Sequence record: MT884006.2
Strand: one strand, 5' to 3'
DNA length: 64,000 bases
Source of the DNA: Escherichia phage vb_EcoM_bov9_1
In this document: positions 1-64,000 of the stretch, piece by piece
Layout: the number at the start of each line of letters is the position of its first letter
How positions within the stretch are numbered: position 1 is the stretch's first letter
Position numbers and translations under genes: made by a program
The notes under the pieces: generated by a model
What the model was told of the DNA's origin: nothing
Databases searched by the model: none
The model's input: only the letters and a program-made list of their open reading frames with translations

Positions 1-2
1 TC

Positions 3-1769
3 TTGCAGTACGGAAATGACTTACGAGTTGTTCGTGCTGTTGATAGAGATACCGCTAAAAACTCATCGCCAATTGCTGGTAATATTGAATACACAATTTC
101 TACACCAGGTAGTAACTATGCAGTTGGAGATAAAATCACGGTCAAATATGTTTCAGATGATATTGAAACTGAAGGTAAAATTACCGAAGTAGACGCAGAT
201 GGAAAAATTAAGAAAATTAATATTCCTACTGCAAAAATTATCGCTAAAGCGAAAGAAGTCGGTGAATATCCAGCACTAGGTTCTAACTGGACTGCAGAAA
301 TTTCTTCGTCTTCCTCTGGTTTAGCTGCAGTAATAACTCTTGGAAAAATTATTACTGATTCTGGTATTTTATTAGCTGAAATTGAAAATGCTGAAGCTGC
401 TATGACAGCTGTTGACTTTCAAGCAAGTCTCGAAAAATATGGAATTCCAGGAGTAGTAGCTCTTTATCCAGGCGAATTAGGCGATAAAATTGAAATTGAA
501 ATCGTATCTAAAGCTGACTATGCAAAAGGAGCTTCTGCATTACTCCCAATTTATCCAGGTGGTGGTACTCGTGCATCTACTGCCAAAGCAGTGTTTGGAT
601 ATGGGCCGCAGACTGACTCACAGTACGCTATTATAGTTCGTCGAAATGATGCTATTGTTCAAAGCGTTGTTCTTTCAACTAAGCGTGGTGAAAAAGATAT
701 TTACGATAGTAACATCTATATCGATGACTTTTTCGCAAAAGGCGGCTCAGAATATATTTTTGCAACTGCACAAAACTGGCCAGAAGGCTTCTCTGGAATT
801 TTAACTCTGTCTGGTGGATTATCATCAAATGCTGAAGTAACAGCAGGAGATTTGATGGAAGCTTGGGACTTCTTTGCTGACCGTGAATCTGTTGATGTTC
901 AACTGTTTATTGCGGGTTCTTGTGCCGGTGAATCTTTGGAAACAGCATCTACTGTCCAAAAACACGTCGTTTCAATTGGTGATGCTCGCCAGGATTGCTT
1001 AGTATTGTGCTCACCACCGCGTGAAACTGTAGTTGGAATTCCTGTAACCCGTGCTGTTGACAACTTAGTCAATTGGAGAACTGCCGCAGGTTCATATACT
1101 GATAATAACTTTAATATTAGTTCAACCTACGCAGCAATTGATGGTAACTACAAATATCAGTATGACAAATATAATGATGTGAATCGTTGGGTTCCATTAG
1201 CAGCTGATATTGCTGGTTTATGCGCAAGAACTGATAACGTATCTCAGACTTGGATGTCACCAGCTGGTTATAATCGTGGCCAGATTCTTAACGTTATTAA
1301 ACTTGCTATTGAAACTCGCCAGGCACAACGTGACCGCTTATATCAAGAAGCTATCAACCCAGTAACTGGTACAGGTGGTGATGGTTACGTATTGTATGGT
1401 GATAAAACAGCTACTTCTGTTCCTTCTCCATTTGATCGTATTAACGTTCGTCGTCTGTTTAATATGTTGAAAACGAATATCGGACGTAGTTCAAAATATC
1501 GTTTGTTTGAATTAAACAACGCGTTTACTCGTTCTTCATTCCGTACAGAAACTGCTCAGTACTTGCAAGGAATTAAAGCTCTCGGTGGAATTTATGAATA
1601 TCGTGTAGTTTGCGATACAACAAATAACACTCCGTCAGTAATTGATAGAAATGAGTTTGTTGCAACATTCTACATCCAACCGGCGCGCAGTATAAATTAT
1701 ATCCAGCTTAACTTCGTTGCGACTGCTACTGGTGCAGATTTCGATGAGTTAACTGGTCTTGCTGGTTAA
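3..1769 (+). CDS. 18: Tail sheath protein gp18, C-terminal 588 aa (5' end lies outside window)
   Basis: ORF runs to window edge; sequence recognised as T4-type contractile sheath; position immediately upstream of tail tube gene 19. Confidence 0.9.
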   Translation: MQYGNDLRVVRAVDRDTAKNSSPIAGNIEYTISTPGSNYAVGDKITVKYVSDDIETEGKITEVDADGKIKKINIPTAKIIAKAKEVGEYPALGSNWTAEISSSSSGLAAVITLGKIITDSGILLAEIENAEAAMTAVDFQASLEKYGIPGVVALYPGELGDKIEIEIVSKADYAKGASALLPIYPGGGTRASTAKAVFGYGPQTDSQYAIIVRRNDAIVQSVVLSTKRGEKDIYDSNIYIDDFFAKGGSEYIFATAQNWPEGFSGILTLSGGLSSNAEVTAGDLMEAWDFFADRESVDVQLFIAGSCAGESLETASTVQKHVVSIGDARQDCLVLCSPPRETVVGIPVTRAVDNLVNWRTAAGSYTDNNFNISSTYAAIDGNYKYQYDKYNDVNRWVPLAADIAGLCARTDNVSQTWMSPAGYNRGQILNVIKLAIETRQAQRDRLYQEAINPVTGTGGDGYVLYGDKTATSVPSPFDRINVRRLFNMLKTNIGRSSKYRLFELNNAFTRSSFRTETAQYLQGIKALGGIYEYRVVCDTTNNTPSVIDRNEFVATFYIQPARSINYIQLNFVATATGADFDELTGLAG

Positions 1770-1785
1770 TACGGTGCATTCTAAA

Positions 1786-1803
1786 GGCCTGTTTCGACAG
1801 GCC
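1786..1803 (+). terminator. GC hairpin after gene 18 (GGCCTGT-TTCG-ACAGGCC)
   Basis: 7-bp stem, TTCG tetraloop; no U-tract, so may be a partial terminator or stability element. Confidence 0.4.
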
Positions 1804-1804
1804 A

Positions 1805-1812
1805 TATAAATA
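1805..1812 (+). promoter_or_regulatory. Late promoter motif TATAAATA
   Basis: Exact T4 late -10 consensus 75 nt upstream of gene 19. Confidence 0.5.
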
Positions 1813-1863
1813 CACTATATCCTTAATTCTTTAATTCTATATGCCCTAGGTTAAACATAGGGA

Positions 1864-1871
1864 TATAAATA
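1864..1871 (+). promoter_or_regulatory. Late promoter motif TATAAATA for gene 19
   Basis: Exact consensus 15 nt upstream of gene 19 ATG. Confidence 0.6.
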
Positions 1872-1885
1872 CTACAGAGGCTAAT

Positions 1886-2377
1886 ATGTTTGTAGATGAT
1901 GTAACACGAGCGTTTGAATCTGGTGATTTTGCTCGACCTAACTTATTCCAAGTAGAAATTTCTTATCTTGGACAAAATTTTACGTTCCAATGTAAAGCCA
2001 CTGCTTTACCAGCTGGTATTGTAGAAAAAATTCCAGTCGGATTTATGAACCGTAAAATTAACGTGGCAGGCGATCGTACATTCGATGACTGGACTGTTAC
2101 AGTAATGAACGATGAAGCTCATGATGCTCGCCAGAAGTTTGTTGATTGGCAAAGCATTGCCGCAGGACAAGGAAACGAAATTACTGGTGGAAAACCTGCA
2201 GAGTATAAAAAGAGCGCTATTGTTCGTCAATATGCTCGTGATGCTAAAACAGTAACAAAAGAAATTGAAATTAAAGGTCTGTGGCCTACTAACGTGGGTG
2301 AACTTCAATTAGATTGGGATTCAAACAATGAAATCCAAACCTTTGAAGTAACTCTTGCTCTCGATTATTGGGAATAA
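1886..2377 (+). CDS. 19: Tail tube protein gp19 (163 aa)
   Basis: 163 aa, same length as T4 gp19; synteny 18-19-20; preceded by late promoter motifs. Confidence 0.9.
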   Translation: MFVDDVTRAFESGDFARPNLFQVEISYLGQNFTFQCKATALPAGIVEKIPVGFMNRKINVAGDRTFDDWTVTVMNDEAHDARQKFVDWQSIAAGQGNEITGGKPAEYKKSAIVRQYARDAKTVTKEIEIKGLWPTNVGELQLDWDSNNEIQTFEVTLALDYWE

Positions 2378-2382
2378 AATGA

Positions 2383-2400
2383 ATGGGGAGAAATCCCCAT
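2383..2400 (+). terminator. Hairpin after gene 19 (ATGGGGA-GAAA-TCCCCAT)
   Basis: 7-bp stem with GAAA tetraloop. Confidence 0.45.
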
Positions 2401-2409
2401 CCTGCTTAA

Positions 2410-4034
<1,625 letters not shown>

Positions 4035-4035
<1 letters not shown>

Positions 4036-4274
4036 TGGAAGGTTTAATTGAAGCTATTAAATCAAACGACCTCGTAGCCGCTCGTAAATTATTTGCTGAA
4101 GCCATGGCTGCAAGAACGACTGATTTAATCAAAGAAGAAAAAATCACTATCGCTCGTAATTTCTTAATCGAGGGTGAAGAACCTGATGACGAGGATGAAG
4201 ATGACGACGACGATAATGATGATAAAGACGACAAAAAAGACAAAGACTCTGACGAAGACGAGGATGATGAATAA
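4035..4274 (+). CDS. 67: Prohead core protein gp67 with poly-acidic C-terminal tail
   Basis: 79 aa; TAATG stop/start overlap with gene 20; position 20-67-68-21 as in T4. Confidence 0.8.
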
Positions 4275-4699
4275 TGATTCTAATCCCTGAAACTCATGAA
4301 TTAGTTCTCGAGAATGTCGAAGCACTTATTCCTGAAGCACAGGGTCGCTTTGACGAGTTGTCTTCTGCTTTAAATAAAGACGATATAAATAAAATTATCG
4401 AGAATATGCTTGATGATGAAACTGATTTAGCGGTTGCATTAGCTTCTATTAATGAAAATATGCCGTTAAATGAATTCATCGTTAAACATGTTTCTGCCCG
4501 TGGTGAAATTACTCGCACTAAAGATCGCAAAACCCGCGAACGTAATGCATTTCAAACTACCGGGTTGTCTAAAGCAAAACGTAGACAAATTGCTCGTAAA
4601 GCTACCAAAACGAAGATTGCCAATCCAGCAGGTCAATCTCGTGCTCAGCGTAAGCGTAAAAAAGCTCTTAAACGCCGTAAAGCATTAGGATTAAGCTAA
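4274..4699 (+). CDS. 68: Prohead core protein gp68 (141 aa), basic C-terminus
   Basis: 141 aa; TAATG overlap with 67 and with 21; synteny. Confidence 0.8.
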
Positions 4700-5337
4700 T
4701 GAATGAACCCCAATTACTAATTGAAACTTGGGGTCAACCTGGCGAAATTATTGATGGCGTACCAATGCTTGAATCTCATGATGGAAAAGACTTAGGTTTA
4801 AAACCTGGTTTATACATCGAAGGAATATTTATGCAAGCGGAAGTCGTCAATAGAAATAAACGTCTTTATCCAAAACGTATATTAGAAAAAGCGGTAAAAG
4901 ACTATATCAATGAGCAAGTTTTAACTAAACAAGCTCTCGGAGAATTAAATCATCCTCCACGCGCTAATGTTGACCCAATGCAAGCCGCTATCATTATAGA
5001 AGATATGTGGTGGAAAGGAAATGACGTATACGGACGAGCTCGTGTTATTGAAGGTGACCACGGTCCTGGAGATAAATTAGCAGCTAATATTCGTGCCGGA
5101 TGGATTCCAGGAGTTTCTTCTCGTGGATTAGGTTCATTGACTGACACAAATGAAGGTTATCGTATCGTAAACGAAGGATTCAAATTAACTGTAGGTGTTG
5201 ATGCAGTATGGGGTCCAAGTGCTCCAGATGCATGGGTAACTCCTAAGGAAATTACCGAATCACAGACGGCGGAAGCCGATACAAGTGCCGATGACGCCTA
5301 TATGGCTCTCGCAGAGGCCATGAAAAAAGCGTTATAA
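4699..5337 (+). CDS. 21: Prohead core scaffold/protease gp21 (212 aa)
   Basis: 212 aa matches T4 gp21; synteny between 68 and 22. Confidence 0.9.
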   Translation: MNEPQLLIETWGQPGEIIDGVPMLESHDGKDLGLKPGLYIEGIFMQAEVVNRNKRLYPKRILEKAVKDYINEQVLTKQALGELNHPPRANVDPMQAAIIIEDMWWKGNDVYGRARVIEGDHGPGDKLAANIRAGWIPGVSSRGLGSLTDTNEGYRIVNEGFKLTVGVDAVWGPSAPDAWVTPKEITESQTAEADTSADDAYMALAEAMKKAL

Positions 5338-5340
5338 ATA
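5333..5340 (+). promoter_or_regulatory. Late promoter motif TATAAATA for gene 22
   Basis: Exact consensus overlapping gene 21 stop codon. Confidence 0.55.
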
Positions 5341-5367
5341 TTATTATCTAAACAACAGGACTACAAA

Positions 5368-6177
5368 ATGCTTAAAGAACAACTGATTGCCGAAGCGCAG
5401 AAAATTGATGCTTCCGTTGCTCTTGATAGTATTTTCGAATCAGTTAATATTTCTCCGGAAGCAAAAGAAACTTTCGGCACTGTATTCGAAGCTACCGTCA
5501 AGCAGCACGCCGTTAAATTAGCTGAATCTCATATCGCTAAAATTGCTGAAAAAGCAGAAGAAGAAGTAGAAAAAAATAAAGAAGAAGCAGAAGAAAAAGC
5601 TGAGAAGAAAATCGCTGAGCAAGCTTCTAAATTCCTTGACCATCTTGCAAAAGAATGGCTCACTGAAAATAAATTAGCAGTAGATAAAGGTATCAAAGCC
5701 GAACTGTTTGAATCCATGCTTGGTGGATTGAAAGAGCTCTTCGTTGAACACAACGTTGTTGTTCCAGAAGAATCAGTTGATGTTGTAGCTGAAATGGAAG
5801 AAGAGCTGCAAGAACATAAAGAAGAATCAGCTCGTCTGTTCGAAGAACTCAATAAGCGTGACGCATATATCAATTATGTGCAGCGTGAAGTGGCATTGAG
5901 CGAAAGTACTAAAGATCTGACTGAGTCTCAAAAAGAAAAAGTCTCTGCTCTGGTCGAAGGTATGGATTATTCAGATGCATTCTCAAGTAAATTGAGTGCA
6001 ATCGTAGAAATGGTGAAGAAGTCTAATAAAGATGAAAGCACTATTGCTGAGGGTATAAATACTCCTGATACTGAAGCAGCCGGACTAAATTTCGTCACTG
6101 AAGCTGTAGAAGATAAATCTGCACAAGGTGCAGAAGATATTGTAAGTGTATATGCGAAAGTCGCATCTCGTTTCTAA
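5368..6177 (+). CDS. 22: Major prohead scaffolding core protein gp22 (269 aa)
   Basis: 269 aa, acidic coiled-coil-like composition; immediately upstream of gp23. Confidence 0.9.
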   Translation: MLKEQLIAEAQKIDASVALDSIFESVNISPEAKETFGTVFEATVKQHAVKLAESHIAKIAEKAEEEVEKNKEEAEEKAEKKIAEQASKFLDHLAKEWLTENKLAVDKGIKAELFESMLGGLKELFVEHNVVVPEESVDVVAEMEEELQEHKEESARLFEELNKRDAYINYVQREVALSESTKDLTESQKEKVSALVEGMDYSDAFSSKLSAIVEMVKKSNKDESTIAEGINTPDTEAAGLNFVTEAVEDKSAQGAEDIVSVYAKVASRF

Positions 6178-6195
6178 TTTTAAAGGTTAACACAA

Positions 6196-7761
6196 ATGAC
6201 TATCAAAACTAAAGCTGAACTTTTGAACAAATGGAAGCCATTACTGGAAGGTGAAGGTTTACCGGAAATTGCTAATAGCAAACAAGCGATTATCGCTAAA
6301 ATCTTTGAAAACCAGGAAAAAGATTTCCAGACAGCTCCGGAATATAAAGACGAAAAAATTGCTCAGGCATTCGGTTCTTTCTTAACAGAAGCTGAAATCG
6401 GTGGTGACCACGGTTACAATGCTACCAACATCGCCGCAGGTCAGACTTCTGGCGCAGTAACTCAGATTGGCCCAGCTGTTATGGGTATGGTACGTCGTGC
6501 TATTCCTAACCTGATTGCTTTCGATATTTGCGGTGTTCAGCCGATGAACAGCCCGACTGGTCAGGTATTCGCACTGCGCGCAGTATATGGTAAAGACCCA
6601 ATCGCTTCCGGCGCTAAAGAAGCATTCCACCCAATGTATGGTCCAGATGCAATGTTCTCTGGTCAGGGTGCTGCTAAGAAATTCGCTGCTTTGAAAGCAA
6701 GTGATACTCTTGAAGTCGGAACTATTTACACCCACTTCTTCCAGGACACTGGTACTGTGTATCTGCAAGCTACAGCAGCTAAACAAATTGATTCAGGTGC
6801 ATCTGACGCAGACAAATTAGATGCTGAAATTAAGAAACAAATGGAAGCTGGTGTACTGGTAGAAATCGCTGAAGGTATGGCTACTTCTATCGCTGAACTT
6901 CAAGAAGGTTTTAACGGTTCTACCGATAACCCGTGGAATGAAATGGGCTTCCGTATCGATAAACAAGTTATCGAAGCTAAATCTCGTCAGCTGAAAGCTG
7001 CTTACTCTATTGAATTAGCACAAGACCTCCGCGCTGTTCACGGTATGGATGCTGATGCTGAACTGTCTGGTATTCTGGCTACAGAAATTATGCTGGAAAT
7101 TAACCGTGAAGTTGTTGATTGGATTAACTACTCAGCTCAGGTTGGTAAATCTGGTATGACCCTGACTCCGGGTTCTAAAGCTGGTGTATTTGACTTCCAG
7201 GACCCAATCGATATTCGTGGTGCTCGCTGGGCAGGTGAATCCTTTAAAGCTCTGTTGTTCCAGATTGACAAAGAAGCAGTTGAAATTGCTCGTCAGACCG
7301 GTCGTGGTGAAGGTAACTTCATTATCGCTTCCCGTAACGTAGTTAACGTTCTGGCTTCAGTTGATACCGGCATTTCTTATGCTGCACAGGGTCTGGCTAC
7401 CGGCTTTAACACTGATACTACCAAGTCAGTATTTGCTGGTGTTCTGGGTGGTAAATACCGCGTATATATCGACCAGTATGCTAAACAGGATTATTTCACT
7501 GTAGGTTATAAAGGTCCGAACGAAATGGATGCTGGTATTTACTATGCTCCATATGTAGCTCTGACTCCGCTGCGTGGTTCCGATCCGAAGAACTTCCAAC
7601 CTGTAATGGGATTCAAAACTCGTTACGGTATCGGTATCAACCCATTTGCAGAATCCGCTGCTCAGGCTCCGGCTTCTCGCATCCAGAGCGGTATGCCTTC
7701 TATTCTGAATAGCCTTGGTAAAAACGCTTACTTCCGCCGTGTATATGTTAAAGGTATCTAA
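6196..7761 (+). CDS. 23: Major capsid protein gp23 (521 aa)
   Basis: Sequence MTIKTKAELLNKWKPLLEGEG... recognised as T4 gp23; 521 aa. Confidence 0.95.
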   Translation: MTIKTKAELLNKWKPLLEGEGLPEIANSKQAIIAKIFENQEKDFQTAPEYKDEKIAQAFGSFLTEAEIGGDHGYNATNIAAGQTSGAVTQIGPAVMGMVRRAIPNLIAFDICGVQPMNSPTGQVFALRAVYGKDPIASGAKEAFHPMYGPDAMFSGQGAAKKFAALKASDTLEVGTIYTHFFQDTGTVYLQATAAKQIDSGASDADKLDAEIKKQMEAGVLVEIAEGMATSIAELQEGFNGSTDNPWNEMGFRIDKQVIEAKSRQLKAAYSIELAQDLRAVHGMDADAELSGILATEIMLEINREVVDWINYSAQVGKSGMTLTPGSKAGVFDFQDPIDIRGARWAGESFKALLFQIDKEAVEIARQTGRGEGNFIIASRNVVNVLASVDTGISYAAQGLATGFNTDTTKSVFAGVLGGKYRVYIDQYAKQDYFTVGYKGPNEMDAGIYYAPYVALTPLRGSDPKNFQPVMGFKTRYGIGINPFAESAAQAPASRIQSGMPSILNSLGKNAYFRRVYVKGI

Positions 7762-7776
7762 TCTTTGACGATTTAA

Positions 7777-7792
7777 GGGACCTTCGGGTCCC
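7777..7792 (+). terminator. Terminator hairpin after gene 23 (GGGACC-TTCG-GGTCCC)
   Basis: 6-bp GC stem, TTCG loop, followed by T-rich run. Confidence 0.6.
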
Positions 7793-7809
7793 TTTAGTTG
7801 TTTTTATGG

Positions 7810-7817
7810 TATAAATA
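7810..7817 (+). promoter_or_regulatory. Late promoter motif TATAAATA for gene 24
   Basis: Exact consensus 28 nt upstream of gene 24 ATG. Confidence 0.65.
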
Positions 7818-7844
7818 AATCATATAAACCAAAAGGAAAGCGCA

Positions 7845-9128
7845 ATGGCTAAAATCAACGAACTTCTGCGCGAATCAACCACAACGAATAGCAACTCAAT
7901 CGGTCGCCCAAATCTCGTTGCTTTGACTCGCGCTACCACTAAATTAATATATTCTGACATTGTAGCAACGCAAAGAACTAATCAACCTGTTGCTGCTTTT
8001 TATGGTATCAAATACCTTAACCCAGACAATGAATTTACATTTAAAACTGGTGCTACTTACGCTGGCGAAGCTGGATATGTAGACCGAGAACAAATCACAG
8101 AATTAACAGAAGAGTCTAAATTAACTCTCAATAAAGGCGATTTATTCAAATATAATAACATCGTTTATAAAGTATTAGAAGATACTCCATTCGCTGATAT
8201 TGAAGAAAGCGACTTAGAGTTAGCTCTTCAGATTGCAATTGTTCTTTTAAAGGTTCGTCTATTTTCTGACGCAGCGTCAACAAGCAAATTTGAAAGCTCT
8301 GATAGTGAAATTGCGGATGCTAGATTTCAGATTAATAAATGGCAAACCGCGGTTAAATCTCGTAAACTTAAAACTGGTATCACAGTTGAATTAGCGCAAG
8401 ATTTAGAAGCAAATGGATTCGATGCTCCTAATTTCTTGGAAGATTTGCTTGCAACTGAAATGGCAGATGAAATCAATAAAGATATTCTGCAGTCTTTGAT
8501 TACAGTGTCAAAACGCTATAAAGTTACAGGAATTACTGATAGTGGATTCATCGATTTGAGTTATGCATCTGCACCTGAAGCGGGTCGTTCATTATATCGA
8601 ATGGTATGTGAAATGGTTTCGCATATCCAAAAAGAATCAACTTATACAGCAACGTTCTGTGTTGCTTCAGCTCGTGCCGCTGCGATTCTTGCTGCATCAG
8701 GTTGGTTAAAACATAAACCAGAAGATGATAAATATCTTTCACAAAATGCCTACGGGTTCTTAGCTAATGGTTTACCGCTTTATTGCGATACTAACAGCCC
8801 ATTAGATTATGTAATCGTTGGTGTAGTAGAAAATATCGGTGAAAAAGAAATTGTTGGATCAATTTTCTATGCTCCGTATACAGAAGGTCTTGACTTAGAT
8901 GACCCTGAACATGTAGGTGCATTTAAAGTTGTTGTTGATCCAGAAAGCTTACAACCGTCTATCGGTTTATTAGTTAGATATGCTTTATCAGCAAATCCTT
9001 ATACCGTAGCAAAAGATGAAAAAGAAGCAAGAATAATTGATGGTGGAGACATGGATAAAATGGCGGGTCGTTCAGATTTGTCTGTTTTATTAGGTGTTAA
9101 ATTACCAAAAATTATTATTGATGAATAA
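7845..9128 (+). CDS. 24: Capsid vertex protein gp24 (427 aa)
   Basis: 427 aa matches T4 gp24; gp23-like fold paralog by position; late promoter TATAAATA 28 nt upstream. Confidence 0.9.
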   Translation: MAKINELLRESTTTNSNSIGRPNLVALTRATTKLIYSDIVATQRTNQPVAAFYGIKYLNPDNEFTFKTGATYAGEAGYVDREQITELTEESKLTLNKGDLFKYNNIVYKVLEDTPFADIEESDLELALQIAIVLLKVRLFSDAASTSKFESSDSEIADARFQINKWQTAVKSRKLKTGITVELAQDLEANGFDAPNFLEDLLATEMADEINKDILQSLITVSKRYKVTGITDSGFIDLSYASAPEAGRSLYRMVCEMVSHIQKESTYTATFCVASARAAAILAASGWLKHKPEDDKYLSQNAYGFLANGLPLYCDTNSPLDYVIVGVVENIGEKEIVGSIFYAPYTEGLDLDDPEHVGAFKVVVDPESLQPSIGLLVRYALSANPYTVAKDEKEARIIDGGDMDKMAGRSDLSVLLGVKLPKIIIDE

Positions 9129-9131
9129 AAC

Positions 9132-9153
9132 AAAGGGACCGAAAGGTCCCTTT
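9132..9153. terminator. Bidirectional terminator hairpin between gene 24 (+) and rnlB (-)
   Basis: AAAGGGACC-GAAA-GGTCCCTTT, A/T runs on both sides. Confidence 0.6.
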
Positions 9154-9157
9154 TTAT

Positions 9158-10165
9158 TTAGCTCACCAACTCAATCCAAGCTGGACGAAGTACATCTTGT
9201 ACCATTTTAACTAATTCCTTTTTAATCAAAGAAGGATTATCTGCTTGAGTTAGAGTAATACCTTCACGAGAAGTTTCTTCCAAAATATCTTGAACAGTTA
9301 GCCCCATCACCTTTCCAAAATCCTTTGGACCAATTTCGCCAATTTTAGAAATAACGTTATTTACGCGGTTTAGTGTAACGTAACAAGCTAAAATTCCAAC
9401 CAATTTGTTATCAGCTTCTGATAGTTCAACTTTAGCTTTAATAGGCTTATCAGACTTTTTCTTTTCACTAAATTTAGAGTTCTTGCATTTAATCGCTACA
9501 CGAGCACCGTTTGGCAGCCATTTAGGGAAACAAGGCTTCAGAACATAACCTTCTGCAGTATTATCACCAATAACATTAGCATCAAATACACAATTATTTG
9601 CTTCGACAAGGTCTTCCGATGCCGTAACGTTATAAGCGGCTAAGACGGAATCAAGGTCGTTTGGAATCATGATAAGAGCATCAAATGTTCCACGTCCAAG
9701 CATTGGTGCCATTTTAAAACCAAACGTATTACAGAAATCTTGCATTTCGTAATCACTCATGTAATAAGTATCACCGCTTTCCGTGTTTATGATGATATCG
9801 AATACATAGAAATCTTTTTCACCGTAGTCAACACCTTTCTGAATTCCACCACCAGCGAATTCACCAAAGACTTGATATGTCACCGGCACTGAAGTTGAAA
9901 TACTGTCCATGACTTCTTGAACGCCTTTAATAGCTTTATCATACTTTTTGAGTACTATTTCATAGCCATAAAAATCTTCAGCAGGAAGAATAGGACCAGT
10001 ACGTTTAGCGCAAGTCACTTTATCACGCTCAATAATCAACGAGAAATTTGTGCCGTGAATCTTTTCACGAGCTACCCATTCGCCGCCAGTCAATCCCAAG
10101 CTGTAAAGTTTTTCAATAAATTTAGAGTTGTAATGATTTTCAAGACTGCTATACTTTTTAAACAT
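9158..10165 (-). CDS. rnlB: RNA ligase 2 (Rnl2)
   Basis: 335 aa; nucleotidyltransferase motif I KIHGTNF (lysine adenylation site); position after gene 24 as T4 24.1/rnlB. Confidence 0.85.
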
Positions 10166-10174
10166 AATTAATCC

Positions 10175-10453
10175 TCAAAATGTAATTTCTAACCAATCAC
10201 CATCACGCTGATCACTATTGACTTTAAAGCTAAATCCTTCTTTTCTAAGCCAATCACCAATTTCTTCAGTAATCAATTTATCGCGAGCAGTACAATAATA
10301 ACTAAAATGTGTTTTACCTTGTTCAGCTGCTTTATTAGCAAGTTCCGAAAAATCTTTAATAAAACACTCTAGCTTAAACTGTTTACTTTTAAGTGCTTTT
10401 TCGCGTAATTGATTAGCAAAAGATTCATTTTCATAAAGATCATACTGTTCCAT
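10175..10453 (-). CDS. Hypothetical protein (T4 24.2 position)
   Basis: 92 aa ORF tightly packed downstream of rnlB start; synteny only. Confidence 0.6.
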   Translation of the reverse strand: MEQYDLYENESFANQLREKALKSKQFKLECFIKDFSELANKAAEQGKTHFSYYCTARDKLITEEIGDWLRKEGFSFKVNSDQRDGDWLEITF

Positions 10454-10655
10454 TTTTCACCTTTTTATTGATATGTCTTTTTCTATAGACAACTTTTTCT
10501 CGAGTTTCAAATTTATTCTTAGCAGTCATAGCTCGAGCCCATAATACAGCCACTTCTTTTGCCTGTAAGTTTAATTCACGAGCAATTTCAATGAATGACT
10601 TTCCAGACTCATGAAGAGTAAACACCACAACCTCAGTTCTCATAATCAATCTCAT
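10440..10655 (-). CDS. Hypothetical protein (T4 24.3 position)
   Basis: 71 aa ORF, overlaps previous by 14 nt; synteny only. Confidence 0.5.
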   Translation of the reverse strand: MRLIMRTEVVVFTLHESGKSFIEIARELNLQAKEVAVLWARAMTAKNKFETREKVVYRKRHINKKVKNGTV

Positions 10656-10723
10656 GTTATCGAGTTGGTGCCATTATATACATCATTTTCTGATTGTGTT
10701 TTGTGTGCTTTCAAAATGAAGAA

Positions 10724-10739
10724 AGGGGCCGAAGCCCCT
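10724..10739 (-). terminator. Terminator hairpin after hoc
   Basis: AGGGGC-CGAA-GCCCCT followed on minus strand by T-rich run. Confidence 0.55.
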
Positions 10740-10744
10740 TATGA

Positions 10745-11875
10745 TTATGGATAGGTATAGATGATACCAGTTTCTAAAGCAGTTTTATGAATGATATATC
10801 CATTACGCGATTCTTGGACATCAACTTCTGGATAGTCTTTCATCATCTTCTGAAGAGTGTAACGATGCAGGTAGTATTTACTATCTGGATCTTCAGTTTT
10901 CCAATCTTTACCTTCTTCAGTCATTTTTTGAATTTCATCCATAACCCACCAACCGCACCAGATGTAAGCTGAGCTACGGTGTGGAAGAGGATGAACATAA
11001 GGTAATTCACCTTCTGGTTCTGGAGCAACTTTATCAGTTACCTGAACTTGACCTTCTGCCGTAATAGTTTTGCTATCATAATCAGCAGCAGTAACAGTTG
11101 CAGTAACTTCAATAGTTTGACTTCCAATAGATGAGGTATCAACGGTATATACATTAGTTGACCCTTCTACAGGAGAAGAATCTTTCTTCCATGAATACTC
11201 AATTTGCGCTTCTTCTGGAGCATCAGTGACATTAGCAGTAAATGTAGCCGAAGCATCTTGTTGAACGTTAATAGAAGGAGGAGTCAATGTAACCTGTGGA
11301 TTCATTGTTTTCTTATTAACCGTTAATGATACTTCATTGGAAGTAACTTCCTTTTCATTGTAATTTTCAGCAGTTACTTGGGCTACGCATTTAATTCTTT
11401 TTACTCCACTTGTAGTTGGAGTATAGCTAAATGTAGAGTTAGTTTCTCCACCAACTTGTGAATCATCTACATACCACTGATACGTAGCAGATGCTCCATC
11501 AGGTTGAGAAACTAAGGCAGCGGTAAATTCAACAGCTGTTCCGATTACTCCAGCGTCAGGGCTATTAGGAGTTACAGCTAAGGTAGTCGTTTGTGTCTTA
11601 TTTTGAACTGTGATAGTTGTAGTAGCTTCTGCTGTTTCAGCATCAGTATCTGGAACTGTATTTGTTGCAACTACTTTAATAGTCTTTTGCCCAGCAGGTC
11701 CTTTTAATACATAATCAAAAGTTGCTTCAGCTCCATCTTGTGGAGCATCATCTACAGTCCAAGCATATGTAATAGTTCCGCCTCCAGTTTCACCACTGGG
11801 TGTAGCAGTAAACTGCTGAGTCTGATCTATAACTCCAGTAGGTGTTTTAGGAGTTATATCAACTGTAAAAGCCAT
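10745..11875 (-). CDS. hoc: Highly immunogenic outer capsid protein Hoc (376 aa)
   Basis: 376 aa as T4 Hoc; Thr/Val-rich repeated Ig-like segments; position between 24.x and inh. Confidence 0.85.
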   Translation of the reverse strand: MAFTVDITPKTPTGVIDQTQQFTATPSGETGGGTITYAWTVDDAPQDGAEATFDYVLKGPAGQKTIKVVATNTVPDTDAETAEATTTITVQNKTQTTTLAVTPNSPDAGVIGTAVEFTAALVSQPDGASATYQWYVDDSQVGGETNSTFSYTPTTSGVKRIKCVAQVTAENYNEKEVTSNEVSLTVNKKTMNPQVTLTPPSINVQQDASATFTANVTDAPEEAQIEYSWKKDSSPVEGSTNVYTVDTSSIGSQTIEVTATVTAADYDSKTITAEGQVQVTDKVAPEPEGELPYVHPLPHRSSAYIWCGWWVMDEIQKMTEEGKDWKTEDPDSKYYLHRYTLQKMMKDYPEVDVQESRNGYIIHKTALETGIIYTYP

Positions 11876-11884
11876 AAGTTATCC

Positions 11885-12565
11885 TTATTTTAATGTTACG
11901 AAAGAAGAATTGCGTGTTTCACGAATTAAAACTGATCCATCACGATTAATGTAATAAATTAAGCTAAATAAAGTTTGGTGTGCTGACGCGTGCTCAAAAC
12001 TTGTTGGGTGAGATTTCCAATCCGGAGTTTCAGCAATCCATTGATAAATCCACCAAGGAACAGTGCAGAATCCTGGATTTTTTCCAATCAACTGAAGATT
12101 CGGACTAAAGTTTTCCGGAAGAGTAAATACAGACGGCCTTTCAGATTCAATAATCTCAGCTACAGCCTGTTCGAATTTTTCTTCAACAAAAGGAGTATCT
12201 TCAATCAAAACATCGGTATTTTCAGGAATTTTATCCGTTTCTACTACTTCAATTTTAATGTCAGATTTAACCGGAGAATCAATCAGAAGTGCTGCTTCTG
12301 GATTGACTTCTTCATCGTCATATTTTAACCCCTCTGCAGCATCAGCAGCATCAATTAAGTCTTTAATAGATAACCCATCAGTCTCCGGCATAGGTTCACT
12401 AGCGAGCTTCTGGAGGGCTTCTTCAATATCAACAACGATATTATCAAAAGATTTATTCTTTTTGACCTTTATACCAAACTGTTCAGCATATTCAGCTAAT
12501 TTAGCTTTAGCTTCTTTATTATCATCAAGAGCCTTCAGCTCTGCAATATAATCTTTATCTATCAT
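11885..12565 (-). CDS. inh: Inh, inhibitor of prohead protease (226 aa)
   Basis: 226 aa as T4 Inh; position between hoc and uvsW. Confidence 0.7.
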   Translation of the reverse strand: MIDKDYIAELKALDDNKEAKAKLAEYAEQFGIKVKKNKSFDNIVVDIEEALQKLASEPMPETDGLSIKDLIDAADAAEGLKYDDEEVNPEAALLIDSPVKSDIKIEVVETDKIPENTDVLIEDTPFVEEKFEQAVAEIIESERPSVFTLPENFSPNLQLIGKNPGFCTVPWWIYQWIAETPDWKSHPTSFEHASAHQTLFSLIYYINRDGSVLIRETRNSSFVTLK

Positions 12566-12578
12566 AATATTTCCTCAG

Positions 12579-12586
12579 TATAAATA
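12579..12586 (+). promoter_or_regulatory. Late promoter motif TATAAATA for uvsW
   Basis: Exact consensus 30 nt upstream of uvsW ATG. Confidence 0.55.
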
Positions 12587-12615
12587 TAGATATATTTATT
12601 ACATGGTATTTAGAC

Positions 12616-14127
12616 ATGACTGACATTAAAGTACATTTTTATGATTTTAGTCACGTGAGAATTGATTGTGAAGAAAGTACATTTCATGAACTCCGTGATT
12701 TCTTTAGCTTTGAAGCTGATGGGTATCGTTTTAATCCGAAATACAAATATGGCCACTGGGATGGACGAATCCGTCTTTTAGATTATAATCGTCTTCTTCC
12801 ATTCGGCTTAGTCGGGCAAATTAAAAAGTTCTGTGATAATTTTGGCTATAAAGCCTGGATTGACCCGCAAATTAACGAAAAAGAAGAATTATCAAGAAAA
12901 GATTTTGATGAATGGCTTTCTAAATTAGAAATCTATTCAGGAAATAAAAGAATTGAACCGCACTGGTATCAAAAAGATGCAGTGTTCGAAGGATTAGTTA
13001 ATCGTCGTAGAATTCTTAATCTTCCAACATCTGCAGGTAAATCTTTAATTCAAGCTTTGCTTGCGCGATATTATTTGGAAAATTATGAAGGTAAAATTCT
13101 TATCATTGTTCCAACAACTGCTCTGACAACTCAGATGGCTGATGACTTTGTTGATTATCGTTTATTCAGTCATGCAATGATAAAGAAAATCGGTGGCGGA
13201 GCATCAAAAGATGATAAATATAAAAATGATGCACCAGTCGTCGTTGGTACATGGCAAACTGTAGTTAAACAACCAAAAGAATGGTTCTCACAGTTTGGAA
13301 TGATGATGAATGATGAATGCCATCTTGCTACAGGAAAAAGTATTTCATCTATCATATCAGGTTTAAATAACTGTATGTTTAAATTTGGTCTATCTGGTTC
13401 ATTACGTGATGGCAAAGCCAATATCATGCAGTATGTTGGAATGTTTGGTGAAATATTTAAGCCAGTAACGACTTCTAAGTTAATGGAAGATGGACAAGTA
13501 ACTGAGCTAAAAATTAATAGTATTTTTCTTCGCTATCCCGATGAGTTCACTACTAAATTAAAGGGAAAAACTTATCAAGAAGAAATAAAAATTATTACTG
13601 GGCTTAGTAAAAGAAATAAATGGATCGCTAAATTAGCTATTAAGCTTGCGCAAAAAGATGAAAACGCTTTTGTCATGTTTAAACATGTATCACATGGTAA
13701 AGCTATTTTCGATTTAATTAAAAATGAATACGATAAAGTTTATTACGTATCAGGGGAAGTTGATACCGAAACCCGCAATATAATGAAAACCTTAGCTGAA
13801 AATGGTAAAGGAATAATTATAGTAGCTAGTTATGGTGTATTTTCTACTGGTATTTCAGTTAAAAATCTGCATCACGTTGTTTTAGCGCACGGTGTTAAAT
13901 CAAAAATCATTGTATTACAAACAATCGGTCGTGTATTACGTAAGCATGGTTCTAAGACAATAGCAACCGTCTGGGACCTCATAGATGATTGTGGCGTTAA
14001 GCCAAAATCTGCTAATACGAAAAAGAAATATGTTCATTTGAACTATCTTTTAAAACACGGCATTGATCGTATTCAGCGCTACGCAGATGAAAAATTTAAT
14101 TACGTAATGAAAACAGTTAATTTATAA
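12616..14127 (+). CDS. uvsW: UvsW SF2 DNA/RNA helicase (503 aa)
   Basis: Walker A LPTSAGKS, DECH box NDECH; 503 aa; late promoter upstream. Confidence 0.9.
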   Translation: MTDIKVHFYDFSHVRIDCEESTFHELRDFFSFEADGYRFNPKYKYGHWDGRIRLLDYNRLLPFGLVGQIKKFCDNFGYKAWIDPQINEKEELSRKDFDEWLSKLEIYSGNKRIEPHWYQKDAVFEGLVNRRRILNLPTSAGKSLIQALLARYYLENYEGKILIIVPTTALTTQMADDFVDYRLFSHAMIKKIGGGASKDDKYKNDAPVVVGTWQTVVKQPKEWFSQFGMMMNDECHLATGKSISSIISGLNNCMFKFGLSGSLRDGKANIMQYVGMFGEIFKPVTTSKLMEDGQVTELKINSIFLRYPDEFTTKLKGKTYQEEIKIITGLSKRNKWIAKLAIKLAQKDENAFVMFKHVSHGKAIFDLIKNEYDKVYYVSGEVDTETRNIMKTLAENGKGIIIVASYGVFSTGISVKNLHHVVLAHGVKSKIIVLQTIGRVLRKHGSKTIATVWDLIDDCGVKPKSANTKKKYVHLNYLLKHGIDRIQRYADEKFNYVMKTVNL

Positions 14128-14139
14128 GGGCTTCGGCCC
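14128..14139 (+). terminator. Hairpin after uvsW (GGGC-TTCG-GCCC)
   Basis: Short GC stem with TTCG loop between uvsW and uvsW.1. Confidence 0.4.
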
Positions 14140-14152
14140 TTTGGAGAAAAAG

Positions 14153-14383
14153 ATGTTACTAGAATTTAAACAATTTCTTTATGAAGCTTCTATTGATGAA
14201 TTTATGGGTAAAATTGCCTCTTGTCAAACATTAGAAGGTTTAGAAGAACTTGAAGCTTATTATAAGAAAAGAGTTAAAGAAACTGAATTAAAAGATACTG
14301 ATGACATCTCTGTGAGAGATGCTTTGGCAGGAAAAAGAGCTGAATTAGAAGATTCAGATGATGAAGTAGAAGAAAGCTTTTAA
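14153..14383 (+). CDS. UvsW.1 small protein (76 aa)
   Basis: ORF track starts at TTG 14141; ATG at 14153 with GGAG 7 nt upstream gives 76 aa MLLEFKQ... Confidence 0.6.
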   Translation: MLLEFKQFLYEASIDEFMGKIASCQTLEGLEELEAYYKKRVKETELKDTDDISVRDALAGKRAELEDSDDEVEESF

Positions 14384-14438
14384 ATTAAAAAAGGCCCAAC
14401 CAAAAAGGAAGGGCCAAAACTATAGACTAAAGGTCACA

Positions 14439-14606
14439 CTATAGCAAAAGTTGTGTTTCATTTAATTGTTCTTCCGAACTTTCTGAAACTGGTAGTTCTT
14501 TAATGTAATTATAGCAAGGCCCAGGATGTACAGGACCTTTGTCTGTTTCAACAACCAATGCAGAATCGATTGGAGTTTTACAGACAACACAAATCTTATC
14601 TGACAT
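14439..14606 (-). CDS. Small Cys-rich ORF, 55 aa (MSDKICVVCKTPIDS...), below ORF-track cutoff
   Basis: Hand-translated; own late-type promoter TATAAATA about 26 nt upstream (14632-14639); CxxC plus downstream Cys suggests metal binding; T4 uvsY.-2 position. Confidence 0.4.
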   Translation of the reverse strand: MSDKICVVCKTPIDSALVVETDKGPVHPGPCYNYIKELPVSESSEEQLNETQLLL

Positions 14607-14631
14607 GATTGTCTCCTCTGAATTATATATC

Positions 14632-14639
14632 TATTTATA
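14632..14639 (-). promoter_or_regulatory. Late promoter motif (minus strand TATAAATA) upstream of small Cys-rich ORF
   Basis: Plus-strand TATTTATA 26 nt upstream of ATG 14606. Confidence 0.5.
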
Positions 14640-14859
14640 CAACTCTCATATGCATATCAATGCCCATATCTTTAGAATAAAAATATTCATCAAGATATCC
14701 AGCAAATTTTCCTTTAATATAAAGGACATCTTCACCACACGGGTGGTCGGCCAGGATACGAATATCCTGACGCTTAAGATTATACTTTTTCATTAAGAAT
14801 TGAATCTCAGTTTCAAATTCTTCTTCATAATTAAAAGCATCATCAATGCTATATCTCAT
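14635..14859 (-). CDS. Hypothetical protein (T4 uvsY.-1 position)
   Basis: 74 aa ORF directly downstream of uvsY, start codon overlaps uvsY stop. Confidence 0.55.
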   Translation of the reverse strand: MRYSIDDAFNYEEEFETEIQFLMKKYNLKRQDIRILADHPCGEDVLYIKGKFAGYLDEYFYSKDMGIDMHMRVV

Positions 14860-15272
14860 TATTTTCCAGCCTCAAATGCTCGCATGTCTTGAATGTGCTT
14901 AATAGCAAATCCACGTGATTTAATAGCATCAAGAGCTCCGCTACAGAAATCTAATAAAATCCCCCAATACTGTAACGAGGTATCAACCTTTAAAACATCC
15001 TTATCAGCTGATAGAACTGTCTTCATTTCTGATTTCTCGTAACGATCCATACTAAATTCATCACCATCTCCTCGTCCCGAGTAGTAGTCTAATTTAGCTT
15101 TAAGAGCAACTTTCTTTTGCGCGTCAATTCTAAGCATTTCCTTTTTAATACTTGAATGCTTATTAAGCCATTTACTATATAACATCACATTATTAGCTGC
15201 TTCATACTGTAATTTAGTCGAATCTATAAACACATCTTTCTTCAATTCTTCTTGAAGATCTTCTAATCTCAT
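14859..15272 (-). CDS. uvsY: UvsY recombination mediator (137 aa)
   Basis: 137 aa matches T4 UvsY; MotA-box middle promoter upstream. Confidence 0.9.
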   Translation of the reverse strand: MRLEDLQEELKKDVFIDSTKLQYEAANNVMLYSKWLNKHSSIKKEMLRIDAQKKVALKAKLDYYSGRGDGDEFSMDRYEKSEMKTVLSADKDVLKVDTSLQYWGILLDFCSGALDAIKSRGFAIKHIQDMRAFEAGK

Positions 15273-15311
15273 ATTGTTCTCTATTCAATTGTTATTGGAT
15301 GGACTTAGATT

Positions 15312-15342
15312 CATTATACCACGTTTTAACGTGAAGCATTAT
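15312..15342 (-). promoter_or_regulatory. Middle promoter candidate for uvsY (MotA box TGCTT plus TATAAT)
   Basis: Minus strand reads ATAATGCTTCA...13 nt...TATAAT, leader about 35 nt to uvsY ATG. Confidence 0.5.
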
Positions 15343-15737
15343 ACTCTATTACTAGAAGCCAGTTGCAGTTTTATCTGCTCAATATCATCAGGGTTATCGA
15401 TGACCGAAAAACGTATTTCTACTATCAGAGTATAATCATCATAAACGGGTATCACATTAACTGCTAATTTATCAATACGTGGCTCATAGTTTCTTACTGC
15501 GCTTTCGATATTACGCTCAACTGTGTCAGCAGTAAGAGGAGTCATATTTTCAAAAAGCTGGTCTGATAAATCACATCCAAATTCAGGGTCAAACGGTCTT
15601 GAACCTTTTCTTGTTGTAATAATTCCCAAAAGACTGTTTTTAATTGACCTTAATCCAAGTGATCTGGAAACGTCTTTGTTCCAATCCATTTTCATTTCCG
15701 GGTCAATGTCAGAATAAAGCTTATTAATATTTGACAT
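15339..15737 (-). CDS. 25: Baseplate wedge protein gp25 (132 aa)
   Basis: 132 aa as T4 gp25; synteny 25-26 divergent from 51. Confidence 0.9.
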   Translation of the reverse strand: MSNINKLYSDIDPEMKMDWNKDVSRSLGLRSIKNSLLGIITTRKGSRPFDPEFGCDLSDQLFENMTPLTADTVERNIESAVRNYEPRIDKLAVNVIPVYDDYTLIVEIRFSVIDNPDDIEQIKLQLASSNRV

Positions 15738-16363
15738 TATAGTAACTCAAAGAACTCTTTGAGGCCTCTTATTACGTGAGCATGGGTTTTTCCACACTCT
15801 GGACACTTAATTGGAACAGCCAAATAAACAGTAGGCTTTAAAAGCATATCTTTTATAGCTACAATATCTGACTCTGTGATGATAGAATATAAATCTTCTA
15901 GTTCCTTTTCATTTAAGTCTTCAACTGGAATGCTTTCCCCGTTAGCATGAATCGTTTCTATGCATGATACTATCATGTGGGCTATATTTTTATCATCAAA
16001 AATTTTAGGGTATCGGAATTTAATTTTAATGTCACCCAGTGTATACCAGAGGTCTTCTGGCGCATCTATTTGTGTATGTAATAGATTTATATGGGTTGGT
16101 ATTTCAGTTCCACAGGTGCACTTCCAGGAGTTTTCGTGATTAACTTCGCCGAGAGAATGTGCCCATAAATGAATCAACAATAGTTCTGATTCTTGGCGGT
16201 TTAAATCTTTTGCATTTGTGCAGTCTTTGATTAGCTTTTTAACAATTACTTCTACGGAACCATTATTTTTGGCAGTAATAAGTTCTAGATATTCTTTAAG
16301 AGTAAATGCGCGACAATTGATTATTTTAGAACCAACTCTCACATCAAATTTGTATTCATACAT
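15737..16363 (-). CDS. 26: Baseplate hub protein gp26 (208 aa)
   Basis: 208 aa; synteny; late promoter on minus strand at 16386-16393. Confidence 0.85.
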
Positions 16364-16385
16364 ATTTTAGCTCCTTTATTTATCA

Positions 16386-16393
16386 TATTTATA
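16386..16393 (-). promoter_or_regulatory. Late promoter (minus strand TATAAATA) for genes 26-25
   Basis: Plus-strand TATTTATA 23 nt upstream of gene 26 start. Confidence 0.55.
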
Positions 16394-16397
16394 AATA
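16390..16397 (+). promoter_or_regulatory. Late promoter TATAAATA for gene 51
   Basis: Exact consensus 18 nt upstream of gene 51 ATG; overlaps the opposite-strand late motif by 4 nt. Confidence 0.6.
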
Positions 16398-16414
16398 GAA
16401 TAAAAGGAGCATCT

Positions 16415-17164
16415 ATGGCAAACATTATTCGTTGTAAATTACCAGATGGTGTTCATCGTTTTAAACCATTTACGGTAGAAGATTATCGAGATTTTTTGTT
16501 AGTTCGAAACGATATAGAACATCGGTCACCACAAGAACAAAAAGAAATAATTACTGATTTAATTGATGATTATTTTGGAGACTATCCGAAGACTTGGCAA
16601 CCATTTATATTTTTGCAGGTATTTGTAGGGTCAATAGGTAAAACTAAAGTACCGGTCACATTTGTATGTCCAAAATGTAAAAAAGAAAAGACAGTTCCAT
16701 TTGAAATATATCAAAAAGAATTAAAGGAACCTGTTTTTGATGTAGCTAATGTTAAAATTAAATTAAAGTTTCCTTCTGAGTTTTATGAAAATAAAGCAAA
16801 GATGATTACTGAAAATATTCATTCTGTTCAAGTAGATGAAATATGGTATGATTGGAAGGAAATTAGTGAATCAAGCCAAATAGAACTTGTTGATGCCATC
16901 GAGATAGAAACATTAGAAAAAATTCTCGATGCAATGAATCCTATTAATTTAACTCTACATATGTCATGCTGTAATAAGTACATTAAAAAATACACTGATA
17001 TAGTAGACGTGTTTAAGCTATTAGTTAACCCAGATGAGATATTTACTTTTTATCAAATTAATCACACACTCGTAAAAAGTAATTATAGCTTAAATTCAAT
17101 AATGAAAATGATTCCTGCCGAGCGCGGATTCGTATTAAAACTGATTGAGAAGGATAAACAATAA
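16415..17164 (+). CDS. 51: Baseplate hub assembly protein gp51 (249 aa)
   Basis: 249 aa; Cys-pair motifs CPKCKK; synteny. Confidence 0.85.
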
Positions 17165-18339
17165 TGAGTATGTTGCAACGCCCCGGATATCCAAATCTCA
17201 GCGTTAAATTATTTGATAGCTACGACGCTTGGAGTAATAATAGATTTGTTGAATTAGCTGCTACTATTACCACATTAACTATGCGGGATTCTCTTTATGG
17301 CCGAAATGAAGGAATGCTGCAGTTTTATGATTCTAAAAACATCCATACAAAAATGGATGGAAATGAAATAATTCAGATTTCTGTAGCTAATGCAAATGAT
17401 ATTAATAATGTTAAAACACGAATTTATGGATGTAAGCATTTTTCCGTGTCAGTAGATTCAAAAGGTGATAACATCATTGCTATTGAATTGGGAACTATTC
17501 ATTCTATAGAAAATCTTAAATTTGGTAGACCATTTTTCCCTGATGCGGGTGAATCTATAAAAGAAATGCTTGGCGTCATTTATCAAGACCGTACATTATT
17601 AACTCCAGCGATAAATGCTATAAATGCTTATGTTCCTGATATTCCATGGACTAGCACATTTGAAAACTATTTGTCATATGTCAGAGAAGTTGCTCTAGCT
17701 GTAGGAAGCGACAAATTTGTATTTGTGTGGCAAGACATCATGGGAGTTAACATGATGGACTATGATATGATGATAAATCAAGAACCATATCCAATGATTG
17801 TCGGTGAGCCATCTTTAATAGGTCAATTTGTCCAAGAATTAAAATATCCATTAGCATATGATTTCGTTTGGTTGACTAAATCGAATCCTCACAAACGTGA
17901 CCCAATGAAAAACGCTACTATCTATGCGCATTCGTTTTTGGATTCTTCATTGCCAATGATTACTACAGGAAAAGGAGAAAACTCTATTGTAGTGTCAAGG
18001 TCAGGTGCTTATTCTGAAATGACTTATAGGAATGGATATGAAGAAGCTATTCGTCTTCAAACTATGGCACAATATGACGGCTATGCTAAATGTTCTACTG
18101 TCGGTAATTTTAACTTGACTCCTGGTGTTAAAATTATTTTTAATGATAGTAAAAACCAATTTAAAACAGAATTTTACGTTGATGAAGTTATCCATGAATT
18201 ATCAAATAATAATTCAGTAACTCATCTTTATATGTTCACTAATGCAACGAAACTGGAAACAATAGACCCAGTTAAGGTTAAAAATGAATTTAAATCTGAT
18301 ACTACCACTGAAGAAAGTAGTTCTTCCAATAAGCAATAA
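17164..18339 (+). CDS. 27: Baseplate hub protein gp27 (391 aa)
   Basis: 391 aa as T4 gp27; ATGA-type overlap with gene 51. Confidence 0.9.
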
Positions 18340-18817
18340 AGAAGTTTCTATTCCTAAAATGGGTCTTAAACATTATAACATTTTAAAGGATGTTAAAGGT
18401 CCTGATGAAAATTTAAAACTTCTTATTGATTCTATTTGTCCGAATTTATCACCGGCAGAAGTTGATTTCGTTTCTATTCATTTATTGGAATTTAATGGAA
18501 AGATTAAATCTCGTAAAGAAATAGATGGCTATACTTATGACATTAATGATGTCTATGTATGCCAAAGATTGGAATTTCAATACCAAGGAAATACATTTTA
18601 TTTTAGACCTCCTGGAAAATTTGAACAATTTTTAACGGTGAGCGATATGTTATCTAAATGCTTGCTTAAGGTCAACGATGAAGTTAAAGAAATTAATTTT
18701 CTTGAGATGCCAGCATTCGTTTTAAAATGGGCAAATGATATTTTTACAACTTTAGCAATTCCTGGCCCTAATGGTCCAATAACTGGAATTGGCAATATTA
18801 TTGGATTATTTGAATGA
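18284..18817 (+). CDS. 28: Baseplate hub distal protein gp28 (177 aa)
   Basis: 177 aa; ATG at 18284 lies 56 nt inside the 3' end of gene 27 (out of frame overlap). Confidence 0.8.
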
Positions 18818-20586
18818 AAAAGCCACAAGAAATGCAAACGATGCGTAGAAAAGTTATTTCAGATAATAAACCAACACAGGAAGCGGCTAAATCCGCTTCC
18901 AACACTTTATCTGGACTTAATGATATATCTACGAAATTGGATGATGCTCAAGCTGCTTCTGAATTAATAGCTCAAACTGTCGAAGAAAAATCGAATGAAA
19001 TAGTTGGAGCAATTGGTAACGTAGAAAGCGCAGTGAGTGATACTACTGCCGGTTCTGAGTTAATTGCTGAAACTGTCGAAATTGGCAACAATATTAATAA
19101 AGAAATCGGTGAATCACTCGGAAGCAAATTAGATAAATTAACAAGTTTACTAGAGCAAAAAATCCAGACAGCTGGAATTCAACAGACTGGAACTAGTTTA
19201 GCCACTGTTGAAAGCGCTATTCCTGTTAAAGTCGTTGAGGATGATACTGCCGAATCTGTGGGTCCTTTATTACCAGCTCCCGAAGCAGTTAATAATGATC
19301 CTGACGCTGATTTTTTCCCTACCCCTCAACCAGTTGAACCCAAACAAGAATCGTCAGAAGAAAAACAGAAAAAAGAAGCATTTAACTTAAAATTATCTCA
19401 AGCTTTAGATAAATTAACAAAGACTGTTGATTTTGGATTTAAGAAATCCATTTCAATTAGTGATAAAATATCAAGCATGTTATTTAAGTACACCATAAGT
19501 GCTGCTATTGAAGCTGCTAAAATGACTGCAATGATATTGGCTGTTGTTGTTGGAATAGACCTTTTGATGGTTCATTTTAAATACTGGTCAGATAAATTTT
19601 CAAAAGCCTGGGATTTATTTAATACTGACTTTACTAAATTCTCTAGCGAAACCGGAACATGGGGTCCTTTATTACAGAGCATCTTTGGTTCTATTGATAA
19701 AATTAGACAACTTTGGGAAAAGGGAGATTGGGGTGGATTGACAGTAGCTATTATAGAAGGGCTTGGAAAGGTTCTTTTTAATTTAGGAGAGCTTATTCAA
19801 TTAGGTATGGCTAAATTATCTGCTGCAATTCTTCGAGTTATTCCTGGCATGAAGGATACTGCTGATGAAGTAGAAGGAAGAGCACTGGAAAATTTCCAAA
19901 ATACTACAAATGCTTCTCTTAGCAAAGAAGATCAAGAAAAAGTTGCAAATTATCAATATAAAAGAATGAACGGAGATCTTGGTCCAATAGCAAAAGGATT
20001 AGACAAAATTGCGAACTGGAAAACTCGTGCTTCTAACTGGATTCGTGGTGTTGATAATAAAGAAGCACTAACGACTGATGAAGAGAGAGCAGAGGAAGAA
20101 GAAAAATTAAAGCAACTTTCTCCGGAAGAAGCTAAAATTGCTTTAATGAAAGCTAATGAAGCTCGTGCTGCTATGAATCGTTTTGAACAATATGCCGATT
20201 CAGCTGATATGAGTAAAGACTCAACGGTTAAATCAGTTGAAGCTGCCTATGAAGACCTTAAAAAACGGATGGATGACCCGGATTTAAATAATTCACCGGC
20301 AGTTAAAAAAGAACTTGCTGCTAGATTTTCTAAAATTGATGCTACTTATCAAGAGCTCAAGAAAAATCAGCCTAATGCCAAACCTGAAACTTCTGCTAAA
20401 TCACCAGAAGCAAAACAAGTCCAGGTAATAGAAAAGAACAAAGCACAGCAAGCTCCTGTTCAACAAGCATCTCCTTCAATCAATAATACTAATAATGTTA
20501 TTAAGAAAAATACTGTCGTTCATAATATGACACCTGTAACGAGCACGACTGCTCCTGGTGTATTTGGCGCGACTGGAGTTAATTAA
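18814..20586 (+). CDS. 29: Baseplate hub / tail length determinator gp29 (590 aa)
   Basis: 590 aa as T4 gp29; synteny. Confidence 0.85.
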   Translation: MKKPQEMQTMRRKVISDNKPTQEAAKSASNTLSGLNDISTKLDDAQAASELIAQTVEEKSNEIVGAIGNVESAVSDTTAGSELIAETVEIGNNINKEIGESLGSKLDKLTSLLEQKIQTAGIQQTGTSLATVESAIPVKVVEDDTAESVGPLLPAPEAVNNDPDADFFPTPQPVEPKQESSEEKQKKEAFNLKLSQALDKLTKTVDFGFKKSISISDKISSMLFKYTISAAIEAAKMTAMILAVVVGIDLLMVHFKYWSDKFSKAWDLFNTDFTKFSSETGTWGPLLQSIFGSIDKIRQLWEKGDWGGLTVAIIEGLGKVLFNLGELIQLGMAKLSAAILRVIPGMKDTADEVEGRALENFQNTTNASLSKEDQEKVANYQYKRMNGDLGPIAKGLDKIANWKTRASNWIRGVDNKEALTTDEERAEEEEKLKQLSPEEAKIALMKANEARAAMNRFEQYADSADMSKDSTVKSVEAAYEDLKKRMDDPDLNNSPAVKKELAARFSKIDATYQELKKNQPNAKPETSAKSPEAKQVQVIEKNKAQQAPVQQASPSINNTNNVIKKNTVVHNMTPVTSTTAPGVFGATGVN

Positions 20587-20594
20587 GGAATAAT

Positions 20595-21689
20595 ATGGCA
20601 ATTGTTAAAGAAATAACTGCTGATTTAATTAAAAAGTCCGGTGAGAAAATTTCAGCCGGACAGAGTACTAAATCAGAAGTAGGAACTAAAACATACACTG
20701 CCCAGTTTCCAACTGGGCGTGCTAGTGGTAATGACACTACAGGGGACTTCCAGGTAACAGATCTATATAAGAATGGATTATTATTTACTGCATACAATAT
20801 GTCATCTAGGGATTCTGGAAGTCTTAGATCGATGAGATCTAACTACTCTTCTTCATCTTCGAGTATTTTACGTACAGCAAGAAACACTATTAGTAGTACA
20901 GTATCAAAACTATCAAATGGATTAATATCAAATAATAATTCAGGAACAATAAGTAAATCTCCTATCGCAAACATTCTTTTACCGAGATCTAAATCTGATG
21001 TTGATACATCATCACATAGATTTAATGATGTTCAAGAAAGCCTTATTAGTAGAGGCGGAGGTACTGCTACTGGAGTGCTAAGTAATATTGCTTCAACCGC
21101 AGTATTTGGGGCGTTGGAAAGTATAACACAAGGTATAATGGCTGATAATAATGAACAGATTTATACGACAGCCAGAAGTATGTATGGTGGTGCTGAAAAT
21201 AGAACTAAAGTGTTTACATGGGATTTGACTCCACGTTCAACGGAAGATTTGATGGCTATTATTAATATCTATCAATATTTTAACTATTTTTCTTATGGTG
21301 AAACGGGTAAATCTCAATATGCTGCTGAAATAAAGGGGTATTTAGATGATTGGTATCGTTCTACGTTAATTGAACCTTTATCTCCGGAAGACGCAGCTAA
21401 AAATAAAACACTATTTGAGAAAATGACATCGAGTTTAACTAACGTTCTAGTGGTTTCAAACCCGACAATTTGGATGGTGAAAAACTTTGGTGCAACATCT
21501 AAGTTTGATGGAAAAACGGAAATATTTGGCCCATGCCAAATACAGAGCATCAGATTTGATAAAACACCCAATGGTAACTTTAACGGATTAGCTATTGCTC
21601 CAAACCTCCCTAGTACATTTACTCTCGAGATTACTATGAGAGAAATTATCACGTTAAACCGTGCTTCTTTATATGCGGGGACTTTTTAA
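20595..21689 (+). CDS. 48: Baseplate tail tube cap gp48 (364 aa)
   Basis: 364 aa; synteny. Confidence 0.85.
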   Translation: MAIVKEITADLIKKSGEKISAGQSTKSEVGTKTYTAQFPTGRASGNDTTGDFQVTDLYKNGLLFTAYNMSSRDSGSLRSMRSNYSSSSSSILRTARNTISSTVSKLSNGLISNNNSGTISKSPIANILLPRSKSDVDTSSHRFNDVQESLISRGGGTATGVLSNIASTAVFGALESITQGIMADNNEQIYTTARSMYGGAENRTKVFTWDLTPRSTEDLMAIINIYQYFNYFSYGETGKSQYAAEIKGYLDDWYRSTLIEPLSPEDAAKNKTLFEKMTSSLTNVLVVSNPTIWMVKNFGATSKFDGKTEIFGPCQIQSIRFDKTPNGNFNGLAIAPNLPSTFTLEITMREIITLNRASLYAGTF

Positions 21690-22654
21690 TGTATTCTTTA
21701 GAGGAATTTAATAATCAAGCAATAAACGCAGATTTCCAACGTAATAATATGTTTAGCTGCGTTTTTGCAACAACTCCATCAACTAAAAGCTCTTCGTTGA
21801 TAAGTTCAATTAGCAACTTTTCTTATAATAACTTGGGCCTAAATTCAGATTGGTTAGGATTAACTCAAGGCGATATTAATCAGGGAATTACCACGCTAAT
21901 TACAGCTGGCACACAAAAACTGATAAGAAAATCAGGTGTTAGTAAATATCTTATTGGTGCCATGAGTCAACGTACAGTTCAAAGTTTATTAGGCTCATTT
22001 ACAGTTGGTACATATTTAATTGACTTCTTTAACATGGCATATAACTCATCTGGATTGATGATATACTCTGTAAAAATGCCAGAGAATAGATTATCCTATG
22101 AAACTGACTGGAACTATAATTCTCCTAATATTCGTATAACTGGGAGAGAATTAGACCCTTTGGTTATTTCATTTAGAATGGATTCAGAAGCTTGTAACTA
22201 TCGTGCAATGCAAGACTGGGTTAACTCTGTTCAAGACCCAGTAACTGGATTGCGTGCTTTGCCGCAAGATGTCGAGGCAGATATTCAGGTTAATCTTCAT
22301 TCTCGCAATGGATTACCTCATACTGCGGTGATGTTCACCGGATGCATTCCAATATCAGTGAGCGCTCCTGAGTTATCATATGATGGAGATAACCAAATAA
22401 CTACATTTGATGTTACTTTTGCGTACAGAGTGATGCAGGCTGGAGCAGTTGATAGGCAAGCTGCGCTTGAATGGCTTGAATCTGCTGCTATAAATGGTAT
22501 TCAAAGCGTTCTCGGAAATAGTGGAGGTGTTACTGGACTATCTAATTCGCTTTCACGACTCAGTAGATTAGGGGGAACTGCAGGAAGCATTTCAAACATT
22601 AATACTATGACAGGAATTGTCAATTCGCAGAGTAAAATATTAGGAGCAATATAA
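21689..22654 (+). CDS. 54: Baseplate tail tube initiator gp54 (321 aa)
   Basis: 321 aa; tube-like domain; synteny; followed by terminator hairpin. Confidence 0.85.
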   Translation: MYSLEEFNNQAINADFQRNNMFSCVFATTPSTKSSSLISSISNFSYNNLGLNSDWLGLTQGDINQGITTLITAGTQKLIRKSGVSKYLIGAMSQRTVQSLLGSFTVGTYLIDFFNMAYNSSGLMIYSVKMPENRLSYETDWNYNSPNIRITGRELDPLVISFRMDSEACNYRAMQDWVNSVQDPVTGLRALPQDVEADIQVNLHSRNGLPHTAVMFTGCIPISVSAPELSYDGDNQITTFDVTFAYRVMQAGAVDRQAALEWLESAAINGIQSVLGNSGGVTGLSNSLSRLSRLGGTAGSISNINTMTGIVNSQSKILGAI

Positions 22655-22657
22655 CAA

Positions 22658-22677
22658 TGGGGACCTTTCGGTCCCCA
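22658..22677 (+). terminator. Terminator hairpin after gene 54
   Basis: TGGGGACC-TTTC-GGTCCCCA followed by TATTTTTATTT. Confidence 0.55.
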
Positions 22678-22682
22678 TATTT

Positions 22683-22973
22683 TTATTTACGGAATGAAAT
22701 GAAAGCAGAAACTGAAGCAACTAAACTGTCTTCAATATAAACTTCAATTTTTACCGGAGCTTCTGACTCAAATTTACCTGTTACTACACCCTGAAAAATG
22801 CTTTCAGTCTGTTCTGGCTTTGAAAAATTTTCAGAAGGGAAAATTCCGAACTTTTTATCTGTTCCAAAAATTTTAATAAATTCATCGTAAACTGCTTCAT
22901 TAAAAGCGTTATCAGCAGGAATAACGCCTTCAACTACAAGTTCTTGACCTAAAAAGCGCAAAGAAGATTTCAT
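22683..22973 (-). CDS. Hypothetical protein, 96 aa (T4 alt.-x position)
   Basis: ORF preceded by conserved early-promoter cassette and GAGGA RBS. Confidence 0.55.
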   Translation of the reverse strand: MKSSLRFLGQELVVEGVIPADNAFNEAVYDEFIKIFGTDKKFGIFPSENFSKPEQTESIFQGVVTGKFESEAPVKIEVYIEDSLVASVSAFISFRK

Positions 22974-22980
22974 TTTGTGT

Positions 22981-23034
22981 TCCTCATGTTATGTCAGTAA
23001 GACTACTATAACACAACATAAGGAACTTGTAAAC
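22981..23034 (-). promoter_or_regulatory. Early promoter cassette (GTTTACA -35, 17-nt spacer, TATAGT -10, GAGGA RBS), copy A
   Basis: sigma70-like elements on minus strand; 51/54 nt identical to copy at 37956-38009. Confidence 0.55.
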
Positions 23035-25091
23035 TACATTTTGAACTTTTTAGACATTCCGTTGATGTTAACCAAAGAAGCTAAGATTTGAGAAACTTCG
23101 TTTTCCTCTTCTTTTGATTCTTCTACAAGGAATTGATTAAATCCAGCCATTGGACGAACTTCACCAGTTTCCATCAGATGGTCGCCATCATATACTGATT
23201 CTTCTAATTGTTCAGAAGGAGGAACGATTGTACCTTCGATTAGATACTTGTTATAAGCAGTTTCTTTCATCATGTACGTACTTACTTTATTAATCTTCAG
23301 TAAAATTCCACGCGGCAAAATAACTTCAGCTTCGGATGGAAATCCTGATAAATGACCTGGAACGATAACTTTAACTCGTTCAGCTCCTTTAATTACCATA
23401 CCTACATTAGTTTCAGCGTCTTCATTCGCATATGTAGAATGACTACCCATATGCATTAAATCTTCAGCATCAACTGAACCTTCTCCTTCACCAGAAAATA
23501 CTGCTCCGGAATCATCTAAGGCCATATAATTTTTACCATATTCACCGAAGATATTTGGCTTGAGTGAAGTAGATACAAAGTTCTTGAAATAGAACATTTT
23601 ATTTTCTATATTATGACGTAAAGTTTTAAAGGTAACTTCTTGCCCACGATAAAGAGTAGTTCCTGGAGGAAGAACTGAACCTTTAGAAAATGCAGAATCC
23701 AGCGTCTCAATATGTTTAATAGCTCGTTCCATATATTCTTCACGGGTAGAATCAGGTTTACCTAGAAGGAACGAGTTCATTTCAACATATGAATCTGCGC
23801 AATAATCTTCAATTACATCAGACTCAGCCTGAGTTAATCCTTTTGGAGTTACTTCAGTGCTTGCATATTCATATGCCTGAGCAGCAGATTCATCAATTAA
23901 TTTATAAATTCCATTCATTACAAATTGAATAATAGCTGTCTTTTCATCTGGTGTAGCTTTAGAACCTTTAACTAAATCATTGACAATTTTCTTAATAACA
24001 TCAAAGCTATTAGAAATATTAATGTCAGCAAGATCGCTTAAAATTTTATCAGTTTTATAATCAAAGAATTCTTTATTCTTTAAATATTCTTGAGAACCTT
24101 GATATGTTATATCGCTCTGCAGCTTGATAGATGGATCGCGTAAACGTGCATGGGCCAATGCAATATGATTTCGGAAGCTTTCGAGTTCATAATCACTAGA
24201 TTTAAAACGAGAAGCACTTCTCATACCACCGATAGCTCCTTTGCTAAAGTTTGAACCAACCTGAATAACGCCAGAGTTCATTGGTCCTTCTGCTTTATAT
24301 ACCGGAACTTTAGATTCAAACTCTTGATATTTCTTAGCAGCGAAGCTATCACCCTGAAGTGAAGCATCAACAGTAGAATATTGAGCTTGTGCTGCTAATC
24401 GACGACTAATTTTAGTTTTCTGAATAACAGCTTGATCCGTGCGCTTATCATTTTCTAAAGCAATAGAAGCAGCAACAGCAACAGCTTTAGGAACAGCATT
24501 ACCTGTTTTAACGTCTACATAAACATCACCAACCTTTGATTCAACTTTTGTGAATAACTCGGTTGAAATAGGAGGTACACCTGGAATGTCTTCTAAATTG
24601 GCATTTTTACGGTAAACCATAATATATGCGTACTTTTTATCATAATCCCAGATTTCCTTTAAAAGAACATATCGACCTGCTCCTTTAGTACGTACTAAAC
24701 GGTCAGCAATAACTTGCATTTGCCGAGCAGCGCCATTTGTTTTACTTTTTAGTACGCGGAATAAGCATGCATCAATTTTATACTGTTTCATTGTTTGAAG
24801 AGCAGTATCAAAAACAGCATTAATGACGCCAATTGGATTTCCACCCAAGTTTTTAAGCTTAACTAATGATAGTTTCTCATTAACACCTATCATTACGATA
24901 TGCATCATTTTGTCGCCTGGCTTAACGTTTTTATTCGTATCACCGCCAGAGGTGTATGTACAAAATCTAAATCCAGGAAGCACGCTTTCTTCACCTGCTT
25001 GAATAGCAAAAATTTGAGGTATTTTATGCTTAGGATTTAAGTTAACAACCGGCGCCGAAGCGCCGTCAAATAATTCTGTAATAAGTTCCAT
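23034..25091 (-). CDS. Alt-family mono-ADP-ribosyltransferase paralog (685 aa)
   Basis: N-terminal about 230 aa near-identical to adjacent Alt; C-terminal ART signature R (LYRGQ), STS (FVSTSL), ExE (SEAEVILPRG). Confidence 0.8.
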   Translation of the reverse strand: MELITELFDGASAPVVNLNPKHKIPQIFAIQAGEESVLPGFRFCTYTSGGDTNKNVKPGDKMMHIVMIGVNEKLSLVKLKNLGGNPIGVINAVFDTALQTMKQYKIDACLFRVLKSKTNGAARQMQVIADRLVRTKGAGRYVLLKEIWDYDKKYAYIMVYRKNANLEDIPGVPPISTELFTKVESKVGDVYVDVKTGNAVPKAVAVAASIALENDKRTDQAVIQKTKISRRLAAQAQYSTVDASLQGDSFAAKKYQEFESKVPVYKAEGPMNSGVIQVGSNFSKGAIGGMRSASRFKSSDYELESFRNHIALAHARLRDPSIKLQSDITYQGSQEYLKNKEFFDYKTDKILSDLADINISNSFDVIKKIVNDLVKGSKATPDEKTAIIQFVMNGIYKLIDESAAQAYEYASTEVTPKGLTQAESDVIEDYCADSYVEMNSFLLGKPDSTREEYMERAIKHIETLDSAFSKGSVLPPGTTLYRGQEVTFKTLRHNIENKMFYFKNFVSTSLKPNIFGEYGKNYMALDDSGAVFSGEGEGSVDAEDLMHMGSHSTYANEDAETNVGMVIKGAERVKVIVPGHLSGFPSEAEVILPRGILLKINKVSTYMMKETAYNKYLIEGTIVPPSEQLEESVYDGDHLMETGEVRPMAGFNQFLVEESKEEENEVSQILASLVNINGMSKKFKM

Positions 25092-25094
25092 GAT

Positions 25095-27188
25095 TTATCC
25101 TTGAACGAACTTGTAAGGCATGTTTGTAATATCTATGCAAGACGCAATAATTCCAAGAGATGATTCTACTTTCTGTTTAATATTTGATGAAACAAATGAT
25201 GCAAAGTCAACTCTGTCTTCTATTTCAATATCACCTGTCATTGCAGCCAATTCACCAGTTTCCATTAAATGGTCTCCATCATAGATTACCGATTCGGTGA
25301 GCTCTTCCGTGGTCATAACTTCAGCTTGAATGAGTTTTGTATTATTAGATGTTGTTCCGTCATTATTAGAAGCATCGGTTATTTTATTAACTTTGACCAT
25401 CAATCCACGCGGTAGAATAACTTCAGCTTCTGTTGCTATTCCGAGACTTCCTGGATATACAACATTAACTTTATGAGCTCCATCAATTGCCCATCCTATT
25501 TGAACTTTAACATATTCAGGATTTTCTTTATACGCTCTTATTTCGTTTGGATTAATAGTTATTCCTTCTTCATTTTTATCAACTGTTAATTCATTGCGAG
25601 CTTCTGGTTCTAAAAGACCAATACCAGCATGTGTGATTCCAAAACGTCCAAAAATGATAGGAGTTAAAGAAGTAGATACAAAATTTCTGAAGTAGAACAC
25701 TTTATTTTTAACTAACGCTTCATATATAGGAGCAGTCATACTTTGAGCACGATAAACTGTAATGCCTTCTGGTATACGGTCACCATTTTCAAAAGCTGAA
25801 TCTAAGTTATTTATAGCAGATTCAATTTCTTTTTCACTCATTACATCGTATCGTTCTGGATTGTAACGACCTAAAAGAAGATTATTGATGTCAGTATATC
25901 CTGATCCACAATACTCTCTAATGCCGCGCTTTTGCGATGGAGTATATTTAGAACCATCACGTGCAATGGTAATATCAATCATTGGACCTGCACCAATTCC
26001 AGAAAAGCTATAAATCATTCGTTTGAGGAATTTAGTTTTTGCTGCGTTCCAGGAATTTTTAGTTATTTCTTCCCAGACTTCATCTGGCTGCCCTTTACGA
26101 GTTTTATTATGTTTATCAAGCCAATTATCTTTATATTCTTCAAATAATTGATTAACAGCTGCTGCGTATTTCTCTAAACATTTTATTGAAGTAGTTGGTT
26201 CATTTTTAATCGCATTAAGAATTACATCTTTAATTTTTTCAGAAACTTCATTAACCTCACTTTTTAAAAAGAATTTATAGTCATAGTGAAGTTCATCTGC
26301 GGTTCCTTCGGCAATAATTTTTGCTGCCTTAGTTTTAGAAGCTAATGAATTAATTCCAAGCTTCATTTCTTCTGCTTCGGGAATTAAAGGAGCTGTAGCA
26401 GGTTTATTGAAATTAGCTGCGGTAGATTCATATTTCTGGAATAATTCGCTTTCAAATCTAGAAGATTCTAATGACTGACTTTGTGCAATTGCTCTACGGG
26501 AAATTTTAACTTTAACGATAACAGCTTGGTCAGAGCGTTTATCATTTTCTTGTGCAATAGATGCTGCAATTGCCTCATTTTTAGTTACTTGAGCTCCAGT
26601 ATCTTTATTGATATAAACATCGCCGACTTTCGATTCAACCTTAGTAAAGAGCTCGGTACTAATTTCAGGAACTCCTGGAATGTCTTCTAGTGATACATTT
26701 TTGCGATGTATAAGAATATATGCGTACTTTTTATCATAATCCCAGAGTTCCTTAAGAAGGACGTATCTGCCACCTGAACGACTACGGATAAGTCTATCAG
26801 CAATAACTTGAATTTGTCGAGCTTGACCAGCAGTTTTAGACTTAAGAATACGAAGCATACAGGCATCAATTTTATACTGACGCATCGTCTGCATTGCAAC
26901 AGTAAAAACTGAATTGATGTAATTAATTGGGCTTGGACCGAGACCTTTTAATTTAGCAATTGAACCTTTAGCAGTTAATGTAAAAGGAACAATATGCATC
27001 ATTTTATCGCCCATTTTTAAATCGCGATTAGTATCACCTCCAGATGTATAGGTACATAAACGAAAGCCTGGTTGTTCAATTGCATCATCAACATGAACTG
27101 AAAAAATTTGTGGTATTTTCTTCTTTGGATTTAAGTTTGTAATCGGAAGAGTAGTATCTTCGTCAAATAATTCTGTAATAAGTTCCAT
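25095..27188 (-). CDS. alt: Alt ADP-ribosyltransferase (697 aa), capsid-packaged internal protein
   Basis: ART motifs VYRAQ, FVSTSL, TEAEVILPRG; N-terminus MELITELFD...; late promoter TATAAATA at 27213-27220; position next to gene 30. Confidence 0.8.
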   Translation of the reverse strand: MELITELFDEDTTLPITNLNPKKKIPQIFSVHVDDAIEQPGFRLCTYTSGGDTNRDLKMGDKMMHIVPFTLTAKGSIAKLKGLGPSPINYINSVFTVAMQTMRQYKIDACMLRILKSKTAGQARQIQVIADRLIRSRSGGRYVLLKELWDYDKKYAYILIHRKNVSLEDIPGVPEISTELFTKVESKVGDVYINKDTGAQVTKNEAIAASIAQENDKRSDQAVIVKVKISRRAIAQSQSLESSRFESELFQKYESTAANFNKPATAPLIPEAEEMKLGINSLASKTKAAKIIAEGTADELHYDYKFFLKSEVNEVSEKIKDVILNAIKNEPTTSIKCLEKYAAAVNQLFEEYKDNWLDKHNKTRKGQPDEVWEEITKNSWNAAKTKFLKRMIYSFSGIGAGPMIDITIARDGSKYTPSQKRGIREYCGSGYTDINNLLLGRYNPERYDVMSEKEIESAINNLDSAFENGDRIPEGITVYRAQSMTAPIYEALVKNKVFYFRNFVSTSLTPIIFGRFGITHAGIGLLEPEARNELTVDKNEEGITINPNEIRAYKENPEYVKVQIGWAIDGAHKVNVVYPGSLGIATEAEVILPRGLMVKVNKITDASNNDGTTSNNTKLIQAEVMTTEELTESVIYDGDHLMETGELAAMTGDIEIEDRVDFASFVSSNIKQKVESSLGIIASCIDITNMPYKFVQG

Positions 27189-27212
27189 GTTATCCTCTCT
27201 AGTGTTTATTCT

Positions 27213-27220
27213 ATTTATAA
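27213..27220 (-). promoter_or_regulatory. Late promoter (minus strand TATAAATA) for alt
   Basis: Plus-strand TATTTATA 25 nt upstream of alt start 27188. Confidence 0.55.
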
Positions 27221-27225
27221 AATTA

Positions 27226-27243
27226 AAGGCCCGAAGGCCTTTA
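27226..27243 (-). terminator. Terminator hairpin ending the gene 30 operon
   Basis: AAAGGCC-CGAA-GGCCTTT immediately after stop of 61-aa ORF. Confidence 0.5.
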
Positions 27244-27244
27244 A

Positions 27245-27430
27245 TTAATAGAGAGCTAAAAGAGTACGATATACTTCAAACTTTGGACCTTTTTCATATG
27301 GATCAAATCTTTCCGTGAATTCATCATATGCTAGTTTATCTGGGAATTCAAGAATAACCTGCGATACCGCAGTGGAAACATCTCCACCTTCTTTTTGAGC
27401 CACGACAATTGTTTCTAAGTAAGCTTTCAT
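27245..27430 (-). CDS. Hypothetical protein, 61 aa
   Basis: ATGA overlap with stop of DNA ligase gene; followed by terminator hairpin. Confidence 0.5.
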   Translation of the reverse strand: MKAYLETIVVAQKEGGDVSTAVSQVILEFPDKLAYDEFTERFDPYEKGPKFEVYRTLLALY

Positions 27431-28890
27431 AAACCAGTTACCTCATGAAAATCGCCAAATACATCTTCGAACGTATTAGCTTTAGTTTTATCTTCACGTA
27501 AACGAATTGCAATTGGAAGAAATAGCTTAACGTAATCAGTACGTCCATCTAATTTTACCCAGCCGTTGCATTCGCACTCTAGAATTTTTCCAATATAATA
27601 ATTTTGGTTTTCCATAATGCGAGTACGGTCAAGTTCATGCGATTTTACGCCGGCTTTATCTTTTAAGCCTGAACCAGCATTTACTTTAATTTTTCCACAC
27701 TCTGATTCAAGAATGAAACCACCTGCTTTAGTAGGGTCTTTACGGTGAGGATAAATTCCTACAATTTTTAAATCAACATCAATTACTTCTTTAAATTTAT
27801 AAAGATTTTTTGAACGAGCATTTTCCCATAATCCATCGATATTTTTGAGAATAATACCTTCAAGACCTTGGTCAATATACTTTTTGTAAATTACCTTAGC
27901 TTCATCTAGGTTATTTACTACTTGGTTTTCAATTAAAATTACTTTATCATAGCCTGATGTCATTTGTTCTAGTTTAGAAAAACGTACATCATATTTTAAA
28001 CGAAACGCCGGAAGACCGTATATTTCTACCAACGGAACATAATCCCAGACCTGAAACTTCATGCATTGAGCTTCTTTTTCTGAAATAGTTCCCTTTAAAG
28101 ATTTATTAGCGATTCCATTAGAAGTAGTACGTGATTCAGCTACTTCGGCGAATTCTTTAGCTTTACTAATTTCAGGATAAGCATCAAAAAGAAAATCTAG
28201 GCCTTCTGGCTCCTTTTCAACTTGCTCATGGTATACCAATTCGCCATCAATTAACACACCTTCTGGATGAATCTGGCGAGCTTCTGCAGTCATTTTGATT
28301 AACTCTTCTTTGAGAAGATCTAATCCTAGATATTCATTACCAGCTCGTGATAAAAGACGAACATCATCTAATTCATCACCTCTGACTTCAGCAAAGCACC
28401 GAGCTCCATCAGCTTTTAATTGGGCAAAGGCTGGAAATTTAATATTCTTGCTAATGCCTTTTTCATCATAAGAACTTGCCAGCATTTGAGGTTGTTCAGG
28501 AATTAAACCTGGCCAAACTTTGTTTGCAATAGATACTGATGCACCGCATTCAAGGTCTCGCATCATCACCCGACGCAAAACTTCAACATCATCTTTTTTA
28601 CCGTCAGTAATATATCCAGTTAATTCCTCAATTGCCGCATTTCCAGTCAATTTCCGAGTAGCTAATGTGAATTCAATGAAGTCAAGCATATCGGTAAGAG
28701 TCAACATTCCAAAACTCTGGGTAGCAATACCAGGTTTAGGCCATTTCTTGATATAATACTGTAACCCACGAGAATAAGTCAGACGATATACTCGTTTGAG
28801 CAATTCATTATCTTTATTCTTTTCAAGAATTGCTTGCTTTTGCTTAGTTGAACCAATAGATGCTATTTCATTCAGAATTTTAAGAATCAT
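27427..28890 (-). CDS. 30: ATP-dependent DNA ligase gp30 (487 aa)
   Basis: 487 aa; adenylation motif KADGAR; sequence MILKILNEIASIGSTKQKQ... recognised as T4 DNA ligase. Confidence 0.95.
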   Translation of the reverse strand: MILKILNEIASIGSTKQKQAILEKNKDNELLKRVYRLTYSRGLQYYIKKWPKPGIATQSFGMLTLTDMLDFIEFTLATRKLTGNAAIEELTGYITDGKKDDVEVLRRVMMRDLECGASVSIANKVWPGLIPEQPQMLASSYDEKGISKNIKFPAFAQLKADGARCFAEVRGDELDDVRLLSRAGNEYLGLDLLKEELIKMTAEARQIHPEGVLIDGELVYHEQVEKEPEGLDFLFDAYPEISKAKEFAEVAESRTTSNGIANKSLKGTISEKEAQCMKFQVWDYVPLVEIYGLPAFRLKYDVRFSKLEQMTSGYDKVILIENQVVNNLDEAKVIYKKYIDQGLEGIILKNIDGLWENARSKNLYKFKEVIDVDLKIVGIYPHRKDPTKAGGFILESECGKIKVNAGSGLKDKAGVKSHELDRTRIMENQNYYIGKILECECNGWVKLDGRTDYVKLFLPIAIRLREDKTKANTFEDVFGDFHEVTGL

Positions 28891-29156
28891 TGTTCATCCT
28901 TTAGAGTTTGGTTTACAGCTCTATTATAAATCAATTCATCATTAAGCTCAGTCAAAGACCTGTGGTACGTGGTTCTAACTTTATTTCCTTGCATCCAGTG
29001 CTTGACGTAAATGAAACCTTGCTCTACACATTTTTTAAAAATTCGTTCGTCTTTTTGAGCTCGGAATTCTGGATTGCATCTAAAAAATTGATTTACGTGA
29101 CCGTAATCACGTGTAGTATTACCTTCATTTTCATAAATAGTGTAAACGACAAACAT
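28887..29156 (-). CDS. Hypothetical protein (T4 30.1 position)
   Basis: 89 aa; overlaps ligase start by 4 nt. Confidence 0.55.
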   Translation of the reverse strand: MFVVYTIYENEGNTTRDYGHVNQFFRCNPEFRAQKDERIFKKCVEQGFIYVKHWMQGNKVRTTYHRSLTELNDELIYNRAVNQTLKDEQ

Positions 29157-29992
29157 TAGAATGCTCCTTGGAAAATATTATCACCACTAGTAGGTCTATT
29201 ATACAAATACTCTATGCCACCGGGTTTAATATAGTTCCATGTCTGAAACGGATGCGTCTGATATGGATGATATAGATTATAAGGATTAAATCCAGGAGTT
29301 CTCCAGGTAGTGTTCCAAGGAAAAGAATCATTTTTAATCATCTTTTCAATTACATCTTTTATAGCTTTTTCACTATCAAAACTTTCTTTATTTTCATTCG
29401 ATGGAAAAAGCTTATTCTCTACATCATTCCATGTATAAACTCGCTGTGCAGTTTTTGGAATACTGTCACGCTCCCCTCGAGCCATCCAATAAACAGGAAC
29501 ATTTAATATTTCACTCGCATGATCGCAGTGGTGAGCGAGATCGTCAATATAACAAATTACGTTATATTTCTCTTTTGCCTTTTTGAACAACTCTTCTTTT
29601 GAAGAATCATGACCACACATCAATACTTCTGAGAAGGCACCAGGAAAAAGAGCATTCAAATTAAATTGACGATTCAGCAGAGCGTCAATAGAATCACCCA
29701 GTGCTGTAACAGCTACAAAATTATAATCTTCTTTTAATTTGTTAATTACACACAGGGCATCTTTATATGGAGACAAATAGCGAATAAAATCTGAACGATT
29801 ATACTTTTCGATTAATTTAACACCAAGTTCTTCATCGCAATTAAAGAGCTTACCAGGAGAAATAAATTTTTCGTCCTGAATCATTTTTAAAATATGTTCC
29901 AACGGAAGATTATATTTTTGGGCAAAATAAGGAAGGCCCGATTGCCAGCTTAAACACACCCCGTCAATATCAGTCAAAATAGTAGGCTTCAT
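29156..29992 (-). CDS. HAD-superfamily-like phosphatase/nucleotidase candidate (278 aa)
   Basis: N-terminal DIDGV (HAD motif I DxDGx), later VAVTA, K-rich segment and YIDD (motif IV-like); C-terminal about 100 aa Trp/Tyr/Pro-rich extension. Confidence 0.55.
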   Translation of the reverse strand: MKPTILTDIDGVCLSWQSGLPYFAQKYNLPLEHILKMIQDEKFISPGKLFNCDEELGVKLIEKYNRSDFIRYLSPYKDALCVINKLKEDYNFVAVTALGDSIDALLNRQFNLNALFPGAFSEVLMCGHDSSKEELFKKAKEKYNVICYIDDLAHHCDHASEILNVPVYWMARGERDSIPKTAQRVYTWNDVENKLFPSNENKESFDSEKAIKDVIEKMIKNDSFPWNTTWRTPGFNPYNLYHPYQTHPFQTWNYIKPGGIEYLYNRPTSGDNIFQGAF

Positions 29993-30453
29993 AGAGAGTC
30001 TCTTAATAGGTTTAACACATCAATAAATTCAGCTTCGGTTAGTATTGTATCATCTTTTGTTAGACCACTAGCCATGCTATGCTTCAAAATTTTTCCTTTA
30101 GAGGCTTGTAAGGCATCACGAAACCCCTTGTTTTGAATCGCTGCTTCAAAATATGCATTTGTATACAACTCTTTCCATGCTGCAGAGTATCTTGAAAAGG
30201 GAATTCCAAGCCAGAAAAGCGTCCCACGGTCCGCAGCTCTTGCATAAGCTCTTCCACTTTGCTGGGCGGCCAAGCCGGAGAGCCCAAATATACGTTTTTG
30301 TTGTTCAACATTTTTCACCTTGCATCCTTGGAGGAATCCTTCAAGACCTCCGAATTGAATACCATCCATGACGAAAGGCCATTGGGCGAAATTACTTAAT
30401 GCACACGATGGCCATCTAAAATTGCTTCTAATCTCTAACTCAGACATTTTCAA
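29989..30453 (-). CDS. NADAR/YbiA-like (DUF1768) domain protein (154 aa)
   Basis: Signature ALSNFAQWPFVMDGIQFGGLEGFLQGCK resembles the YbiA/NADAR core (LSNF...P...DG...E..FQ..K) as I recall it. Confidence 0.6.
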   Translation of the reverse strand: MKMSELEIRSNFRWPSCALSNFAQWPFVMDGIQFGGLEGFLQGCKVKNVEQQKRIFGLSGLAAQQSGRAYARAADRGTLFWLGIPFSRYSAAWKELYTNAYFEAAIQNKGFRDALQASKGKILKHSMASGLTKDDTILTEAEFIDVLNLLRDSL

Positions 30454-30646
30454 TACTTATAATTTCAACATCAGCCCAATGACCATAGCAAGGAAGACGA
30501 AATTCAACTGGCCAGTTAGGGTCCTTTTCTAATATAATAGACTCAACTTGTGGTTCTTCATGTTCATCAGTATATGGATTTTTATCTGTTACTTTATATG
30601 TGACCTTAATGTACTGAATTCCAAAAATCTTATTAATTATATTCAT
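30440..30646 (-). CDS. Hypothetical protein, 68 aa (30.x cluster)
   Basis: ORF in tightly overlapping operon; synteny only. Confidence 0.45.
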   Translation of the reverse strand: MNIINKIFGIQYIKVTYKVTDKNPYTDEHEEPQVESIILEKDPNWPVEFRLPCYGHWADVEIISIENV

Positions 30647-30840
30647 ACTAATTCCTTTAATCCGTAAATAGGAGACAATTCATCACCCATACGAAGGTCT
30701 TCATTTCCATCTACCCAGGAAACAATATAAGCCTCTTTTATTTGAACACCACTCCATTTAAATGGAGGTAGAACCTTAGAAATTAATCCAGGTATACCAA
30801 CTCCCTTTAATTCAACAGTTTGACCTAAAAAGAATTTCAT
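30643..30840 (-). CDS. Hypothetical protein, 65 aa (30.x cluster)
   Basis: ORF with 4-nt overlap to neighbours. Confidence 0.45.
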   Translation of the reverse strand: MKFFLGQTVELKGVGIPGLISKVLPPFKWSGVQIKEAYIVSWVDGNEDLRMGDELSPIYGLKELV

Positions 30841-31127
30841 TAGAACCTCATCTGAAAACCATGCGATTTAACATTACCGCCGCCAATATCAGAAATATTA
30901 ATTTCACGCGCAATTGAAGGGTCAATGTCAATTTCACGATTAAGTTTAGCGATAGCTAAAGTATCACGCCCATTTACTGTACGGAATTCTAAAGGACAAA
31001 CCACATCAACGTAATTTTTAATCGATTCACTGGTAAGCTGCAAATGAGCAGGAAGGTCTTTAGGTGCCTTTGAGAAAACCACTTCACAAAAATTTTTGCG
31101 GGTGTCAAAATAAGTAGTCATAAACAT
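30840..31127 (-). CDS. Hypothetical protein, 95 aa (30.x cluster)
   Basis: ORF with GAGG RBS; preceded by GC hairpin. Confidence 0.5.
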   Translation of the reverse strand: MFMTTYFDTRKNFCEVVFSKAPKDLPAHLQLTSESIKNYVDVVCPLEFRTVNGRDTLAIAKLNREIDIDPSIAREINISDIGGGNVKSHGFQMRF

Positions 31128-31143
31128 AATATTTTCCTCAGTA

Positions 31144-31159
31144 AGGGGCCGAAGCCCCT
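31144..31159. terminator. Intercistronic GC hairpin (AGGGGC-CGAA-GCCCCT)
   Basis: Between two 30.x ORFs, just upstream of RBS of the downstream gene. Confidence 0.35.
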
Positions 31160-31168
31160 CATTTTATT

Positions 31169-31534
31169 TTAAATATCAAATTCGTTAAGAACTACATCAA
31201 AGATTGCTTCAAGATGCTCAGGTTTAGCTCTGTTACTCAGAATATGACGAATCCAAGTTTTAACCAAAAGCTTGCGATTATCACCATTCCAGCAAGGATG
31301 AGTCCCTAAATCGCGTTGACGAAAATCATCATCTAAAGCGATTTTAAAATTTGAACCTTCCATTGTGATTGAAACCGTGATGCCATTTTCAAATCGCATA
31401 TAAACGTAGTTAGGAGTCATATACTGTTCAATTTCGCATACTGATCCATTTTGATGTTTCCAAAGGCAAATAGTATCAATAGAACCTGCAATACCATTAG
31501 AAACATATTTACGTTCAAAGTTGATGTAGTTCAT
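31169..31534 (-). CDS. Hypothetical protein, 121 aa (30.x cluster)
   Basis: ORF; upstream palindrome/early promoter at 31561-31600. Confidence 0.5.
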   Translation of the reverse strand: MNYINFERKYVSNGIAGSIDTICLWKHQNGSVCEIEQYMTPNYVYMRFENGITVSITMEGSNFKIALDDDFRQRDLGTHPCWNGDNRKLLVKTWIRHILSNRAKPEHLEAIFDVVLNEFDI

Positions 31535-31560
31535 TTTTGTTCTCCGAGATGTTTAATTGC

Positions 31561-31600
31561 GGTACAGGTATATAATATCATATCCTGTACCAAAGTAAAC
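31561..31600 (-). promoter_or_regulatory. Early promoter (GTTTAC...TATTAT) overlapped by 8-bp inverted repeat GGTACAGG/CCTGTACC
   Basis: Inverted repeat flanks the -10 region; between two 30.x ORFs. Confidence 0.4.
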
Positions 31601-31602
31601 AA

Positions 31603-31935
31603 TTATTTTACTACTTTCCAGTGCTTCATGTCAAGTTTACCGACTTTTTTCATCTTCTCAATTAAGCGTTCGGCACGTTGGCGAGCTGTAACATAATACC
31701 ATTCACCTAATTCATTTTGTTCAATTTTTCCAACGATTACTGTATTCAATTCATAAATCCAACCAGTAAAGAAATTATGAACTTGAATTGTAAAGGTGAA
31801 ATCTGTTCCCATACCTTCTGTTGTTTCTACTTCAATAATATCACCTTCAACTGCCATTAAGAACCACATAGTTTCGTTATATTCACCATTGAAGCATTTA
31901 GCTTTAACTGCAGCGTTCAGATTAATCGTTTTCAT
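31603..31935 (-). CDS. Hypothetical protein, 110 aa (30.x cluster)
   Basis: ORF with early promoter (GTTTAC...17...TAGTAT) about 30 nt upstream. Confidence 0.5.
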   Translation of the reverse strand: MKTINLNAAVKAKCFNGEYNETMWFLMAVEGDIIEVETTEGMGTDFTFTIQVHNFFTGWIYELNTVIVGKIEQNELGEWYYVTARQRAERLIEKMKKVGKLDMKHWKVVK

Positions 31936-31962
31936 TTTATTCTCCTTTGTTTGTGTAAGATA

Positions 31963-31992
31963 ATACTATCACAAAGGAACCATACTGTAAAC
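31963..31992 (-). promoter_or_regulatory. Early promoter (TTTACA -35, 17-nt spacer, TAGTAT -10)
   Basis: Located between terminator 32023-32040 and ORF 31603-31935. Confidence 0.5.
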
Positions 31993-32022
31993 AACTTTAT
32001 GCAATCTTTGGAAAATAAAAAA

Positions 32023-32040
32023 GGACTCCCGAAGGAGTCC
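32023..32040 (-). terminator. Rho-independent terminator after small basic protein gene
   Basis: GGACTCC-CGAA-GGAGTCC followed on minus strand by TTTTTTATTTT. Confidence 0.6.
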
Positions 32041-32045
32041 TCAAC

Positions 32046-32264
32046 TTATGCTTTCTGCTTACCAAAACGAGAAGCATCATCTCGAAGAACCGCACGTGCT
32101 CGGCGCATGATCTTCTCAACAGTTTGATTGATACGAGAGTTCGACCCACGCTTGTAGCCAGCGCGTTTAGAATCACCAACTTTCTTTTCAACTGCTTTCT
32201 TTGCTTTAGCTTGTTTTGCCATTATAAATTCTCTTTTAAATGAAAATGCAGGACTTATTGGCAT
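32046..32264 (-). CDS. Small highly basic protein (Lys/Arg-rich; 72 aa or 58 aa from second ATG at 32222)
   Basis: Two in-frame ATGs; strong terminator hairpin just downstream of stop. Confidence 0.45.
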   Translation of the reverse strand: MPISPAFSFKREFIMAKQAKAKKAVEKKVGDSKRAGYKRGSNSRINQTVEKIMRRARAVLRDDASRFGKQKA

Positions 32265-32467
32265 TGCCTGCGCAAGCCCTCAAGGGGAACATAGGTTTTT
32301 GGGTATTTAACGACCAGGATAACCATAAACCCGTCATCATTCACATTCAAGAGGTACACCATAAAACTGCCGGGGTCTTAAAACTATAATGATTCGCAAA
32401 TCATTAATCAGACAGTTCGATGGCTCCTCGATTTTAGCTCACACTAAGGCAGTGAATCTCCAATAAA

Positions 32468-32716
32468 TTACTTCAATGTTACCACAAAGTGACGAACTGC
32501 TTTTCGTGCAGCAGAAGCCAGAGGCTTAGCATACTTAAGTTCATCTTTTTCCTGAAGCTCAGCAGCTAATGCAGTTTGAGCAGGATTTAGATGTTTGAAA
32601 TAACGCAGGATTTCAAGAGCTTCGGCTTCAACATCAATAGATGCGCCATAGTTTTCGTGACCATTATTCCATGCGTTTCGTTGCAGTTCAAGAGCGTGTT
32701 GTAATTGTTTAATCAT
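32468..32716 (-). CDS. rIII: Probable rIII lysis-inhibition accessory protein (82 aa)
   Basis: 82 aa equals T4 rIII length; position between 30.x cluster and gene 31; late promoter upstream. Confidence 0.5.
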   Translation of the reverse strand: MIKQLQHALELQRNAWNNGHENYGASIDVEAEALEILRYFKHLNPAQTALAAELQEKDELKYAKPLASAARKAVRHFVVTLK

Positions 32717-32855
32717 TTAAAAATTCTCGTTAGAGATTAAAACTCGGTAGTCACGTTCTTCTGAATTTCATCTTCTTTCGACAGATCTCTCAGTTGTAGA
32801 CTACCACATAGAATTGTTCGGTTAACTTATTATTCCGACACCCAATTCATATTAT

Positions 32856-32863
32856 TATTTATA
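32856..32863 (-). promoter_or_regulatory. Late promoter (minus strand TATAAATA) upstream of rIII
   Basis: Plus-strand TATTTATA immediately downstream of gene 31 stop. Confidence 0.5.
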
Positions 32864-33199
32864 TCACTTATAAAGACACGGAATAGCTTTATAGTGACAG
32901 GTAACAAATTTTTGTTTAATTTCTTTTGGCTGCTTAAGACCCAGAGCTACAAAAGGATGCGGAACGTTTCGAATTTGACCAACTGGAAGAGAAGTCAAAT
33001 CACCAACTTCGCAGAAACCTTCAGGAACATCAGGACCAACAGAGTGAACTACACACAGTTCAGGAACTTCACCTTGAACACGTTTACCGATAATAAGTCC
33101 TGATTCTGTAACTTCTTCATCACCAGCCTGTGCAGGTTCAGAAACTAAAATAACATATTCACCGACAGCACGAATTGGTAGCTGTTGTACTTCAGACAT
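32864..33199 (-). CDS. 31: Co-chaperonin gp31 (GroES analogue, 111 aa)
   Basis: 111 aa; recognised as T4 gp31; MotA-box middle promoter candidate upstream. Confidence 0.9.
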
Positions 33200-33224
33200 C
33201 GTTTTTCCTTTTTGTTAACAGATG

Positions 33225-33258
33225 AATTAATAATAACAAATAATTCTTAAAGCATTTA
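33225..33258 (-). promoter_or_regulatory. Middle promoter candidate for gene 31 (MotA box AAATGCTTTA plus TATTAT)
   Basis: Minus strand AAATGCTTTAAGAATTATTTGTTATTAT about 30 nt upstream of gene 31 ATG. Confidence 0.4.
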
Positions 33259-33564
33259 TTTACCAATAAATTGAAGCAAATGCTCAACTTTCATACCATT
33301 AACAGAAATCAATTTGTCAATAGAAAAACCTCGCCATGCGCCAAGTTCAACATCAAATACTGGAATCATGTCAGTAGATTCTTTCCGAGTAGATTCAGTC
33401 AATTTACCAGTTTGCATGGTTGGCATAAAGTCTGCATCACGAGTACCTTTCATAGTACGAATAGTACCATCAGACTTTTCAAAAACTACGTTTGAAACAC
33501 CCATGGACAATTTGGTTTTCAAAATTTCGCGAATTGCTACTTTCTGCTCAGTTGTCAGTTTCAT
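33256..33564 (-). CDS. Hypothetical protein, 102 aa (31.1 position)
   Basis: ORF; synteny. Confidence 0.5.
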   Translation of the reverse strand: MKLTTEQKVAIREILKTKLSMGVSNVVFEKSDGTIRTMKGTRDADFMPTMQTGKLTESTRKESTDMIPVFDVELGAWRGFSIDKLISVNGMKVEHLLQFIGK

Positions 33565-33801
33565 TTATTTACCTATTACAGTTTTAATATGAGTTGTTCC
33601 ACGTTCTTTAAGGGTGGAAAGTAATTTTTGGCATTTTTCTAAATCAGATTTCCAACTATACGGTCTATCAATACAAACCCATTCTGACTTATAATACTGC
33701 TTCCATTTAGAGAAAAAATATTTCTTATACTCTACAGCAAATGAAATGTTCTCGTTAGAATAAGAACTAATTGCTGTGAGCTGTACCAAACGAAATTTCA
33801 T
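33565..33801 (-). CDS. Hypothetical protein, 78 aa (31.2 position)
   Basis: ORF abutting cd. Confidence 0.5.
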   Translation of the reverse strand: MKFRLVQLTAISSYSNENISFAVEYKKYFFSKWKQYYKSEWVCIDRPYSWKSDLEKCQKLLSTLKERGTTHIKTVIGK

Positions 33802-34382
33802 TATTCACCACAGAATTCGTTGATATTTTCCCAGTTTAACTTATTCAAGTTTTTCTTAGGAACATTAAACACTTCAATACCTGCATTTCGCAGAATATCA
33901 TCCCAACCAGGTTTATTTTTATCGTATGTTTCGCAATAAACCAGCTTTTTAATTCCAGATTGAGCTATCGCTTTTGCACAATCTGGACAAGGAGAAAGTG
34001 TTACATACATAGTAGCACCTTCAATAGAAGAACCATTTCGTGCAGCAAACAAAATTGCATTTAGTTCAGCATGAATTTCATTTTTAGATGACCATTCCGA
34101 GTGAGCACTACGATGTTCTTTTGCCAAGACAAAACGATCAGTTGAACCAAATGATACGCATTCAGGCTTATGGCCTTGAATGATAGTATGTTTAGGCTTA
34201 TTCAACAACCATCCTTGCTCAGCAGCATAATCACAACAGTTCACACCCCCTGCGGGTGAACCATTATACCCAGTAGAAATAATACGTCCATTCTTTTCAA
34301 TTACTGCTCCTACCTTCCAGGAGCAACATTTTGATTCTTGTGATACTAAATATGCAATTTGAAGTACTGTACTCGCTTTCAT
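33801..34382 (-). CDS. cd: dCMP deaminase (193 aa)
   Basis: Zinc-binding deaminase motifs HAELNAI and PCPDCAKAI; 193 aa as T4 Cd. Confidence 0.9.
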   Translation of the reverse strand: MKASTVLQIAYLVSQESKCCSWKVGAVIEKNGRIISTGYNGSPAGGVNCCDYAAEQGWLLNKPKHTIIQGHKPECVSFGSTDRFVLAKEHRSAHSEWSSKNEIHAELNAILFAARNGSSIEGATMYVTLSPCPDCAKAIAQSGIKKLVYCETYDKNKPGWDDILRNAGIEVFNVPKKNLNKLNWENINEFCGE

Positions 34383-34717
34383 TTCATAATCACCAGATAA
34401 GCAGATTTAGCAGTTTCAACACGATAAATTTCGTGACGAAGTTTAGTTATACTTTTAATAACAGAACTAATTATATTCTGCCCATCTTTAAAGCGGTTTT
34501 TCTTGTCAATAAAAATTGCACCAACCATCTTTTTGTGAAGCTCAACTGGATACTTCGTCACAATAATAGCATCATATACAGAAGGATGAATACTATTCAC
34601 CAGAGTGTCATTCATTAAAGTTATTCTAATGAACTGTGCTGTTTCAGAGTCAAGCGCTCTATGATCGCCAGTATCATTTTCAAGACAATTATCAATTATA
34701 TCAGTTAAATTCATCAT
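34379..34717 (-). CDS. Hypothetical protein, 112 aa (cd.x cluster)
   Basis: ORF with ATGA overlap to cd. Confidence 0.5.
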   Translation of the reverse strand: MMNLTDIIDNCLENDTGDHRALDSETAQFIRITLMNDTLVNSIHPSVYDAIIVTKYPVELHKKMVGAIFIDKKNRFKDGQNIISSVIKSITKLRHEIYRVETAKSAYLVIMK

Positions 34718-34953
34718 AGTACGCCATACACCCTTTGTGCTTCAACTAATCCATCAAAATCCAGTTTAAGATGCGATATTTGATCGCCATCGCCTGGATT
34801 CACAATTACTAATACTGAACGAGGAGTTTCGGTAATAACACGAACCGATGTTTCAGGAAATCGTTCAGAAACCTTATTTACCAATTCCTGAGCAAATAGT
34901 TTAACTTTTTCTTGGAATTCTTTAACAGTAATTGGTTTTTCACTTAGCAGCAT
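34714..34953 (-). CDS. Hypothetical protein, about 80 aa (cd.x cluster)
   Basis: ORF track extends to TTG 35049; ATG at 34953 with GAGG RBS and an early promoter at 34983-35012 favour the shorter product. Confidence 0.45.
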   Translation of the reverse strand: MLLSEKPITVKEFQEKVKLFAQELVNKVSERFPETSVRVITETPRSVLVIVNPGDGDQISHLKLDFDGLVEAQRVYGVL

Positions 34954-34982
34954 TTTGTTTTCCTCATTTGTTTGGTAGAGCC

Positions 34983-35012
34983 ATAATATCACAACTCTAC
35001 CGTAAAGTAAAC
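34983..35012 (-). promoter_or_regulatory. Early promoter candidate (GTTTAC...ATATTA)
   Basis: sigma70-like -35/-10 with 17-18 nt spacer upstream of ATG 34953. Confidence 0.45.
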
Positions 35013-35014
35013 TA

Positions 35015-35290
35015 TTAAATCGCTTTGAATTCTGCTGTCTGCGATTCAAAACGAATGTCGCCTTTGATAACTAGCTCAGCATCAAGACCGAATACAACAA
35101 TGATATGCGCTGAACCTGGATACAACGTAATTGCAATAGAATCCACTTGGTCTGGAAGCAAAGTATTCAATACATGAGTCACTTGAGCATGAATTCGAAG
35201 CTCGGCTGCGTTATCAAGCTTTTCAAACATATTATTAGCGATAATTTGGCTAAACACTACTTCTACGATTTTAGAGTAAGTCGGAAACAT
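35015..35290 (-). CDS. Hypothetical protein, 91 aa (cd.x cluster)
   Basis: ORF; synteny. Confidence 0.45.
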   Translation of the reverse strand: MFPTYSKIVEVVFSQIIANNMFEKLDNAAELRIHAQVTHVLNTLLPDQVDSIAITLYPGSAHIIVVFGLDAELVIKGDIRFESQTAEFKAI

Positions 35291-35354
35291 ATTTACCTCA
35301 CATAATTTTCTTCAAGCCAATTAATAATATCCCAAGTTTCATGGTGCCAAGCCA

Positions 35355-36580
<1,226 letters not shown>

Positions 36581-36583
36581 TTA

Positions 36584-36814
36584 TTATTTCTCAACCAATG
36601 ATTGAATATAATCATGCAAGTCTTTAGATGCTTTACCCCACTTATTTTGGTATTCATTTTTAAGATTAGCCCGAGATTGAGCTAATAAAACATCATTAGT
36701 TGGAGGTAAAGATTCTAATCGTTGAATCTGGCGTCCATAAATCATTGCAGCCATCTCGGATTCATAAATCAATCCTTTGAGATGTTCAAATTGATGCCAT
36801 GAAATCATTTGCAT
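36584..36814 (-). CDS. Hypothetical protein, 76 aa
   Basis: ORF; synteny. Confidence 0.45.
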   Translation of the reverse strand: MQMISWHQFEHLKGLIYESEMAAMIYGRQIQRLESLPPTNDVLLAQSRANLKNEYQNKWGKASKDLHDYIQSLVEK

Positions 36815-37104
36815 TTATCCTCTTTTAGCTCTTGACGATAATAACATATCATAGTTTTTTGGTCATGTACATATCGTTTTACATCATTAAGCCAAATACG
36901 AAATTCCTGGGAATCTTCAAATGGCATACCGACCCAAGCTTTACCATCAATAACTTTAACTTGCCAAGATAGTTTAGCTTCATCATATGACTTTATTTGT
37001 ACAGGCCAATTAGGATGAACTGTTTCTTTCTTTACTTCTAGAGGCTTTGTCGAACAACCAACTAGAAGACCAATAGATAATATTACTGCTGATAGTTTAA
37101 TCAT
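36805..37104 (-). CDS. Outer-membrane spanin candidate (lipoprotein, 99 aa)
   Basis: Signal peptide with lipobox LVGC near N-terminus; directly downstream of i-spanin-like gene with ATGA overlap. Confidence 0.6.
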   Translation of the reverse strand: MIKLSAVILSIGLLVGCSTKPLEVKKETVHPNWPVQIKSYDEAKLSWQVKVIDGKAWVGMPFEDSQEFRIWLNDVKRYVHDQKTMICYYRQELKEDKCK

Positions 37105-37454
37105 TTAGAAAGGTCCTGGATGTCTTCTGCGAACTTGTTGAAGGAGTTGTTGATTTGTTTTTCAACCAATCCTGGCTTATGAGCCACCACATCCGCCTTC
37201 TTTGCGTCTTTGCGCAGTTTTTCATTTTCACGCTCAATAGCAGCAATTGCCTCACGATTTTTATTATTCATCGCATCAATATAATTATACTGAATTCGCA
37301 AATTATTTAATGCTAAAGCGTTTTCATTGGCTGTTTTTGTAATTTCGGTAACTGATGTTTCTAATCTTTCTACCTTATTTTTTAAAATAATAGATGTTCC
37401 GCCAAATGCTATTACAAGTAATAGCAATCCAGCTGTAAAATTACTTACATGCAT
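37101..37454 (-). CDS. Inner-membrane spanin candidate (117 aa)
   Basis: N-terminal TM helix (GLLLLVIAFGG) followed by coiled-coil-like periplasmic region. Confidence 0.6.
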   Translation of the reverse strand: MHVSNFTAGLLLLVIAFGGTSIILKNKVERLETSVTEITKTANENALALNNLRIQYNYIDAMNNKNREAIAAIERENEKLRKDAKKADVVAHKPGLVEKQINNSFNKFAEDIQDLSK

Positions 37455-37951
37455 AAAGTTTTAATAACCTCTATAATATCGTCTTGAGAAAGACCGTTAA
37501 TTAAAATATGATGTTCAGCTGGAGATTTAGAAATTTTAAAGCATGCCTCAACATCTTCTGCCATATCCGATGCACTACGATTTGGATTACTAATACCAAG
37601 GCGGTGTTTTCCCGTCAAAGGATTAACGATGATATAGCATTTGCAGCTATTGATATGAACATTAGGTTGAGTCTGATTAATGAACACTTCACAATCATAC
37701 TTAGCGAGTTGATTTTCTAAAAAGACTTTCATCTCTTCAACCGCATCAGGAAGCATATCACGGGCTTGCTCAAGACGACGATTTCGATATTCTTTAATGG
37801 TCGTTTTCCGCTTGACTTGCTTAGCTAAATCTTTCTTAAGATCGGTGATATATCCAACTCGACGATTTCCTTTAAATACAGAAATCCCATCTGTAGTATC
37901 ACCGTATGCTTCAACGACCATTTCAGTAGTAATAAGCTGCAAATCCATCAT
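37445..37951 (-). CDS. alc: Probable Alc (inhibitor of host transcription on dC-DNA), about 167 aa
   Basis: Length and position between spanin/pseT.x genes and rnlA; early promoter cassette upstream. Confidence 0.55.
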   Translation of the reverse strand: MMDLQLITTEMVVEAYGDTTDGISVFKGNRRVGYITDLKKDLAKQVKRKTTIKEYRNRRLEQARDMLPDAVEEMKVFLENQLAKYDCEVFINQTQPNVHINSCKCYIIVNPLTGKHRLGISNPNRSASDMAEDVEACFKISKSPAEHHILINGLSQDDIIEVIKTLCM

Positions 37952-37955
37952 AAAG

Positions 37956-38009
37956 TCCTCATGTTATGTCAGTAAGACTACTATAACACAACACGAGGGA
38001 CTTGTAAAC
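37956..38009 (-). promoter_or_regulatory. Early promoter cassette, copy B (upstream of alc)
   Basis: Same 54-nt architecture as copy A; GTTTACA...TATAGT...GAGGA then alc ATG. Confidence 0.55.
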
Positions 38010-38012
38010 AGC

Positions 38013-39600
<1,588 letters not shown>

Positions 39601-39607
39601 AATAAAA

Positions 39608-39623
39608 TGGGCCTTACGGCCCA
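39608..39623 (-). terminator. Intercistronic hairpin between nrdB and denA (TGGGCC-TTAC-GGCCCA)
   Basis: 6-bp GC stem in the 27-nt gap. Confidence 0.4.
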
Positions 39624-39627
39624 CTCC

Positions 39628-40806
39628 TTAAAAGTATTTTTTAAAACTCATCATAACTTTATCATCAACATCATTATCAATCTGTGCAACAAGATAAGAT
39701 GACAGTTCTACTTCTTGTGGCGCGGATTGAACATTATCAGAATTAAGATATTCACGAATCCAAGGATATGGATGTTTAACCGGAGCATCGGTAATTGGGC
39801 ATGGAAGACCGCACTGTTTCATACGAGATACAGTTAAGTAATCAATAAAGCTCCACATGCTATTTGTATTTAATCCAGGAACATCGCCATCTTTAAATAA
39901 ATGAACTGCCCAATCTTTTTCTTGGCGGTTAACTTCCATGAAAATATCAACTGCTTCTTGTTCACACTCTTGAGCAATTTTAACCCATTCATCGCCATCA
40001 GTACCAGATTGAAGTTGACGAATAATATATTGGGTGCCTTTAAGGTGAAGCTGTTCATCGCGTGCAATGAACTTCATAATCTTGGCATTACCTTCCATGA
40101 TTTCCATGTTTTTATGGAAGTTAAAGGTACATGCGAAAGATACATAAAAACGAATAGCTTCCAATGCGTTGATTACATGCAAACAGAGGTAAAGAGATTT
40201 CATTAGCTCATGCTTCCAATATGTCTCATGCTCAATAGCATCTTCAATAACGTCTTCGTCTGCATTAATTTCTTTTTGGTATTCGATATCAGCTTTAGCG
40301 TTTTCCCAATAACGAGTTTTAATCAGAACATCATCATAATAACGTCCAATGGATTCAGCACGTTTCATAATAGCTTCATCTAATACAATTTCATCAAATA
40401 CCTTCGATGGATCAGTATAAAGATTTCGCATGATATGTGTATATGAACGGCTGTGAATAGTTTCACTAAAAGTCCACGTAGCAACCCATGTATCAAGGCT
40501 TGGGTCTGAAATTAATGACATAAGTACAGCAGACGGCGCACGACCCTGAATGCTATCCAAAAGTGATTGATACTTCAGGTTATTAGTAAAAATATTTTGC
40601 TGATACTGAGGAAGCTTATTAAACTGTGCAGCATCCATCATTAAGTTTACTTCTTCAGGCCGCCAGAAAAATGATAATTGCTTTTCGGTCAAATCTTCAA
40701 AAACTTTATGGCGTTGAATATCATAACGCGCAATACCAAGACCTGAACCAAAAAACATAGGTTCTTTTAAAACATCAACTGGATTTGTATTAAAAACTGT
40801 AGACAT
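39628..40806 (-). CDS. nrdB: Ribonucleotide reductase small subunit NrdB, uninterrupted (no intron)
   Basis: Continuous about 392 aa ORF from MSTVFNTNP; di-iron RNR small subunit composition; start overlaps HNH gene stop (TAATG). Confidence 0.9.
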   Translation of the reverse strand: MSTVFNTNPVDVLKEPMFFGSGLGIARYDIQRHKVFEDLTEKQLSFFWRPEEVNLMMDAAQFNKLPQYQQNIFTNNLKYQSLLDSIQGRAPSAVLMSLISDPSLDTWVATWTFSETIHSRSYTHIMRNLYTDPSKVFDEIVLDEAIMKRAESIGRYYDDVLIKTRYWENAKADIEYQKEINADEDVIEDAIEHETYWKHELMKSLYLCLHVINALEAIRFYVSFACTFNFHKNMEIMEGNAKIMKFIARDEQLHLKGTQYIIRQLQSGTDGDEWVKIAQECEQEAVDIFMEVNRQEKDWAVHLFKDGDVPGLNTNSMWSFIDYLTVSRMKQCGLPCPITDAPVKHPYPWIREYLNSDNVQSAPQEVELSSYLVAQIDNDVDDKVMMSFKKYF

Positions 40807-41537
40807 TAATTTTTCCTCTTTAAAATTCTGCCGTGTTTCCAACCTGGCGGTATAATATCATCTTTACCTATAAGCGTGCATTCACTTCCATTATTAATCC
40901 ATTTCTTACCACGAATTCCTTTATAATCTCTTGGTTTTATTTTGTCAAACTTTGCATCAAGTTGATATGCCCATCTAAATCCATAGGCATATTGAAATTT
41001 ACCCTCAGCACAATATTTGATATTTGACCCGTTTCCATTAACTGACCGGGACGCTTCCGCGATAGAGTGAAATGTTTCTATAAAATCCCCATCTAATGAG
41101 AATTTATGTATTTCGATAGATGGACATGCATACCTATTCACGTTTGATACATGTTGTTTAGTTTCGTTTTTATGATGCTTGCCTAACATTCCTCTAGGAT
41201 GAGGATTATTTTTCCAATATTTCTTAAAGAAATCAGAATTAGCTTTAGCAAATAATTTTCTGTGCAAGCTATACAATCTGTTATTAATTCTATTACCAGC
41301 TTTATCTGTTGCCATTAACGTTAACGCAGAGGCAAGCCCAAAATGGCCTTCATTTATCTTACATAGTAATAGATGCGCTATAAAATGTTCTCTAGCTGTT
41401 AATTCAACTAAATTTTCTTTATCATCAGAACCTCCCATGCATTTAGGGACTATATGATGTGTCTCTTTATATTCGGATAAAGGTTCCCGAGCCTGAGCTC
41501 GGGAAATTAGGTCATTATAGATTTTTTGATAATTCAT
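40806..41537 (-). CDS. mobE: HNH homing-endonuclease-like protein (243 aa), mobE-like by position
   Basis: N-terminal HNH motif HHIVPKCMGGSDDKENLVELTAREHFIAH; nested between nrdA and nrdB with 1-nt TAATG overlaps at both ends. Confidence 0.55.
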   Translation of the reverse strand: MNYQKIYNDLISRAQAREPLSEYKETHHIVPKCMGGSDDKENLVELTAREHFIAHLLLCKINEGHFGLASALTLMATDKAGNRINNRLYSLHRKLFAKANSDFFKKYWKNNPHPRGMLGKHHKNETKQHVSNVNRYACPSIEIHKFSLDGDFIETFHSIAEASRSVNGNGSNIKYCAEGKFQYAYGFRWAYQLDAKFDKIKPRDYKGIRGKKWINNGSECTLIGKDDIIPPGWKHGRILKRKN

Positions 41538-43801
41538 TACAATTTACACGCTGCACAATCGTCGGCTTTAGGAGTTTCTATTTCATAATCATCAGTACCA
41601 GAACCATCACGGGTATTATGATAATAGAAATTTTTAATGCCATAATACCATCCGTATAGCATGTCATCAATCATTATTGACATTGGAACCTTTCCTTTTG
41701 GAAAAATCTGCGGGTCATAGTATGTATTAGCTGAAGCTGATTGACATACCCATTTCAGCATAATAGCTACTTGCGTAAGATAAGGTTTATTACCTTTCTT
41801 AGCTAATTTCCATGTATAATCATAGAGGTCTATGTTATGCTCAATATTGGGCACGACTTGATTAAAGGAGCCCTCTTTTGATTCTTTAACAGAGACTGGT
41901 CCACGTGGAGGCTCGATACCGTTTGTACTGTTAGAAACTTGGGAAGATGACTCACATGGCATAAGTGCTGATAATGTGCTATTACGGATGCCAAAGAGCT
42001 TAAGGTCTTCCCGCAGCGACGACCAGTCACAAACGTATTTTGGAGCTGCGATTTGGTCAATCTTTTTATTGTACCAGTCGATAGGTAATTCGCCTCGAGA
42101 CCAACGAGTGTCTGAATAATATTCGCAAGGTCCTTTTTCTTTGGCGAGCTTAATGGATGCTTTAATGAGTCCATACTGCAATCTCTCAAATAGTTCATGT
42201 GTTAAATCGTTAGCATCTTCATAAGAAGCAAAATTACTTGCCAGCCAAGCTGCATAGTTAGTAACACCTACGCCAAGGTTTCGACGCTTTTTAGCTTTTT
42301 CTGCTTCAGGAACTGGATATCCTTGGTAGTCCAAAAGATTATCAAGAGCACGAACTTGGACTTCTGCCAATTCATTAATTTTATCTTGGTCTTGCCAATC
42401 GAAGTTATCTAACACAAATGCAGATAATGTACACAATCCAATTTCAGCATCAGGACTATTCACATCATTTGTTGGAATAGCAATTTCACAACACAAGTTA
42501 CTCTGACGAATAGGTGCCTTTTCACGAATAAATGGAGTATAGTTATTCGTATTATCAATGAACTGTACATAAATCCTTGCTGTTCCTGATCGTTCAGTCA
42601 TGAGCAATTCAAACAGTTCACGGGCTTTAATACGCTTTTTGCGAATATTAGGGTCTTTTTCTGCGGCTTCGTATAATTCACGGAAACGGTCTTGGTCTTT
42701 AAAATAAGAATAATAAAGCTCGCCACCCATTTCGTGTGGACTGAACAAAGTAATGTAGTCGTTCTTTCCAAAACGTTCCATCATTAGGTCATTCAGTTGA
42801 ACGCCATAATCCATATGACGGATACGGTTTTCTTCTACGCCTTTGTTATTTTTCAAAACGAGAAGATTTTCAACTTCCAAATGCCAAATAGGATAATAAG
42901 CAGTAGCAGCGCCGCCACGAATTCCACCCTGTGAGCATGATTTAACTGCAGTCTGAAAATGTTTCCAAAAAGGAATAACACCAGTATGGCGTACTTCACC
43001 TGTGCCAATCTTAGAACCTTCGGCACGAATCATACCAACGTTAATACCAATTCCAGCGCGTTTGGAGATATATTCAACAATTGAAGCAGAAGCCTTATTG
43101 ATAGACTTTAATGAATCACCTGCCTCAATAACAACGCATGAACTAAACTGCCGAGTTGGAGTACGGCAACCAGCCATAATAGGAGTTGGCAGTGAAATCT
43201 GTCGAGTAGATACTGCTTCATAAAAACGGATAACGTGTTTTAATCTATCAACAGGTTCATCTTGATGCAATGCCATTCCAATAGTCATAAATGCAAACTG
43301 TGGAGTTTCATAAATTTGACCAGTGGTTTTATCTTTAACTAGATATTTTTCTTTTAATTGCATCGCCCCGGAATAAGTAAATTCCATATCCCGCTCATGC
43401 TTAATTTTTGATTCTAAAAATGTAATTTCTTCGGCAGAATATTTTAACAACAATTCAGGGTCGTATTTACCTTCATTTACACAGTAAGAAATATGATCAA
43501 TAAATGAACGTGGTTCATACTGCCCATAAACATGCTTACGAAGAGCGAACATTAAACAGCGTGCAGCTACATATTGATAATCAGGCTCTTCAACTGAAAT
43601 AGAATTCGCAGCAGCCTTAATTACAATAGTTTGAATGTCATCAGTTGTCATTCCATCACGGAGATATGATTTAATATTTTCATATAATTCATAAGGATCT
43701 ACAGATGTTCCTTCAGCTGCCCAAGATAAAACTTTAATAATTTTTTGCGGGTCAAAGCTCTGAGAAACACCACTACTTTTGATAACATTAATTAATTGCA
43801 T
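41537..43801 (-). CDS. nrdA: Ribonucleotide reductase large subunit NrdA (754 aa)
   Basis: 754 aa; class Ia RNR alpha; C-terminal Cys pair. Confidence 0.95.
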   Translation of the reverse strand: MQLINVIKSSGVSQSFDPQKIIKVLSWAAEGTSVDPYELYENIKSYLRDGMTTDDIQTIVIKAAANSISVEEPDYQYVAARCLMFALRKHVYGQYEPRSFIDHISYCVNEGKYDPELLLKYSAEEITFLESKIKHERDMEFTYSGAMQLKEKYLVKDKTTGQIYETPQFAFMTIGMALHQDEPVDRLKHVIRFYEAVSTRQISLPTPIMAGCRTPTRQFSSCVVIEAGDSLKSINKASASIVEYISKRAGIGINVGMIRAEGSKIGTGEVRHTGVIPFWKHFQTAVKSCSQGGIRGGAATAYYPIWHLEVENLLVLKNNKGVEENRIRHMDYGVQLNDLMMERFGKNDYITLFSPHEMGGELYYSYFKDQDRFRELYEAAEKDPNIRKKRIKARELFELLMTERSGTARIYVQFIDNTNNYTPFIREKAPIRQSNLCCEIAIPTNDVNSPDAEIGLCTLSAFVLDNFDWQDQDKINELAEVQVRALDNLLDYQGYPVPEAEKAKKRRNLGVGVTNYAAWLASNFASYEDANDLTHELFERLQYGLIKASIKLAKEKGPCEYYSDTRWSRGELPIDWYNKKIDQIAAPKYVCDWSSLREDLKLFGIRNSTLSALMPCESSSQVSNSTNGIEPPRGPVSVKESKEGSFNQVVPNIEHNIDLYDYTWKLAKKGNKPYLTQVAIMLKWVCQSASANTYYDPQIFPKGKVPMSIMIDDMLYGWYYGIKNFYYHNTRDGSGTDDYEIETPKADDCAACKL

Positions 43802-44118
43802 AAGTCCTCAACTTGAAAATCGTCTTTAAACAATCGGTTAACTATATGAGCTATTATATCACCATGACACGGCTTTGGTTTACATGTGCATCCTAGCCTC
43901 ATTCCACGTAAAGGCTCTAAATGTGCTTTAGTTATTTCTCCGGATTTAATTCGACGTATAAAATCTTTTTTGAATAATTCAATGGCAGCCTCCCGGCTGC
44001 CAGCATCTTTACCGACGTAATTTCCCCAAAATGTACCACGGTGAATATTAACATCAAAGTCGGATTTATATTTATTCACTACCCGGCATAGACGGCCCGC
44101 GCGGTAATAGTTCGTCAT
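43792..44118 (-). CDS. Hypothetical Cys/His-motif protein, 108 aa (nrdA.1 position)
   Basis: Motif [12 protein letters not shown] near C-terminus; overlaps nrdA start by 10 nt. Confidence 0.5.
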
Positions 44119-44347
44119 ATTGTTTTTCCGTTAAAACAGTAATATCATAATAACAATCTGAAGAAGTTTTAACTGTAGAAATTTTATTGTCAAAATACTC
44201 ACGAGTCATTTTATGAGTATAATATTTTTTGCCATAAATGATAATAGGCTGTTCTGGCCCTGGAACTTCTAACTCGCTTGGATTAGGAAGTGTAAAAAGA
44301 ACAACACCAGAAGTATCCTTAAATCGTAAAATCATATATCCTCTCAA
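44072..44347 (-). CDS. Hypothetical protein, 91 aa (nrdA.2 position)
   Basis: ORF overlapping neighbour by 47 nt; synteny. Confidence 0.45.
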
Positions 44348-44358
44348 TTAAATTAAAA

Positions 44359-45219
44359 TTACACCGCCATCTTTCCTTTCAAGACACCATGGGACTGATA
44401 ATCTTTGAGAACGAAATCTCGTGCTGTCATATATTCAGTTAACCAATACATTTGAGTTTCAGTATCGCATTGACTGAATCCATTAGGCCAATTAATACTA
44501 AGTTTGCATAGATCCATAGGAGTTCTATTTAATATCTCTTTGCATTGCTCAATATGGTTAGAATAAATGTGTGTATTACCACCCGAGAATACCAAATCGC
44601 CCGGAACTAGTTCACACATATCAGCAACAATATGCAAAAGAGCAGCATAACTCGCGATGTTAAATGGAAGACCGAGGAAAACATCTACCGAACGTTGATA
44701 CCATTGGAGGTCAAGGTATCCGTTACGCACATTAAACTGATAGAACATATGACAAGGAGGTAATGCCATCTGCTTGAGTTCAGCTGGATTCCATGCCGAC
44801 ACAATTTGACGCCTATCGTTGGGAAATGTTTTAATACGATTAACAACTTCTACAATTTGATCTACACCACCAAAATCACGCCACTGTTTTCCGTAAATTG
44901 GACCAAGTTCACCGCTATGATAACCTAAGTCTTTGGCCTGGTTTTCGTAGTTTTCATCCCAAATTGTTTTTCCTGCAATTAAAGATCCATGAGTACGTTG
45001 ACGTAAATCATTTACGTTAGTACTTCCTGATAAGAACCACAATAACTCAGAAATACATGCATTCCAGGCGAGCTTCTTAGTCGTTACTGCAGGAAAACCT
45101 TTAGTTAAATCCCAGCGTAATTTAGTACCGAACAAAGCAATTGTTCCTGTGCCTGTTCGGTCATCAGTTTCATAGCCATTTTCAAAAATGTCTTTAATTA
45201 AATCTTGGTATTGTTTCAT
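44359..45219 (-). CDS. td: Thymidylate synthase, uninterrupted (286 aa, no intron)
   Basis: 286 aa continuous ORF; TS active-site region PPCH; recognised as T4 Td exon-joined sequence. Confidence 0.95.
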   Translation of the reverse strand: MKQYQDLIKDIFENGYETDDRTGTGTIALFGTKLRWDLTKGFPAVTTKKLAWNACISELLWFLSGSTNVNDLRQRTHGSLIAGKTIWDENYENQAKDLGYHSGELGPIYGKQWRDFGGVDQIVEVVNRIKTFPNDRRQIVSAWNPAELKQMALPPCHMFYQFNVRNGYLDLQWYQRSVDVFLGLPFNIASYAALLHIVADMCELVPGDLVFSGGNTHIYSNHIEQCKEILNRTPMDLCKLSINWPNGFSQCDTETQMYWLTEYMTARDFVLKDYQSHGVLKGKMAV

Positions 45220-45263
45220 TTAGTACCTTATATAAATTATAATACATTTTATGAAGCTAATAA

Positions 45264-45611
45264 TCAATACGGTTTAGCATCAAATTTTCTTTCAATTTCA
45301 GGCGTAAAATACAATTCTTTACCACGCTTGGAAAAGCGACCAATAATATGATAATTATTCTCATCAAACGTGATATTGCCGATATCCATAGCTTTCAACC
45401 AAATATCGATATTTCTGTCAAGCTTTATATCAAAATTCCAATACGGAGAACTATTACCGAAAATACTACAAGCGGATTCAGTGAAACAACTGCTATAAAT
45501 CTTGTCTTTAGGAACTACTAATTGATAGACGCCTTTAATAAACTGAGGACCCTGCCAATTTGGTTGTTTCGCGTCTTTTTCTAATAGAATAGGGTAATAA
45601 TTAAAATTCAT
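45264..45611 (-). CDS. Hypothetical protein, 115 aa, lying between frd and td
   Basis: ORF fills the 411-nt frd-td gap; no recognisable motif. Confidence 0.5.
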   Translation of the reverse strand: MNFNYYPILLEKDAKQPNWQGPQFIKGVYQLVVPKDKIYSSCFTESACSIFGNSSPYWNFDIKLDRNIDIWLKAMDIGNITFDENNYHIIGRFSKRGKELYFTPEIERKFDAKPY

Positions 45612-45630
45612 ATTTTCCGTCAGTGTTATT

Positions 45631-46457
<827 letters not shown>

Positions 46458-46465
46458 ATTATCTC

Positions 46466-46801
46466 CTAATATAAAGGATCGGGAACATATCCACTGGCTT
46501 TAATCATTTTGATTAACGTTAGCAGTCCTTTATTAACTGCTTGTGAGATTTCATTAAAAACTTCATCACTAAAAAGTTCTAGCACACCCTTCTGAACTTT
46601 TAATTTACAGCCAACAATTTCGTCATCGCCTATAGTAAATTCGTTTCCGCCAATTCCACCGAAAAACTTAATTACGCCAGTTAACTGTGTTCCACGAGAA
46701 TATGGGTCGTGTGATAAAGTAATATGAGTCACCCCAGGTACAGTTTTAAATTGACAGCGGATGTTTACTTGAGCAATTCCAGTTACATGAATGTCAGACA
46801 T
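46466..46801 (-). CDS. Hypothetical protein, 111 aa (frd.2 position)
   Basis: ORF; synteny. Confidence 0.5.
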   Translation of the reverse strand: MSDIHVTGIAQVNIRCQFKTVPGVTHITLSHDPYSRGTQLTGVIKFFGGIGGNEFTIGDDEIVGCKLKVQKGVLELFSDEVFNEISQAVNKGLLTLIKMIKASGYVPDPLY

Positions 46802-46811
46802 AATATTTTCC

Positions 46812-47054
46812 TCAAACAGACTTTTTCACAATTTTCCAATCAGCTTTAAACTGATCAACGTCAGAATGGTAAATCCAGAATCCTGCGCTTTCTCCATCCT
46901 CATAAAGAGGGCATCCATCGCATTCATCTTCCCATCCCATATCACGCAAAAGACGTTCAGCTTTTTCAACAAGTTCAGAATCTTTACCGATGATATTAAA
47001 ATACCATTTACCTCTAACTTCTGAATCTTTAATGCTCTGACGTTGTAATCTCAT
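46812..47054 (-). CDS. Hypothetical protein, 80 aa (frd.3 position)
   Basis: ORF with early promoter about 30 nt upstream. Confidence 0.5.
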   Translation of the reverse strand: MRLQRQSIKDSEVRGKWYFNIIGKDSELVEKAERLLRDMGWEDECDGCPLYEDGESAGFWIYHSDVDQFKADWKIVKKSV

Positions 47055-47079
47055 TTTATTCTCCTTAGTTGATAGGGTA

Positions 47080-47109
47080 ATAGTATCACACTACTACCCT
47101 TCTGTAAAC
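47080..47109 (-). promoter_or_regulatory. Early promoter (TTTACA -35, 17 nt, TACTAT -10)
   Basis: Upstream of ORF 46812-47054 with AGGAG RBS. Confidence 0.5.
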
Positions 47110-47489
47110 TACTTTTTGAAAGTTTTTCGCAAAAGTTCAATGATTTCGTCTACATTATTTTCGTCAACAATGCAGTGAATTTTTGTTACGCCAGAAACCT
47201 TGTCTTTGACTTCATCTTCTTCAGAAGTCGGTTCTTTATACTCACGAAAACAATGAAATTCATCTTCGCAAATTTCTAAAAGTCTATCTTTGAGGTAAAA
47301 ATGCTTTCCATTAGCACATTCAATATGTTTTACCGCTTTAAATCCATTAGTAAAGAAAACTTCTTTAACTTCAAACCACCCGCCATTTTCTCGAATAATT
47401 TTAACTATTGACGCGTTGGATCGTGGGCTATAATTAATAAATGTATCAATAAGTCTTGGAACAAGTTCATACTTTTTGCCAATATACAT
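47109..47489 (-). CDS. Hypothetical protein, 126 aa
   Basis: ORF; Cys/His pairs (HIECANGKH, EFHCF) may bind metal. Confidence 0.5.
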   Translation of the reverse strand: MYIGKKYELVPRLIDTFINYSPRSNASIVKIIRENGGWFEVKEVFFTNGFKAVKHIECANGKHFYLKDRLLEICEDEFHCFREYKEPTSEEDEVKDKVSGVTKIHCIVDENNVDEIIELLRKTFKK

Positions 47490-47533
47490 TACGTTTTCCT
47501 CATTTTAACGGGGCTGTAATAGCCCCTTGATAA

Positions 47534-47785
47534 TTATTGTTCAATCAGTCCCATGTAAAATTCTGCATCTTCAGAATCCATGCCGTCACAATACTCATTA
47601 GCCATAAAGCGGGTGAGGTCTTCAAGAGGACCTTCAATGACAATAGAAAAATTGCAATAATTGGGATCATCGTGAATACTTGTGATACTAAGTTCAGGAT
47701 AACGATTACGAATAATTTCTTCAATATATTCAAAATCAACGATGTCAATATCAACTTTAGCCATATTATTTTCCTCTTTAATCAT
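47534..47785 (-). CDS. Hypothetical protein, 83 aa
   Basis: ORF with early promoter upstream (47808-47837). Confidence 0.5.
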
Positions 47786-47807
47786 CAGCAGTATTGCCGA
47801 TAGTTGT

Positions 47808-47837
47808 ATAGTACCACAGTATGCTTTGGTTGTAAAC
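47808..47837 (-). promoter_or_regulatory. Early promoter (TTTACA -35, 17 nt, TACTAT -10)
   Basis: Upstream of ORF 47534-47785; just downstream of gene 32 terminator. Confidence 0.5.
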
Positions 47838-47868
47838 CGTTTTGTGAAAAAATTTTTGAAATAAAAAA

Positions 47869-47887
47869 GGGGACCTCTAGGGTCCCC
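47869..47887 (-). terminator. Gene 32 rho-independent terminator
   Basis: GGGGACC-TCTAG-GGTCCCC followed on minus strand by TTTTTTATTTC; 22 nt after gene 32 stop. Confidence 0.6.
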
Positions 47888-47909
47888 AATTAATTAGTAA
47901 TATAATCTA

Positions 47910-48818
47910 TTAAAGGTCATTCAAAAGGTCATCCAGGTCCGTGTCATCAGCACTAGATGAACTGCCAGAGCTTGAGCTCATAAAATCATCTTCAGTTTTT
48001 GTTTTGAAGTCATCAACATTGAATGCATCCAAATCATCAGCAACTTTATCAGCTTTCTTAGCGGCAGTTGCTGCGGCACCGCCCATAGCAGCAGTTCCCA
48101 TAACTTGACTGAACTTAGTGTTCAGTTCTTCAAACGATTTGAATTTATCTTTAGAAGTCATTTCAGAAAGATCAACCATTTGTTCGAACAGTTCTTTCTG
48201 GAAAGATTCATCATCAATGTTTGGAATCGCAGATTGATTCAGGAATTTAGATTCGTCGTAGTTACTAAAACCAGAAACTTGTTTAACTTTCAGTACAAAG
48301 TTAGCACCTTCCCACGGACAAGTTACATCAACCGGAGTTTCACCCATTTCAACATCAACTGCAATCATTGCATTGATTTTATCCCAGATTTTCTTACCGA
48401 AGCGGTATTTAAATACTTTACCTTCATTTTCTGGAGCAGCTGGGTCTTTTACTACAAGAATGTTAGCCCAGTAAGAAGTTTTACGTTTAACAAGACCGTA
48501 CTCTTTATTGTCAGTGTTATACAAATCATTTTTACTGATGTACTGACATACTGGACAAGAATCGTAATCACCGTGAGTAGATGAACAGTTTTCGATATAC
48601 CATTTACCATTTTTCTTGAAACCGTGATTTACAAGAATTGCGAATGGTGCTTGTTCATCATTTTTAGACGGAAGAAAACGAATTACTGCTTGACCGTTAC
48701 CCGCATTGTCGAGTTTCAGTTTCCACTCGCCTTTATCTTCAGAAGAAAAACCACCTTTATTTCCAGCCAGTTTAGCCATTTGTGCAGCGAGTTCAGCAGT
48801 AGATTTACGTTTAAACAT
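47910..48818 (-). CDS. 32: Single-stranded DNA-binding protein gp32
   Basis: Recognised T4 gp32 sequence incl. zinc site and acidic C-terminal tail; translational operator upstream; terminator downstream. Confidence 0.95.
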
Positions 48819-48900
48819 TTTTATTTCCTTTTTAATTTAATTAACAGTTGGTGCTATGACGATGTATGACCTCATAGCTGGTCAGTGAGATAATTATAAT
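48819..48900 (-). promoter_or_regulatory. Gene 32 translational operator (pseudoknot plus UUAAA-rich unstructured leader)
   Basis: Leader reads ...GCUAUGAGGUCAUACAUCGUCAUAGCAC...UUAAUUAAAUUAAAAAGGAAAUAAAAAUG, matching known gp32 autoregulatory site architecture. Confidence 0.6.
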
Positions 48901-48901
48901 C

Positions 48902-48909
48902 TATTTATA
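48902..48909 (-). promoter_or_regulatory. Late promoter (minus strand TATAAATA) for gene 32
   Basis: Plus-strand TATTTATA 9 nt downstream of gene 59 stop. Confidence 0.55.
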
Positions 48910-48917
48910 ATAAGCAA

Positions 48918-49571
48918 TTAATACTTACAAGATTTCACAGTTTCAATGAAAACATTTTTAGCTTTCTGTGAATCAATATTTAAAATTTTTCTATAAGCCT
49001 TTAACTTTATAGAATAATTATTCCAGACTAAATTATCAGTCTGTTCATCATGTTTATCAATTATATTTAAAAACGAATCAAGCAAGATAAACGTTTCAAA
49101 CGAAATTATGTTCGATTGAAGCAGTTTAAAAATATAACTTGATTGAACTTTTGGATTATATTCAAAGATTTCTTTAAAAGCAGAAACTTCAACTTTTTTA
49201 CTAAAATAATAAATGTTGCGAATATCTTCTTCAAACTTAAATTTAATTTGCTTTAAGCGTCCGATATATTCACGATAAAACACAAGTGCATCAGCGTCAG
49301 AGATGTCACCAATCCAAGCATCTTGGTTAGCAACCAAATTACTTATAAAGATTAAAGCAAGTTCCTTTAATTTATATTTTTCTGATAACTTCTGGAAAAA
49401 ATACTTATCCCTTCGCTTTTGATAAGCGGCATCAGACACCCGCATGCACCAATTATACTTAATAACATCATACTTTCCATTCATATGTTGTTTTATCATT
49501 AAGTATAATTTATAAACTGATTTACCATCAATGTATCTTTCACCACCAGCAGGCATGCGGAGTTTAATCAT
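48918..49571 (-). CDS. 59: Helicase loader gp59 (217 aa)
   Basis: 217 aa; recognised as T4 gp59. Confidence 0.9.
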   Translation of the reverse strand: MIKLRMPAGGERYIDGKSVYKLYLMIKQHMNGKYDVIKYNWCMRVSDAAYQKRRDKYFFQKLSEKYKLKELALIFISNLVANQDAWIGDISDADALVFYREYIGRLKQIKFKFEEDIRNIYYFSKKVEVSAFKEIFEYNPKVQSSYIFKLLQSNIISFETFILLDSFLNIIDKHDEQTDNLVWNNYSIKLKAYRKILNIDSQKAKNVFIETVKSCKY

Positions 49572-49906
49572 AGTAGAAAATCTAATGTATTAGTTTTTTC
49601 ACAACGAACAACAGAAGGACGTAAAAGATTTTCGTCAATAGCTTCTGACTGAATTTTTTCAATTATACCCGAAGGAATAAATTTAGCAAATTGAGTTTCA
49701 GGAATAGAATTTTCTTCTAGGAATGCTGTTGTAGCTTCAAGATAACTCATTCCAAACTCTTCTACCATTTTTTCAATAATAAATCCATTTTCTTGACGAT
49801 CAAGAAGCTTTGCTATTTCATCCTTTTCTTTCTTGATTGAAAGTTCTTTTTCTGAAAGACCGGTCTCATCGACCGGACGAATATCATTTAGAGAAAACTG
49901 TGTCAT
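49568..49906 (-). CDS. 33: Late transcription co-activator gp33 (112 aa)
   Basis: ATG at 49906 gives 112 aa MTQFSLNDIRP...; ORF-track start is TTG. Confidence 0.85.
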   Translation of the reverse strand: MTQFSLNDIRPVDETGLSEKELSIKKEKDEIAKLLDRQENGFIIEKMVEEFGMSYLEATTAFLEENSIPETQFAKFIPSGIIEKIQSEAIDENLLRPSVVRCEKTNTLDFLL

Positions 49907-50153
49907 AAAGTTCAACTACCTCTTCAGTTTCAGCTTCAAACACATCACGGTTATCTTTATGATACAAAGCTAACAGACGATTAAACATCTTACCATCAAC
50001 GCCAAGTTCATCTTTAGCACGAATTCGAATATCTTTAATCAGTTCATTATAACCGGAAATTTTCAGTTTATGATCAGATGCTTCTTTAATAAATTTAGCC
50101 AAGTCTTCGCCATGGATAGCTTCATCAAATTCAACCATTTCTTTTTTAGCCAT
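49884..50153 (-). CDS. dsbA: dsDNA-binding protein DsbA (89 aa)
   Basis: 89 aa; synteny between rnh and 33. Confidence 0.85.
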   Translation of the reverse strand: MAKKEMVEFDEAIHGEDLAKFIKEASDHKLKISGYNELIKDIRIRAKDELGVDGKMFNRLLALYHKDNRDVFEAETEEVVELYDTVFSK

Positions 50154-50161
50154 TATTCACC

Positions 50162-51079
50162 TCAAAATTCATTAATGCTATTAGTTAATTTAGAAAGACC
50201 CGCTTTTACAAAATATGAATAAATTTTGCCACGCGGTGGTAATTTATATGAATTATAGTAATTCACAATGTTTGAAGCAATATTATCAGGAATATAATCA
50301 AAATCAATTAGAACTAAATTTTCTTTATAACGATTATATTCAGATTCTGTGAGAAGCACCTTAGCTTGCTCACGGTCATTAGCAATGGCTTCAACGATTG
50401 AAGTTTTCATTGAAGGAGTTCGTTCACCTTCAACTCTGGTAAACCAAAAGTCAGATCGTACTTTAACTGAAGCAACGTTATCCTTTTTGTCGCCTTTAAG
50501 GATTTTAGTCATACAGTCAATTTCAGCAGAACCGTTTTTAATTTTAACCCATTTCTTATGCATCGGCGACCATTGCTTGACATTTGGATATTTGTGAAGC
50601 TGCGTAAAGTCACCATCCGACGAAATGATTAAAATCTTATGTCCTTCTAAAGAGAACTTTTTAACAAGAACGGCAATATGGTCATCTGCTTCATACTTAT
50701 CAATATCCATAACAATGTATGGCATATAAGCTTTCAATTCATCTATAACTTTATGACTGGATTCAAAATAACCTTCCCAGTCCCAAGTAGATTCTTCTCG
50801 TGCTTTTCCACGGTTTTTCTTATAATAATAAGCGAAATCACGACGCCAATATCCAGATTTCGCATTATCAATACACAGTACAATTTTAGTGTATCCAAGA
50901 GTTTTTGCTTTTTTGACATTAAACTTAATTGAGTTCAATATCAAATGACGAACCATTGATAAATTAATTTTTTCTTTATCTGGGAAGTTTACCAAAGCAG
51001 TTGAAAGCGCAATTTGACTAAAGTCAATTAAGCAAATTCCTTCTTTGTAATCTTCATCCAGCATCATTTCTAAATCCAT
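50162..51079 (-). CDS. rnh: RNase H / 5'-3' flap exonuclease (305 aa)
   Basis: ATG at 51079 with GAGG RBS gives 305 aa MDLEMMLDE...; FEN-family acidic residues. Confidence 0.9.
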   Translation of the reverse strand: MDLEMMLDEDYKEGICLIDFSQIALSTALVNFPDKEKINLSMVRHLILNSIKFNVKKAKTLGYTKIVLCIDNAKSGYWRRDFAYYYKKNRGKAREESTWDWEGYFESSHKVIDELKAYMPYIVMDIDKYEADDHIAVLVKKFSLEGHKILIISSDGDFTQLHKYPNVKQWSPMHKKWVKIKNGSAEIDCMTKILKGDKKDNVASVKVRSDFWFTRVEGERTPSMKTSIVEAIANDREQAKVLLTESEYNRYKENLVLIDFDYIPDNIASNIVNYYNSYKLPPRGKIYSYFVKAGLSKLTNSINEF

Positions 51080-51141
51080 ATGAACCTCGTTCAATTAGTG
51101 AGATTTCTATTATATACCATCCAAATCTTAAAGTAAACAAG

Positions 51142-51149
51142 TATAAATA
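51142..51149 (+). promoter_or_regulatory. Late promoter TATAAATA for gene 34
   Basis: Exact consensus 35 nt upstream of gene 34 ATG. Confidence 0.6.
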
Positions 51150-51183
51150 CTTATTATTGAAAACACAATAGGAGCCCGGGAGA

Positions 51184-54100
51184 ATGGCCGAGATTAAAAG
51201 AAAGTTCAGAGCAGAAGATGGTCTGGACGCAGGTGGTGATAAAATAATCAACGTAGCTTTAGCTGATCGTGCCGTAGGAACTGACGGTGTTAACGTTGAT
51301 TACTTAATTCAAGAAAACACAGTTCAACAATACGATCCAACTCGTGGATATTTAAAAGATTTTGTAATCATTTATGATAACCGCTTTTGGGCTGCTATAA
51401 ATGATATTCCAAAACCGGCAGGAGCTTTTAATAGCGGACGCTGGAGAGCATTACGTACCGATGCTAACTGGATTACAGTCTCATCTGGTTCATATCAATT
51501 AAAATCCGGTGAAGCAATTTCGGTTAACACCGCAGCTGGAAATGACATCACGTTTACTTTACCATCTTCTCCAATTGATGGCGATACTATCGTTCTCCAA
51601 GATATTGGAGGAAAACCTGGAGTTAACCAAGTTTTAATTGTAGCTCCAGTACAAAGTATTGTAAACTTTAGAGGTGAACAGGTACGTTCAGTACTAATGA
51701 CCCATCCAAAGTCACAGCTAGTTTTAATTTTTAGTAATCGTCTGTGGCAAATGTATGTTGCTGATTATAGTAGAGAAGCTGTAATTGTAACACCAGCGAA
51801 TACTTATCAAGCGCAATCAAATGATTTTATCGTACGTAGATTTACTTCTGCTGCACCAATTAATGTTAAACTTCCAAGATTTGCTAATCATGGCGATATT
51901 ATTAATTTCGTTGATTTAGATAAACTGAATCCACTTTATCATACAATTGTTACTACATACGATGAAACGACTTCAGTACAAGAAGTTGGAACTCATTCCA
52001 TTGAAGGCCGTACATCGATTGACGGTTTCTTGATGTTCGATGATAATGAGAAATTGTGGAGATTGTTTGACGGGGATAGTAAAGCGCGTTTACGCATTAT
52101 AACGACTAATTCTAATATTCGTCCAAATGAAGAAGTTATGGTATTTGGTGCGAATAACGGAACAACTCAAACAATTGAGCTTCAGCTTCCTACTGATATT
52201 TCCGTTGGTGATACTGTTAAAATTTCCATGAATTACATGAGAAAAGGACAAACAGTTAAAATCAAGGCTGCGGGCGAAGATAAAATTGCTTCTTCAGTTC
52301 AATTACTGCAATTCCCAAAACGCTCAGAATATCCGCCTGAGGCTGAATGGGTAACAGTTCAAGAATTAGTTTTTAACGGTGAAACTAATTATGTTCCAGT
52401 TTTGGAGCTTGCTTACATAGAAGATTCTGATGGAAAATACTGGGTTGTGCAACAAAATGTTCCAACTGTAGAAAGAGTAGATTCTTTAAATGATTCTACT
52501 AGAGCAAGATTAGGCGTAATTGCTTTAGCTACACAAGCTCAAGCTAATGTCGATTTAGAAAATTCTCCACAAAAAGAATTAGCAATTACTCCAGAAACGT
52601 TAGCTAATCGTACTGCTACTGAAACTCGCAGAGGTATTGCAAGAATAGCAACTACTGCTCAAGTAAATCAGAACACAACATTCTCTTTTGCTGACGATAT
52701 TATCATCACTCCTAAAAAGCTGAATGAAAGAACGGCTACTGAAACTCGTAGAGGTGTTGCTGAAATTGCTACGCAGCAGGAAACTAATACAGGAACCGAT
52801 GATACTACAATCATTACTCCTAAAAAGCTTCAAGCTCGTCAAGGTTCTGAATCATTATCTGGTATTGTAACTTTTGTATCTACTGCAGGTGCTACTCCAG
52901 CTTCTAGCCGTGAATTAAATGGTACGAATGTTTATAATAAAAACACTAATAATTTAGTTGTTTCACCTAAAGCTTTGGACCAGTATAAAGCTACTCCAAC
53001 ACAGCAAGGTGCAGTAATTTTAGCAGTTGAAAGTGAAGTAATTGCTGGACAAAGTCAACAAGGATGGGCAAATGCTGTTGTAACGCCAGAAACGTTACAT
53101 AAAAAGACATCAACTGATGGAAGAATTGGTTTAATTGAAATTGCTACGCAAAGTGAAGTTAATACAGGAACTGATTATACTCGTGCAGTCACTCCTAAAA
53201 CTTTAAATGACCGTAGAGCAACTGAAAGTTTAAGTGGTATAGCTGAAATTGCTACACAAGTTGAATTCGACGCAGGCGTCGACGATACTCGTATCTCTAC
53301 ACCATTAAAAATTAAAACTAGATTTAATAGTACTGATCGTACTTCTGTTGTTGCTCTATCTGGATTAGTTGAATCAGGAACTCTCTGGGACCATTATACC
53401 CTTAATATTCTTGAAGCAAATGAGACACAGCGTGGTACACTTCGTGTAGCTACACAGGTTGAAGCTGCTGCAGGAACATTAGATAATGTTTTAATAACTC
53501 CTAAAAAGCTTTTAGGTACTAAATCTACCGAATCACAAGAAGGTGTTATTAAAGTTGCAACTCAGTCTGAAACTGTGACTGGAACATCAGCAAATACTGC
53601 TGTATCTCCAAAAAATTTAAAATGGATTGTGCAGAGTGAACCTACCTGGGCAGCTACTACTGCGGTAAGAGGTTTTGTTAAAACTTCATCTGGTTCAATT
53701 ACATTCGTTGGTAATGATACAGTAGGTTCTACACAGAACTTAGAGCTATACGAGAAAAATAGCTATGCAGTATCACCGTATGAATTAAACCGTGTATTAG
53801 CAAATTACTTGCCATTAAAAGCAAAAGCTGCTGACACGAATTTATTGGATGGTCTAGATTCATCTCAGTTCATTCGTAGGGACATTGCACAGACGGTTAA
53901 TGGTTCACTAACCTTAACCCAACAAACGAATCTGAGTGCCCCTCTTGTATCATCTAGTACTGCTACGTTTGGTGGTTCAGTTTCGGCAAATAGTACATTA
54001 ACTATTTCTAATACTGGTACGTCTTCTTCTCGATTTACATTTGAGAAGGGCCCTGCTTCTGGTAGTAATGCTGATTCTGCATTGCATGTTCGTGTATGGG

Positions 54101-55056
54101 GTAATAAGTACAGCGGCGGTTCTGATGTAACTCGCGCAACGATTATAGAATTCTATGATGCTTCCGGCACTCATTTCTATTCTCAAAGAGATACGTCAAA
54201 TAATGTGTTGTTCAACATTTCAGGTACAATGCAATCAGTCCATGCTAGCGTTCGTGGTGTTCTGAACGTTACAGGTGTCTCAACATTTGGTAGATCAGTT
54301 ACTGCTAATGGTGAATTCATCAGCAAATCATCGAATGCTTTCAGAGCAATTAGTGGTGATTATGGATTCTTTATTCGCAATGATGCTGCTAATACCTATT
54401 TTATGCTCACTGCATCAGGTGATCAGACTGGCGGATTTAATGGATTACGTCCTTTGGCTATTAATAATGCATCTGGCCAAGTAACGATTGGTGAAGGCTT
54501 AATCATCGCCAAAGGTGCTACTATAAATTCAGGTGGTTTGACTGTTAACTCGAGAATTCGTTCTCAGGGTAATAAAACATCTGATTTATATACCCGTGCG
54601 CCAACATCTGATACTGTAGGATTCTGGTCAATTGATATTAACGATTCAGCCACTTATAACCAGTTCCCGGGTTATTTTAAAATGGTTGAAAAAACTAATG
54701 AAGTGACTGGTCTTCCATATTTAGAACGTGGCGAAGAAGTTAAATCTCCTGGTACACTGACTCAGTTTGGTAACACACTTGATTCGCTTTACCAAGATTG
54801 GATTACTTATCCAACAACTCCAGAAGCGCGTACCACTCGTTGGACCCGCACATGGCAGAAAACCAAAAATTCTTGGTCAAGTTTTGTTCAGGTATTTGAT
54901 GGAGGTAACCCTCCTCAACCGTCTGATATCGGTGCTTTACCATCTGATAATGCTACAATGGGTAATCTTACTATTCGTGATTTCTTACGAATTGGTAATG
55001 TTCGCATTATTCCTGACCCAGTGAATAAAACTGTTAAATTTGAATGGGTTGAATAA
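51184..55056 (+). CDS. 34: Long tail fibre proximal subunit gp34 (1290 aa)
   Basis: Length and repeat-rich fibre sequence; late promoter at 51142-51149. Confidence 0.9.
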   Translation: MAEIKRKFRAEDGLDAGGDKIINVALADRAVGTDGVNVDYLIQENTVQQYDPTRGYLKDFVIIYDNRFWAAINDIPKPAGAFNSGRWRALRTDANWITVSSGSYQLKSGEAISVNTAAGNDITFTLPSSPIDGDTIVLQDIGGKPGVNQVLIVAPVQSIVNFRGEQVRSVLMTHPKSQLVLIFSNRLWQMYVADYSREAVIVTPANTYQAQSNDFIVRRFTSAAPINVKLPRFANHGDIINFVDLDKLNPLYHTIVTTYDETTSVQEVGTHSIEGRTSIDGFLMFDDNEKLWRLFDGDSKARLRIITTNSNIRPNEEVMVFGANNGTTQTIELQLPTDISVGDTVKISMNYMRKGQTVKIKAAGEDKIASSVQLLQFPKRSEYPPEAEWVTVQELVFNGETNYVPVLELAYIEDSDGKYWVVQQNVPTVERVDSLNDSTRARLGVIALATQAQANVDLENSPQKELAITPETLANRTATETRRGIARIATTAQVNQNTTFSFADDIIITPKKLNERTATETRRGVAEIATQQETNTGTDDTTIITPKKLQARQGSESLSGIVTFVSTAGATPASSRELNGTNVYNKNTNNLVVSPKALDQYKATPTQQGAVILAVESEVIAGQSQQGWANAVVTPETLHKKTSTDGRIGLIEIATQSEVNTGTDYTRAVTPKTLNDRRATESLSGIAEIATQVEFDAGVDDTRISTPLKIKTRFNSTDRTSVVALSGLVESGTLWDHYTLNILEANETQRGTLRVATQVEAAAGTLDNVLITPKKLLGTKSTESQEGVIKVATQSETVTGTSANTAVSPKNLKWIVQSEPTWAATTAVRGFVKTSSGSITFVGNDTVGSTQNLELYEKNSYAVSPYELNRVLANYLPLKAKAADTNLLDGLDSSQFIRRDIAQTVNGSLTLTQQTNLSAPLVSSSTATFGGSVSANSTLTISNTGTSSSRFTFEKGPASGSNADSALHVRVWGNKYSGGSDVTRATIIEFYDASGTHFYSQRDTSNNVLFNISGTMQSVHASVRGVLNVTGVSTFGRSVTANGEFISKSSNAFRAISGDYGFFIRNDAANTYFMLTASGDQTGGFNGLRPLAINNASGQVTIGEGLIIAKGATINSGGLTVNSRIRSQGNKTSDLYTRAPTSDTVGFWSIDINDSATYNQFPGYFKMVEKTNEVTGLPYLERGEEVKSPGTLTQFGNTLDSLYQDWITYPTTPEARTTRWTRTWQKTKNSWSSFVQVFDGGNPPQPSDIGALPSDNATMGNLTIRDFLRIGNVRIIPDPVNKTVKFEWVE

Positions 55057-55064
55057 GAGGTATT

Positions 55065-56180
55065 ATGGAAAAATTTATGGCAGAGTTTGGACAAGGATAT
55101 GTCCAAACGCCATTTTTATCGGAAAGCAATTCAGTAAGATATAAAATAAGTATAGCGGGTTCTTGCCCGCTTTCTACCGCAGGACCATACGTTAAATTTC
55201 AGGATAATCCTGTAGGAAGTCAAACATTTAGTGCAGGTCTTCATTTAAGAGTTTTTGACCCTTCCACGGGAGCATTGGTTGATAGTAAGTCATATGTTTT
55301 TTCGACTTCAAATGATACTACATCAGCTGCTTTTGTTAGTTTCATGAATTCTTTTTCAAGCAATAGACTTGTTGCCATATTAACTAGCGGAAAGGTTAAT
55401 TTTCCTCCTGAAGTAGTATCTTGGTTAAGAACGGCAGGAACATCTGCTTTTCCATCTGATTCTTTATTGTCAAGATTTGATGTATCATATGCTGCCTTTT
55501 ACACTTCTTCTAAAAGAGCTATCGCACTAGAGCATGTTAAACTGAGTAACAGAAAAAGCACAGATGACTATCAAACTATATTAGATGTAGTATTTGACAG
55601 TTTAGAAGATGTTGGAGCGACAGGATTTCCTAAAAGAACATATGAAAGCGTTGAGCAATTTATGTCAGCTGTTGGTGGAACTAATAACGAAATTGCACGT
55701 CTACCTACAGCATCTGCAATAAGTAAACTTTCTGACTATAATTTAATTCCTGGAGATGTTCTTTATCTTAAAGCACAACTATATGCTGATGCTGATTTAC
55801 TTGCTCTTGGAACTACAAATATATCTATCCGTTTTTATAATGCATCAAATGGATATATTTCCTCGACACAAGCTGAGTTTACCGGACAAGCTGGGTCTTG
55901 GGAATTAAAAGAAGATTATGTAGTTGTTCCTGAAAATGCAGTAGGATTTACGATATACGCACAGAGAACTGCACAAGCGGGTCAAGGCGGTATGAGAAAT
56001 TTAAGCTTTTCTGAAGTGTCAAGAAATGGCGGCATTTCAAAACCTGCTGAGTTTGGCGTCAATGGTATTCGAGTTAATTATATCTGCGAATCTGCTTCAC
56101 CTCCAGATATAATGGTACTTCCTACGCAAGCATCGTCTAAAACTGGTAAAGTGTTTGGGCAAGAATTTAGAGAAGTTTAA
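55065..56180 (+). CDS. 35: Long tail fibre hinge connector gp35 (371 aa)
   Basis: 371 aa; synteny 34-35-36-37. Confidence 0.85.
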   Translation: MEKFMAEFGQGYVQTPFLSESNSVRYKISIAGSCPLSTAGPYVKFQDNPVGSQTFSAGLHLRVFDPSTGALVDSKSYVFSTSNDTTSAAFVSFMNSFSSNRLVAILTSGKVNFPPEVVSWLRTAGTSAFPSDSLLSRFDVSYAAFYTSSKRAIALEHVKLSNRKSTDDYQTILDVVFDSLEDVGATGFPKRTYESVEQFMSAVGGTNNEIARLPTASAISKLSDYNLIPGDVLYLKAQLYADADLLALGTTNISIRFYNASNGYISSTQAEFTGQAGSWELKEDYVVVPENAVGFTIYAQRTAQAGQGGMRNLSFSEVSRNGGISKPAEFGVNGIRVNYICESASPPDIMVLPTQASSKTGKVFGQEFREV

Positions 56181-56185
56181 ATTGA

Positions 56186-56203
56186 GGGAGCCTTCGGGCT
56201 CCC
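56186..56203 (+). terminator. Terminator hairpin after gene 35
   Basis: GGGAGCC-TTCG-GGCTCCC followed by TTTTTC. Confidence 0.6.
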
Positions 56204-56211
56204 TTTTTCTT

Positions 56212-56219
56212 TATAAATA
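56212..56219 (+). promoter_or_regulatory. Late promoter TATAAATA for gene 36
   Basis: Exact consensus 24 nt upstream of gene 36 ATG. Confidence 0.6.
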
Positions 56220-56242
56220 CTATTAAAATAAAGGGGCATACA

Positions 56243-56899
56243 ATGGCTGATTTAAAAGTAGGTTCAACAACTGGAGGCTCTGTCATTTGGCATCAAGGAA
56301 ATTTTCCATTGAATCCAGCCGGTGACGATGTACTCTATAAATCATTTAAAATATATTCAGAATATAATAAACCACAAGCTGCTGATAACGATTTCGTTTC
56401 TAAAGCTAATGGTGGTACATATTTAAATAAAGTAATTTTTAATAAAGGAATGACTGTTCCTGGTGCTGGGTCAGGTGACAACGGTATTTTTGCCGGTCCT
56501 GGTGATAATGCCACATATGATACTACAAATATGGATATTGTTTCATGGTATGGTATCGGCTTTAAATCATCACAAGGGGCAGCAGGTAGAACTGTAGTAA
56601 TTAACACACGAAACGGAGATATTAGCTCAAAGGGTGTAATTGAAGCATCACAAATACGCGCAACTTCGTTATCACCAGTAAATAATTATGACCTTACGAG
56701 AAAAGATTATGTTGATGGAGCAATAAATATTGTTACAACAAATGCAAACTCTAGAGTATTACGCTCTGGAGACACTATGACAGGAAATTTAACTGCGCCA
56801 AACCTTTTTTCACAGAATCCTGCATCTCAACCCTCGCATGTTCCACGATTTGACCAAATCGTAATTAAGGATTCTGTTCAAGATTTCGGCTATTATTAA
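56243..56899 (+). CDS. 36: Long tail fibre distal connector gp36 (218 aa)
   Basis: 218 aa; late promoter and terminator flank. Confidence 0.85.
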   Translation: MADLKVGSTTGGSVIWHQGNFPLNPAGDDVLYKSFKIYSEYNKPQAADNDFVSKANGGTYLNKVIFNKGMTVPGAGSGDNGIFAGPGDNATYDTTNMDIVSWYGIGFKSSQGAAGRTVVINTRNGDISSKGVIEASQIRATSLSPVNNYDLTRKDYVDGAINIVTTNANSRVLRSGDTMTGNLTAPNLFSQNPASQPSHVPRFDQIVIKDSVQDFGYY

Positions 56900-56907
56900 G
56901 AGGACTT

Positions 56908-59900
56908 ATGGCTACTTTAAAACAAATACAATTTAAAAGAAGCAAAACTGCAGGAGCACGTCCTGCCGCTTCAGTATTAGCCGAAGGTGAATTGGCTATA
57001 AACTTAAAAGACCGTGTACTTTTTACTAAAGATGACCAAGGAAATATTATTGATCTGGGTTTTGCTAAAGGCGGTAGCATTGACGGGAATGTTATTCATA
57101 TAGGAAACTATAATCAAACTGGTGATTATACTTTAAATGGCACCTTCACTCAGACAGGTAATTTTAATTTAACTGGTATTGCTCGAGTAACTCGCGATAT
57201 TATTGCCGCCGGGCAGATTATGACTGAAGGCGGAGAACTTATTACAAAAAGTTCAGGTACAGCACATGTTCGTTTTTTCGATGGCAATAGTCGCGAACGT
57301 GGAATCATTTATGCCCCGGCTAATGACGGTTTAACTACACAAGTACTTAATATCAGGGTTCAAGACTACGCCGCTGGTGATGAAAGCACCTATGCATTTT
57401 CGGGCAGTGGACTATTTACTTCACCTGAAGTATCAGCATGGAAATCTATTTCGTCTCCGCAAATTCTGACTGATAAAGTTATTACAAATGGGAAGAAGAC
57501 CGGCGATTATGATATCTATTCATTAGCAAATAACACTCCATTGGCAGAAAGCAAAACGGCTATTAACCACCTCCGTGTTATGCGAAATGCCGTAGGATCT
57601 GGTATATTCCATGAAGTTAAAGATAACGACGGGATAACCTGGTACGCCGGTGATGGGTTAGATGCCTATCTTTGGTCGTTTACCTGGTCCGGTGGATTGA
57701 AAGCAGGCCATTCTATTTCTGTTGGTACTCCTGGTGGCAATAAAGGATACTCTGAATTAGGGACTGCTTCAATTTCTCTTGGTGATAATGATACTGGATT
57801 TAAATGGCATCAGGATGGATATTTCCATACAGTAAACAACGGAACAAGAACTTTCATTTACGGTCCTGCGGAAACACAAAGCCTTAGAAAAATGGTTATG
57901 GGTTATTCTCCGGATGGTGTTCTTATGACAACGCCACCGACAGAAAACTATGCTTTGGCTACTGTTGTTACTTACCATGATAATAATGCATACGGCGATG
58001 GTCAAACACTTTTAGGATATTATCAAGGTGGTAATTACCATCATTATTTTCGCGGTAAGGGTACTACAAACATTAATACTCACGGCGGTTTGTTAGTTAC
58101 TCCAGGTAATATTGATGTTATTGGCGGTTCTGTTAATATCGATGGTAGAAATAATGCTTCTACACTGATGTTTAGAGGTAACACAACTGGTAGTAGTTCA
58201 GTTGATAATATGACAATTTCCGTTTGGGGCAATACGTTTACTAATCCTAGTGTAGGTAATCGTAAAAACGTCATGGAAATTTCTGATGCAACTAGCTGGA
58301 TGAGTTATATTCAAAGACTTACTACTGGCGAAGTAGAAATGAACGTTAATGGTTCATTTGAATCATCTGGTGTTACTGCTGGAGATAGAGGAGTTCACAC
58401 AACAGGTGAAATTTCATCTGGAGCAGTGAATGCTCTTCGTATTTGGAACGCAGATTATGGAGCCATTTTTAGACGTTCAGAAGGAAGTCTTCATATTATT
58501 CCAACTGCTTATGGCGAAGGCAAAGATGGCGATATTGGTCCACTTCGCCCATTTAGTATGGCTTTAGATACTGGTAAAGTTACTATTCCAGATTTACAAT
58601 CAAGTTACAATACGTTCGCTGCTAACGGTTATATTAAATTTGTTGGTCATGGAGCGGGTGCCGGCGGTTATGACATTCAATATGCTCAAGCGGCTCCTAT
58701 TTTCCAGGAAATTGATGATGATGCTGTAAGCAAATATTATCCTATTGTTAAACAGAAGTTTTTAAACGGTAAATCTGTTTGGTCTTTAGGTACCGAAATT
58801 GAATCAGGTACATTCGTTATTCATCATCTGAAAGAAGATGGTTCACAAGGCCATACATCAAGATTTAATATGGATGGTACAGTTAATTTCCCTGATAATG
58901 TTCTGGTCGGTGGTGGTGAAGCTGCTATTGCTCGTAATGGTAATATTTTCTCGGATATTTGGAAAACGTTTACTTCTGCAGGCGACGTAACTAATATTCG
59001 CGATGCAATAGCTACTCGTGTTGCCAAAGAAGGTGATACGATGACCGGCACTCTTTGGATTAATAAAGATGCTGCTGGAATAGTTCTTAATCCTCCTTTG
59101 GCCAGTGATTCATCATTTATTCGTTCCGATACGGCCGGGGTCAATAATTGGTATATTGGTAAAGGCGGTGCCGACAATGGTCTAGGTTTTTACAGTTATG
59201 TTACACAAGGCGGTGTATATATAACAAATAACGGAGAAATATCACTTTCTCCTCAAGGACAAGGAACATTTAATTTTAATAGAGACCGCCTCCATATAAA
59301 CGGTACACAATGGACCGCACATCAAGCTGGTGACTGGGCTAACCAATGGCGTCAAGAAGCACCGGTATTTGTAGATTTTGGTAATGTCGGTAATGATAGT
59401 TATTATCCTATTATTAAAGGAAAATCCGGTATTACTGATGAAGGATACATATCTGGTGTAGATTTTGGTATGCGACGCATTACTAATACATGGGCACAAG
59501 GTATTATCCGTGTAGGTAATCAGGAAAACGGTTCCGACCCACAAGCTATCTATGAATTTCACTCTAATGGTACTTTTTATGCTCCGAGCTTACTTAAGAG
59601 CGGTAGAGTATCAGCTGGTGGTGGTGACCCTGCATGGGGCGGGCCGTGTATTGTACTTGGAGATAACGATACCGGTTTGCTTTGGGAAAACGATGGTATT
59701 TTCAACGCATATGCAAACGGCCAAGGTGTGTTTAGTTTTAGACCTGGTTTAGCTCAGACATTCGGTGATGTTAACTTCCACTGTAATGCAGGTATGTATG
59801 TTCGTGATAACATTGATGTTAACGACGTTTATATTCGTTCTGATATTCGTTGTAAGTCGGAAATTAAGCTTATTAAGAACGCTCAAGAGAAATCTAAACT

Positions 59901-60159
59901 ATTGGGCGGTTATACTTATCTGGTTAAAAACTCTGTTACAGACGAAGTTAAACCGTCCGCAGGTTTAATTGCTCAGGAAGTTCAAGAAGTATTACCTGAA
60001 CTTGTTTCTGAAGATAAAGAGACCGGACTGCTTCGTTTGAACTATAACGGTATTATTGGTTTAAATACAGCTACAATCAACGAGCATACAGATGAAATCA
60101 AGGAATTGAAATCTGAAATTGCTGAATTGAAAGCATTAATTAAATCATTGATAAAATAA
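56908..60159 (+). CDS. 37: Long tail fibre distal subunit gp37 (1083 aa) with C-terminal chaperone-like domain
   Basis: 1083 aa; N-terminus conserved with T-even gp37; C-terminal coiled-coil plus SDIRCK motif region. Confidence 0.9.
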   Translation: MATLKQIQFKRSKTAGARPAASVLAEGELAINLKDRVLFTKDDQGNIIDLGFAKGGSIDGNVIHIGNYNQTGDYTLNGTFTQTGNFNLTGIARVTRDIIAAGQIMTEGGELITKSSGTAHVRFFDGNSRERGIIYAPANDGLTTQVLNIRVQDYAAGDESTYAFSGSGLFTSPEVSAWKSISSPQILTDKVITNGKKTGDYDIYSLANNTPLAESKTAINHLRVMRNAVGSGIFHEVKDNDGITWYAGDGLDAYLWSFTWSGGLKAGHSISVGTPGGNKGYSELGTASISLGDNDTGFKWHQDGYFHTVNNGTRTFIYGPAETQSLRKMVMGYSPDGVLMTTPPTENYALATVVTYHDNNAYGDGQTLLGYYQGGNYHHYFRGKGTTNINTHGGLLVTPGNIDVIGGSVNIDGRNNASTLMFRGNTTGSSSVDNMTISVWGNTFTNPSVGNRKNVMEISDATSWMSYIQRLTTGEVEMNVNGSFESSGVTAGDRGVHTTGEISSGAVNALRIWNADYGAIFRRSEGSLHIIPTAYGEGKDGDIGPLRPFSMALDTGKVTIPDLQSSYNTFAANGYIKFVGHGAGAGGYDIQYAQAAPIFQEIDDDAVSKYYPIVKQKFLNGKSVWSLGTEIESGTFVIHHLKEDGSQGHTSRFNMDGTVNFPDNVLVGGGEAAIARNGNIFSDIWKTFTSAGDVTNIRDAIATRVAKEGDTMTGTLWINKDAAGIVLNPPLASDSSFIRSDTAGVNNWYIGKGGADNGLGFYSYVTQGGVYITNNGEISLSPQGQGTFNFNRDRLHINGTQWTAHQAGDWANQWRQEAPVFVDFGNVGNDSYYPIIKGKSGITDEGYISGVDFGMRRITNTWAQGIIRVGNQENGSDPQAIYEFHSNGTFYAPSLLKSGRVSAGGGDPAWGGPCIVLGDNDTGLLWENDGIFNAYANGQGVFSFRPGLAQTFGDVNFHCNAGMYVRDNIDVNDVYIRSDIRCKSEIKLIKNAQEKSKLLGGYTYLVKNSVTDEVKPSAGLIAQEVQEVLPELVSEDKETGLLRLNYNGIIGLNTATINEHTDEIKELKSEIAELKALIKSLIK

Positions 60160-60162
60160 TAA

Positions 60163-60972
<810 letters not shown>

Positions 60973-61004
60973 TTTTTGAATAAATATCCTTAAAAGGAGG
61001 GTCT

Positions 61005-61661
61005 ATGGCAGCACCTAGAATATCATTTTCGCCCTCTGATATTCTATTTGGTGTTCTAGATCGCTTGTTCAAAGATAACGCTACCGGGAAAGTTCTTGCT
61101 TCCCGGGTAGCTGTCGTAATTCTTTTGTTTATGATGGCGATTGTTTGGTATAGGGGAGATAGTTTCTTTGAGTACTATAAGCAATCAAAGTATGAAACAT
61201 ACAGTGAAATTATTGAAAAGGAAAGAAATGCACGCTTTGAATCTGTCGCCCTGGAACAACTCCAGATAGTTCACATATCATCTGAGGCAGACTTTAGTGC
61301 GGTGTATTCTTTCCGCCCTAAAAACTTAAACTATTTTGTCGATATTATAGCATATGAAGGAAAATTACCTTCAACAATAAGTGAAAAATCACTTGGAGGA
61401 TATCCTGTTGATAAAACTATGGATGAATATGCAGTTCATTTAAATGGACGTCATTATTATTCCAACTCAAAATTTGCTTTTTTACCAACTAAAAAGCCTA
61501 CTCCCGAAATAAACTACATGTACAGTTGTCCATATTTTAATTTGGATAATATCTATGCTGGAACGATAACCATGTACTGGTATAGAAATGATCATATAAG
61601 TAATGACCGCCTTGAATCAATATGCGCCCAGGCGGCCAGAATATTAGGAAGGGCTAAATAA
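61005..61661 (+). CDS. t: Holin T (218 aa)
   Basis: 218 aa; single N-terminal TM segment with large periplasmic domain; recognised as T4 holin. Confidence 0.9.
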   Translation: MAAPRISFSPSDILFGVLDRLFKDNATGKVLASRVAVVILLFMMAIVWYRGDSFFEYYKQSKYETYSEIIEKERNARFESVALEQLQIVHISSEADFSAVYSFRPKNLNYFVDIIAYEGKLPSTISEKSLGGYPVDKTMDEYAVHLNGRHYYSNSKFAFLPTKKPTPEINYMYSCPYFNLDNIYAGTITMYWYRNDHISNDRLESICAQAARILGRAK

Positions 61662-61934
61662 TTATTTGTTCGTATACATCTCTAGATATCGATATACACC
61701 CTCAAAACCCTCGTTGAATTCGTCGATGAGGGTTTTCTTATCTTCTTGAGTTAATTCAGAAACAATTTTACGGAATGAATTCTGATTTAATTTTCTACCT
61801 TCATGTGTTACTCCAATCTCATTCAGAAATGCAATAAAATTAGCACGATTTTCAACAATATCTTCTCTGGAAAATTTAATCAAAATAGACGCAACAGTAA
61901 TAATTTCACGAACTGTATCAATATTTTTATTCAT
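61662..61934 (-). CDS. asiA: Anti-sigma70 factor AsiA (90 aa)
   Basis: Sequence MNKNIDTVREIITVASILIKFSRED... recognised as T4 AsiA. Confidence 0.9.
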   Translation of the reverse strand: MNKNIDTVREIITVASILIKFSREDIVENRANFIAFLNEIGVTHEGRKLNQNSFRKIVSELTQEDKKTLIDEFNEGFEGVYRYLEMYTNK

Positions 61935-61946
61935 TAACTATACCAC

Positions 61947-62099
61947 TCAATTAGTTGACTTTGTTATAATATCATCAGACGCTTGATTTGTAAACTGGTC
62001 TGTGTTATTTTCTTCAAAAATTTTTTCTACGAATTCCTTGAACGACTTACGTTCCTGAGCTACATTATGCTCGATTACTTTTTCAAGATTATGACTCAT
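61947..62099 (-). CDS. Small ORF, 50 aa (MSHNLEKVIEHNVAQERKSFKEF...), below ORF-track cutoff
   Basis: Hand-translated; ATG overlaps arn stop (ATGA); ends 12 nt before asiA start. Confidence 0.4.
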   Translation of the reverse strand: MSHNLEKVIEHNVAQERKSFKEFVEKIFEENNTDQFTNQASDDIITKSTN

Positions 62100-62374
62100 T
62101 CGAAATAATCTTCAATTTCATAATCATGGACGTAAATCATTATAGTTTTTAATACATCATCAATACTTTTTCCTGGAGCTGGAATTACGTAAAAATATCC
62201 TGCTTTTGAAATGTCTTTATAAGTTCCAATCAAGAAATCATTATTCTCGAGATGTAATTCTTCAACTAATTCATTAACAATTGAGTGGTATAAATTTGGT
62301 AGAAACTTATATAGCTTTTCTAGAATATCAATTTTGATTGTGTATTGAACCACAGACTGAGAATCAATAATCAT
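62096..62374 (-). CDS. arn: Probable Arn anti-restriction protein (92 aa)
   Basis: 92 aa, acidic; position next to asiA as in T4. Confidence 0.65.
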   Translation of the reverse strand: MIIDSQSVVQYTIKIDILEKLYKFLPNLYHSIVNELVEELHLENNDFLIGTYKDISKAGYFYVIPAPGKSIDDVLKTIMIYVHDYEIEDYFE

Positions 62375-62457
62375 AGACCTTCCCCTTATGTTTCTGTTTG
62401 CGATTAGATTCTTTAAACGCTTTCTTCTTATCCTTATGAACAGAAGCTTTATTAAAA

Positions 62458-62676
62458 TTATGTTTTGCGACTAAATTGTTCATAATGCTGAATTACCTCT
62501 CTTAAACATTTGCATGTGAATGAGAACTTTTTAGCTACACCACATTCAAATATATGTTCTCTTAAATCACGTGTATCAGTATATCCCATCTCAACAATAA
62601 AATGCCTTATTAGATTTTTATCTTTATCATTGAGAGAATTAAAATAATCGGATTTTGAATTAATTTCCCTGGCCAA
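62458..62676 (-). CDS. Hypothetical protein, 72 aa (arn.x cluster)
   Basis: ORF; Cys pair CGVAKKFSFTCKC. Confidence 0.45.
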   Translation of the reverse strand: MAREINSKSDYFNSLNDKDKNLIRHFIVEMGYTDTRDLREHIFECGVAKKFSFTCKCLREVIQHYEQFSRKT

Positions 62677-62956
62677 ATTGAATCACCTTCAGTTGACGTT
62701 TTAGTTCTTTTATCATTTCTTCGTTCATCGCAATATAAAGATCGCGTAAAGCAGGTTTTAACATTCCATTTACTGGAGAACTAAATGGGCATACATAATC
62801 TTTTCCTACGAGCTTTTTAGTTAATTCCATGTCACAAAACTGAAATGCTGGTTCATTGGCATAAATTCCCCAATTAGTTGACATCATTTTATTGGCATAT
62901 TCTAATGCCTGGATTTGATTAGTAATTCCGTCAATTTGAAACTTTTTAATATTCAT
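62660..62956 (-). CDS. Hypothetical protein, 98 aa (arn.x cluster)
   Basis: ORF; synteny. Confidence 0.45.
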   Translation of the reverse strand: MNIKKFQIDGITNQIQALEYANKMMSTNWGIYANEPAFQFCDMELTKKLVGKDYVCPFSSPVNGMLKPALRDLYIAMNEEMIKELKRQLKVIQFGQGN

Positions 62957-63417
62957 TAGTAAAGGTCCTCAGAGTAAAGTTCTTTTTCACTACCACCGCG
63001 TTCAATACGTACTTGTCCAGCGTAAGTTGCAATAATCATTGCTTCTTCACGTGTCCAATAATTACTATATTGGTCAATAAACCCTTGGTCATCATCACAA
63101 ACTTGCTGAGTAACTAATTGCGGTTTAACTACATCTAAAACTTCTGCCATATCTTTAGAATAATGACGAGCACCCGGAATAATAAGAGTTCGTCCATCTT
63201 TTAATTTAAAACGGTTGGCTGCGCAAACAATTCGTCGTTGATACTTTTGGTTTTCATCCCAGTATGCAGACTGCCAGCAAATTTCAGGAACTTCTTTCAG
63301 AATATCTTCTTCTGTGCATTTATAACCATGTGCTTTAAATTTTTGAACAAGACTTTCTGGAGTCTCACGAGATAAAGGAACATTCAACATTTTTAAACGA
63401 TTAATAAATGGGTTCAT
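62956..63417 (-). CDS. Hypothetical protein, 153 aa (arn.x cluster)
   Basis: ORF with ATGA-type overlaps. Confidence 0.5.
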
Positions 63418-63743
63418 TTAAACCATCCTTTAATACGCTGCCACAAAGTTTTCTGTTGAGCTTTGTTAACACCAATTGAGCGAATAACTGGTTGAGATTC
63501 CTGGAATTCTTTATAATCAGCAAGGTAAATTTCGTAAGCTGCATCCGTAAATGAACTTATCGCTGCCATAAAATTATTGCGAATACCTACTGGAGCATCT
63601 TTACTTTCACGAATAATCATGTATTTACCAGTCTTAATCTTTACAATAGTTCCAAGATAAGCTCCATGGTACCAAATATCCCAACCCTCTTGAGTAGGTT
63701 CTGCACAACGACGAAGTTCATTGACAATTTCTAACTTGTTCAT
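63414..63743 (-). CDS. Hypothetical protein, 109 aa
   Basis: ORF; start 11 nt downstream of motA stop. Confidence 0.5.
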
Positions 63744-63753
63744 TATTTATTCC

Positions 63754-64000
63754 TCACAGTTCAGATGCTACAGTGATTACTGCTTCAATGTTTTCTGCCG
63801 AGCGTTTAATATCAAGATACACATTACCGTTTTTAGCGATTTTACATGACATTCCGATGTCAGTAAATTTCTGAATATGGTGTTCCATCATTTTGTATCC
63901 AAAAATTCGCATATTTCCATTGTTGTTAATTTCAAAATTACGAATTCCGTGAGTGCGTTTTTCTAAAATAGCGAGATAGTTACTACGATAAGTTTCAACC
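63754..64000 (-). CDS. motA: MotA middle-transcription activator, C-terminal DNA-binding part (5' end outside window)
   Basis: Hand-translated open frame to window edge ending ...IAKNGNVYLDIKRSAENIEAVITVASEL; matches my recollection of the MotA C-terminus. Confidence 0.55.
   Translation of the reverse strand, partial: VETYRSNYLAILEKRTHGIRNFEINNNGNMRIFGYKMMEHHIQKFTDIGMSCKIAKNGNVYLDIKRSAENIEAVITVASEL

Follow-up and report, generated by a model that had tools for sequence, protein, structure and literature searches.

Next to the DNA ligase gene of an Escherichia phage, and a few kilobases from two Alt-family ADP-ribosyltransferase genes, lies a short ORF whose product resembles the NADAR/YbiA proteins, and the question raised by this locus is what such a protein does for the phage. 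The original prediction, which set a putative "eraser" beside the Alt "writers," offered two possible roles, namely, defence against DarT-type toxins that ADP-ribosylate DNA and nucleotide salvage. The analysis described here makes it highly probable that the ORF is the ortholog of phage T4 gene 30.3, now called adfN, which encodes a bare NADAR/YbiA core that would restore phage DNA modified by the toxin DarT1.

The window, that is, the entire 64,000-nucleotide stretch of DNA that was analyzed (record MT884006.2, Escherichia phage vb_EcoM_bov9_1), comes from a T4-like phage. The taxonomy line of the source record reads Tequatrovirus nbeco, a species other than T4. Escherichia phage vb_EcoM_bov10K1 (MT884007.2, Tequatrovirus) matches bases 29000-31200 with 100% identity, and at the megablast level these bases are matched by 729 phage records. 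The genes follow one another as in T4 (alt.-3, the second alt, alt, alt.1, 30, 30.1-30.7, and onward), and three of them are central to the argument:

29989..30447, minus strand: adfN, ortholog of T4 gene 30.3 (152 aa; predicted phage-type NADAR)
29156..29992, minus strand: ortholog of gene 30.2, HAD-fold phosphatase-like (278 aa)
27427..28890, minus strand: gene 30, ATP-dependent DNA ligase (from the ORF list, the T4 gene order, and the annotation of the source record)

An ORF of 154 aa that opens with a TTG codon and includes the previously quoted peptide ALSNFAQWPFVMDGIQFGGLEGFLQGCK does occupy positions 29989..30453, as originally proposed; its strand, which had been left unstated, is minus, with the stop codon at 29989-29991. 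The start codon is likely a different one. The ATG at 30447, giving a product of 152 aa (MSELEIRS...), is favored over the TTG at 30453 because it overlaps the stop codon of the upstream gene 30.4 (sequence ATGTCTGA) and because the resulting length agrees with the 152 aa annotated for T4 gene 30.3. The reality of the gene is well supported: the product matches the Phage_30_3 profile over its full length (PF08010, positions 1-138 of 138; E = 3.6e-67, 225 bits where the cut-off is 36), is identical to T4 gp30.3 at 144 of 152 residues (95%) without gaps, and is encoded by a sequence that differs from the T4 gene at 40 nucleotides, 28 of them at third codon positions of the adfN frame, which indicates that this frame is under purifying selection. 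The window holds one copy of adfN.

The T4 annotation also lists 30.3', a +1-frame ORF inside 30.3, which corresponds to window positions 30084-30311 (minus strand). This frame is open in the window, in T4, and in IME281 and is broken by a stop codon in RB69. Between the window and T4, 53 of its 75 residues are identical (71%), compared with 70 of 77 (91%) for the overlapping residues of gp30.3. A real second gene is therefore unlikely, and judged from these sequences, 30.3' seems free of constraint and probably does not represent a gene.

Annotation of the region in MT884007.2 differs from the gene model given here. In that record, 30.3 starts at the internal Met27 (125990-126370; 126 aa, named "hypothetical protein"), 26 codons too late, such that the conserved ALSNF motif is cut off. 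Several neighbors in MT884007.2 carry implausible names, including "glycogen branching enzyme" for a 58-aa product at the position of 30.9 and "tail fibers protein" at both 31.1 and 31.2.

The DNA ligase gene lies downstream of adfN on the same strand, within a single tightly packed string of genes. Stop and start codons overlap by 1-8 nt at each junction from 30.6 through alt.1, which supports co-transcription and coupled translation. A scan for promoters and terminators between 27 and 33 kb returned 24 sites, compared with 20.6 +/- 4.2 in shuffled sequence, and because this is no excess, the assignment of adfN to the gene 30 (DNA ligase) operon, which we retain with no promoter detected, stands on gene packing and synteny with T4. 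Given this packing, adfN would be expressed together with the early/middle gene 30 cluster.

The relationship of the adfN product to NADAR proteins is remote and becomes visible through profiles and structure only. A search with the NADAR profile PF08719, one of the checks suggested at the outset, gave no match to the adfN product even at E <= 10, and PF08010 was the sole Pfam match. A PDB sequence search with the adfN product alone found nothing, NCBIfam has no entry covering gp30.3, gp30.2, or the two Alt proteins, and the PHROGs matches were to families of "unknown function" only. The PF08719 miss was not taken as a refutation because other profile comparisons and the fold gave positive evidence. 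PF08719 is matched by 11 of 59 family members (best E = 1.5e-7, 32.3 bits, under the cut-off of 35.1), and a profile of the family retrieves E. coli YbiA (2b3w; E = 0.0064), with the motif LSNF...DG...E...Q..K aligned. In an AlphaFold2 model built from a 59-sequence alignment (pLDDT 93.6, pTM 0.89), the adfN product is predicted to adopt the YbiA fold, in which a helical core lies between two small beta-sheets, and a fold search with this model, the second of the suggested checks, confirmed the NADAR fold. The predicted NADAR/YbiA identity is thus supported by profile comparisons, by the predicted structure, and by what has been published on the T4 ortholog.

Three sites bear on whether the window copy is likely to be active:

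30319..30342, minus strand: codons 36-43 (EGFLQGCK), including Glu36 and Lys43 (from the alignment to YbiA and from T4 mutants)
30079..30081, minus strand: codon 123, His, which replaces the Glu/Asp of the last strand in phage NADARs
29992..30036, minus strand: codons 138-152 (EAEFIDVLNLLRDSL), C-terminal helix, intact (helix 138-151 in the model)

Across 60 family members, E36 is invariant and K43 is conserved in at least 90%; both are present in the adfN product. In the family profile alignment, the two residues pair with the E and K of "TSEHYFQAQKF" in E. coli YbiA; the Glu and Lys of the conserved E-x(6)-K helix of the NADAR superfamily are kept in the adfN product. The E36A and K43A mutants of T4 AdfN are impaired and give partial rescue only (PMC11825919). 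H123, which lies in a strand spanning residues 120-123 of the model, is invariant across the 60 family sequences and is kept as well. A His in the last strand is the mark of phage NADARs (PMC11125620, PMC12945103); the same position holds Glu in YbiA and Asp in the DarT-linked NADARs (PMC11125620). The eight substitutions that distinguish the adfN product from T4 gp30.3 (K51R, S64A, A67S, A72Q, I82V, A89P, I120V, and M125I) all lie outside the invariant and near-invariant columns of the 60-sequence alignment.

The C-terminal helix is where the RB69 allele differs. In RB69 (NC_004928 130267-130680), 30.3 is frameshifted and encodes 137 aa, with EAEFIDVLNLLRDSL readable in the +1 frame only, in agreement with the T insertion described for this DarTG1-sensitive phage, through which its product loses the final 15 residues (PMC11825919). 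The window allele is intact across the frameshift point. T4 AdfN cut at the RB69 position has reduced activity (PMC11825919).

The function of the T4 ortholog has been determined in some detail. T4 gp30.3 was renamed AdfN, for anti-DarT factor NADAR (Johannesman et al., Nat Commun 2025, PMC11825919). Mapping with chimeric phages pointed to gene 30.3, and deletion, complementation, catalytic-mutant, and DNA dot-blot experiments showed that T4 adfN is both necessary and sufficient against DarTG1; ectopic adfN(T4) restores plaquing of RB69, and purified AdfN takes ADP-ribose off DarT1-modified DNA (PMC11825919). In vitro, T4 gp30.3 hydrolyzes guanosine-ADPr and leaves thymidine-ADPr intact (Toxins 2024, PMC11125620), and guanine-ADPr in RNA is also a substrate of NADARs (PMC11125620, PMC12945103). 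The gene is conditionally essential: in the HIDEN-SEQ transposon screen, adfN insertions were lost specifically on DarTG1 hosts (bioRxiv 10.1101/2025.11.20.689424), and adfN is dispensable on K-12 hosts (PMC11825919, bioRxiv 10.1101/2025.11.20.689424). The methods of PMC11125620 give the T4 gp30.3 construct as residues 1-208, compared with the 152 aa of the T4 gene; one cluster of homologs is 201 aa long and has an N-terminal extension.

A role against DarT-type toxins, as suggested by the original prediction, has therefore been shown experimentally for a protein 95% identical to the one in the window. Combined with this identity, the retention of E36, K43, H123, and the C-terminal helix leads us to infer strongly that the window copy is an active AdfN with the same role as its T4 counterpart, and by analogy with the in vitro activity of T4 gp30.3, the window protein would hydrolyze guanine-N2-ADP-ribose. 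Upon infection of a DarTG1 host, DarT1 would attach ADP-ribose to guanine bases of the phage DNA, and this modification would block replication; AdfN would then hydrolyze the guanine-ADP-ribose bond, such that the DNA would be restored and replication could go on. AdfN would work as a copy of DarG1, the antitoxin, that the phage carries as an orphan and that does not bind the toxin; a two-hybrid assay of T4 AdfN and DarT1 gave no interaction (PMC11825919).

The two Alt ADP-ribosyltransferases that had been predicted nearby are indeed encoded about 2.8 to 7.4 kb from adfN, on the same strand, and both contain PF03496:

25095..27188, minus strand: Alt proper (697 aa; PF03496; 70% identical to T4 Alt)
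23034..25091, minus strand: a second Alt paralog, full-length at 685 aa (PF03496 match with E = 1.8e-20; shares 41-42% identity with Alt)

In the place of the second Alt, T4 has nothing more than alt.-1 and alt.-2, the decayed pieces of a duplicate; the second Alt itself keeps the R / STS / ExE ADP-ribosyltransferase motifs. Alt proper is a mosaic when compared with T4 Alt: the two are near-identical over residues 1-250 and over the final ~100 residues, but they have diverged strongly in between, the catalytic domain included, a pattern suggestive of an exchange of domains or of rapid evolution in the catalytic part.

The presence of two PF03496 ORFs on the same strand so close to adfN is the basis for viewing the locus as a writer/eraser pair, in which the adfN product would reverse or limit the marks that the two packaged Alt paralogs (or ModA/ModB) make. 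Alt modifies arginine in proteins. The substrate demonstrated for T4 gp30.3, however, is guanine-ADPr in DNA (and, for NADARs, in RNA), thymidine-ADPr is left uncleaved, and the only adfN phenotype found is that on DarTG1 hosts, the gene being dispensable on K-12. Moreover, proximity to Alt is the usual T4 synteny, and the more remote members of the family are found in unrelated neighborhoods. Such a pairing with Alt is exceedingly improbable, and the link drawn between an Alt writer and a NADAR eraser finds no support, the shown substrate being the guanine-ADPr produced by the host toxin DarT1.

Metagenomic relatives illustrate how these neighborhoods vary. Genes of the gp30.3 family at 36-37% identity occur in metagenomic contigs that are phage-like and large (up to 308 kb), where nearby genes encode NUDIX, Thg1, GGDEF, SprT-like, and phosphoribosyl-pyrophosphate synthetase-like proteins, unlike the T4 ligase cluster. 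Near the distant gp30.3-family genes in metagenomic phage contigs, no ART was found, and a search within 6 kb of such genes in the large contigs detected no homolog of 30.2, which weakens a functional link between 30.2 and 30.3.

The immediate neighbor, gp30.2, is indeed HAD-like, as predicted: the product of 29156..29992 has the four HAD motifs and the Rossmann-like HAD fold and resembles 5'(3')-deoxyribonucleotidases. Its start codon overlaps the stop codon of adfN (ATGA). The HAD core ends around residue 195 and is followed by a long helix and then a tail (~220-278) with pLDDT below 60. Because many gp30.2 homologs are just 196-220 aa long, the C-terminal tail (window 29156-29400, minus strand; ~80 residues) appears to be a lineage-specific extension. 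In all Straboviridae-type phages examined, down to 43-46% identity, 30.2 is adjacent to or near adfN, a proximity that is most simply explained as synteny.

The resemblance of gp30.2 to deoxyribonucleotidases, along with the YbiA-like fold of the adfN product, could be read as a sign of metabolic function. The adfN product would then be an N-glycosidase or a salvage or signal-degrading enzyme that acts on riboflavin intermediates, free ADP-ribose derivatives, or NAD-derived immune signals, and it and the HAD phosphatase gp30.2 would make up a short pathway for processing nucleotides. Soluble ADPr derivatives have in fact been proposed as the preferred substrates of phage NADARs (PMC9503650), but this 2022 proposal predates both the demonstration of DNA de-ADP-ribosylation and the DarTG1-specific phenotype. 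In addition, the last strand of phage NADARs carries His where YbiA has Glu (PMC11125620), and no 30.2 homolog accompanies the gp30.3-family gene in two more distant phage lineages. A metabolic function in place of DNA repair is very improbable, and nucleotide salvage as originally put forward draws no support from any of the evidence; a second, soluble substrate of the adfN product is possible.

Restoration of DarT1-modified DNA, the reading preferred here, has a complication of its own. T4 AdfN shows no antitoxin action in uninfected E. coli, where it fails to protect from DarT1, and T5 and Bas25 gain hardly any rescue from it; a T-even-specific partner was suggested by the authors (PMC11825919). 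This dependence of AdfN on T-even infection counts against the preferred reading. Were the partner encoded in the same coupled string of genes, the HAD-fold phosphatase gp30.2 would, from its position, be the best candidate, and it might process ADP-ribose after its release, process a phosphorylated intermediate, or direct AdfN to replicating phage DNA. Such a role for gp30.2 is very unlikely, however: the HIDEN-SEQ text names adfN alone as lost on DarTG1 hosts (bioRxiv 10.1101/2025.11.20.689424), and the adjacency may be plain T4 synteny, being absent in two more distant phage lineages.

The biology of adfN is already known (2024-2025), and the window gene adds annotation only. This annotation is useful because the public record describes the protein as hypothetical and starts the gene at Met27; the name adfN is applicable. 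By analogy with T4, the phage is predicted to be resistant to DarTG1, which may be of practical use in picking T4-like phages for DarTG1-carrying hosts. Several database proteins consist of a gp30.3 fragment joined to PF11097, PF06919, PF06019, or PF26911, and others are fragments of 83-126 aa. Such proteins may reflect deletion, fusion, or erroneous gene calling among T4-like phages, and in that case a minority of relatives would carry a disrupted adfN.

Comparison with known systems places the window gene next to T4 adfN and far from the other NADARs. E. coli YbiA (2b3w) and the Phytophthora nicotianae NADAR (PDB 8bau) are 19-20% identical to the adfN product; YbiA hydrolyzes riboflavin intermediates, is involved in swarming, and does not rescue from DarT1 (PMC11125620, PMC9503650, PMC12945103). 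DarG1, the NADAR antitoxin of the DarT1-NADAR systems, represented by the Geobacter lovleyi NADAR (PDB 8bat), is 15% identical. It has N-terminal extensions (PMC12945103) and a last-strand Asp, whereas the adfN product has His and no extensions, and T4 AdfN cannot replace DarG1 in uninfected cells (PMC11825919). DarG1 is paired with DarT1, whereas adfN is flanked by 30.4 and 30.2; because no DarT gene adjoins it, adfN is an orphan antitoxin-like gene, as described in the literature. Other phage proteins, AdfA, AdfB, and AdfM, have a fold unrelated to that of AdfN. To our knowledge, none of their genes is expected in the window, going by position in the T4 genome. These proteins also counter the DarTG defense family, and AdfM (T4 tk.4) is a macrodomain protein directed against the thymidine-modifying DarTG2 (PMC11825919, bioRxiv 10.1101/2025.11.20.689424). 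By far the closest counterpart is T4 AdfN itself, which shares with the window protein the length of 152 aa, 95% gap-free identity, E36, K43, H123, the C-terminal helix, and the position between 30.4 and 30.2, and differs in eight conservative or surface-type substitutions and in belonging to another phage species. The window gene thus falls within a family for which the general point has been published, namely, that phages bear orphan copies of a bacterial antitoxin enzyme and use them to undo DNA ADP-ribosylation by DarTG1.

What the first reader, a model, noticed from the sequence alone, without database searches (positions are those of the whole stretch)
32046..32467. Highly basic small protein gene plus a 200-nt ORF-free leader between rIII and the 30.x cluster
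The 58-72 aa protein is Lys/Arg-rich (MAKQAKAKKAVEKKVGDSKRAGYKRG...), like a nucleic-acid-binding or histone-like protein, and is followed by a strong terminator. Upstream, 32265-32467 has no ORF of 60 aa or more on either strand, which is unusual in this densely packed genome. It could hold a structured leader, a small RNA, or a short peptide (a 35-aa ORF is present).
Basis: seen in the sequence. Interest (0 to 1): 0.35.

Follow-up and report, generated by a model that had tools for sequence, protein, structure and literature searches.

The report
Antitoxin-like structured RNAs upstream of 30.9
The apparently empty 245-base spacer between the T4-type genes rIII and 30.9 encodes a chain of conserved folded RNA elements, and the first is a single diverged copy of ToxI, the RNA antidote of a bacterial anti-phage toxin, so the phage may carry an RNA decoy against host defence.

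Summary
The window is a T4-like genome. Bases 32046-32222 (-) are T4 gene 30.9 (58 aa, pI 11.4), which ends at a UUCG-loop terminator. Bases 32223-32467 hold no conserved ORF.

The spacer is not a plain UTR. Every Tevenvirinae genus I checked keeps 190-400 nt there. It is built from small RNA modules that are gained, lost and reordered between phages, and each module keeps its base pairs through compensatory changes on the sense strand.

In this window the modules are:
- M1, a pseudoknot (32463-32431)
- M2, a 25-bp hairpin (32431-32351)
- E1, an H-type pseudoknot (32342-32294)
- E2a and E2b, two hairpins
- a weak hairpin over the Shine-Dalgarno sequence

M1 is a homologue of ToxI, the 36-nt RNA antitoxin of the ToxIN abortive-infection system. 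Relatives at the same position are 88-91% identical to plasmid ToxI. The window copy is 74% identical and keeps the pseudoknot pairs and most of the conserved tertiary nucleotides. Near-perfect single ToxI units also sit in unrelated phages, some inside tRNA clusters.

My best reading is an orphan antitoxin mimic placed among other structured RNAs of unknown target. Function is not shown, and T4 itself is restricted by plasmid-borne toxIN. gp30.9 remains a phage-only basic protein of unknown role. I found no earlier description.

The parts
32468..32716 (-). rIII (82 aa), the upstream gene. Its stop codon TAA is at 32470-32468.
32431..32463 (-). M1, a single ToxI-like pseudoknot unit: UUGGAGAUUCACUGCCUUAGUGUGAGCUAAAAU. 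S1 is GG (32461-32460) with CC (32449-32448). S2 is CAC (32454-32452) with GUG (32442-32440), plus U12/U22. The 3' tail is AGCUAAAAU.
   Evidence: Alignment with plasmid ToxI and phage orthologues. Pair counts. It is the top hit in the whole window for a model built without T4-type sequences: 19.7 bits, E about 0.1, next best 13.7 bits. Identity is 25/34 to ToxI.
32351..32431 (-). M2, a long irregular hairpin of 25 bp: GAGG/CCUC, GCCAU/AUGGU, GAACUGUC/GGCAGUUU, and an apical AU-rich hairpin at 32406-32387 with a UGCG loop. It contains a GGAG.
   Evidence: 98.9% of cells paired, 5 pairs with changes on both sides, invariant G.U pairs. Free energy -23.4 kcal/mol, z = -3.66. Short forms lacking the apical part occur in teqskov and STML-198.
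32294..32342 (-). E1, an H-type pseudoknot. S1 is GACGGG (32335-32330) with CCUG[G]UC (32318-32312). The loop GGUU (32324-32321) pairs with AACC (32297-32294). An A-rich linker GUUAAAUACCCAAAA lies between.
   Evidence: Duplex test of cognate against non-cognate arms over 19 phages: S2 p about 5e-5, S1 p about 1e-4. Compensatory variants are visible.
32273..32290 (-). E2a, a small hairpin GUUCCCC-UUGA-GGGCUUG with conserved flanks.
   Evidence: Present in all genera. One compensatory variant, GCCU/AGGC, occurs in L069 and L102. Otherwise invariant, so the support is weak.
32248..32271 (-). E2b, a hairpin GCAGG-CAAUGCCAAUAAGU-CCUGC.
   Evidence: The stem differs but stays complementary in other genera: GAACUGG/CCAGUUC, GGGAGC/GCUCCC, GUGGAG/CUCCAC, GGCGA/UCGCC (read). 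An alternative pairing, GGGCUU/AAGUCC, is possible in this window.
32229..32246 (-). A weak hairpin UUUUC-AUUUAAAA-GAGAA that covers the Shine-Dalgarno sequence of 30.9.
   Evidence: -1.3 kcal/mol, not significant on its own. Analogous SD-covering hairpins occur in other genera: CUCC..GGAAG, and CCUC..GAGG in L069 and L102.
32046..32222 (-). Gene 30.9: 58 aa, pI 11.4, invariant core SKRAGYKR..N.R(I/V)..RAR.
32012..32042 (-). Intrinsic terminator: 9-bp stem, UUCG loop, U-run. It closes the rIII-spacer-30.9 transcription unit.

Best explanation
The rIII-30.9 spacer is transcribed with its flanking genes on the minus strand. It is a cassette-like array of independent small structured RNAs, not a single leader.

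Its first cassette, M1, is an orphan homologue of ToxI, the RNA antitoxin that holds the ToxN endoribonuclease of the ToxIN abortive-infection system inactive. Most likely M1 works as a pseudo-antitoxin. It would fold into the ToxI-type H-type pseudoknot, present an AGCUA-AAAU tail to a ToxN-family RNase, and bind or occupy the toxin once host transcription shut-off has depleted the host's own ToxI. That would blunt abortive infection.

Shown here:
- homology to ToxI
- conservation of the pseudoknot pairs
- sense-strand RNA constraint
- modularity and shuffling of the cassettes
- occurrence of ToxI units in expression-friendly contexts in other phages

Inferred:
- expression and processing of M1
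- binding to any ToxN
- any benefit to the phage
- that the other cassettes (M2, E1, E2, and D and F in relatives) act in a comparable way on other targets

The last elements (E2b and the SD hairpin) probably also set translation of 30.9. The role of gp30.9 is unknown.
For: 1. Link to ToxI. A blastn of the spacer of a Klebsiella T4-like phage against E. coli genomes and against plasmids hit only the M1 segment, at 5-10 places per small plasmid. Those places are a 5.6-copy tandem array of AGGTGATTTGCTACCTTTAAGTGCAGCTAGAAATTC directly upstream of a ToxN/AbiQ-family toxin gene.

2. Orthology. M1 sits at the same spot, right after the rIII stop and before M2, in ATK47 and L058, where it is 30-31/34 identical to ToxI. 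In this window it is 25/34 identical to ToxI and 26/34 to ATK47.

3. Structure. On 14 distinct sequences the ToxI-type pseudoknot is 94% paired. Three of its 6 pairs carry changes on both sides: S2 is UGC/GCA, CGC/GCG, CAC/GUG or AGC/GCU, and S1 is GGU/ACC or AGU/ACU. Partner-slid controls reach 18-65%, and 0 of 500 shuffles reach the covariation score.

4. Tertiary nucleotides. The window copy keeps most of those reported as conserved in the E. coli ToxIN crystal structure (PMC8860590): the two central G-C pairs of S1, G5, A6, U12, G21, U22, and C27 and U28 of the ToxN interface (PMC3475682). This mapping is my own, from alignment A4.

5. Independent model. A covariance model built without any T4-type sequence places its best hit in the whole 64-kb window exactly on M1. 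It finds M1 in 17 of 43 related loci, scoring 35 bits in an untrained one.

6. Parallels with the proven phage mimic. The PhiTE pseudo-ToxI carries the same U9C/A25G compensatory pair, the UU/UUU length variation and an extra 3' A. All three are seen in the T4-like M1 units.

7. Other phages. Near-perfect single or double ToxI units occur in 242 phage records. Examples are a unit between tRNA-Ser and tRNA-Glu in Erwinia phage IT22, two units among tRNA genes in a T5-like Klebsiella phage, and one unit just before an intrinsic terminator in Bas88.

8. Modularity. Cassette order differs between genera. It is M1-M2-E1-E2 here, E1-M1-D-E2 in Kpn6N and PEi20, D-E1-E2 in CF1, and E2a-E1-M1 in L064. 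JC221 carries D', M1 and E2a at another locus.

9. Sense-strand RNA. M2 has invariant G.U pairs that would be C.A on the other strand.
Against: T2, T4 and T6 all carry the T4-type M1, yet plasmid-borne toxIN of E. coli restricts them strongly. T4's known counter-measure is the protein TifA. RB69 is the least restricted and has no M1 at all (PMC9391042). So this copy does not by itself neutralise that ToxN at high dose.

The window copy is the most diverged form:
- two of the four S1 pairs are lost (A4.G13 and U1.U16)
- only one of the two A-minor adenines remains
- the tail reads UAAAAU rather than the GAAAU preferred by E. coli ToxN
- there is no AAAU site on the 5' side

It is a single copy, whereas bona fide antitoxins have at least 1.9 repeats. 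A single cloned PhiTE pseudo-ToxI repeat did not rescue over-expressed ToxN.

The model score of the window copy is only marginal on its own (E about 0.1), and its predicted folding energy is unremarkable (z = -0.1).

No bacterial ToxI array matching the T4-type variant was found, and no bacterial counterpart of M2, E1, E2 or D. No expression data were available.
Confidence: 0.5

Rival explanations
1. The whole spacer is a cis-acting leader of gene 30.9. The folded elements would control translation or stability of the 30.9 message, perhaps through feedback by the basic gp30.9 protein binding its own leader, as ribosomal-protein operons and T4 gene 32 do. The ToxI resemblance would be incidental to that role.
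For: A structured spacer of 190-400 nt precedes the 30.9 homologue in every T4-like genus examined, including a distant one where gp30.9 is much diverged. In most genera the 30.9-proximal elements (E2b, SD hairpin) stay next to the start codon and cover the Shine-Dalgarno sequence. gp30.9 is highly basic with a disordered N-terminus, which fits RNA binding.
Against: The cassettes are shuffled, lost and gained independently, which is hard to reconcile with one integrated regulatory fold. In JC221, M1 with part of D and E2a lies at another locus with no 30.9 homologue downstream. ToxI units occur in phages that have no 30.9 at all. M1 lies about 210 nt from the start codon, directly after rIII.
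Confidence: 0.25
2. M1 is a decaying relic of an old recombination with a toxIN plasmid. The other hairpins would be ordinary mRNA furniture: a 3'-end stabiliser for rIII, an RNase III or RNase E processing site (M2), and a partial terminator. None would have an anti-defence role.
For: The T4-type copy is the most diverged and does not protect T4 from plasmid toxIN. PhiTE is known to have captured ToxI by recombination. M2 is a 25-bp irregular duplex of the kind RNase III cuts (from my knowledge of T7 early mRNA processing sites), and it is the only element with a significant folding energy.
Against: A relic should accumulate unpaired changes. Instead both pseudoknot stems change by compensatory pairs across at least 8 genera, and the tertiary nucleotides are kept. 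The T4-type sequence is nearly invariant over hundreds of genomes even where the flanking genes diverge; SP18 keeps 93% identity in the spacer while rIII and 30.9 differ much more. E1 also keeps two stems by covariation.
Confidence: 0.17
3. The conserved sequence acts at the DNA level, as a replication origin, recombination or packaging signal, or protein binding site, rather than as RNA.
For: One GenBank record (ATK47) annotates a 10-bp 'ori type 2 repeat' just upstream of 30.9. Conservation is at the nucleotide level.
Against: Variation follows RNA pairing rules, including G.U pairs that are valid on one strand only. No known T4 origin is annotated here in the T4 record. The homologous plasmid sequence is a well-characterised RNA.
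Confidence: 0.03
4. The spacer encodes one or more small peptides, for example the 35-aa ORF on the minus strand or the 49-aa ORF on the plus strand.
For: ORFs of 20-49 aa exist on both strands.
Against: They change length and sequence or disappear in close relatives. One-nucleotide indels separate T4, T2 and this window inside them. None has a conserved start with a Shine-Dalgarno sequence. The substitution pattern follows base pairing, not codons.
Confidence: 0.02

Closest known systems
ToxI, the RNA antitoxin of the type III toxin-antitoxin / abortive-infection system ToxIN (P. atrosepticum pECA1039; E. coli plasmids)
   Same: Sequence homology: 74% in this window, 88-91% in orthologues. 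The same H-type pseudoknot with compensatory changes. Conserved G5, A6, U12, G21, U22, C27 and U28. An A-rich 3' tail that resembles the ToxN cleavage site.
   Different: Single copy instead of a tandem array. No toxN gene downstream: gp30.9 is unrelated to ToxN. It is carried by a lytic phage. Two S1 pairs and one A-minor adenine are lost. There is no 5' cleavage site.
Pseudo-ToxI of Pectobacterium phage PhiTE (Blower et al. 2012, PMC3475682)
   Same: A ToxI-like sequence in a phage intergenic region. The same kinds of difference from ToxI are seen in the T4-like units: the U9C/A25G compensatory pair, UU versus UUU in loop 2, and an extra 3' A.
   Different: The PhiTE wild type has 1.5 repeats that do not encode a whole unit, and it needs expansion to 4.5-5.5 repeats to escape. 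The T4-like phages carry one complete unit, embedded among other conserved RNA cassettes and kept across many genera. Function is demonstrated for PhiTE and not here.
RNA anti-CRISPRs: solitary CRISPR-repeat units in phages that act as decoys (recalled from the literature, not tested here)
   Same: The same logic: a phage carries a single copy of the RNA partner of a host defence protein.
   Different: Different defence system. No CRISPR-repeat family of Rfam matched the spacer at E up to 10.
TifA (T4 gene 61.4), the protein inhibitor of ToxN
   Same: A T4-family counter-measure aimed at the same host system. It is also a small basic RNA-binding protein.
   Different: It is a protein encoded elsewhere in the genome. 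gp30.9 shows no sequence similarity to it.
Structured autoregulatory leaders (ribosomal-protein operons; the T4 gene 32 pseudoknot), recalled from the literature
   Same: A pseudoknot-containing leader upstream of a small basic or nucleic-acid-binding protein gene.
   Different: Those leaders are single integrated operators. Here the cassettes are reshuffled and occur away from 30.9.

Membership tests
ToxI (type III antitoxin RNA) | Sequence similarity to the 36-nt ToxI repeat | tested here: met
   Orthologues at the same position are 30-31/34 identical and the window copy is 25/34. The model R1 scores the window copy 19.7 bits, E about 0.1, and it is the top hit of the window. This is strong for the family and marginal for the window copy taken alone.
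ToxI (type III antitoxin RNA) | H-type pseudoknot with stems S1 and S2 (structure described in PMC8860590) | tested here: met
   94% of cells paired and 3 of 6 pairs with changes on both sides. In the window S2 is complete (C9-G25, A10-U24, C11-G23, U12/U22), but only the two central G-C pairs of S1 remain.
ToxI (type III antitoxin RNA) | Conserved tertiary and interface nucleotides: G5, A6, U12, A19, A20, G21, U22, C27, U28 | tested here: inconclusive
   The window keeps G5, A6, U12, G21, U22, C27 and U28 but has only one of A19/A20 (alignment A4; features).
ToxI (type III antitoxin RNA) | Tandem repetition (1.9-5.6 copies in known loci, PMC3401426) | tested here: not met
   There is one unit per T4-like genome: the record spans are 30-40 nt, and searches agree. 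Two units occur only in the T5-like pzk-kv23.
ToxI (type III antitoxin RNA) | Lies directly upstream of a toxN-family toxin gene | tested here: not met
   The downstream gene is 30.9. hhalign against ToxN gives probability 0.1%.
ToxI (type III antitoxin RNA) | ToxN cleavage sites (AA^AU, or GAA^AU in E. coli) on both sides of the unit | tested here: inconclusive
   The 3' side reads CUAAAAU, so an AAAU is present but without the G. The 5' side reads UAAUUUAUU, with no site. L046 has sites on both sides.
ToxI (type III antitoxin RNA) | Binds and inhibits ToxN | not testable with these tools
   Indirect evidence points against this for E. coli ToxN at high dose: T2, T4 and T6 are restricted (PMC9391042).
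Phage pseudo-ToxI (PhiTE type) | A ToxI-like sequence in a phage intergenic region that is expressed during infection and suppresses ToxN | tested here: inconclusive
   The location and the similarity are met. Expression and suppression cannot be tested here.
Any curated RNA family (Rfam 15) | Match at or near a family's gathering score | tested here: not met
   Nothing in the spacer reached E of 10 or better except a DUF2815-RNA match at 14.5 bits (gathering 41.2) and a microRNA model.
tRNA / tmRNA | ARAGORN detection | tested here: not met
gp30.9 as a member of a known protein family | Pfam, PDB or annotated homologue | tested here: not met
   Pfam gives none. PHROG 1427 is of unknown function. 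The PDB search gives nothing below E = 0.15. An exhaustive profile search found 16 representatives in 1.84 billion proteins; 15 are small basic proteins sharing the SKRAGYKR-type motif and one (P0071, 617 aa) is a low-complexity repeat protein I take to be a spurious hit. The one whose contig I examined (P0074) lies in T4-like rIII/30.8 synteny.

The most novel reading that the evidence does not exclude
The rIII-30.9 spacer of T4-like phages is an 'RNA anti-defence island'. It would be a hot spot where phages collect and exchange small decoy RNAs, each mimicking the RNA partner of a different host immune nuclease. M1 would target ToxN. E1, a roughly 50-nt pseudoknot with an A-rich linker, would target a TenpIN-like or still unknown type III system. 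The roughly 135-nt module D would target a further RNA-dependent system. The basic protein gp30.9, always encoded just downstream, could serve as their chaperone or co-factor. If so, the unexplained cassettes could be used as probes to discover new RNA-antitoxin defence systems.
Probability: 0.25. Interest if true: 0.85.

Novelty: new variant of a known kind. Interest (0 to 1): 0.65.

Why it matters
T4 with ToxIN is the model pair for how toxin-antitoxin systems abort phage infection, and T4's escape has been ascribed to the protein TifA. A conserved ToxI homologue in the T4-type genome itself has not been described in anything I could search, and ToxI units are scattered through unrelated phages, including inside tRNA clusters. 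If the element works as proposed, RNA mimicry of type III antitoxins would be a widespread natural strategy, where so far it is known only from laboratory escape mutants of one Pectobacterium phage.

It also turns a blank spacer of a classic genome into a set of testable objects. M1 variants carry different compensatory stems and may match different ToxN specificities. At least three further conserved RNAs (M2, E1, and D in relatives) have unknown targets. The small basic protein gp30.9 is always encoded next to them.

Tried and rejected
- Rfam scans of the window spacer and of five relatives' spacers at E up to 10 gave no credible family. The Atu_C8 hit (31 bits, gathering 50) is just the 30.9 terminator. 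The DUF2815-RNA hit (14.5 bits) and the CRISPR-DR6 hit are below any threshold.
- tRNA and tmRNA: none found.
- Peptide coding: rejected.
- Whole-spacer folding energy is not significant on either strand: z = -1.63 and -0.82. The long-range helix in that fold is not supported by ATK47.
- I recalled a resemblance between module D and 16S rRNA helix 27. A blastn of a D-containing spacer against 5,426 E. coli genomes hit no rRNA.
- D or the window modules as relatives of T4 stable RNAs C and D: no similarity above shuffles.
- gp30.9 as a relative of TifA or ToxN: none.
- Fold search of gp30.9: not run, because the model is one helix plus disorder (pLDDT 68) and matches would be meaningless.
- Bacterial counterparts of the other cassettes. 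The window spacer against E. coli genomes gave no match. Against plasmids it gave only single chance-level hits. The invariant 20-mer of D is absent from 185,579 species' genomes. The E1 18-mer gave 25 scattered singletons in unrelated taxa, about the number expected by chance.
- TenpI and CptI sequences for direct comparison with E1 could not be obtained, because the papers' supplements are not held.
- RB69's lower sensitivity to toxIN cannot be explained by M1, because RB69 lacks it.
Full report
**What is there.** The window is a T4-like (Tequatrovirus) genome. The 900 bases around the finding are 99-100% identical to many coliphages and 97.9% identical to T4 in the spacer. In the T4 reference the genes run 31, rIII, 30.9, 30.8 on the minus strand, with a 244-nt gap between rIII and 30.9. 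In window coordinates:

| Feature | Coordinates (minus strand) | Source |
|---|---|---|
| rIII | 32716-32468 | |
| gene 30.9, 58 aa | 32222-32046 | |
| UUCG-loop intrinsic terminator | 32042-32012 | |

The 72-aa reading of the ORF is not conserved, whereas the MAKQ start and its Shine-Dalgarno sequence are. gp30.9 has 19 Lys/Arg in 58 residues and pI 11.4. The spacer holds only short ORFs that relatives do not conserve. Its G+C is 40-45%, unlike the roughly 30% of neighbouring spacers.

**The spacer is conserved, modular and folded.** A gap of 190-400 nt separates rIII from the 30.9 homologue in every Tevenvirinae genus I looked at:

| Phage (genus) | Gap, nt |
|---|---|
| teqskov | 194 |
| STML-198 (Gelderlandvirus) | 204 |
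| T4 | 244 |
| RB69 (Mosigvirus) | 263 |
| IME281 (Dhakavirus) | 263 |
| T2 | 288 |
| PEi20 (Kanagawavirus) | 291 |
| CF1 (Moonvirus) | 305 |
| distant 175-kb metagenomic phage | 324 |
| Kpn6N (Jiaodavirus) | about 340 |
| SP18 (Gaprivervirus) | 397 |

Alignments show blocks of near-invariant sequence separated by clean insertions and deletions of whole blocks. SP18 has clearly diverged rIII and 30.9 genes but a spacer 93% identical to this window. So the constraint acts on the nucleotides themselves.

Reading 50 or more spacers side by side resolves the blocks into cassettes whose order differs between phages:

- M1-M2-E1-E2 here
- M1-M2-F-E1-E2 in T2 and ATK47
- M1-M2-D-E1-E2 in SP18
- E1-M1-D-E2 in Kpn6N and PEi20
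- D-E1-E2 in CF1
- E2a-E1-M1-... in L064
- Yersinia phage JC221 has part of D plus M1 and E2a at a different locus, with no 30.9 next to it

Shuffling of this kind argues for independent units rather than one integrated leader.

**Base pairing of the cassettes present in this window.**

- M2 (32431-32351) is a 25-bp irregular hairpin. On 11 distinct sequences 98.9% of cells are paired and five pairs change on both sides. Several G.U pairs are invariant, and these are valid only on the minus (sense) strand. It is the only element with a significant folding energy on its own: -23.4 kcal/mol, z = -3.66.
- E1 (32342-32294) is an H-type pseudoknot. Its loop pairs with the sequence after an A-rich linker. 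The pairing partners change together: GGUU/AACC here, GUUGGUU/AACCAAC in Kpn6N, UUGUGAG/CUCACAA in CF1, GUAGU/ACUAC in COW86c, GAUGG/CCAUC in L046. In a test over 19 phages that compares each loop with its own downstream arm or with the other phages' arms, no permutation in 20,000 did as well for S2, and p is about 1e-4 for S1. This test ignores phylogeny, so the values are indicative only.
- E2b keeps a hairpin whose stem sequence differs completely between genera (read).
- E2a and the SD-covering hairpin are weakly supported.
- The whole-spacer fold is not significant. The evidence is comparative rather than thermodynamic.

**The ToxI link.** When the spacer of Klebsiella phage Kpn6N was compared with 5,426 E. 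coli genomes and with 72,556 plasmids, only its M1 segment matched. It matched 5-10 times per record in small mobilisable plasmids of Escherichia, Salmonella, Klebsiella, Yersinia, Pectobacterium and Serratia. In pNMEC-O75B those matches are a 5.6-copy tandem array of AGGTGATTTGCTACCTTTAAGTGCAGCTAGAAATTC. The array lies immediately upstream of a gene annotated as a type III ToxN/AbiQ-family toxin, so it is the ToxI antitoxin array of a ToxIN system.

The phage units at the same position as the window's M1 are 30-31/34 identical to ToxI (ATK47, L058). The window copy is 25/34 identical to ToxI and 26/34 to ATK47, and it is linked through intermediates such as JC221, L064 and teqskov.

The E. 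coli ToxIN crystal-structure paper describes ToxI as an H-type pseudoknot. S1 has four pairs, with the two central G-C pairs conserved. S2 has four pairs including U12-U22. G5, A6, A19, A20 and G21 are conserved (PMC8860590). On 14 distinct ToxI and M1 sequences these pairs are 94% intact. Three of six carry changes on both sides, partner-slid controls fall to 18-65%, and no shuffle reaches the covariation score.

Mapping the window copy onto ToxI numbering (my alignment) gives:

- Kept: G2-C15, G3-C14, G5, A6, C9-G25, A10-U24, C11-G23, U12/U22, G21, and the interface nucleotides C27 and U28.
- Lost: the two outer S1 pairs and one of the two A-minor adenines.
- Tail: AGCUAAAAU instead of GCUAGAAAU.

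A covariance model built from ToxI and non-T4-type phage units, with no T4-type sequence, gives its best score in the entire 64-kb window at 32468-32429 (19.7 bits, E about 0.1; the next hit is 13.7 bits). It recovers M1 in 17 of 43 related loci. The score alone is marginal. Together with exact positional orthology and the pairing evidence, I regard the homology as established.

**Context from other phages and the literature.** A three-repeat ToxI query finds 242 phage records. Besides T4-like phages these include unrelated ones with 97-98% identical units:

- one unit between tRNA-Ser and tRNA-Glu in Erwinia phage IT22
- two tandem units among tRNA genes in the T5-like Klebsiella phage pzk-kv23
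- one unit just before an intrinsic terminator in coliphage Bas88

These are contexts from which a small RNA would be released.

The only experimentally understood case is Pectobacterium phage PhiTE. Its wild-type 1.5-repeat 'pseudo-ToxI' must expand to 4.5-5.5 repeats to escape ToxIN. Its differences from ToxI (the U9C/A25G pair, UU versus UUU in loop 2, an extra 3' A) are the same kinds of change seen in the T4-like units (PMC3475682).

Full-text searches, and targeted reading of the ToxIN/T4 papers, gave no mention of a ToxI-like element in the rIII-30.9 spacer or in T4-like phages generally. A 2017 paper states that PhiTE was then the only phage whose escape was understood. I cannot exclude a description in literature that is not held.

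**What speaks against a simple decoy role.** Plasmid-borne toxIN strongly restricts T2, T4 and T6, all of which carry the T4-type M1. T4 escapes by amplifying the protein gene tifA. RB69 is the least restricted and has no M1 (PMC9391042). A single cloned PhiTE repeat did not rescue over-expressed ToxN.

So the window's copy either acts only at low toxin dose, or is tuned to a different ToxN, or has another role, or is decaying. ToxI-ToxN pairs being selective is from my own knowledge. Decay fits poorly with the compensatory evolution and the near-invariance of the T4-type sequence.

I found no bacterial ToxI array with the T4-type stem and no bacterial counterpart of M2, E1, E2 or D. These searches need near-exact matches and are weak negatives.

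**The protein.** gp30.9 has no Pfam domain and falls in PHROG 1427 of unknown function. A search of 5.8 billion proteins found homologues only in T4-like phages. An exhaustive profile search of 1.84 billion representatives found 16 hits. One of them, the 617-aa P0071, is a low-complexity repeat protein that I take to be spurious. The other 15 are small basic proteins sharing SKRAGYKR-x-SN-x-R(I/V). The one whose contig I examined lies in the same rIII/30.8 synteny in a distant T4-like phage.

AlphaFold gives a disordered basic N-terminal half and one helix at residues 29-53 (mean pLDDT 68). There is no PDB sequence relative and no similarity to TifA or ToxN. RNA binding is plausible from composition only.

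**Verdict.** The spacer is a conserved array of structured sense-strand RNAs, one of which is an orphan homologue of the ToxI antitoxin.

| Claim | My probability |
|---|---|
| Structured, modular RNA region containing a ToxI homologue | about 0.85 |
| Its job is to counter ToxN-family toxins | about 0.4-0.5 |
| The whole spacer is a collection point for RNA decoys | about 0.25 |

It is a new variant of a known kind, phage-borne antitoxin mimicry. It differs by being a complete single unit kept across many genera, embedded among other unexplained RNA cassettes, and sitting in the best-studied phage genome.

Noticed in passing
Not in this window. L025 564-700 (+), L005 about 729-865 (-), L021 about 608-744 (+), L102 about 1188-1325 (+): Module D is a roughly 135-nt GC-rich structured RNA in the rIII-30.9 spacer of 404 phage records, mostly 94-100% identical across genera (Klebsiella, Enterobacter, Citrobacter, Edwardsiella, Serratia and Erwinia phages and some coliphages). 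It has four helices with compensatory changes and a GNRA-type tetraloop that varies (GAAA, UAAA, GCAA, GUAA). It has no Rfam match, and its invariant 20-mer is absent from 185,579 bacterial and archaeal genomes. Its function is unknown.
   Followed up: partly
L100 707-745; L098 708-780; L099 708-790: Near-perfect ToxI units occur in phages unrelated to T4. There is one between tRNA-Ser and tRNA-Glu in Erwinia phage IT22, two in tandem among tRNA genes in the T5-like Klebsiella phage pzk-kv23, and one followed by an intrinsic terminator in coliphage Bas88. Further records include Salmonella 7-11 and Kenya-K36, Escherichia FH3, Salinivibrio CW02 and Vibrio JSF10.
   Followed up: partly
L030 about 790-900: Yersinia phage JC221 carries part of D, an M1 unit and an E2a-like hairpin in the uvsY-uvsW region rather than next to 30.9. 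The cassettes therefore move within genomes.
   Followed up: partly
L006 about 700-760 (-); L003; L038: Module F is a further cassette of about 50 nt between M2 and E1 in T2, ATK47, RB69 and Dhakavirus phages, and is absent here. Its inner stem is CAGA/UCUG, changing to CAGC/GCUG in L038. Related pseudoknot-like elements (ACGG..CUCUAUG..CCGU..CAUAGAG) lie near 30.9 in other genera.
   Followed up: no
window 32046-32222: Many GenBank phage records annotate gp30.9 as '1,4-alpha-glucan (glycogen) branching enzyme, GH-13-type', and UniProt lists it as a 97-aa '11.1 kDa protein'. Both look like annotation artefacts for a 58-aa protein.
   Followed up: no
L003 1004-1013: The ATK47 record annotates a 10-bp 'ori type 2 repeat' just upstream of the 30.9 start codon. 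I did not establish its basis.
   Followed up: no
window 32431-32457: From memory, the T4-type M1 (AUUCACUGCCUUAGUGUGAGCUAAAAU) also shares UUCACUGCC and GCUAA-AA with the type I-F CRISPR repeat, but it lacks that repeat's stem. No Rfam CRISPR-repeat model matched the spacer at E up to 10.
   Followed up: partly
window 32248-32290: In this window the E2 region can alternatively pair GGGCUU with AAGUCC. That pairing is mutually exclusive with the E2a and E2b hairpins. The loop motif CAAUAAG(U/A)CC is shared with Gelderlandvirus spacers, which have a different stem.
   Followed up: no
L021 about 493-525; L102 about 1333-1363: Another small hairpin cassette (ACGCCCACC(A/G)UGUGUACGCAUGGGUAACG) sits just upstream of E1: after the rIII stop in Klebsiella phages, and after module D in the distant phage L102. 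It is absent here.
   Followed up: no

Follow-up and report, generated by a model that had tools for sequence, protein, structure and literature searches.

A probable free-standing homing endonuclease gene, mobE of the RB3 type, between nrdA and nrdB in Escherichia phage vb_EcoM_bov9_1

The genome of Escherichia phage vb_EcoM_bov9_1 (sequence record MT884006.2) harbors an open reading frame (ORF) for an HNH endonuclease that is located between nrdA and nrdB, which raises the question of whether this gene is a mobile element that spreads by homing, a gene kept for the benefit of the phage or an inactive relic. The stretch of DNA analyzed here, referred to as the window, is a 64,000-nucleotide segment of a Tequatrovirus genome. 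An earlier analysis of the letters alone (the sequence-only reading) described the locus as a 243-residue HNH ORF with a 1-nt overlap at each end, and considered the gene to be a candidate for either an active mobile gene or a domesticated one. From the evidence discussed below, the ORF is most probably the RB3-type allele of mobE, a free-standing gene for an HNH homing endonuclease in T4-like phages, and it would home by the mechanism outlined below.

The ORF (40806..41537, minus strand) starts with ATG and encodes 243 amino acids. Upstream of it is nrdA (41537..43801, minus strand), identified from its Pfam RNR large-subunit domains, and on its other side is nrdB (39628..40806, minus strand; 392 amino acids). 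The coordinates, and a TAATG read from the sequence at either junction, confirm the two overlaps. At the first junction (41535..41539, minus strand) the nrdA stop codon TAA (41537-41539) and the mobE start codon ATG (41535-41537) have base 41537 in common, and the sequence reads ...AAATTGTAATGAATTAT...; at the second (40804..40808, minus strand) the mobE stop codon TAA (40806-40808) and the nrdB start codon ATG (40804-40806) have base 40806 in common, and the sequence reads ...AAAAATTAATGTCTACA.... For nrdB, the ORF list extends the frame to an upstream TTG at 40842, but the identical GenBank record places the start codon at the ATG at 40806. The overlap of the nrdA stop with the mobE start, UAAUGA, has been published and is read as translational coupling (PMC2988022); this arrangement is also kept in Erwinia phage Cronus. 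The proposal that the ORF is translationally embedded in the nrd operon therefore holds on the side of nrdA, where the overlap is a published coupling feature. It does not extend to the side of nrdB, because this gene keeps a putative ribosome-binding site of its own, AAGAGGA (40814..40820, minus strand), within the 3' end of mobE, i.e., the overlap there does not imply coupling. Over its final ~18 nt, mobE can be aligned with the native sequence that immediately precedes the nrdB ATG of mobE-less phages (AAGTGGAAAATTTATG vs AAGAGGAAAAATTAATG).

The whole window, the ORF included, is 100% identical to Escherichia phage vb_EcoM_bov10K1 (MT884007.2), where the ORF is annotated as "homing endonuclease", and at the nucleotide level the ORF is 98.2% identical, over 732/732 nt, to the RB3 gene annotated as mobE. 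Because the ORF has 795 homologues in the databases and matches PHROG 655 "homing endonuclease" (E = 2.6e-57), to which T4 MobE also belongs, it is not a chance reading frame. The comparison with T4 MobE, suggested as a check in the sequence-only reading, identified the ORF as mobE and limited the likeness to the T4 protein to residues 1-57. The anatomy agrees with that published for mobE, i.e., a UAAUGA overlap, a hairpin identical to the T4 terminator and no upstream Shine-Dalgarno sequence. The ORF is thus already known: it is deposited and annotated, and the overlap, the internal hairpin terminator and the homing of mobE are all published from work on T4.

The HNH nuclease module, residues 1-57 (41367..41537, minus strand), is the sole part in common with T4 MobE in alignments of both DNA and protein. 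The canonical HNH motif recognized in the sequence-only reading is intact at residues 27-55 (HHIVPKCMGGSDDKENLVELTAREHFIAH; 41373..41459, minus strand), as found from a motif scan, a Pfam match and residue conservation; H27, H28, N42, H51 and H55, which are presumed to be catalytic, are invariant in a family alignment of 32 sequences. The score of the Pfam HNH match (PF01844; 19.4 bits, E = 0.0012) is just under the gathering cut-off of 21.4. This low score could reflect an ORF that is an inactive relic, which no longer cuts DNA and persists since its deletion would harm expression of nrdB. A defunct homing endonuclease, T4 I-TevIII, is known nearby, and even for T4 MobE nuclease activity was never obtained in vitro with the purified protein (PMC2790892). 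However, the ORF is full-length and retains all of the conserved HNH residues, dN/dS stays well below 1 throughout the gene, also in the DNA-binding part, and the within-species presence and absence of the gene together with its divergent flank (see below) suggest recent gain or loss, which makes a relic very improbable.

The RB3-type C-terminal region (residues 58-243) contains a predicted NUMOD1 DNA-binding motif at residues 147-177 (41007..41099, minus strand; Pfam PF07453, 27 bits vs a gathering cut-off of 22.8), and NUMOD1 is precomputed for most of the full-length homologues as well. In an AlphaFold model of the protein, the low pTM (0.48) beside a high pLDDT (88.8) would fit separate modules on linkers. 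The dN/dS values are 0.07-0.17 in both domains, in close as well as distant comparisons, i.e., mobE is under purifying selection, its DNA-binding part included.

Expression of mobE is presumably linked to that of nrdA. The sequence upstream of the mobE ATG contains no Shine-Dalgarno sequence of the gene's own, and nrdA transcripts and translation probably drive mobE in this phage; co-transcription with nrdA was shown in T4 only (PMC2790892). A hairpin located ~30 nt inside the ORF (41484..41505, minus strand) is composed of a 9-bp stem and a UCAG loop, with a short tract rich in U after it, and has a folding energy of -16.7 kcal/mol (z = -2.85). Its sequence is identical to that of the T4 mobE hairpin mapped as a weak intrinsic terminator, for which termination was measured in T4 only (PMC2790892). 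A simple terminator scan does not call the hairpin because the U tract is short, in agreement with the published description of a "weak terminator" (PMC2790892). At the opposite end of the gene, in the place equivalent to that of the T4 nrdB middle promoter (PMC2790892), a pattern match revealed a weak candidate promoter for nrdB, GCTTAT-12 nt-TATTAT (40852..40875, minus strand), inside the 3' end of mobE. This pattern is barely above chance (75 found vs 59 expected) and the site may serve as a weak lead; neither a generic sigma-70 scan nor a loose pattern resembling the MotA box was informative about an nrdB middle promoter in this part of mobE.

The sequence-only reading also described nrdB and td as continuous genes, which is confirmed by uninterrupted Pfam matches, to most of the model length for nrdB and to model positions 1-266 of 266 for td (44359..45219, minus strand; 286 amino acids), and by a search against Rfam, which found no group I intron in the whole 64-kb window. 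A hidden intron, or an intron-encoded origin of the ORF, was considered and rejected: there is no Rfam match, the reading frames of nrdA, nrdB and td are unbroken, and the ORF itself is located between genes. The further idea that introns are the usual neighbors of such a gene, and that their absence is noteworthy, is not supported; an intronless nrdB and td represent the majority state among T4-like phages. Among T4-like records, ~687 match the nrdA/nrdB flanks, while 129 match an nrdB intron/I-TevIII query and 216 the I-TevI ORF of the td intron. Every combination is found: RB3 carries mobE together with both the td intron (I-TevI) and an nrdB intron with a full-length I-TevIII, whereas the window carries mobE and neither intron; TadeuszReichstein contains the nrdB intron but is without mobE, and T2 lacks mobE as well as any interruption of nrdB. 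The mobE gene is independent of an intron. In T4, the defective nrdB intron depends on mobE (PMC2790892). No other homing endonuclease is annotated in the window, where a motif scan found only mobE (HNH) and denA (GIY-YIG). A 226-residue ORF at 11885-12565, considered as a candidate for segE, has no Pfam match, and segE appears to be absent. This ORF is probably inh, judging from its length and from its position relative to the T4 map.

The RB3-type allele is found in ~57 of the ~687 T4-like records (~8%) and the C-terminal part of the T4 mobE region in ~71, and, in an even-step sample of the ranking, most of the records listed have an empty spacer of ~51 nt. Since about 80% of close relatives do without mobE, the gene is dispensable. 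These relatives include NBEco003, a phage of the same species as the window (Tequatrovirus nbeco) with otherwise similar nrd genes, and IsaacDaniel/ime09 likewise represents one species with and without mobE. Insertion boundaries are alike in 10/11 carriers sampled, JoYop being different at the 3' end. Homologues with 48-66% amino-acid identity are located at the nrdA/nrdB junction of Salmonella S16-like phages, Citrobacter CF1, Erwinia Cronus and Vibrio PVA8. A useful gene that is retained would also be expected to stay at a single locus for long across genera and to be under strong purifying selection. When nrdA is compared with that of NBEco003, the 200 nt adjacent to mobE contain 29 mismatches and the next two 200-nt blocks 3 and 1. 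The 29-mismatch block looks like a co-conversion tract. The block is not unique evidence, because T-even genomes are generally mosaic and the same comparison contains divergent blocks elsewhere, away from mobE.

The patchy distribution, the presence and absence within one species and the purifying selection fit the first proposal of the sequence-only reading, that of an active mobile gene. If mobE were instead domesticated, it would be kept for a benefit to the phage, either by tuning of nrdA:nrdB expression via the terminator and the nrdB start signals or by exclusion of competitors. Such a role would be consistent with the dN/dS of 0.07-0.17, with the single slot occupied across several Straboviridae genera and with the nrdB ribosome-binding site, possibly also a promoter, inside the 3' end of mobE, a location that has been argued to select against deletion (PMC2790892). 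However, the gene is missing in most close relatives, the same-species phage included, decayed copies are found (STML-198 is frameshifted and JoYop altered at the 3' end), and purifying selection is equally expected of a homing gene that is re-selected through transmission. We therefore consider domestication unlikely.

For homing of mobE, we propose the following sequence of events. Transcripts of the gene would originate at the promoters upstream of nrdA, their translation would re-initiate at UAAUG, and the weak hairpin terminator just inside the ORF would hold the mobE transcript low; both steps have been shown in T4 and would operate similarly here. The HNH module (residues 1-57) would nick or cut DNA, and the NUMOD1-type part (residues 58-243) would recognize the site. 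In a mixed infection of a carrier and a mobE-less relative, the enzyme would damage the empty nrdA-nrdB region of the relative, and recombination repair would copy mobE and a short flank into it, leading to excess inheritance and spread. All these steps we infer from homology, anatomy and the population pattern; homing and nicking, i.e., HNH-dependent biased inheritance and a strand-specific nick within the nrdB of the recipient, have been shown for T4 MobE only (PMC2790892).

The nick by T4 MobE is located in nrdB nt 122-126 (PMC2790892). In the window, the counterpart found by alignment (40681..40685, minus strand) has the same five bases as in mobE-less T2, and within nrdB nt 114-131 only 2 positions are different between the window and T2. 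Variation at the junction was compared in a small sample of 25 loci, i.e., 11 RB3-type carriers, 2 T4-family carriers and 12 empty-site phages, to which IMG/VR contributed four close mobE-less relatives and one carrier. In this sample, the first 300 nt of nrdB contain no position that tells RB3-type carriers apart from empty-site phages, and 5/11 of these carriers (Sf23, ph0021, G28, SF2-1 and SH_GT) have the T2 base wherever nrdB nt 101-150 vary among the phages sampled. In T4 and slur02, the carriers of the other allele family, nrdB is strongly diverged from about nt 39 to 141, whereas RB3-type carriers are without such divergence. Compared with what characterizes T4-type specificity, the window has a different C-terminal part and no diverged nrdB nt 114-131, a change that has been proposed to provide self-protection. 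On the opposite side of the gene, the last 27 nt of nrdA (41537..41563, minus strand) form a haplotype that is fully linked to mobE in the sample: positions -27, -24, -17, -14, -12, -3 and -1 separate 11/11 RB3-type carriers from 12/12 empty-site phages, and the NrdA C-terminus is ...DDCAACKL in the window vs ...EDCSSCKL in mobE-less T2. The linked haplotype is partly common to T4-type carriers and may be ancestral cassette baggage rather than a destroyed target.

Because the DNA-binding part differs from that of T4 and the nrdB nick site is without protective changes, we propose that the target of the RB3-type allele is likelier to be the 3' end of nrdA together with the ~50-nt spacer found in empty sites than the T4 nick site, a preference that we would hold at roughly even chances. 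A target at the nrdA end and spacer would be destroyed by the mobE insertion itself. Alternatively, the RB3-type allele may have the T4 MobE target in nrdB, such that carriers would either cut and repair their own DNA or be protected by single downstream substitutions. The HNH module is nearly identical to that of T4, which would agree with a common target. Self-cutting has a precedent that we count in the same direction; the homing endonucleases SegH and Hef reportedly cut their own genomes too (Sandegren, 2005). Furthermore, a conserved stretch coding for FFWRPEE was proposed as the DNA-binding recognition site of T4 MobE (PMC2790892), and this stretch is changed in the window and in RB3 at nt 147 (CGT to CGG or CGC), in RB3 also at nt 138 and 150. 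However, the DNA-binding part, which is expected to set most of the specificity, is of the NUMOD1 type vs NUMOD3 and a zinc finger in the T4 family, and Sf23, ph0021, G28, SF2-1 and SH_GT carry the allele with T2 bases throughout nrdB nt 101-150, including nt 147. A target in common with T4 MobE is therefore conceivable, but we regard it as doubtful.

A broader interpretation, which we offer tentatively and do not favor strongly, is that two mobE allele families compete at the nrdA/nrdB junction, with a near-identical 5' block, unrelated DNA-binding parts and, for the RB3 type, a target of its own, and that domains are swapped as a result of homing. The 5' block common to both families is composed of the last 17 nt of nrdA and the 171-nt HNH module. 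If the two-family interpretation is correct, the target of the RB3-type allele would probably be the nrdA 3' end and the empty-site spacer rather than nrdB nt 122-126, and most RB3-type carriers, with their T2-like nrdB nick site, would be open to attack by a T4-type MobE. A T4-type allele could then replace just the 3' half of mobE, with the HNH-coding block used as the upstream homology arm. Should the alleles differ in target and displace each other, the junction would be a natural system for changes in specificity by module exchange, and it would also illustrate how homing endonucleases shape recombination boundaries in phages. The finding in itself is minor: the selfish gene is textbook knowledge for T-even phages, and the genome that contains it is already deposited and annotated. 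The comparison between alleles is of modest value: T4 MobE is one allele, with a split ORF, while the full-length form described here is more widespread and has a different DNA-binding part.

The closest known system is RB3 mobE (KM606994 RB3_226; AY262130), which, like the gene in the window, encodes 243 amino acids between nrdA and nrdB with TAATG at both ends. The two proteins are 98.4% identical (tblastn), with four amino-acid differences, and identical or near-identical genes are found in RB5, RB6, RB7, RB9, RB10, Sf23, G28 and others. Sandegren, Nord and Sjöberg are said to have been the first to sequence RB3 mobE, in 2005, and may already describe the difference between the alleles.

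T4 MobE (141 aa, AAD42600) is the only experimentally characterized mobE product (Wilson & Edgell 2009, PMC2790892). It shares with the window the nrdA/nrdB locus, the UAAUGA overlap with nrdA and, over the final 17 nt of nrdA, the linked haplotype. The DNA of the two ORFs differs little up to ~nt 171, a stretch that includes the HNH motif and the hairpin, and is unalignable beyond; the protein alignment agrees in that the T4 protein is unrelated to that of the window after His55, with no alignment past residue 57. Furthermore, the reading frame in T4 is divided between mobE (141 aa) and nrdB.1 (83 aa), whereas the window has a single 243-residue ORF with a NUMOD1-type C-terminus. The intact form of the T4 allele family, found in slur02, has NUMOD3 repeats and a C-terminal zinc finger. 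Its mobE overlaps nrdB by 4 nt (ATGA), as does nrdB.1 in T4, compared with 1 nt in the window.

An N-terminal HNH module is common to all Mob proteins (PMC2790892). T4 MobB, which is encoded at a different locus (the alpha-gt region), displays a weak likeness to the C-terminal part of the window protein (28.8% over ~124 aa, E = 5e-9), and some homologues of the window ORF are annotated as "MobB-like". Among solved structures, a PDB sequence search for a close relative gave only a marginal match, to the HNH region of a group II intron maturase. The only near-significant match in the fold search was I-HmuI (PDB 1u3e; Foldseek probability 0.98), the top PDB match of the AlphaFold model, in which the NUMOD1-containing part is confidently predicted. 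The sequence identity to I-HmuI is ~10% and the overall superposition is poor (rmsd 12.9 Å), as expected because multi-module proteins are flexible. I-HmuI, a nicking HNH homing endonuclease of Bacillus phage SPO1, is intron-encoded, whereas mobE is free-standing; in both, an HNH nuclease module is joined to DNA-binding modules that include a helix-turn-helix.

The window is part of a Tequatrovirus (T4-like) genome in which strong Pfam matches identify nrdA, nrdB and td, and where an open reading frame (ORF) of 243 aa with an ATG start (40806-41537, minus strand) is found between nrdA and nrdB. Across nrdA, the ORF and nrdB, the sequence is 100% identical to that of Escherichia phage vb_EcoM_bov10K1 (MT884007.2), onto which the window coordinates map directly and in which the ORF is annotated as "homing endonuclease". 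Pfam places NUMOD1 above threshold and HNH slightly below it; the HNH motif, HHIVPKCMGGSDDKENLVELTAREHFIAH, is located at aa 27-55 (ORF listing, motif scan), and an alignment of 32 family members shows no variation at residues H27, H28, N42, H51 or H55. The ORF is mobE, i.e., a feature that is already known, named and annotated. The sequence-only reading had described a free-standing homing endonuclease, which is borne out by 98.2% identity over 732/732 nt to the gene annotated as mobE in RB3, RB5, RB6, RB7, RB9 and RB10 and by a match to PHROG 655 "homing endonuclease" (E = 2.6e-57); the details given there, i.e., position, length, HNH motif, both 1-nt overlaps and intronless nrdB and td, are all confirmed (ORF listing, Pfam, Rfam). 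No further homing endonucleases were found in the window by annotation or motif scan, and denA is the sole carrier of a GIY-YIG motif in the latter.

At the 5' end of the ORF (minus strand, ...AAATTGTAATGAATTAT...) base 41537 is common to the nrdA stop and the ORF start, and at the 3' end (...AAAAATTAATGTCTACA...) base 40806 is common to the ORF stop and the nrdB start. Over its final ~18 nt the ORF can be aligned with the native stretch directly upstream of the nrdB ATG at the empty site, i.e., the junction without mobE (AAGAGGAAAAATTAATG vs AAGTGGAAAATTTATG), which indicates that the ORF runs on into the nrdB start region and explains the second TAATG. Because nrdB retains a good predicted ribosome-binding site, AAGAGGA (40814-40820), it need not rely on translational coupling; a candidate nrdB promoter at 40852-40875 is a pattern match without statistical support. 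RNA folding predicts a hairpin within mobE (9-bp stem, UCAG loop, -16.7 kcal/mol, z = -2.85) whose sequence is identical in an alignment to that of the T4 mobE hairpin. Further upstream, a 108-aa ORF (43792-44118, minus strand; Pfam DUF4326, E = 5.5e-22), the counterpart of T4 nrdA.1, shares 10 nt with the start of nrdA and is left unannotated in the identical record MT884007.2.

As published, mobE is a free-standing HNH homing endonuclease gene between nrdA and nrdB of T4 and several relatives, and in T4 and the RB phages related to it, insertion between the class Ia ribonucleotide reductase genes is common (PMC3653736). The T4 gene lacks its own promoter and is co-transcribed with nrdA, 30-50% of the transcripts ending at a hairpin just inside the mobE ORF; in T4 x T2 crosses mobE is inherited at ~2-fold over input in a manner that requires the HNH motif, and it mobilises a defective T4 nrdB intron in trans (Wilson & Edgell, PMC2790892). 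The UAAUGA in which the nrdA stop and mobE start overlap has been explicitly described and read as translational coupling (for review, see PMC2988022). The features picked out from the sequence are thus rediscoveries of published features of mobE.

Both nrdB and td are uninterrupted in the window, and a search of the 64 kb against Rfam gives no group I intron or other curated RNA. In the phage collection, an nrdB intron/I-TevIII query has 129 matching records and the td-intron I-TevI ORF has 216, far fewer than the ~687 that match the nrdA/nrdB flanks, so that the intronless state is that of the majority of T4-like records. Phages are found with mobE and both introns (RB3), with mobE and without introns (the window), with an nrdB intron and without mobE (TadeuszReichstein), and without mobE and with an uninterrupted nrdB (T2). 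The sequence-only interpretation accordingly stands as to the kind of gene, a free-standing and probably active homing endonuclease, but not in treating the absence of introns as special.

Counted as database records, which include some GenBank/RefSeq duplicates, the allele of the window (RB3-type) is complete in 56-57 and the C-terminal part of the T4 mobE region is matched in ~71; of the records listed, which sample the ranking at even steps, most have an empty ~51-nt spacer. Presence in all relatives, which had been set against mobility, is not observed: mobE is polymorphic even within Tequatrovirus nbeco, the species of the window phage, where NBEco003 has an empty site. Similarly, Hafnia phage IsaacDaniel (with mobE) and ime09 (without) are one species, and these two pairs would be convenient natural donors and recipients for homing crosses. 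Full-length homologues with 48-66% aa identity occupy the same junction in Salmonella S16-like phages, Citrobacter CF1, Erwinia Cronus, where the TAATGA overlap is retained, and Vibrio PVA8. In close and distant pairs, dN/dS (Nei-Gojobori) is 0.07-0.17 for the whole ORF and 0 to 0.16 in both domains. A decayed copy is found in Salmonella phage STML-198 (locus ~1775-2215; frameshift after ~aa 135), and in Escherichia phage JoYop (locus 801-1547) an indel near the 3' end yields an ORF of 248 aa whose overlap with nrdB is 17 nt; JoYop nrdB begins with the empty-site codon AGC. From these comparisons, mobE of the window is probably a live mobile element encoding an active homing endonuclease. Matches are also found in two records labelled as Pseudomonas phages, PsgM02F (OR584013.1; 97.5% over the mobE ORF) and vB_PSGBLB0006 (PV654520.1; 96.2% over the 1.7-kb nrdA-mobE-nrdB junction), which are so near to T4-like coliphages that their host labels look doubtful.

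In a comparison with NBEco003, 29 mismatches fall in the 200 nt of nrdA next to mobE and 3 and 1 in the two 200-nt blocks beyond, which would fit co-conversion of this flank; T-even genomes are, however, mosaics, and this comparison has further divergent blocks away from mobE. One of these, at 40007-40406 (minus strand; nrdB nt 401-800), is very divergent: nt 401-600 differ by 54 mismatches and 18 gap columns and nt 601-800 by 21 mismatches, while the next 800 nt show 0-4 mismatches per 200 nt. Because this block overlaps the insertion site of the RB3 nrdB intron (the I-TevIII ORF starts at ~nrdB nt 820), it may be the trace of an intron that once homed there or was lost.

The probable site of cleavage by the RB3-type enzyme was approached through polymorphisms in a small sample that comprised 11 RB3-type carriers, 12 empty-site phages and 2 T4-family carriers. 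Within the final 27 nt of nrdA, 7 positions distinguish all 11 RB3-type carriers from all 12 empty-site phages, and 5 of the 7 are common to the T4-family carriers; the initial 300 nt of nrdB contain no position that separates the same 11 from the same 12. Five RB3-type carriers (SH_GT, Sf23, G28, ph0021 and SF2-1) have T2 bases over nrdB nt 101-150, including the T4 MobE nick site. In T4 and slur02, nrdB diverges strongly from ~nt 39 to 141, in line with the published proposal that polymorphism there protects the T4 allele's own genome. Either RB3-type carriers tolerate self-cutting or the target lies elsewhere than the T4 nick site, most simply in the nrdA 3' end and the spacer replaced by the insertion; the chances of the latter are about even. 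The sample is small, and the linked haplotype in nrdA could have been inherited with the ancestral cassette. The same haplotype alters residues beside and between the two C-terminal NrdA cysteines (41537-41563, minus strand; ...DDCAACKL vs ...EDCSSCKL in T2, which lacks mobE). In class Ia reductases a redox-active cysteine pair is located in the NrdA tail, and homing may thus carry a protein-level variant of NrdA along.

A comparison with T4 MobE, as proposed in the sequence-only reading, places both proteins in PHROG 655, and the genes show few differences over the first ~171 nt, i.e., the HNH module up to just past His55, but share no alignable sequence beyond that point. T4 mobE is annotated (AF158101.6; locus 3001-3701) as 141 aa followed by a separate nrdB.1 of 83 aa in another frame; their products match consecutive parts of PHROG 655, and together the two are the counterpart of one intact 213-aa ORF in slur02 (locus 801-1442) and LF82-8, composed of HNH, NUMOD3 repeats and a C-terminal zinc finger. 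T4 mobE is a split gene, yet genetically active in homing. The C-terminal part of the window protein is instead of NUMOD1 type and weakly similar to T4 MobB. The AlphaFold model of the protein is confident (pLDDT 88.8) with a low pTM (0.48), as expected for modules joined by flexible linkers, and I-HmuI, a nicking homing endonuclease, is the best match in the PDB (probability 0.98), with poor global superposition. As judged from sequence, the RB3-type allele of the window differs from the experimentally studied T4 allele in its DNA-binding module.

Follow-up and report, generated by a model that had tools for sequence, protein, structure and literature searches.

The window analysed here is a stretch of 64,000 nucleotides from Escherichia phage vb_EcoM_bov9_1 (sequence record MT884006.2), in which the genes for dihydrofolate reductase (frd) and thymidylate synthase (td) follow each other on the minus strand. 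The stop codon of frd and the start codon of td are separated by 411 nt (45220..45630), and this gap is made up of a short spacer, a 115-codon open reading frame (hereafter gene X) and a second spacer that leads into td (Table 1). A preliminary description of this DNA had pointed out the minus-strand ORF and the 411-nt gap, and both were confirmed from the ORF list and the sequence, which also give MNFNYYPILLEKDAKQPNWQ as the N-terminus of the X protein. Escherichia phage vB_EcoM_G50 (Tequatrovirus) matches a 1.1-kb query covering this region at 100% identity, and the X protein is 100% identical to the G50 hypothetical protein YP_010070061.1.

Table 1. Features of the frd-td junction in the window.
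Feature	Position	Strand	Description
Gene X	45264..45611	-	115 aa; ATG start, TGA stop; member of PHROG 1928
frd (dihydrofolate reductase)	45631..46212	-	upstream neighbour, on the same strand as X
td (thymidylate synthase)	44359..45219	-	downstream neighbour; single uninterrupted ORF of 286 codons
frd-X spacer (19 nt)	45612..45630	-	weak Shine-Dalgarno-like GGA at 45618..45616
X-td spacer (44 nt)	45220..45263	-	promoter-like hexamers TTGATT-17-TATTAT (promoter scan)
Direct repeat, copy 1: TAAATGAAATAACAC	45623..45637	-	spans the frd stop codon (45631-45633)
Direct repeat, copy 2: TAAATGAAACAATAC	45208..45222	-	td start codon and its surroundings

X is a genuine, strongly conserved protein-coding phage gene, because a frame of this length is rarely open by chance, its dN/dS is low and distant homologues exist at the protein level. 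Of 20,000 shuffled versions of the 411-nt spacer, 39 contained 115 or more consecutive codons free of stops in one frame or another. The window copy differs from that of T2 by 15 synonymous changes and a single non-synonymous one (dN/dS 0.012), the sole substitution being Asn18 in the window protein, a lysine in both T2 and T6 (99% protein identity). Comparison of the window copy with those of T2, T6, phiD1 and Shf125875 gives dN/dS values of 0.012-0.058, other pairs among the window, T6, phiD1 and Mosigvirus copies give 0.026-0.058, and the window copy shows 0.055 against a Mosigvirus copy and about 0.12 against a copy only 62% identical. The small size of the ORF, its lack of known domains and the missing annotation in one T2 RefSeq record might suggest that a non-coding spacer happens to be open in this frame, or that the frame masks an RNA element, but this has a negligible probability, given how few shuffles are as long, the ratio of about 15:1 between synonymous and non-synonymous substitutions, the protein homologues down to 28% identity and the absence of any Rfam family near threshold in the region; the substitution pattern and the tblastn homologues already refute it.

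X is on record as a member of an uncharacterised family, PHROG 1928, whose profile matches it with an E-value of 9.3e-36 (123 bits), residues 4-111 aligning with profile positions 2-125 of 126. This family, to which no function is assigned, includes the proteins of T2 (BBF63391.1), T6 (BBF63653.1) and Shf125875 (YP_009100774.1), which are the same gene as X; the Shf125875 record names its copy 'similar to RB32ORF229c'. The earlier statement that the protein has no recognisable motif agrees with the searches of Pfam, NCBIfam, PADLOC and PDB sequences, which were without a significant match both for the single protein and for a 46-member alignment or profile of the family, PHROG 1928 being the one family that does match. 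For X itself, Pfam, NCBIfam and PADLOC gave no match at E-values up to 10, and PDB sequences gave matches at chance level only (E of at least 0.56). In the 46-member alignment W19, G91, K95 and G97 are invariant and Q16, G27, Y29, F93 and F102 nearly so, and all of these residues are present in the window protein. A full-text search found no literature that names or tests X.

X is found in most Tequatrovirus genomes, T2 and T6 included. A tblastn search with the protein retrieved 582 phage records, 362 of them at 90% identity or more (T2, T6, RB5, PST, phiD1 and many others) and 220 below 60%. Homologues at 28-46% identity occur in Jiaodavirus, Marfavirus, Winklervirus, Gelderlandvirus, Roskildevirus and a Karamvirus-like Enterobacter phage. 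Among proteins, a word-indexed search of 5.8 billion entries returned 12 clusters, and an exhaustive profile search among 1.84 billion representatives yielded just 40 X-family proteins, which come only from phages and, two fragments aside, are all 95-139 aa long. The distant loci inspected were those of the Klebsiella phages Mineola (Jiaodavirus) and R3_1 (Marfavirus), Erwinia phage Cronus (Roskildevirus), Serratia phage CHI14 (Winklervirus), a Salmonella Gelderlandvirus and the Enterobacter phage, together with two metagenomic contigs. An X homologue lies inside the frd-td interval in all six phage loci and in both contigs, and it directly follows frd in both contigs and in five of the six phages, the exception being Cronus, where a related gene, Y, stands between frd and X.

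Y is a paralogue of X, and the two make up a family that is defined in the present analysis by the conserved residues given above and by its residence in the frd-td interval of Tevenvirinae; the window X lies between these two genes and on their strand. Members of the X form have about 100-119 aa and those of the Y form about 113-144 aa. Both share a core (Q-K-K-W, H-G-I-Y, G-N and a G-R-F-x-K-x-G...F-x-P hairpin), and Y differs by an insertion of some 15-25 residues after the invariant tryptophan (W-PL...PTIxEYxxNPxxY), which X does not have. Aligned with the X profile by hhalign, the Y protein of contig L011 scored a probability of 95.5% (E 1.6e-8), and the 144-aa protein beside X in Cronus, which was also a hit in BFVD, matched more weakly. 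In many of the distant loci inspected, Y stands next to X. Y alone was found in 129 phage records, and it lies in the frd-td interval wherever its neighbours can be seen from the annotation or from a locus that was inspected. It is carried by Karamvirus, Moonvirus, Gelderlandvirus, Winklervirus, Marfavirus and other genera, in the same interval and orientation as X, and is absent from the window and from other Tequatrovirus genomes; a six-frame HMM search detected no further member of the X family in the window.

A third small gene, Z (about 68 aa), which is unrelated to X and Y, follows in some loci, and different genera hold X, Y and Z in different combinations between frd and td. The order is X, Y in Winklervirus, with the same two-ORF layout in Gelderlandvirus, and Y, X in Roskildevirus; X is alone in most Tequatrovirus, in Jiaodavirus and in some Mosigvirus, and the interval is empty in the T4 group and in RB69. 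In JS98 (Dhakavirus, NC_010105) the sole occupant of the interval is an unannotated 68-aa ORF on the minus strand (6215-6416 of the locus), which begins MSNKLKVKDVPNAMALF, is connected to its neighbours by ATGA and TAATGA overlaps and is clearly homologous by eye to the 69-aa Z of contig L011. The X/Y family is restricted to T4-like phages (Tevenvirinae). Since its distant homologues occupy the same frd-td interval, it is an old family at this position, to which T4 is the exception.

The flanking genes, their strand and their order are the same in T4 as in the window, and the frd genes of the two are 93.9% identical in nucleotide sequence. The difference lies in 415 nt, comprising X and two short spacers, which part frd from td in the window and are missing from T4, where the 3' end of frd and the 5' end of td align directly: in a pairwise alignment T4 matches the window up to ...GTATATAAATGAAA, a clean 415-nt gap follows and the match resumes in td. 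In the T4 reference (NC_000866) frd occupies 145109-145690 and td ends at 145112, so that the two genes overlap by 4 nt (ATGA) with nothing between them. The preliminary description had described this direct overlap correctly, and alignment of the junction, the check suggested alongside it, found no homologous ORF between frd and td in T4. This overlapping arrangement of T4 (GenBank M12742) was reportedly described by Purohit and Mathews in 1984. A further difference concerns td, which in the window has neither a group I intron nor I-TevI and in T4 (7236-9113 of the T4 locus) consists of two exons and an intron carrying I-TevI.

The T4-type junction was found in only 35 phage records, about half of which are T4 stocks. 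The others comprise RB55, RB59, vB_EcoM_112, G28, F1, FN, FL12, HY03, SG1, G2133, JEP6, FL18, ECO07P1/P3 and CJY920. RB69 has the same frd/td overlap, and its 20-nt junction, TATAAATGAAACAATACCAA, is identical to that of T4, so that the phages lacking X are T4, about a dozen close relatives and RB69. Two explanations had originally been offered for the ORF, a lineage-specific insertion and a gene absent from the T4 reference. The second is upheld by the 35 T4-type records set against the 362 that hold the ORF at 90% protein identity or more, and the first is not favoured, because homologues of 28-46% identity reside in the same interval in at least six other genera. At this junction it is the T4 reference that is the odd one out, and comparison with T4 makes a widespread gene look like an inserted one.

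The end zones of the missing segment contain a direct repeat, D2, whose two 15-nt copies (Table 1) are identical at 13 positions (87%) and lie 415 nt apart; a repeat of this quality between the two zones appeared in 33 of 5000 shuffles. All the X-carrying Tequatrovirus phages examined (T2, T6, EP01 and phiD1) have this repeat, and T4 keeps exactly one copy, the left part of which corresponds to the frd side and the right part to the td side. Spontaneous deletions in T4 are known to arise between short direct repeats. Because the 415 missing nucleotides are bounded by the repeat and T4 retains one copy of it, the junction has the signature of a deletion, and the absence of X from T4 would probably be a loss, although this direction is read from the sequences compared. 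The segment with X would have been removed by recombination or slippage between the 15-nt repeats, precisely to the gene, and its removal would have restored the ATGA overlap of frd and td. The locus may also illustrate in clean form how deletion between short repeats that lie at gene junctions can remove precisely one gene.

The same repeat can be read in the opposite direction. The sequence that follows the frd stop, ATGAAATAACAC, and the start of td, ATGAAACAATAC, are alike, and a mini-ORF of two codons within copy 1 of the repeat (ATG AAA TAA, 45634..45626 on the minus strand), whose ATG overlaps the stop codon of frd (ATGA), looks like a decayed td start; it is kept in T2, T6, EP01 and phiD1 and reads ATG AAA TAG in Shf125875. 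It is therefore conceivable, if distinctly less probable than a loss, that the ATGA overlap is ancestral to the T-even group (Tequatrovirus and Mosigvirus) and that X was put back through recombination with a remoter T4-like phage, an event that left a decayed second td start after frd, in which case T4 never lost the gene and most of its relatives gained it. Apart from the 13/15 match between the frd stop and the td start, a re-insertion would account for the identical 20-nt junctions of T4 and RB69, which belong to different genera. It would also be consistent with the Mosigvirus Shf125875, whose X has 93% protein identity within flanks that are only about 80% identical, so the X cassette does move between genera. 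However, at least six further genera have the family in their frd-td interval, in a relative of 62% identity the start codon of X and the stop codon of frd share an ATGA overlap, the flanks of T4 nest within the diversity of the X-carrying phages, and the repeat is equally usable as a substrate for deletion.

In neighbour-joining trees built for frd and for td exon 1, T4 falls among the X carriers and the phages with and without X are interleaved; the carriers nearest to T4 are phiD1 by frd (97.9%) and T6 by td exon 1 (96.9%). These trees weakly favour a loss, and their topology fits a loss or an exchange of alleles by recombination inside Tequatrovirus; the two kinds of alleles are interleaved in the flank trees, so that recombination obscures a simple history.

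The X-lacking allele is associated with the td intron. A chimeric query, built from the T4 junction and the 5' end of the intron and used with a strict E-value cut-off, detected the intron in 32 of the 35 X-lacking records, including FL18, in which the I-TevI ORF is partly deleted. The other three are CJY920, which has an intron without the I-TevI ORF, FL12, which has no intron, and one partial T4 record. A strict rule by which loss of X equals gain of the td intron was rejected, since T6, RB5 and PST carry both intron and X and FL12 carries neither; T2 has X without the intron. The association that persists is one-way, the X-lacking allele being almost always linked to the intron. The distance from the junction to the intron insertion site downstream is 549 nt, and because of this distance and of the linkage of the alleles it is plausible that the 415-nt deletion allele may spread by hitch-hiking, that is, by co-conversion during I-TevI homing.

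Homing-endonuclease genes of the seg (GIY-YIG) and mob (HNH) types sit between genes of T4, and X might accordingly be looked at as the cargo or the remnant of a mobile element, for example a free-standing homing-endonuclease cassette. Its presence or absence exactly between two conserved genes, the proximity of td, which is a known target of I-TevI homing, and the intron linkage of the X-lacking allele are what such an origin would predict. Nevertheless, no GIY-YIG, HNH or other nuclease domain was detected at E-values up to 10, the 46 members of the family likewise gave no match to any nuclease family, a protein of 115 aa is too small, and copies of X diverge to about 30% identity across genera with their position unchanged. 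Moreover, the intron co-occurs with X in T6, RB5 and PST, which implies that X is not part of the intron element. The lack of a nuclease domain and the fixed position despite divergence essentially refute a mobile-cassette origin, which retains a very small probability. Elsewhere in the window, between nrdA and nrdB, a 243-aa gene on the minus strand (about 40806-41537), a homing endonuclease by the G50 annotation, takes the place of T4 mobE and nrdB.1; nrdB of the window is intronless, and segG is missing between genes 32 and 59.

As to expression, the promoter and terminator scan of the region found no terminator-like site between frd and td. In contrast to the 19-nt spacer of the window, most other genera have the start of X overlapping the stop of frd; overlaps of 1-23 nt occur in eight loci (L003, L004, L006, L007, L008, L011, L012 and L019). 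Since X shares the strand of its neighbours, no terminator-like site intervenes and start and stop codons overlap in most genera, X would be made together with dihydrofolate reductase (DHFR) and thymidylate synthase (TS), in the pre-replicative period. In the Shigella phage Shf125875 (694-1311 of the locus) one additional A close to the end of frd causes a frameshift that extends DHFR by 12 residues, so that it overlaps the start of X by 11 nt. The 44-nt spacer between X and td, which is absent in T4 and has 13 nt in Shf125875, contains the sequence TTAGCTTCA (45260..45252, minus strand), which resembles a MotA box and may be one by comparison with the T4 middle-promoter consensus, followed 10 nt further on by TATAAT (45241..45236); with the hexamers of Table 1, these promoter-like elements fall within 45236-45267. 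No signal of RNA structure was detected in this spacer (fold z = 0.23). The best sigma-70-like match in the region (TTGACC-16-TATAAT, 11/12; 45833-45860, minus strand) lies inside frd, about 220 nt upstream of X.

An AlphaFold model of X, built on a 13-sequence alignment (mean pLDDT 81.7, pTM 0.75), has strands at residues 6-12, 27-34 and 62-64, a helix at 68-76 and further strands at 80-82, 86-96 and 99-104, which predicts a small beta-barrel with a single helix for X. The order of these elements (b1-b2-b3-helix-b4-b5) matches that of OB folds such as those of RPA, Teb1, Cdc13, S1 and SSB, with a best Foldseek E-value against the PDB of 0.5. The significant structure matches in BFVD are all uncharacterised proteins, and those that are named come from T4-like phages. 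The family is mildly basic, with a median pI of 8.8. X could tentatively be considered a non-enzymatic accessory binding protein working beside the nucleotide-synthesis module, with single-stranded nucleic acid or a protein as its ligand, a proposal to which we give a rather low probability. As a whole, the explanation that we consider best, and in which confidence is good, is that X is a real gene of the Tevenvirinae frd-td interval whose absence from T4 is read as a loss and for which an accessory binding role is a guess.

Purifying selection on X is very strong, although there are natural phages that lack it. A partnership with DHFR that is obligate is argued against by the DHFR gene of T4, which is 97.9% identical in nucleotide sequence to that of an X carrier, and the T4 enzyme shows no adaptation to the loss of X. 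The conserved position of X among small early genes of T4-like phages need not reflect a functional link. It is doubtful, and less probable than a general binding role, that X (with Y) is a hitherto unrecognised, dedicated accessory of the folate/dTMP module, either an OB-like tether of DHFR/TS, the dNTP-synthesising complex, to ssDNA or the replisome or a regulator of td/frd. If true, the loss of X by T4 would explain why decades of T4 genetics missed it.

A role unrelated to nucleotide metabolism and directed at the host, in takeover or counter-defence, has about the same rather low probability as the accessory binding role. The position of X next to frd would then be a historical accident, and the gene would matter on wild hosts and be dispensable in T4-type phages. 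Such a role would fit a gene that some natural phages possess and others lack in spite of its very strong purifying selection, that is small, of the early-gene type and confined to phages (in all 40 representatives), and that is found in an interval which behaves as a variable array of the small genes X, Y and Z; other small T-even proteins with no assigned function were shown to bind host enzymes (bioRxiv 10.1101/2024.12.17.629029). On the other hand, neither the defence nor the candidate-defence models of PADLOC matched X at E-values up to 10, the full-text search gave no paper on the protein, the place directly after frd is kept in all genera inspected but one, which is unusual for fast-turnover counter-defence genes, and a dN/dS of 0.01 is unlike that of an arms-race gene. 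The bNACHT11 activators of T2 (gp6, gp9, gp46 and gp57) have protein accessions other than that of X; the T2 record used in the bNACHT11 work carries no annotation of X.

Although its existence will not surprise specialists in T4-like phages, X is a reasonable and low-cost target for functional work, combining selection as strong as that on an enzyme (dN/dS about 0.01) with one position across many genera, and its natural absence from some phages offers ready-made comparisons of an isogenic-like kind. The annotation of the gene is uneven. In the T2 RefSeq record NC_054931.1 it is left unannotated in a 413-nt td-frd gap (138707-139119), whereas another T2 record, AP018813, annotates it; because of this omission, screens based on the RefSeq gene list would miss X. 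Three records, OK272476 (JLBYU24), OM386666 (ESCO58) and PP526941 (ECO78), label X as 'putative dihydrofolate reductase' or 'reductase'. An R67-type DHFR was rejected as a candidate, with no match to DHFR_1 or DHFR_2 in Pfam or NCBIfam at E-values up to 10, and since no DHFR family matches X these labels appear to be errors of annotation carry-over.

The other side of frd also differs from T4. Two small minus-strand ORFs, at 46212-46457 (81 aa) and 46466-46801 (111 aa), lie between frd and frd.1 in the window, compared with a frd-frd.1 gap of only 71 nt in T4. With X and these small ORFs missing, T4 is reduced on both sides of frd. Remote homology of X to frd.2 or to the 111-aa ORF was tried with hhalign and rejected (probability 0.1%). 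An ORF like the 81-aa one, of the same size and in the same position, is annotated in T2, T6, HY03, FL12 and FL18.

Follow-up and report, generated by a model that had tools for sequence, protein, structure and literature searches.

The distal long-tail-fibre protein gp37 of Escherichia phage vb_EcoM_bov9_1 ends in an intramolecular chaperone domain of the peptidase S74 family (Ser978-Lys1083). The reading that this domain is self-cleaved after trimerisation, and that the new end thus formed docks the adhesin gp38, is supported, and we put its probability at about 92%.

The window analysed is a stretch of 64,000 nucleotides of this phage (MT884006.2). According to its ORF list, the region around gp37 is the long-tail-fibre operon of a T-even phage, in the order gp34 (1290 aa), gp35 (371 aa), gp36 (218 aa), gp37 (1083 aa), gp38 (260 aa) and holin t. 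The 1 kb around the gp37 C-terminus shares 100% DNA identity with Escherichia phage vb_EcoM_bov10K1 (MT884007.2), a Tequatrovirus, and the phage studied here is a Tequatrovirus as well. A CDS of the same span as gp37 is labelled "hypothetical protein" in MT884007.2; this product is the distal fibre subunit gp37. Two plus-strand ORFs in other frames, 59552..59752 and 59765..59968, were dismissed because the gene that contains them has its strong homology in the gp37 frame. The features discussed below are collected in Table 1.

Table 1. Features of the gp37-gp38 region, with positions in the window and the basis of each assignment
Feature	Position	Strand	Basis
Gene 37, long tail fibre distal subunit precursor, 1083 aa, ~116.7 kDa	56908..60159	+	ORF and MT884007.2 CDS of the same span
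DVYIR, aa 973-977, last residues of the predicted mature gp37, presumed gp38 docking strand	59824..59838	+	Identical to fPS junction; T2 has NVYIR
Predicted scissile bond Arg977/Ser978	59836..59841	+	S16 alignment; same place relative to the dyad as T5 Thr1263-Ser1264
C-terminal intramolecular chaperone domain, peptidase S74, aa 978-1083, 106 aa, ~11.7 kDa	59839..60156	+	Pfam PF13884, PDB 6F45_A, AlphaFold2/Foldseek
Ser978, predicted nucleophile	59839..59841	+	Conservation; S16 and 7DC3 columns
Lys983, predicted general base of the Ser-Lys dyad	59854..59856	+	Conservation; T5-like spacing
Conserved core motif GLIAQEVQEVLPELV, aa 1019-1033	59962..60006	+	Homologue alignment
C-terminal amphipathic helix, aa 1046-1082, predicted trimeric coiled coil	60043..60153	+	AlphaFold2 helix; heptad test
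Intercistronic hairpin with 6-bp stem and UUCG loop, after the gp37 stops and before the gp38 ribosome-binding site	60164..60179	+	Sequence; context, outside the protein mechanism
Gene 38, T2/S16-type polyglycine adhesin, predicted from S16 to dock on and cap the matured gp37 tip	60190..60972	+	Pfam GP38; PDB 6F45_D, 9V85
gp38 N-terminal attachment domain, aa 1-42, with Trp9, Trp22 and Trp37	60190..60315	+	Pfam Gp38_N; Trp alignment

The gp37 tail belongs to the peptidase S74 family

The original prediction had likened the end of gp37 to the autoproteolytic chaperone domains of other fibres and spikes, and had proposed a profile search for the S74 domain as a check. This search was positive. 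Pfam Peptidase_S74 (PF13884, "chaperone of endosialidase"), whose curated gathering score is 22 bits, matched aa 978-1033 with 44.1 bits (E 2.5e-11) when the whole of gp37 was searched and with 48.7 bits (E 9.6e-13) when the last 150 aa were used. The alignment covers profile positions 1-57 of 58, and position 1 falls on Ser978, the serine of SDIRCK. Similarly, the last 200 aa of gp37 matched PDB 6F45_A ("long tail fiber distal subunit", a gp37 construct of Salmonella phage S16, present in three copies in the entry) with E 1.9e-31, in an alignment that runs collinearly from SD..K through GLIAQEV..LP.LV and LNYNG to the terminal helix. Together with the fold match described below, these scores place the proposed resemblance far above chance. 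That the SD..K string and the heptads might be a coincidental likeness in an unrelated fibre end can be dismissed, being refuted by the Pfam (E 1e-12), 6F45 (E 2e-31) and Foldseek matches and contradicted by the 1512 phage records in which tblastn matched the domain.

The three strings on which the prediction was built are all present in the gp37 frame: NFHCNAGMYVRDN at aa 956-968, SDIRCK at aa 978-983 (nt 59839-59856) and IKELKSEIAELKALIKSLIK at aa 1064-1083 (nt 60097-60156). The junction reads ...DVYIR-SDIRCK..., and the domain that follows forms the extreme C-terminus of the protein, running to the gp37 stop codon. The proposed tail thus lies where it was placed, but its length of about 120 residues had to be revised: position 59785 is codon 960, from which 124 residues remain, and the domain proper comprises 106 residues, starting 18 residues downstream at Ser978. 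The 18 residues upstream of Ser978 are assigned to the mature fibre tip.

The domain has a Ser-x4-Lys dyad (Ser978 and Lys983) at its N-terminal edge. When 68 diverse homologues are aligned, the position of Ser978 is Ser in 65/68, Asp979 is found in 65/67 and Lys983 in 66/68. Further downstream, G1019, A1022, Q1023, P1030 and Y1046 do not vary at all, L1020, I1021 and V1033 are each kept in 67/68, and E1031 occurs in 63/68. Within the dyad motif Cys982 is unusual, most homologues having Leu. Ser978 aligns with the first Ser of the S16 SDRRIK. When the profile of homologues was compared with the PDB, it also recovered the ICA domain of MyRF (7DC3, E 1e-12), where the MyRF chain has Ala (of ADLRAK) in the Ser978 column followed by the conserved Lys, and the tail fibre in 8JOV (E 3e-12). 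S16, MyRF and the 8JOV fibre were the only matches at E <= 0.01 in the PDB sequence and profile searches, in which the K1F and T5 chaperones gave no match at this threshold.

When a database was searched with the last 130 aa of gp37, 125 proteins matched; almost all of the listed ones already carried a PF13884 annotation. Many homologues are short (121-226 aa) "tail fiber domain-containing proteins". The idea that the chaperone is a separate gene in some phages was rejected: the 170-aa L003 product lies inside one continuous gp37 ORF of 1101 aa, so the short homologues are taken to be truncated gene calls.

A compact fold with a long terminal helix

The AlphaFold2 monomer model of the last 130 aa of gp37 (pLDDT 93.6, pTM 0.80) consists of a small alpha-beta part followed by a helix of 37-38 residues (model residues 93-129). 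Searching the PDB with this model using Foldseek yielded only 7DC3, 3GW6 and 3GUD at a probability of at least 0.84. The best structural match was the MyRF ICA (7DC3; TM 0.74, rmsd 3.1 A), and the K1F endosialidase intramolecular chaperone (3GW6) was matched partially, with a TM of 0.47-0.58 and a high rmsd. The GA-1 chaperone (3GUD) was also recovered. The K1F and GA-1 chaperones were thus reached by fold and not by sequence search. In the model, only about 17 residues, including two 3-residue strands, separate the LPELV helix from the terminal helix. This compactness and the shortness of the intervening stretch are probably why MyRF fits better and 3GW6 fits only in part.

The terminal helix carries a genuine heptad pattern, as had been proposed from the sequence. 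In the best register over aa 1046-1082, the a positions are I,I,I,I,I and the d positions Y,N,H,L,L,L, so that 8/11 core positions are hydrophobic; only 0.7% of shuffles of the same residues score as well (p = 0.007), and the pattern coincides with the helix of the AlphaFold2 model. These observations are consistent with terminal helices that pair into a trimeric coiled coil.

Predicted cleavage and docking of gp38

The downstream gene encodes an adhesin of the T2/S16 type. gp38 matched Pfam GP38 with E 2.6e-72 and Gp38_N with E 1.7e-20 over aa 1-42, S16 gp38 (PDB 6F45_D) with E 4.4e-51, and the gp38 of PDB 9V85, to which it is nearly identical, with E 1.5e-137; it is 52% identical to T2 gp38. 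Its Trp9, Trp22 and Trp37 all align with tryptophans in the gp38 of both S16 and T2. In S16, such conserved tryptophans act as prongs that insert into pockets of the gp37 end (PMC7917993). Scored within a 51-nt context, the hairpin between the two genes did not surpass shuffled sequences (z = -0.76).

By homology to S16, T2, T5 and K1F, we infer that trimerisation, cleavage and docking proceed as follows. gp37 would be made as a 1083-aa precursor in which Ser978-Lys1083 acts as the S74 intramolecular chaperone. Three copies of the chaperone would associate, and a trimeric coiled coil would arise from their long C-terminal helices. This association would bring the three chains into register and start the folding of the fibre tip at its C-terminal end. 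After correct trimerisation of the tip, Ser978, activated by Lys983, would attack the Arg977-Ser978 bond in each chain, and the chaperone trimer would fall off. Judging from the gp37 translation, from which the masses were derived, mature gp37 is expected to comprise 977 aa (~104.9 kDa) and the detached piece 106 aa (~11.7 kDa); as the cut is expected N-terminal to Ser978, the serine would leave with the chaperone. The new C-terminal surface (...DVYIR) would then serve as the docking site for the Trp-bearing N-terminal domain of gp38.

Two other explanations accept the S74 domain. In the first, the domain is an S74-type trimerisation module that has lost its cleavage activity and remains part of the virion, where it caps the fibre, with gp38 binding elsewhere. 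The unusual Cys982 and the very short tentacle hairpin would fit such a retained cap. However, as described for S16 in PMC7917993, the chaperone occupies the very surface on which gp38 docks, and the gp38 encoded here keeps its docking tryptophans. The junction is also near-identical to that of T2, and in the account given in PMC3157838 (citing Drexler, Riede & Henning 1986) gp37 of T2 and T6 is C-terminally cleaved and then capped by gp38. Moreover, the Ser-Asp-x3-Lys motif is intact and conserved, and we regard a retained cap as very improbable.

In the second explanation, the tail is removed by a separate host or phage protease and not by its own Ser-Lys dyad. The predicted cut follows an arginine, which would also suit a trypsin-like protease, and the 1986 work on T2 gp37 reportedly did not establish autocatalysis. 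Against this, the residue before the cut varies among homologues (Ser in S16, Thr in T5), leaving the Ser after the bond as the common element. In T5 pb1, Lys1269 activates Ser1264, the cut falls between Thr1263 and Ser1264, and S1264A blocks cleavage; the homologous domain self-cleaves when expressed alone in E. coli, which a Ser-to-Ala change stops (PMC4690869). S16 gp37 is likewise described as autocleaved: its last 113 residues form the intramolecular chaperone, and the cut at DLNVS^SDRRIKK exposes the gp38 docking surface (PMC7917993). A separate protease is, in our estimate, just as hard to credit as a retained cap, because the dyad is intact and the junction nearly that of T2.

Self-cleavage by the S74 domain after trimerisation remains the preferred reading. 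One may further speculate that this compact T2-type chaperone, nearly devoid of tentacle hairpins, is mainly a removable placeholder that masks DVYIR until the chains have trimerised and whose release then sets the moment of gp38 docking, and that the 11.7-kDa coiled-coil trimer, once set free, might have some additional function in the infected cell. We think this improbable, and no observation made here requires either a placeholder or a further role.

Meaning and comparison with known systems

The S74 chaperone tail of this gp37 is an ordinary member of a well-described and already known system. It brings little new biology. Reports of C-terminal processing in T2-type gp37 date back to 1986, and the S16 S74 chaperone was described in 2018. 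Its practical value lies in annotation and engineering. When receptor-binding modules are swapped or recombinant fibres designed, the predicted Arg977/Ser978 junction should be taken as the mature C-terminus. Constructs for recombinant fibres should retain aa 978-1083 for folding and co-express gp38.

Among the systems nearest to this one is S16, with a structure (PDB 6F45; Dunne et al. 2018) that is summarised in PMC7917993. The two phages share the location of the domain at the fibre tip, the S-D-x-x-x-K junction, the GLIAQEV..LP.LV core, LNYNG and the terminal amphipathic helix, followed downstream by a polyglycine gp38 with a Trp-bearing N-terminal attachment domain. They differ in the tip before the cut, which is DLNVS in S16 and DVYIR here, and in the released piece (113 aa vs 106 aa here), and the residues before the cut are largely unrelated except for a GDNDTGL.W..DGI motif. 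The Yersinia T4-like fPS phages, with the junction DVYIR^SDGRLKI (PMC7917993), have the same five-residue end as the gp37 studied here.

T2 gp37 (AP018813, 1341 aa) has a nearly identical junction, NVYIR-SDIRLKS vs DVYIR-SDIRCKS, and an S74 match at its C-terminus (aa 1243-1300), and T2 gp38 has the same N-terminal Trp pattern. However, T2 gp37 is longer than the 1083 residues found here, the chaperone of T2 measures 99 aa and ends in a shorter helix, and identity over the last 160 aa of gp37 is only 37%.

The T5 and K1F chaperones share with the present domain the Ser-x4-Lys dyad (a spacing of 5, as in T5 Ser1264/Lys1269) and a mixed alpha-beta part; a triple coiled coil at the C-terminus, a cut on the N-terminal side of Ser and release once the trimer has folded would be common to them as well. 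In K1F and T5, the mechanism includes a folding-sensor Arg supplied by the neighbouring chain of the mature part, and we know of no adhesin that docks on the new end in either phage. Both chaperones are longer and have beta-hairpin tentacles of about 40 residues, unlike the stretch of about 17 residues here. In T5, the 133-aa chaperone has a C-terminal coiled coil, and its 40-residue tentacle hairpins embrace the mature domain (PMC4690869).

The MyRF ICA (7DC3), the best structural match, also has its dyad columns aligned with those of gp37 in the homologue profile. MyRF is a eukaryotic membrane-bound transcription factor whose cleavage frees a DNA-binding fragment, and its product differs in this from a phage fibre.

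T4, lastly, carries its gp37 and gp38 genes in the same positions of the same fibre operon. Its gp37 has its own receptor-binding tip and is folded with the help of gp38 and gp57A as separate chaperones; the gp38 of T4 and that of the adhesin type are unrelated (PMC3157838). To judge by its sequence, the fibre tip described here is of the T2 type and not of the T4 type.

Distribution of the chaperone and the gp38 adhesin

The C-terminal chaperone domain of gp37 has matches in 1512 phage records; protein identity to the window chaperone reached at least 95% in only 43 of them, TH40 included. JS98 shares 88% DNA identity with the window over 1 kb around the chaperone, and, among the matches listed, several further T-even phages of Escherichia and Shigella showed about 60% identity in the chaperone comparison. 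These uneven identities point to T-even lineages having swapped the module formed by the gp37 end and gp38. PDB 9V85 holds a GFP-gp38 fusion whose gp38 portion is ~97% identical to residues 39-260 of the downstream adhesin (E 1.5e-137), so the structure of essentially the same adhesin has already been solved.

Gene models, labels and the intercistronic stretch

Public "tail fiber domain-containing proteins" of 121-183 aa (P0001-P0007) comprise only the C-terminal piece of gp37. A split gp37 gene was considered for one such locus (L003; GCA_021537435.1, 3208..6513) and rejected, since the DNA holds a single unbroken ORF of 1101 aa; the short proteins are thus a gene-calling artefact. In phage vb_EcoM_bov10K1 (MT884007.2), gp37 (CDS 152909..156160, equivalent to window 56908..60159) is deposited as "hypothetical protein" and gp38 as "tail fibers protein"; both could be given precise names. 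Between the two genes in the window, the gp38 ribosome-binding site directly follows a UUCG hairpin, whose folding in its 51-nt context was not better than that of shuffles (z = -0.76).

Features of the gp37-gp38 region
Feature	Window position	Detail
gp37	56908..60159 (+)	1083 aa
LGDNDTG(F/L)xWxxDG, copy 1	~57781	aa 292-305
Gp34_trimer (PF21446)	~58255..58557	aa 450-550
LGDNDTG(F/L)xWxxDG, copy 2	~59659	aa 918-931
Chaperone	59839..60156 (+)	aa 978-1083
Tandem stops, gp37 end	within 60157..60189	TAA TAA
Hairpin	60164..60179	perfect 6 bp, UUCG tetraloop, -12.3 kcal/mol
gp38 ribosome-binding site		GGAGG
gp38	60190..60972 (+)	260 aa

Repeats and domains within gp37

Pfam Gp34_trimer matched gp37 at 31.4 bits (cut-off, 27 bits); this domain, named for the proximal fibre subunit, is also present in gp37 of phage T2. 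The LGDNDTG(F/L)xWxxDG motif is present twice, and Salmonella phage S16 gp37 likewise carries it, just upstream of the chaperone; together, these copies suggest that the distal fibre contains a repeated structural unit.
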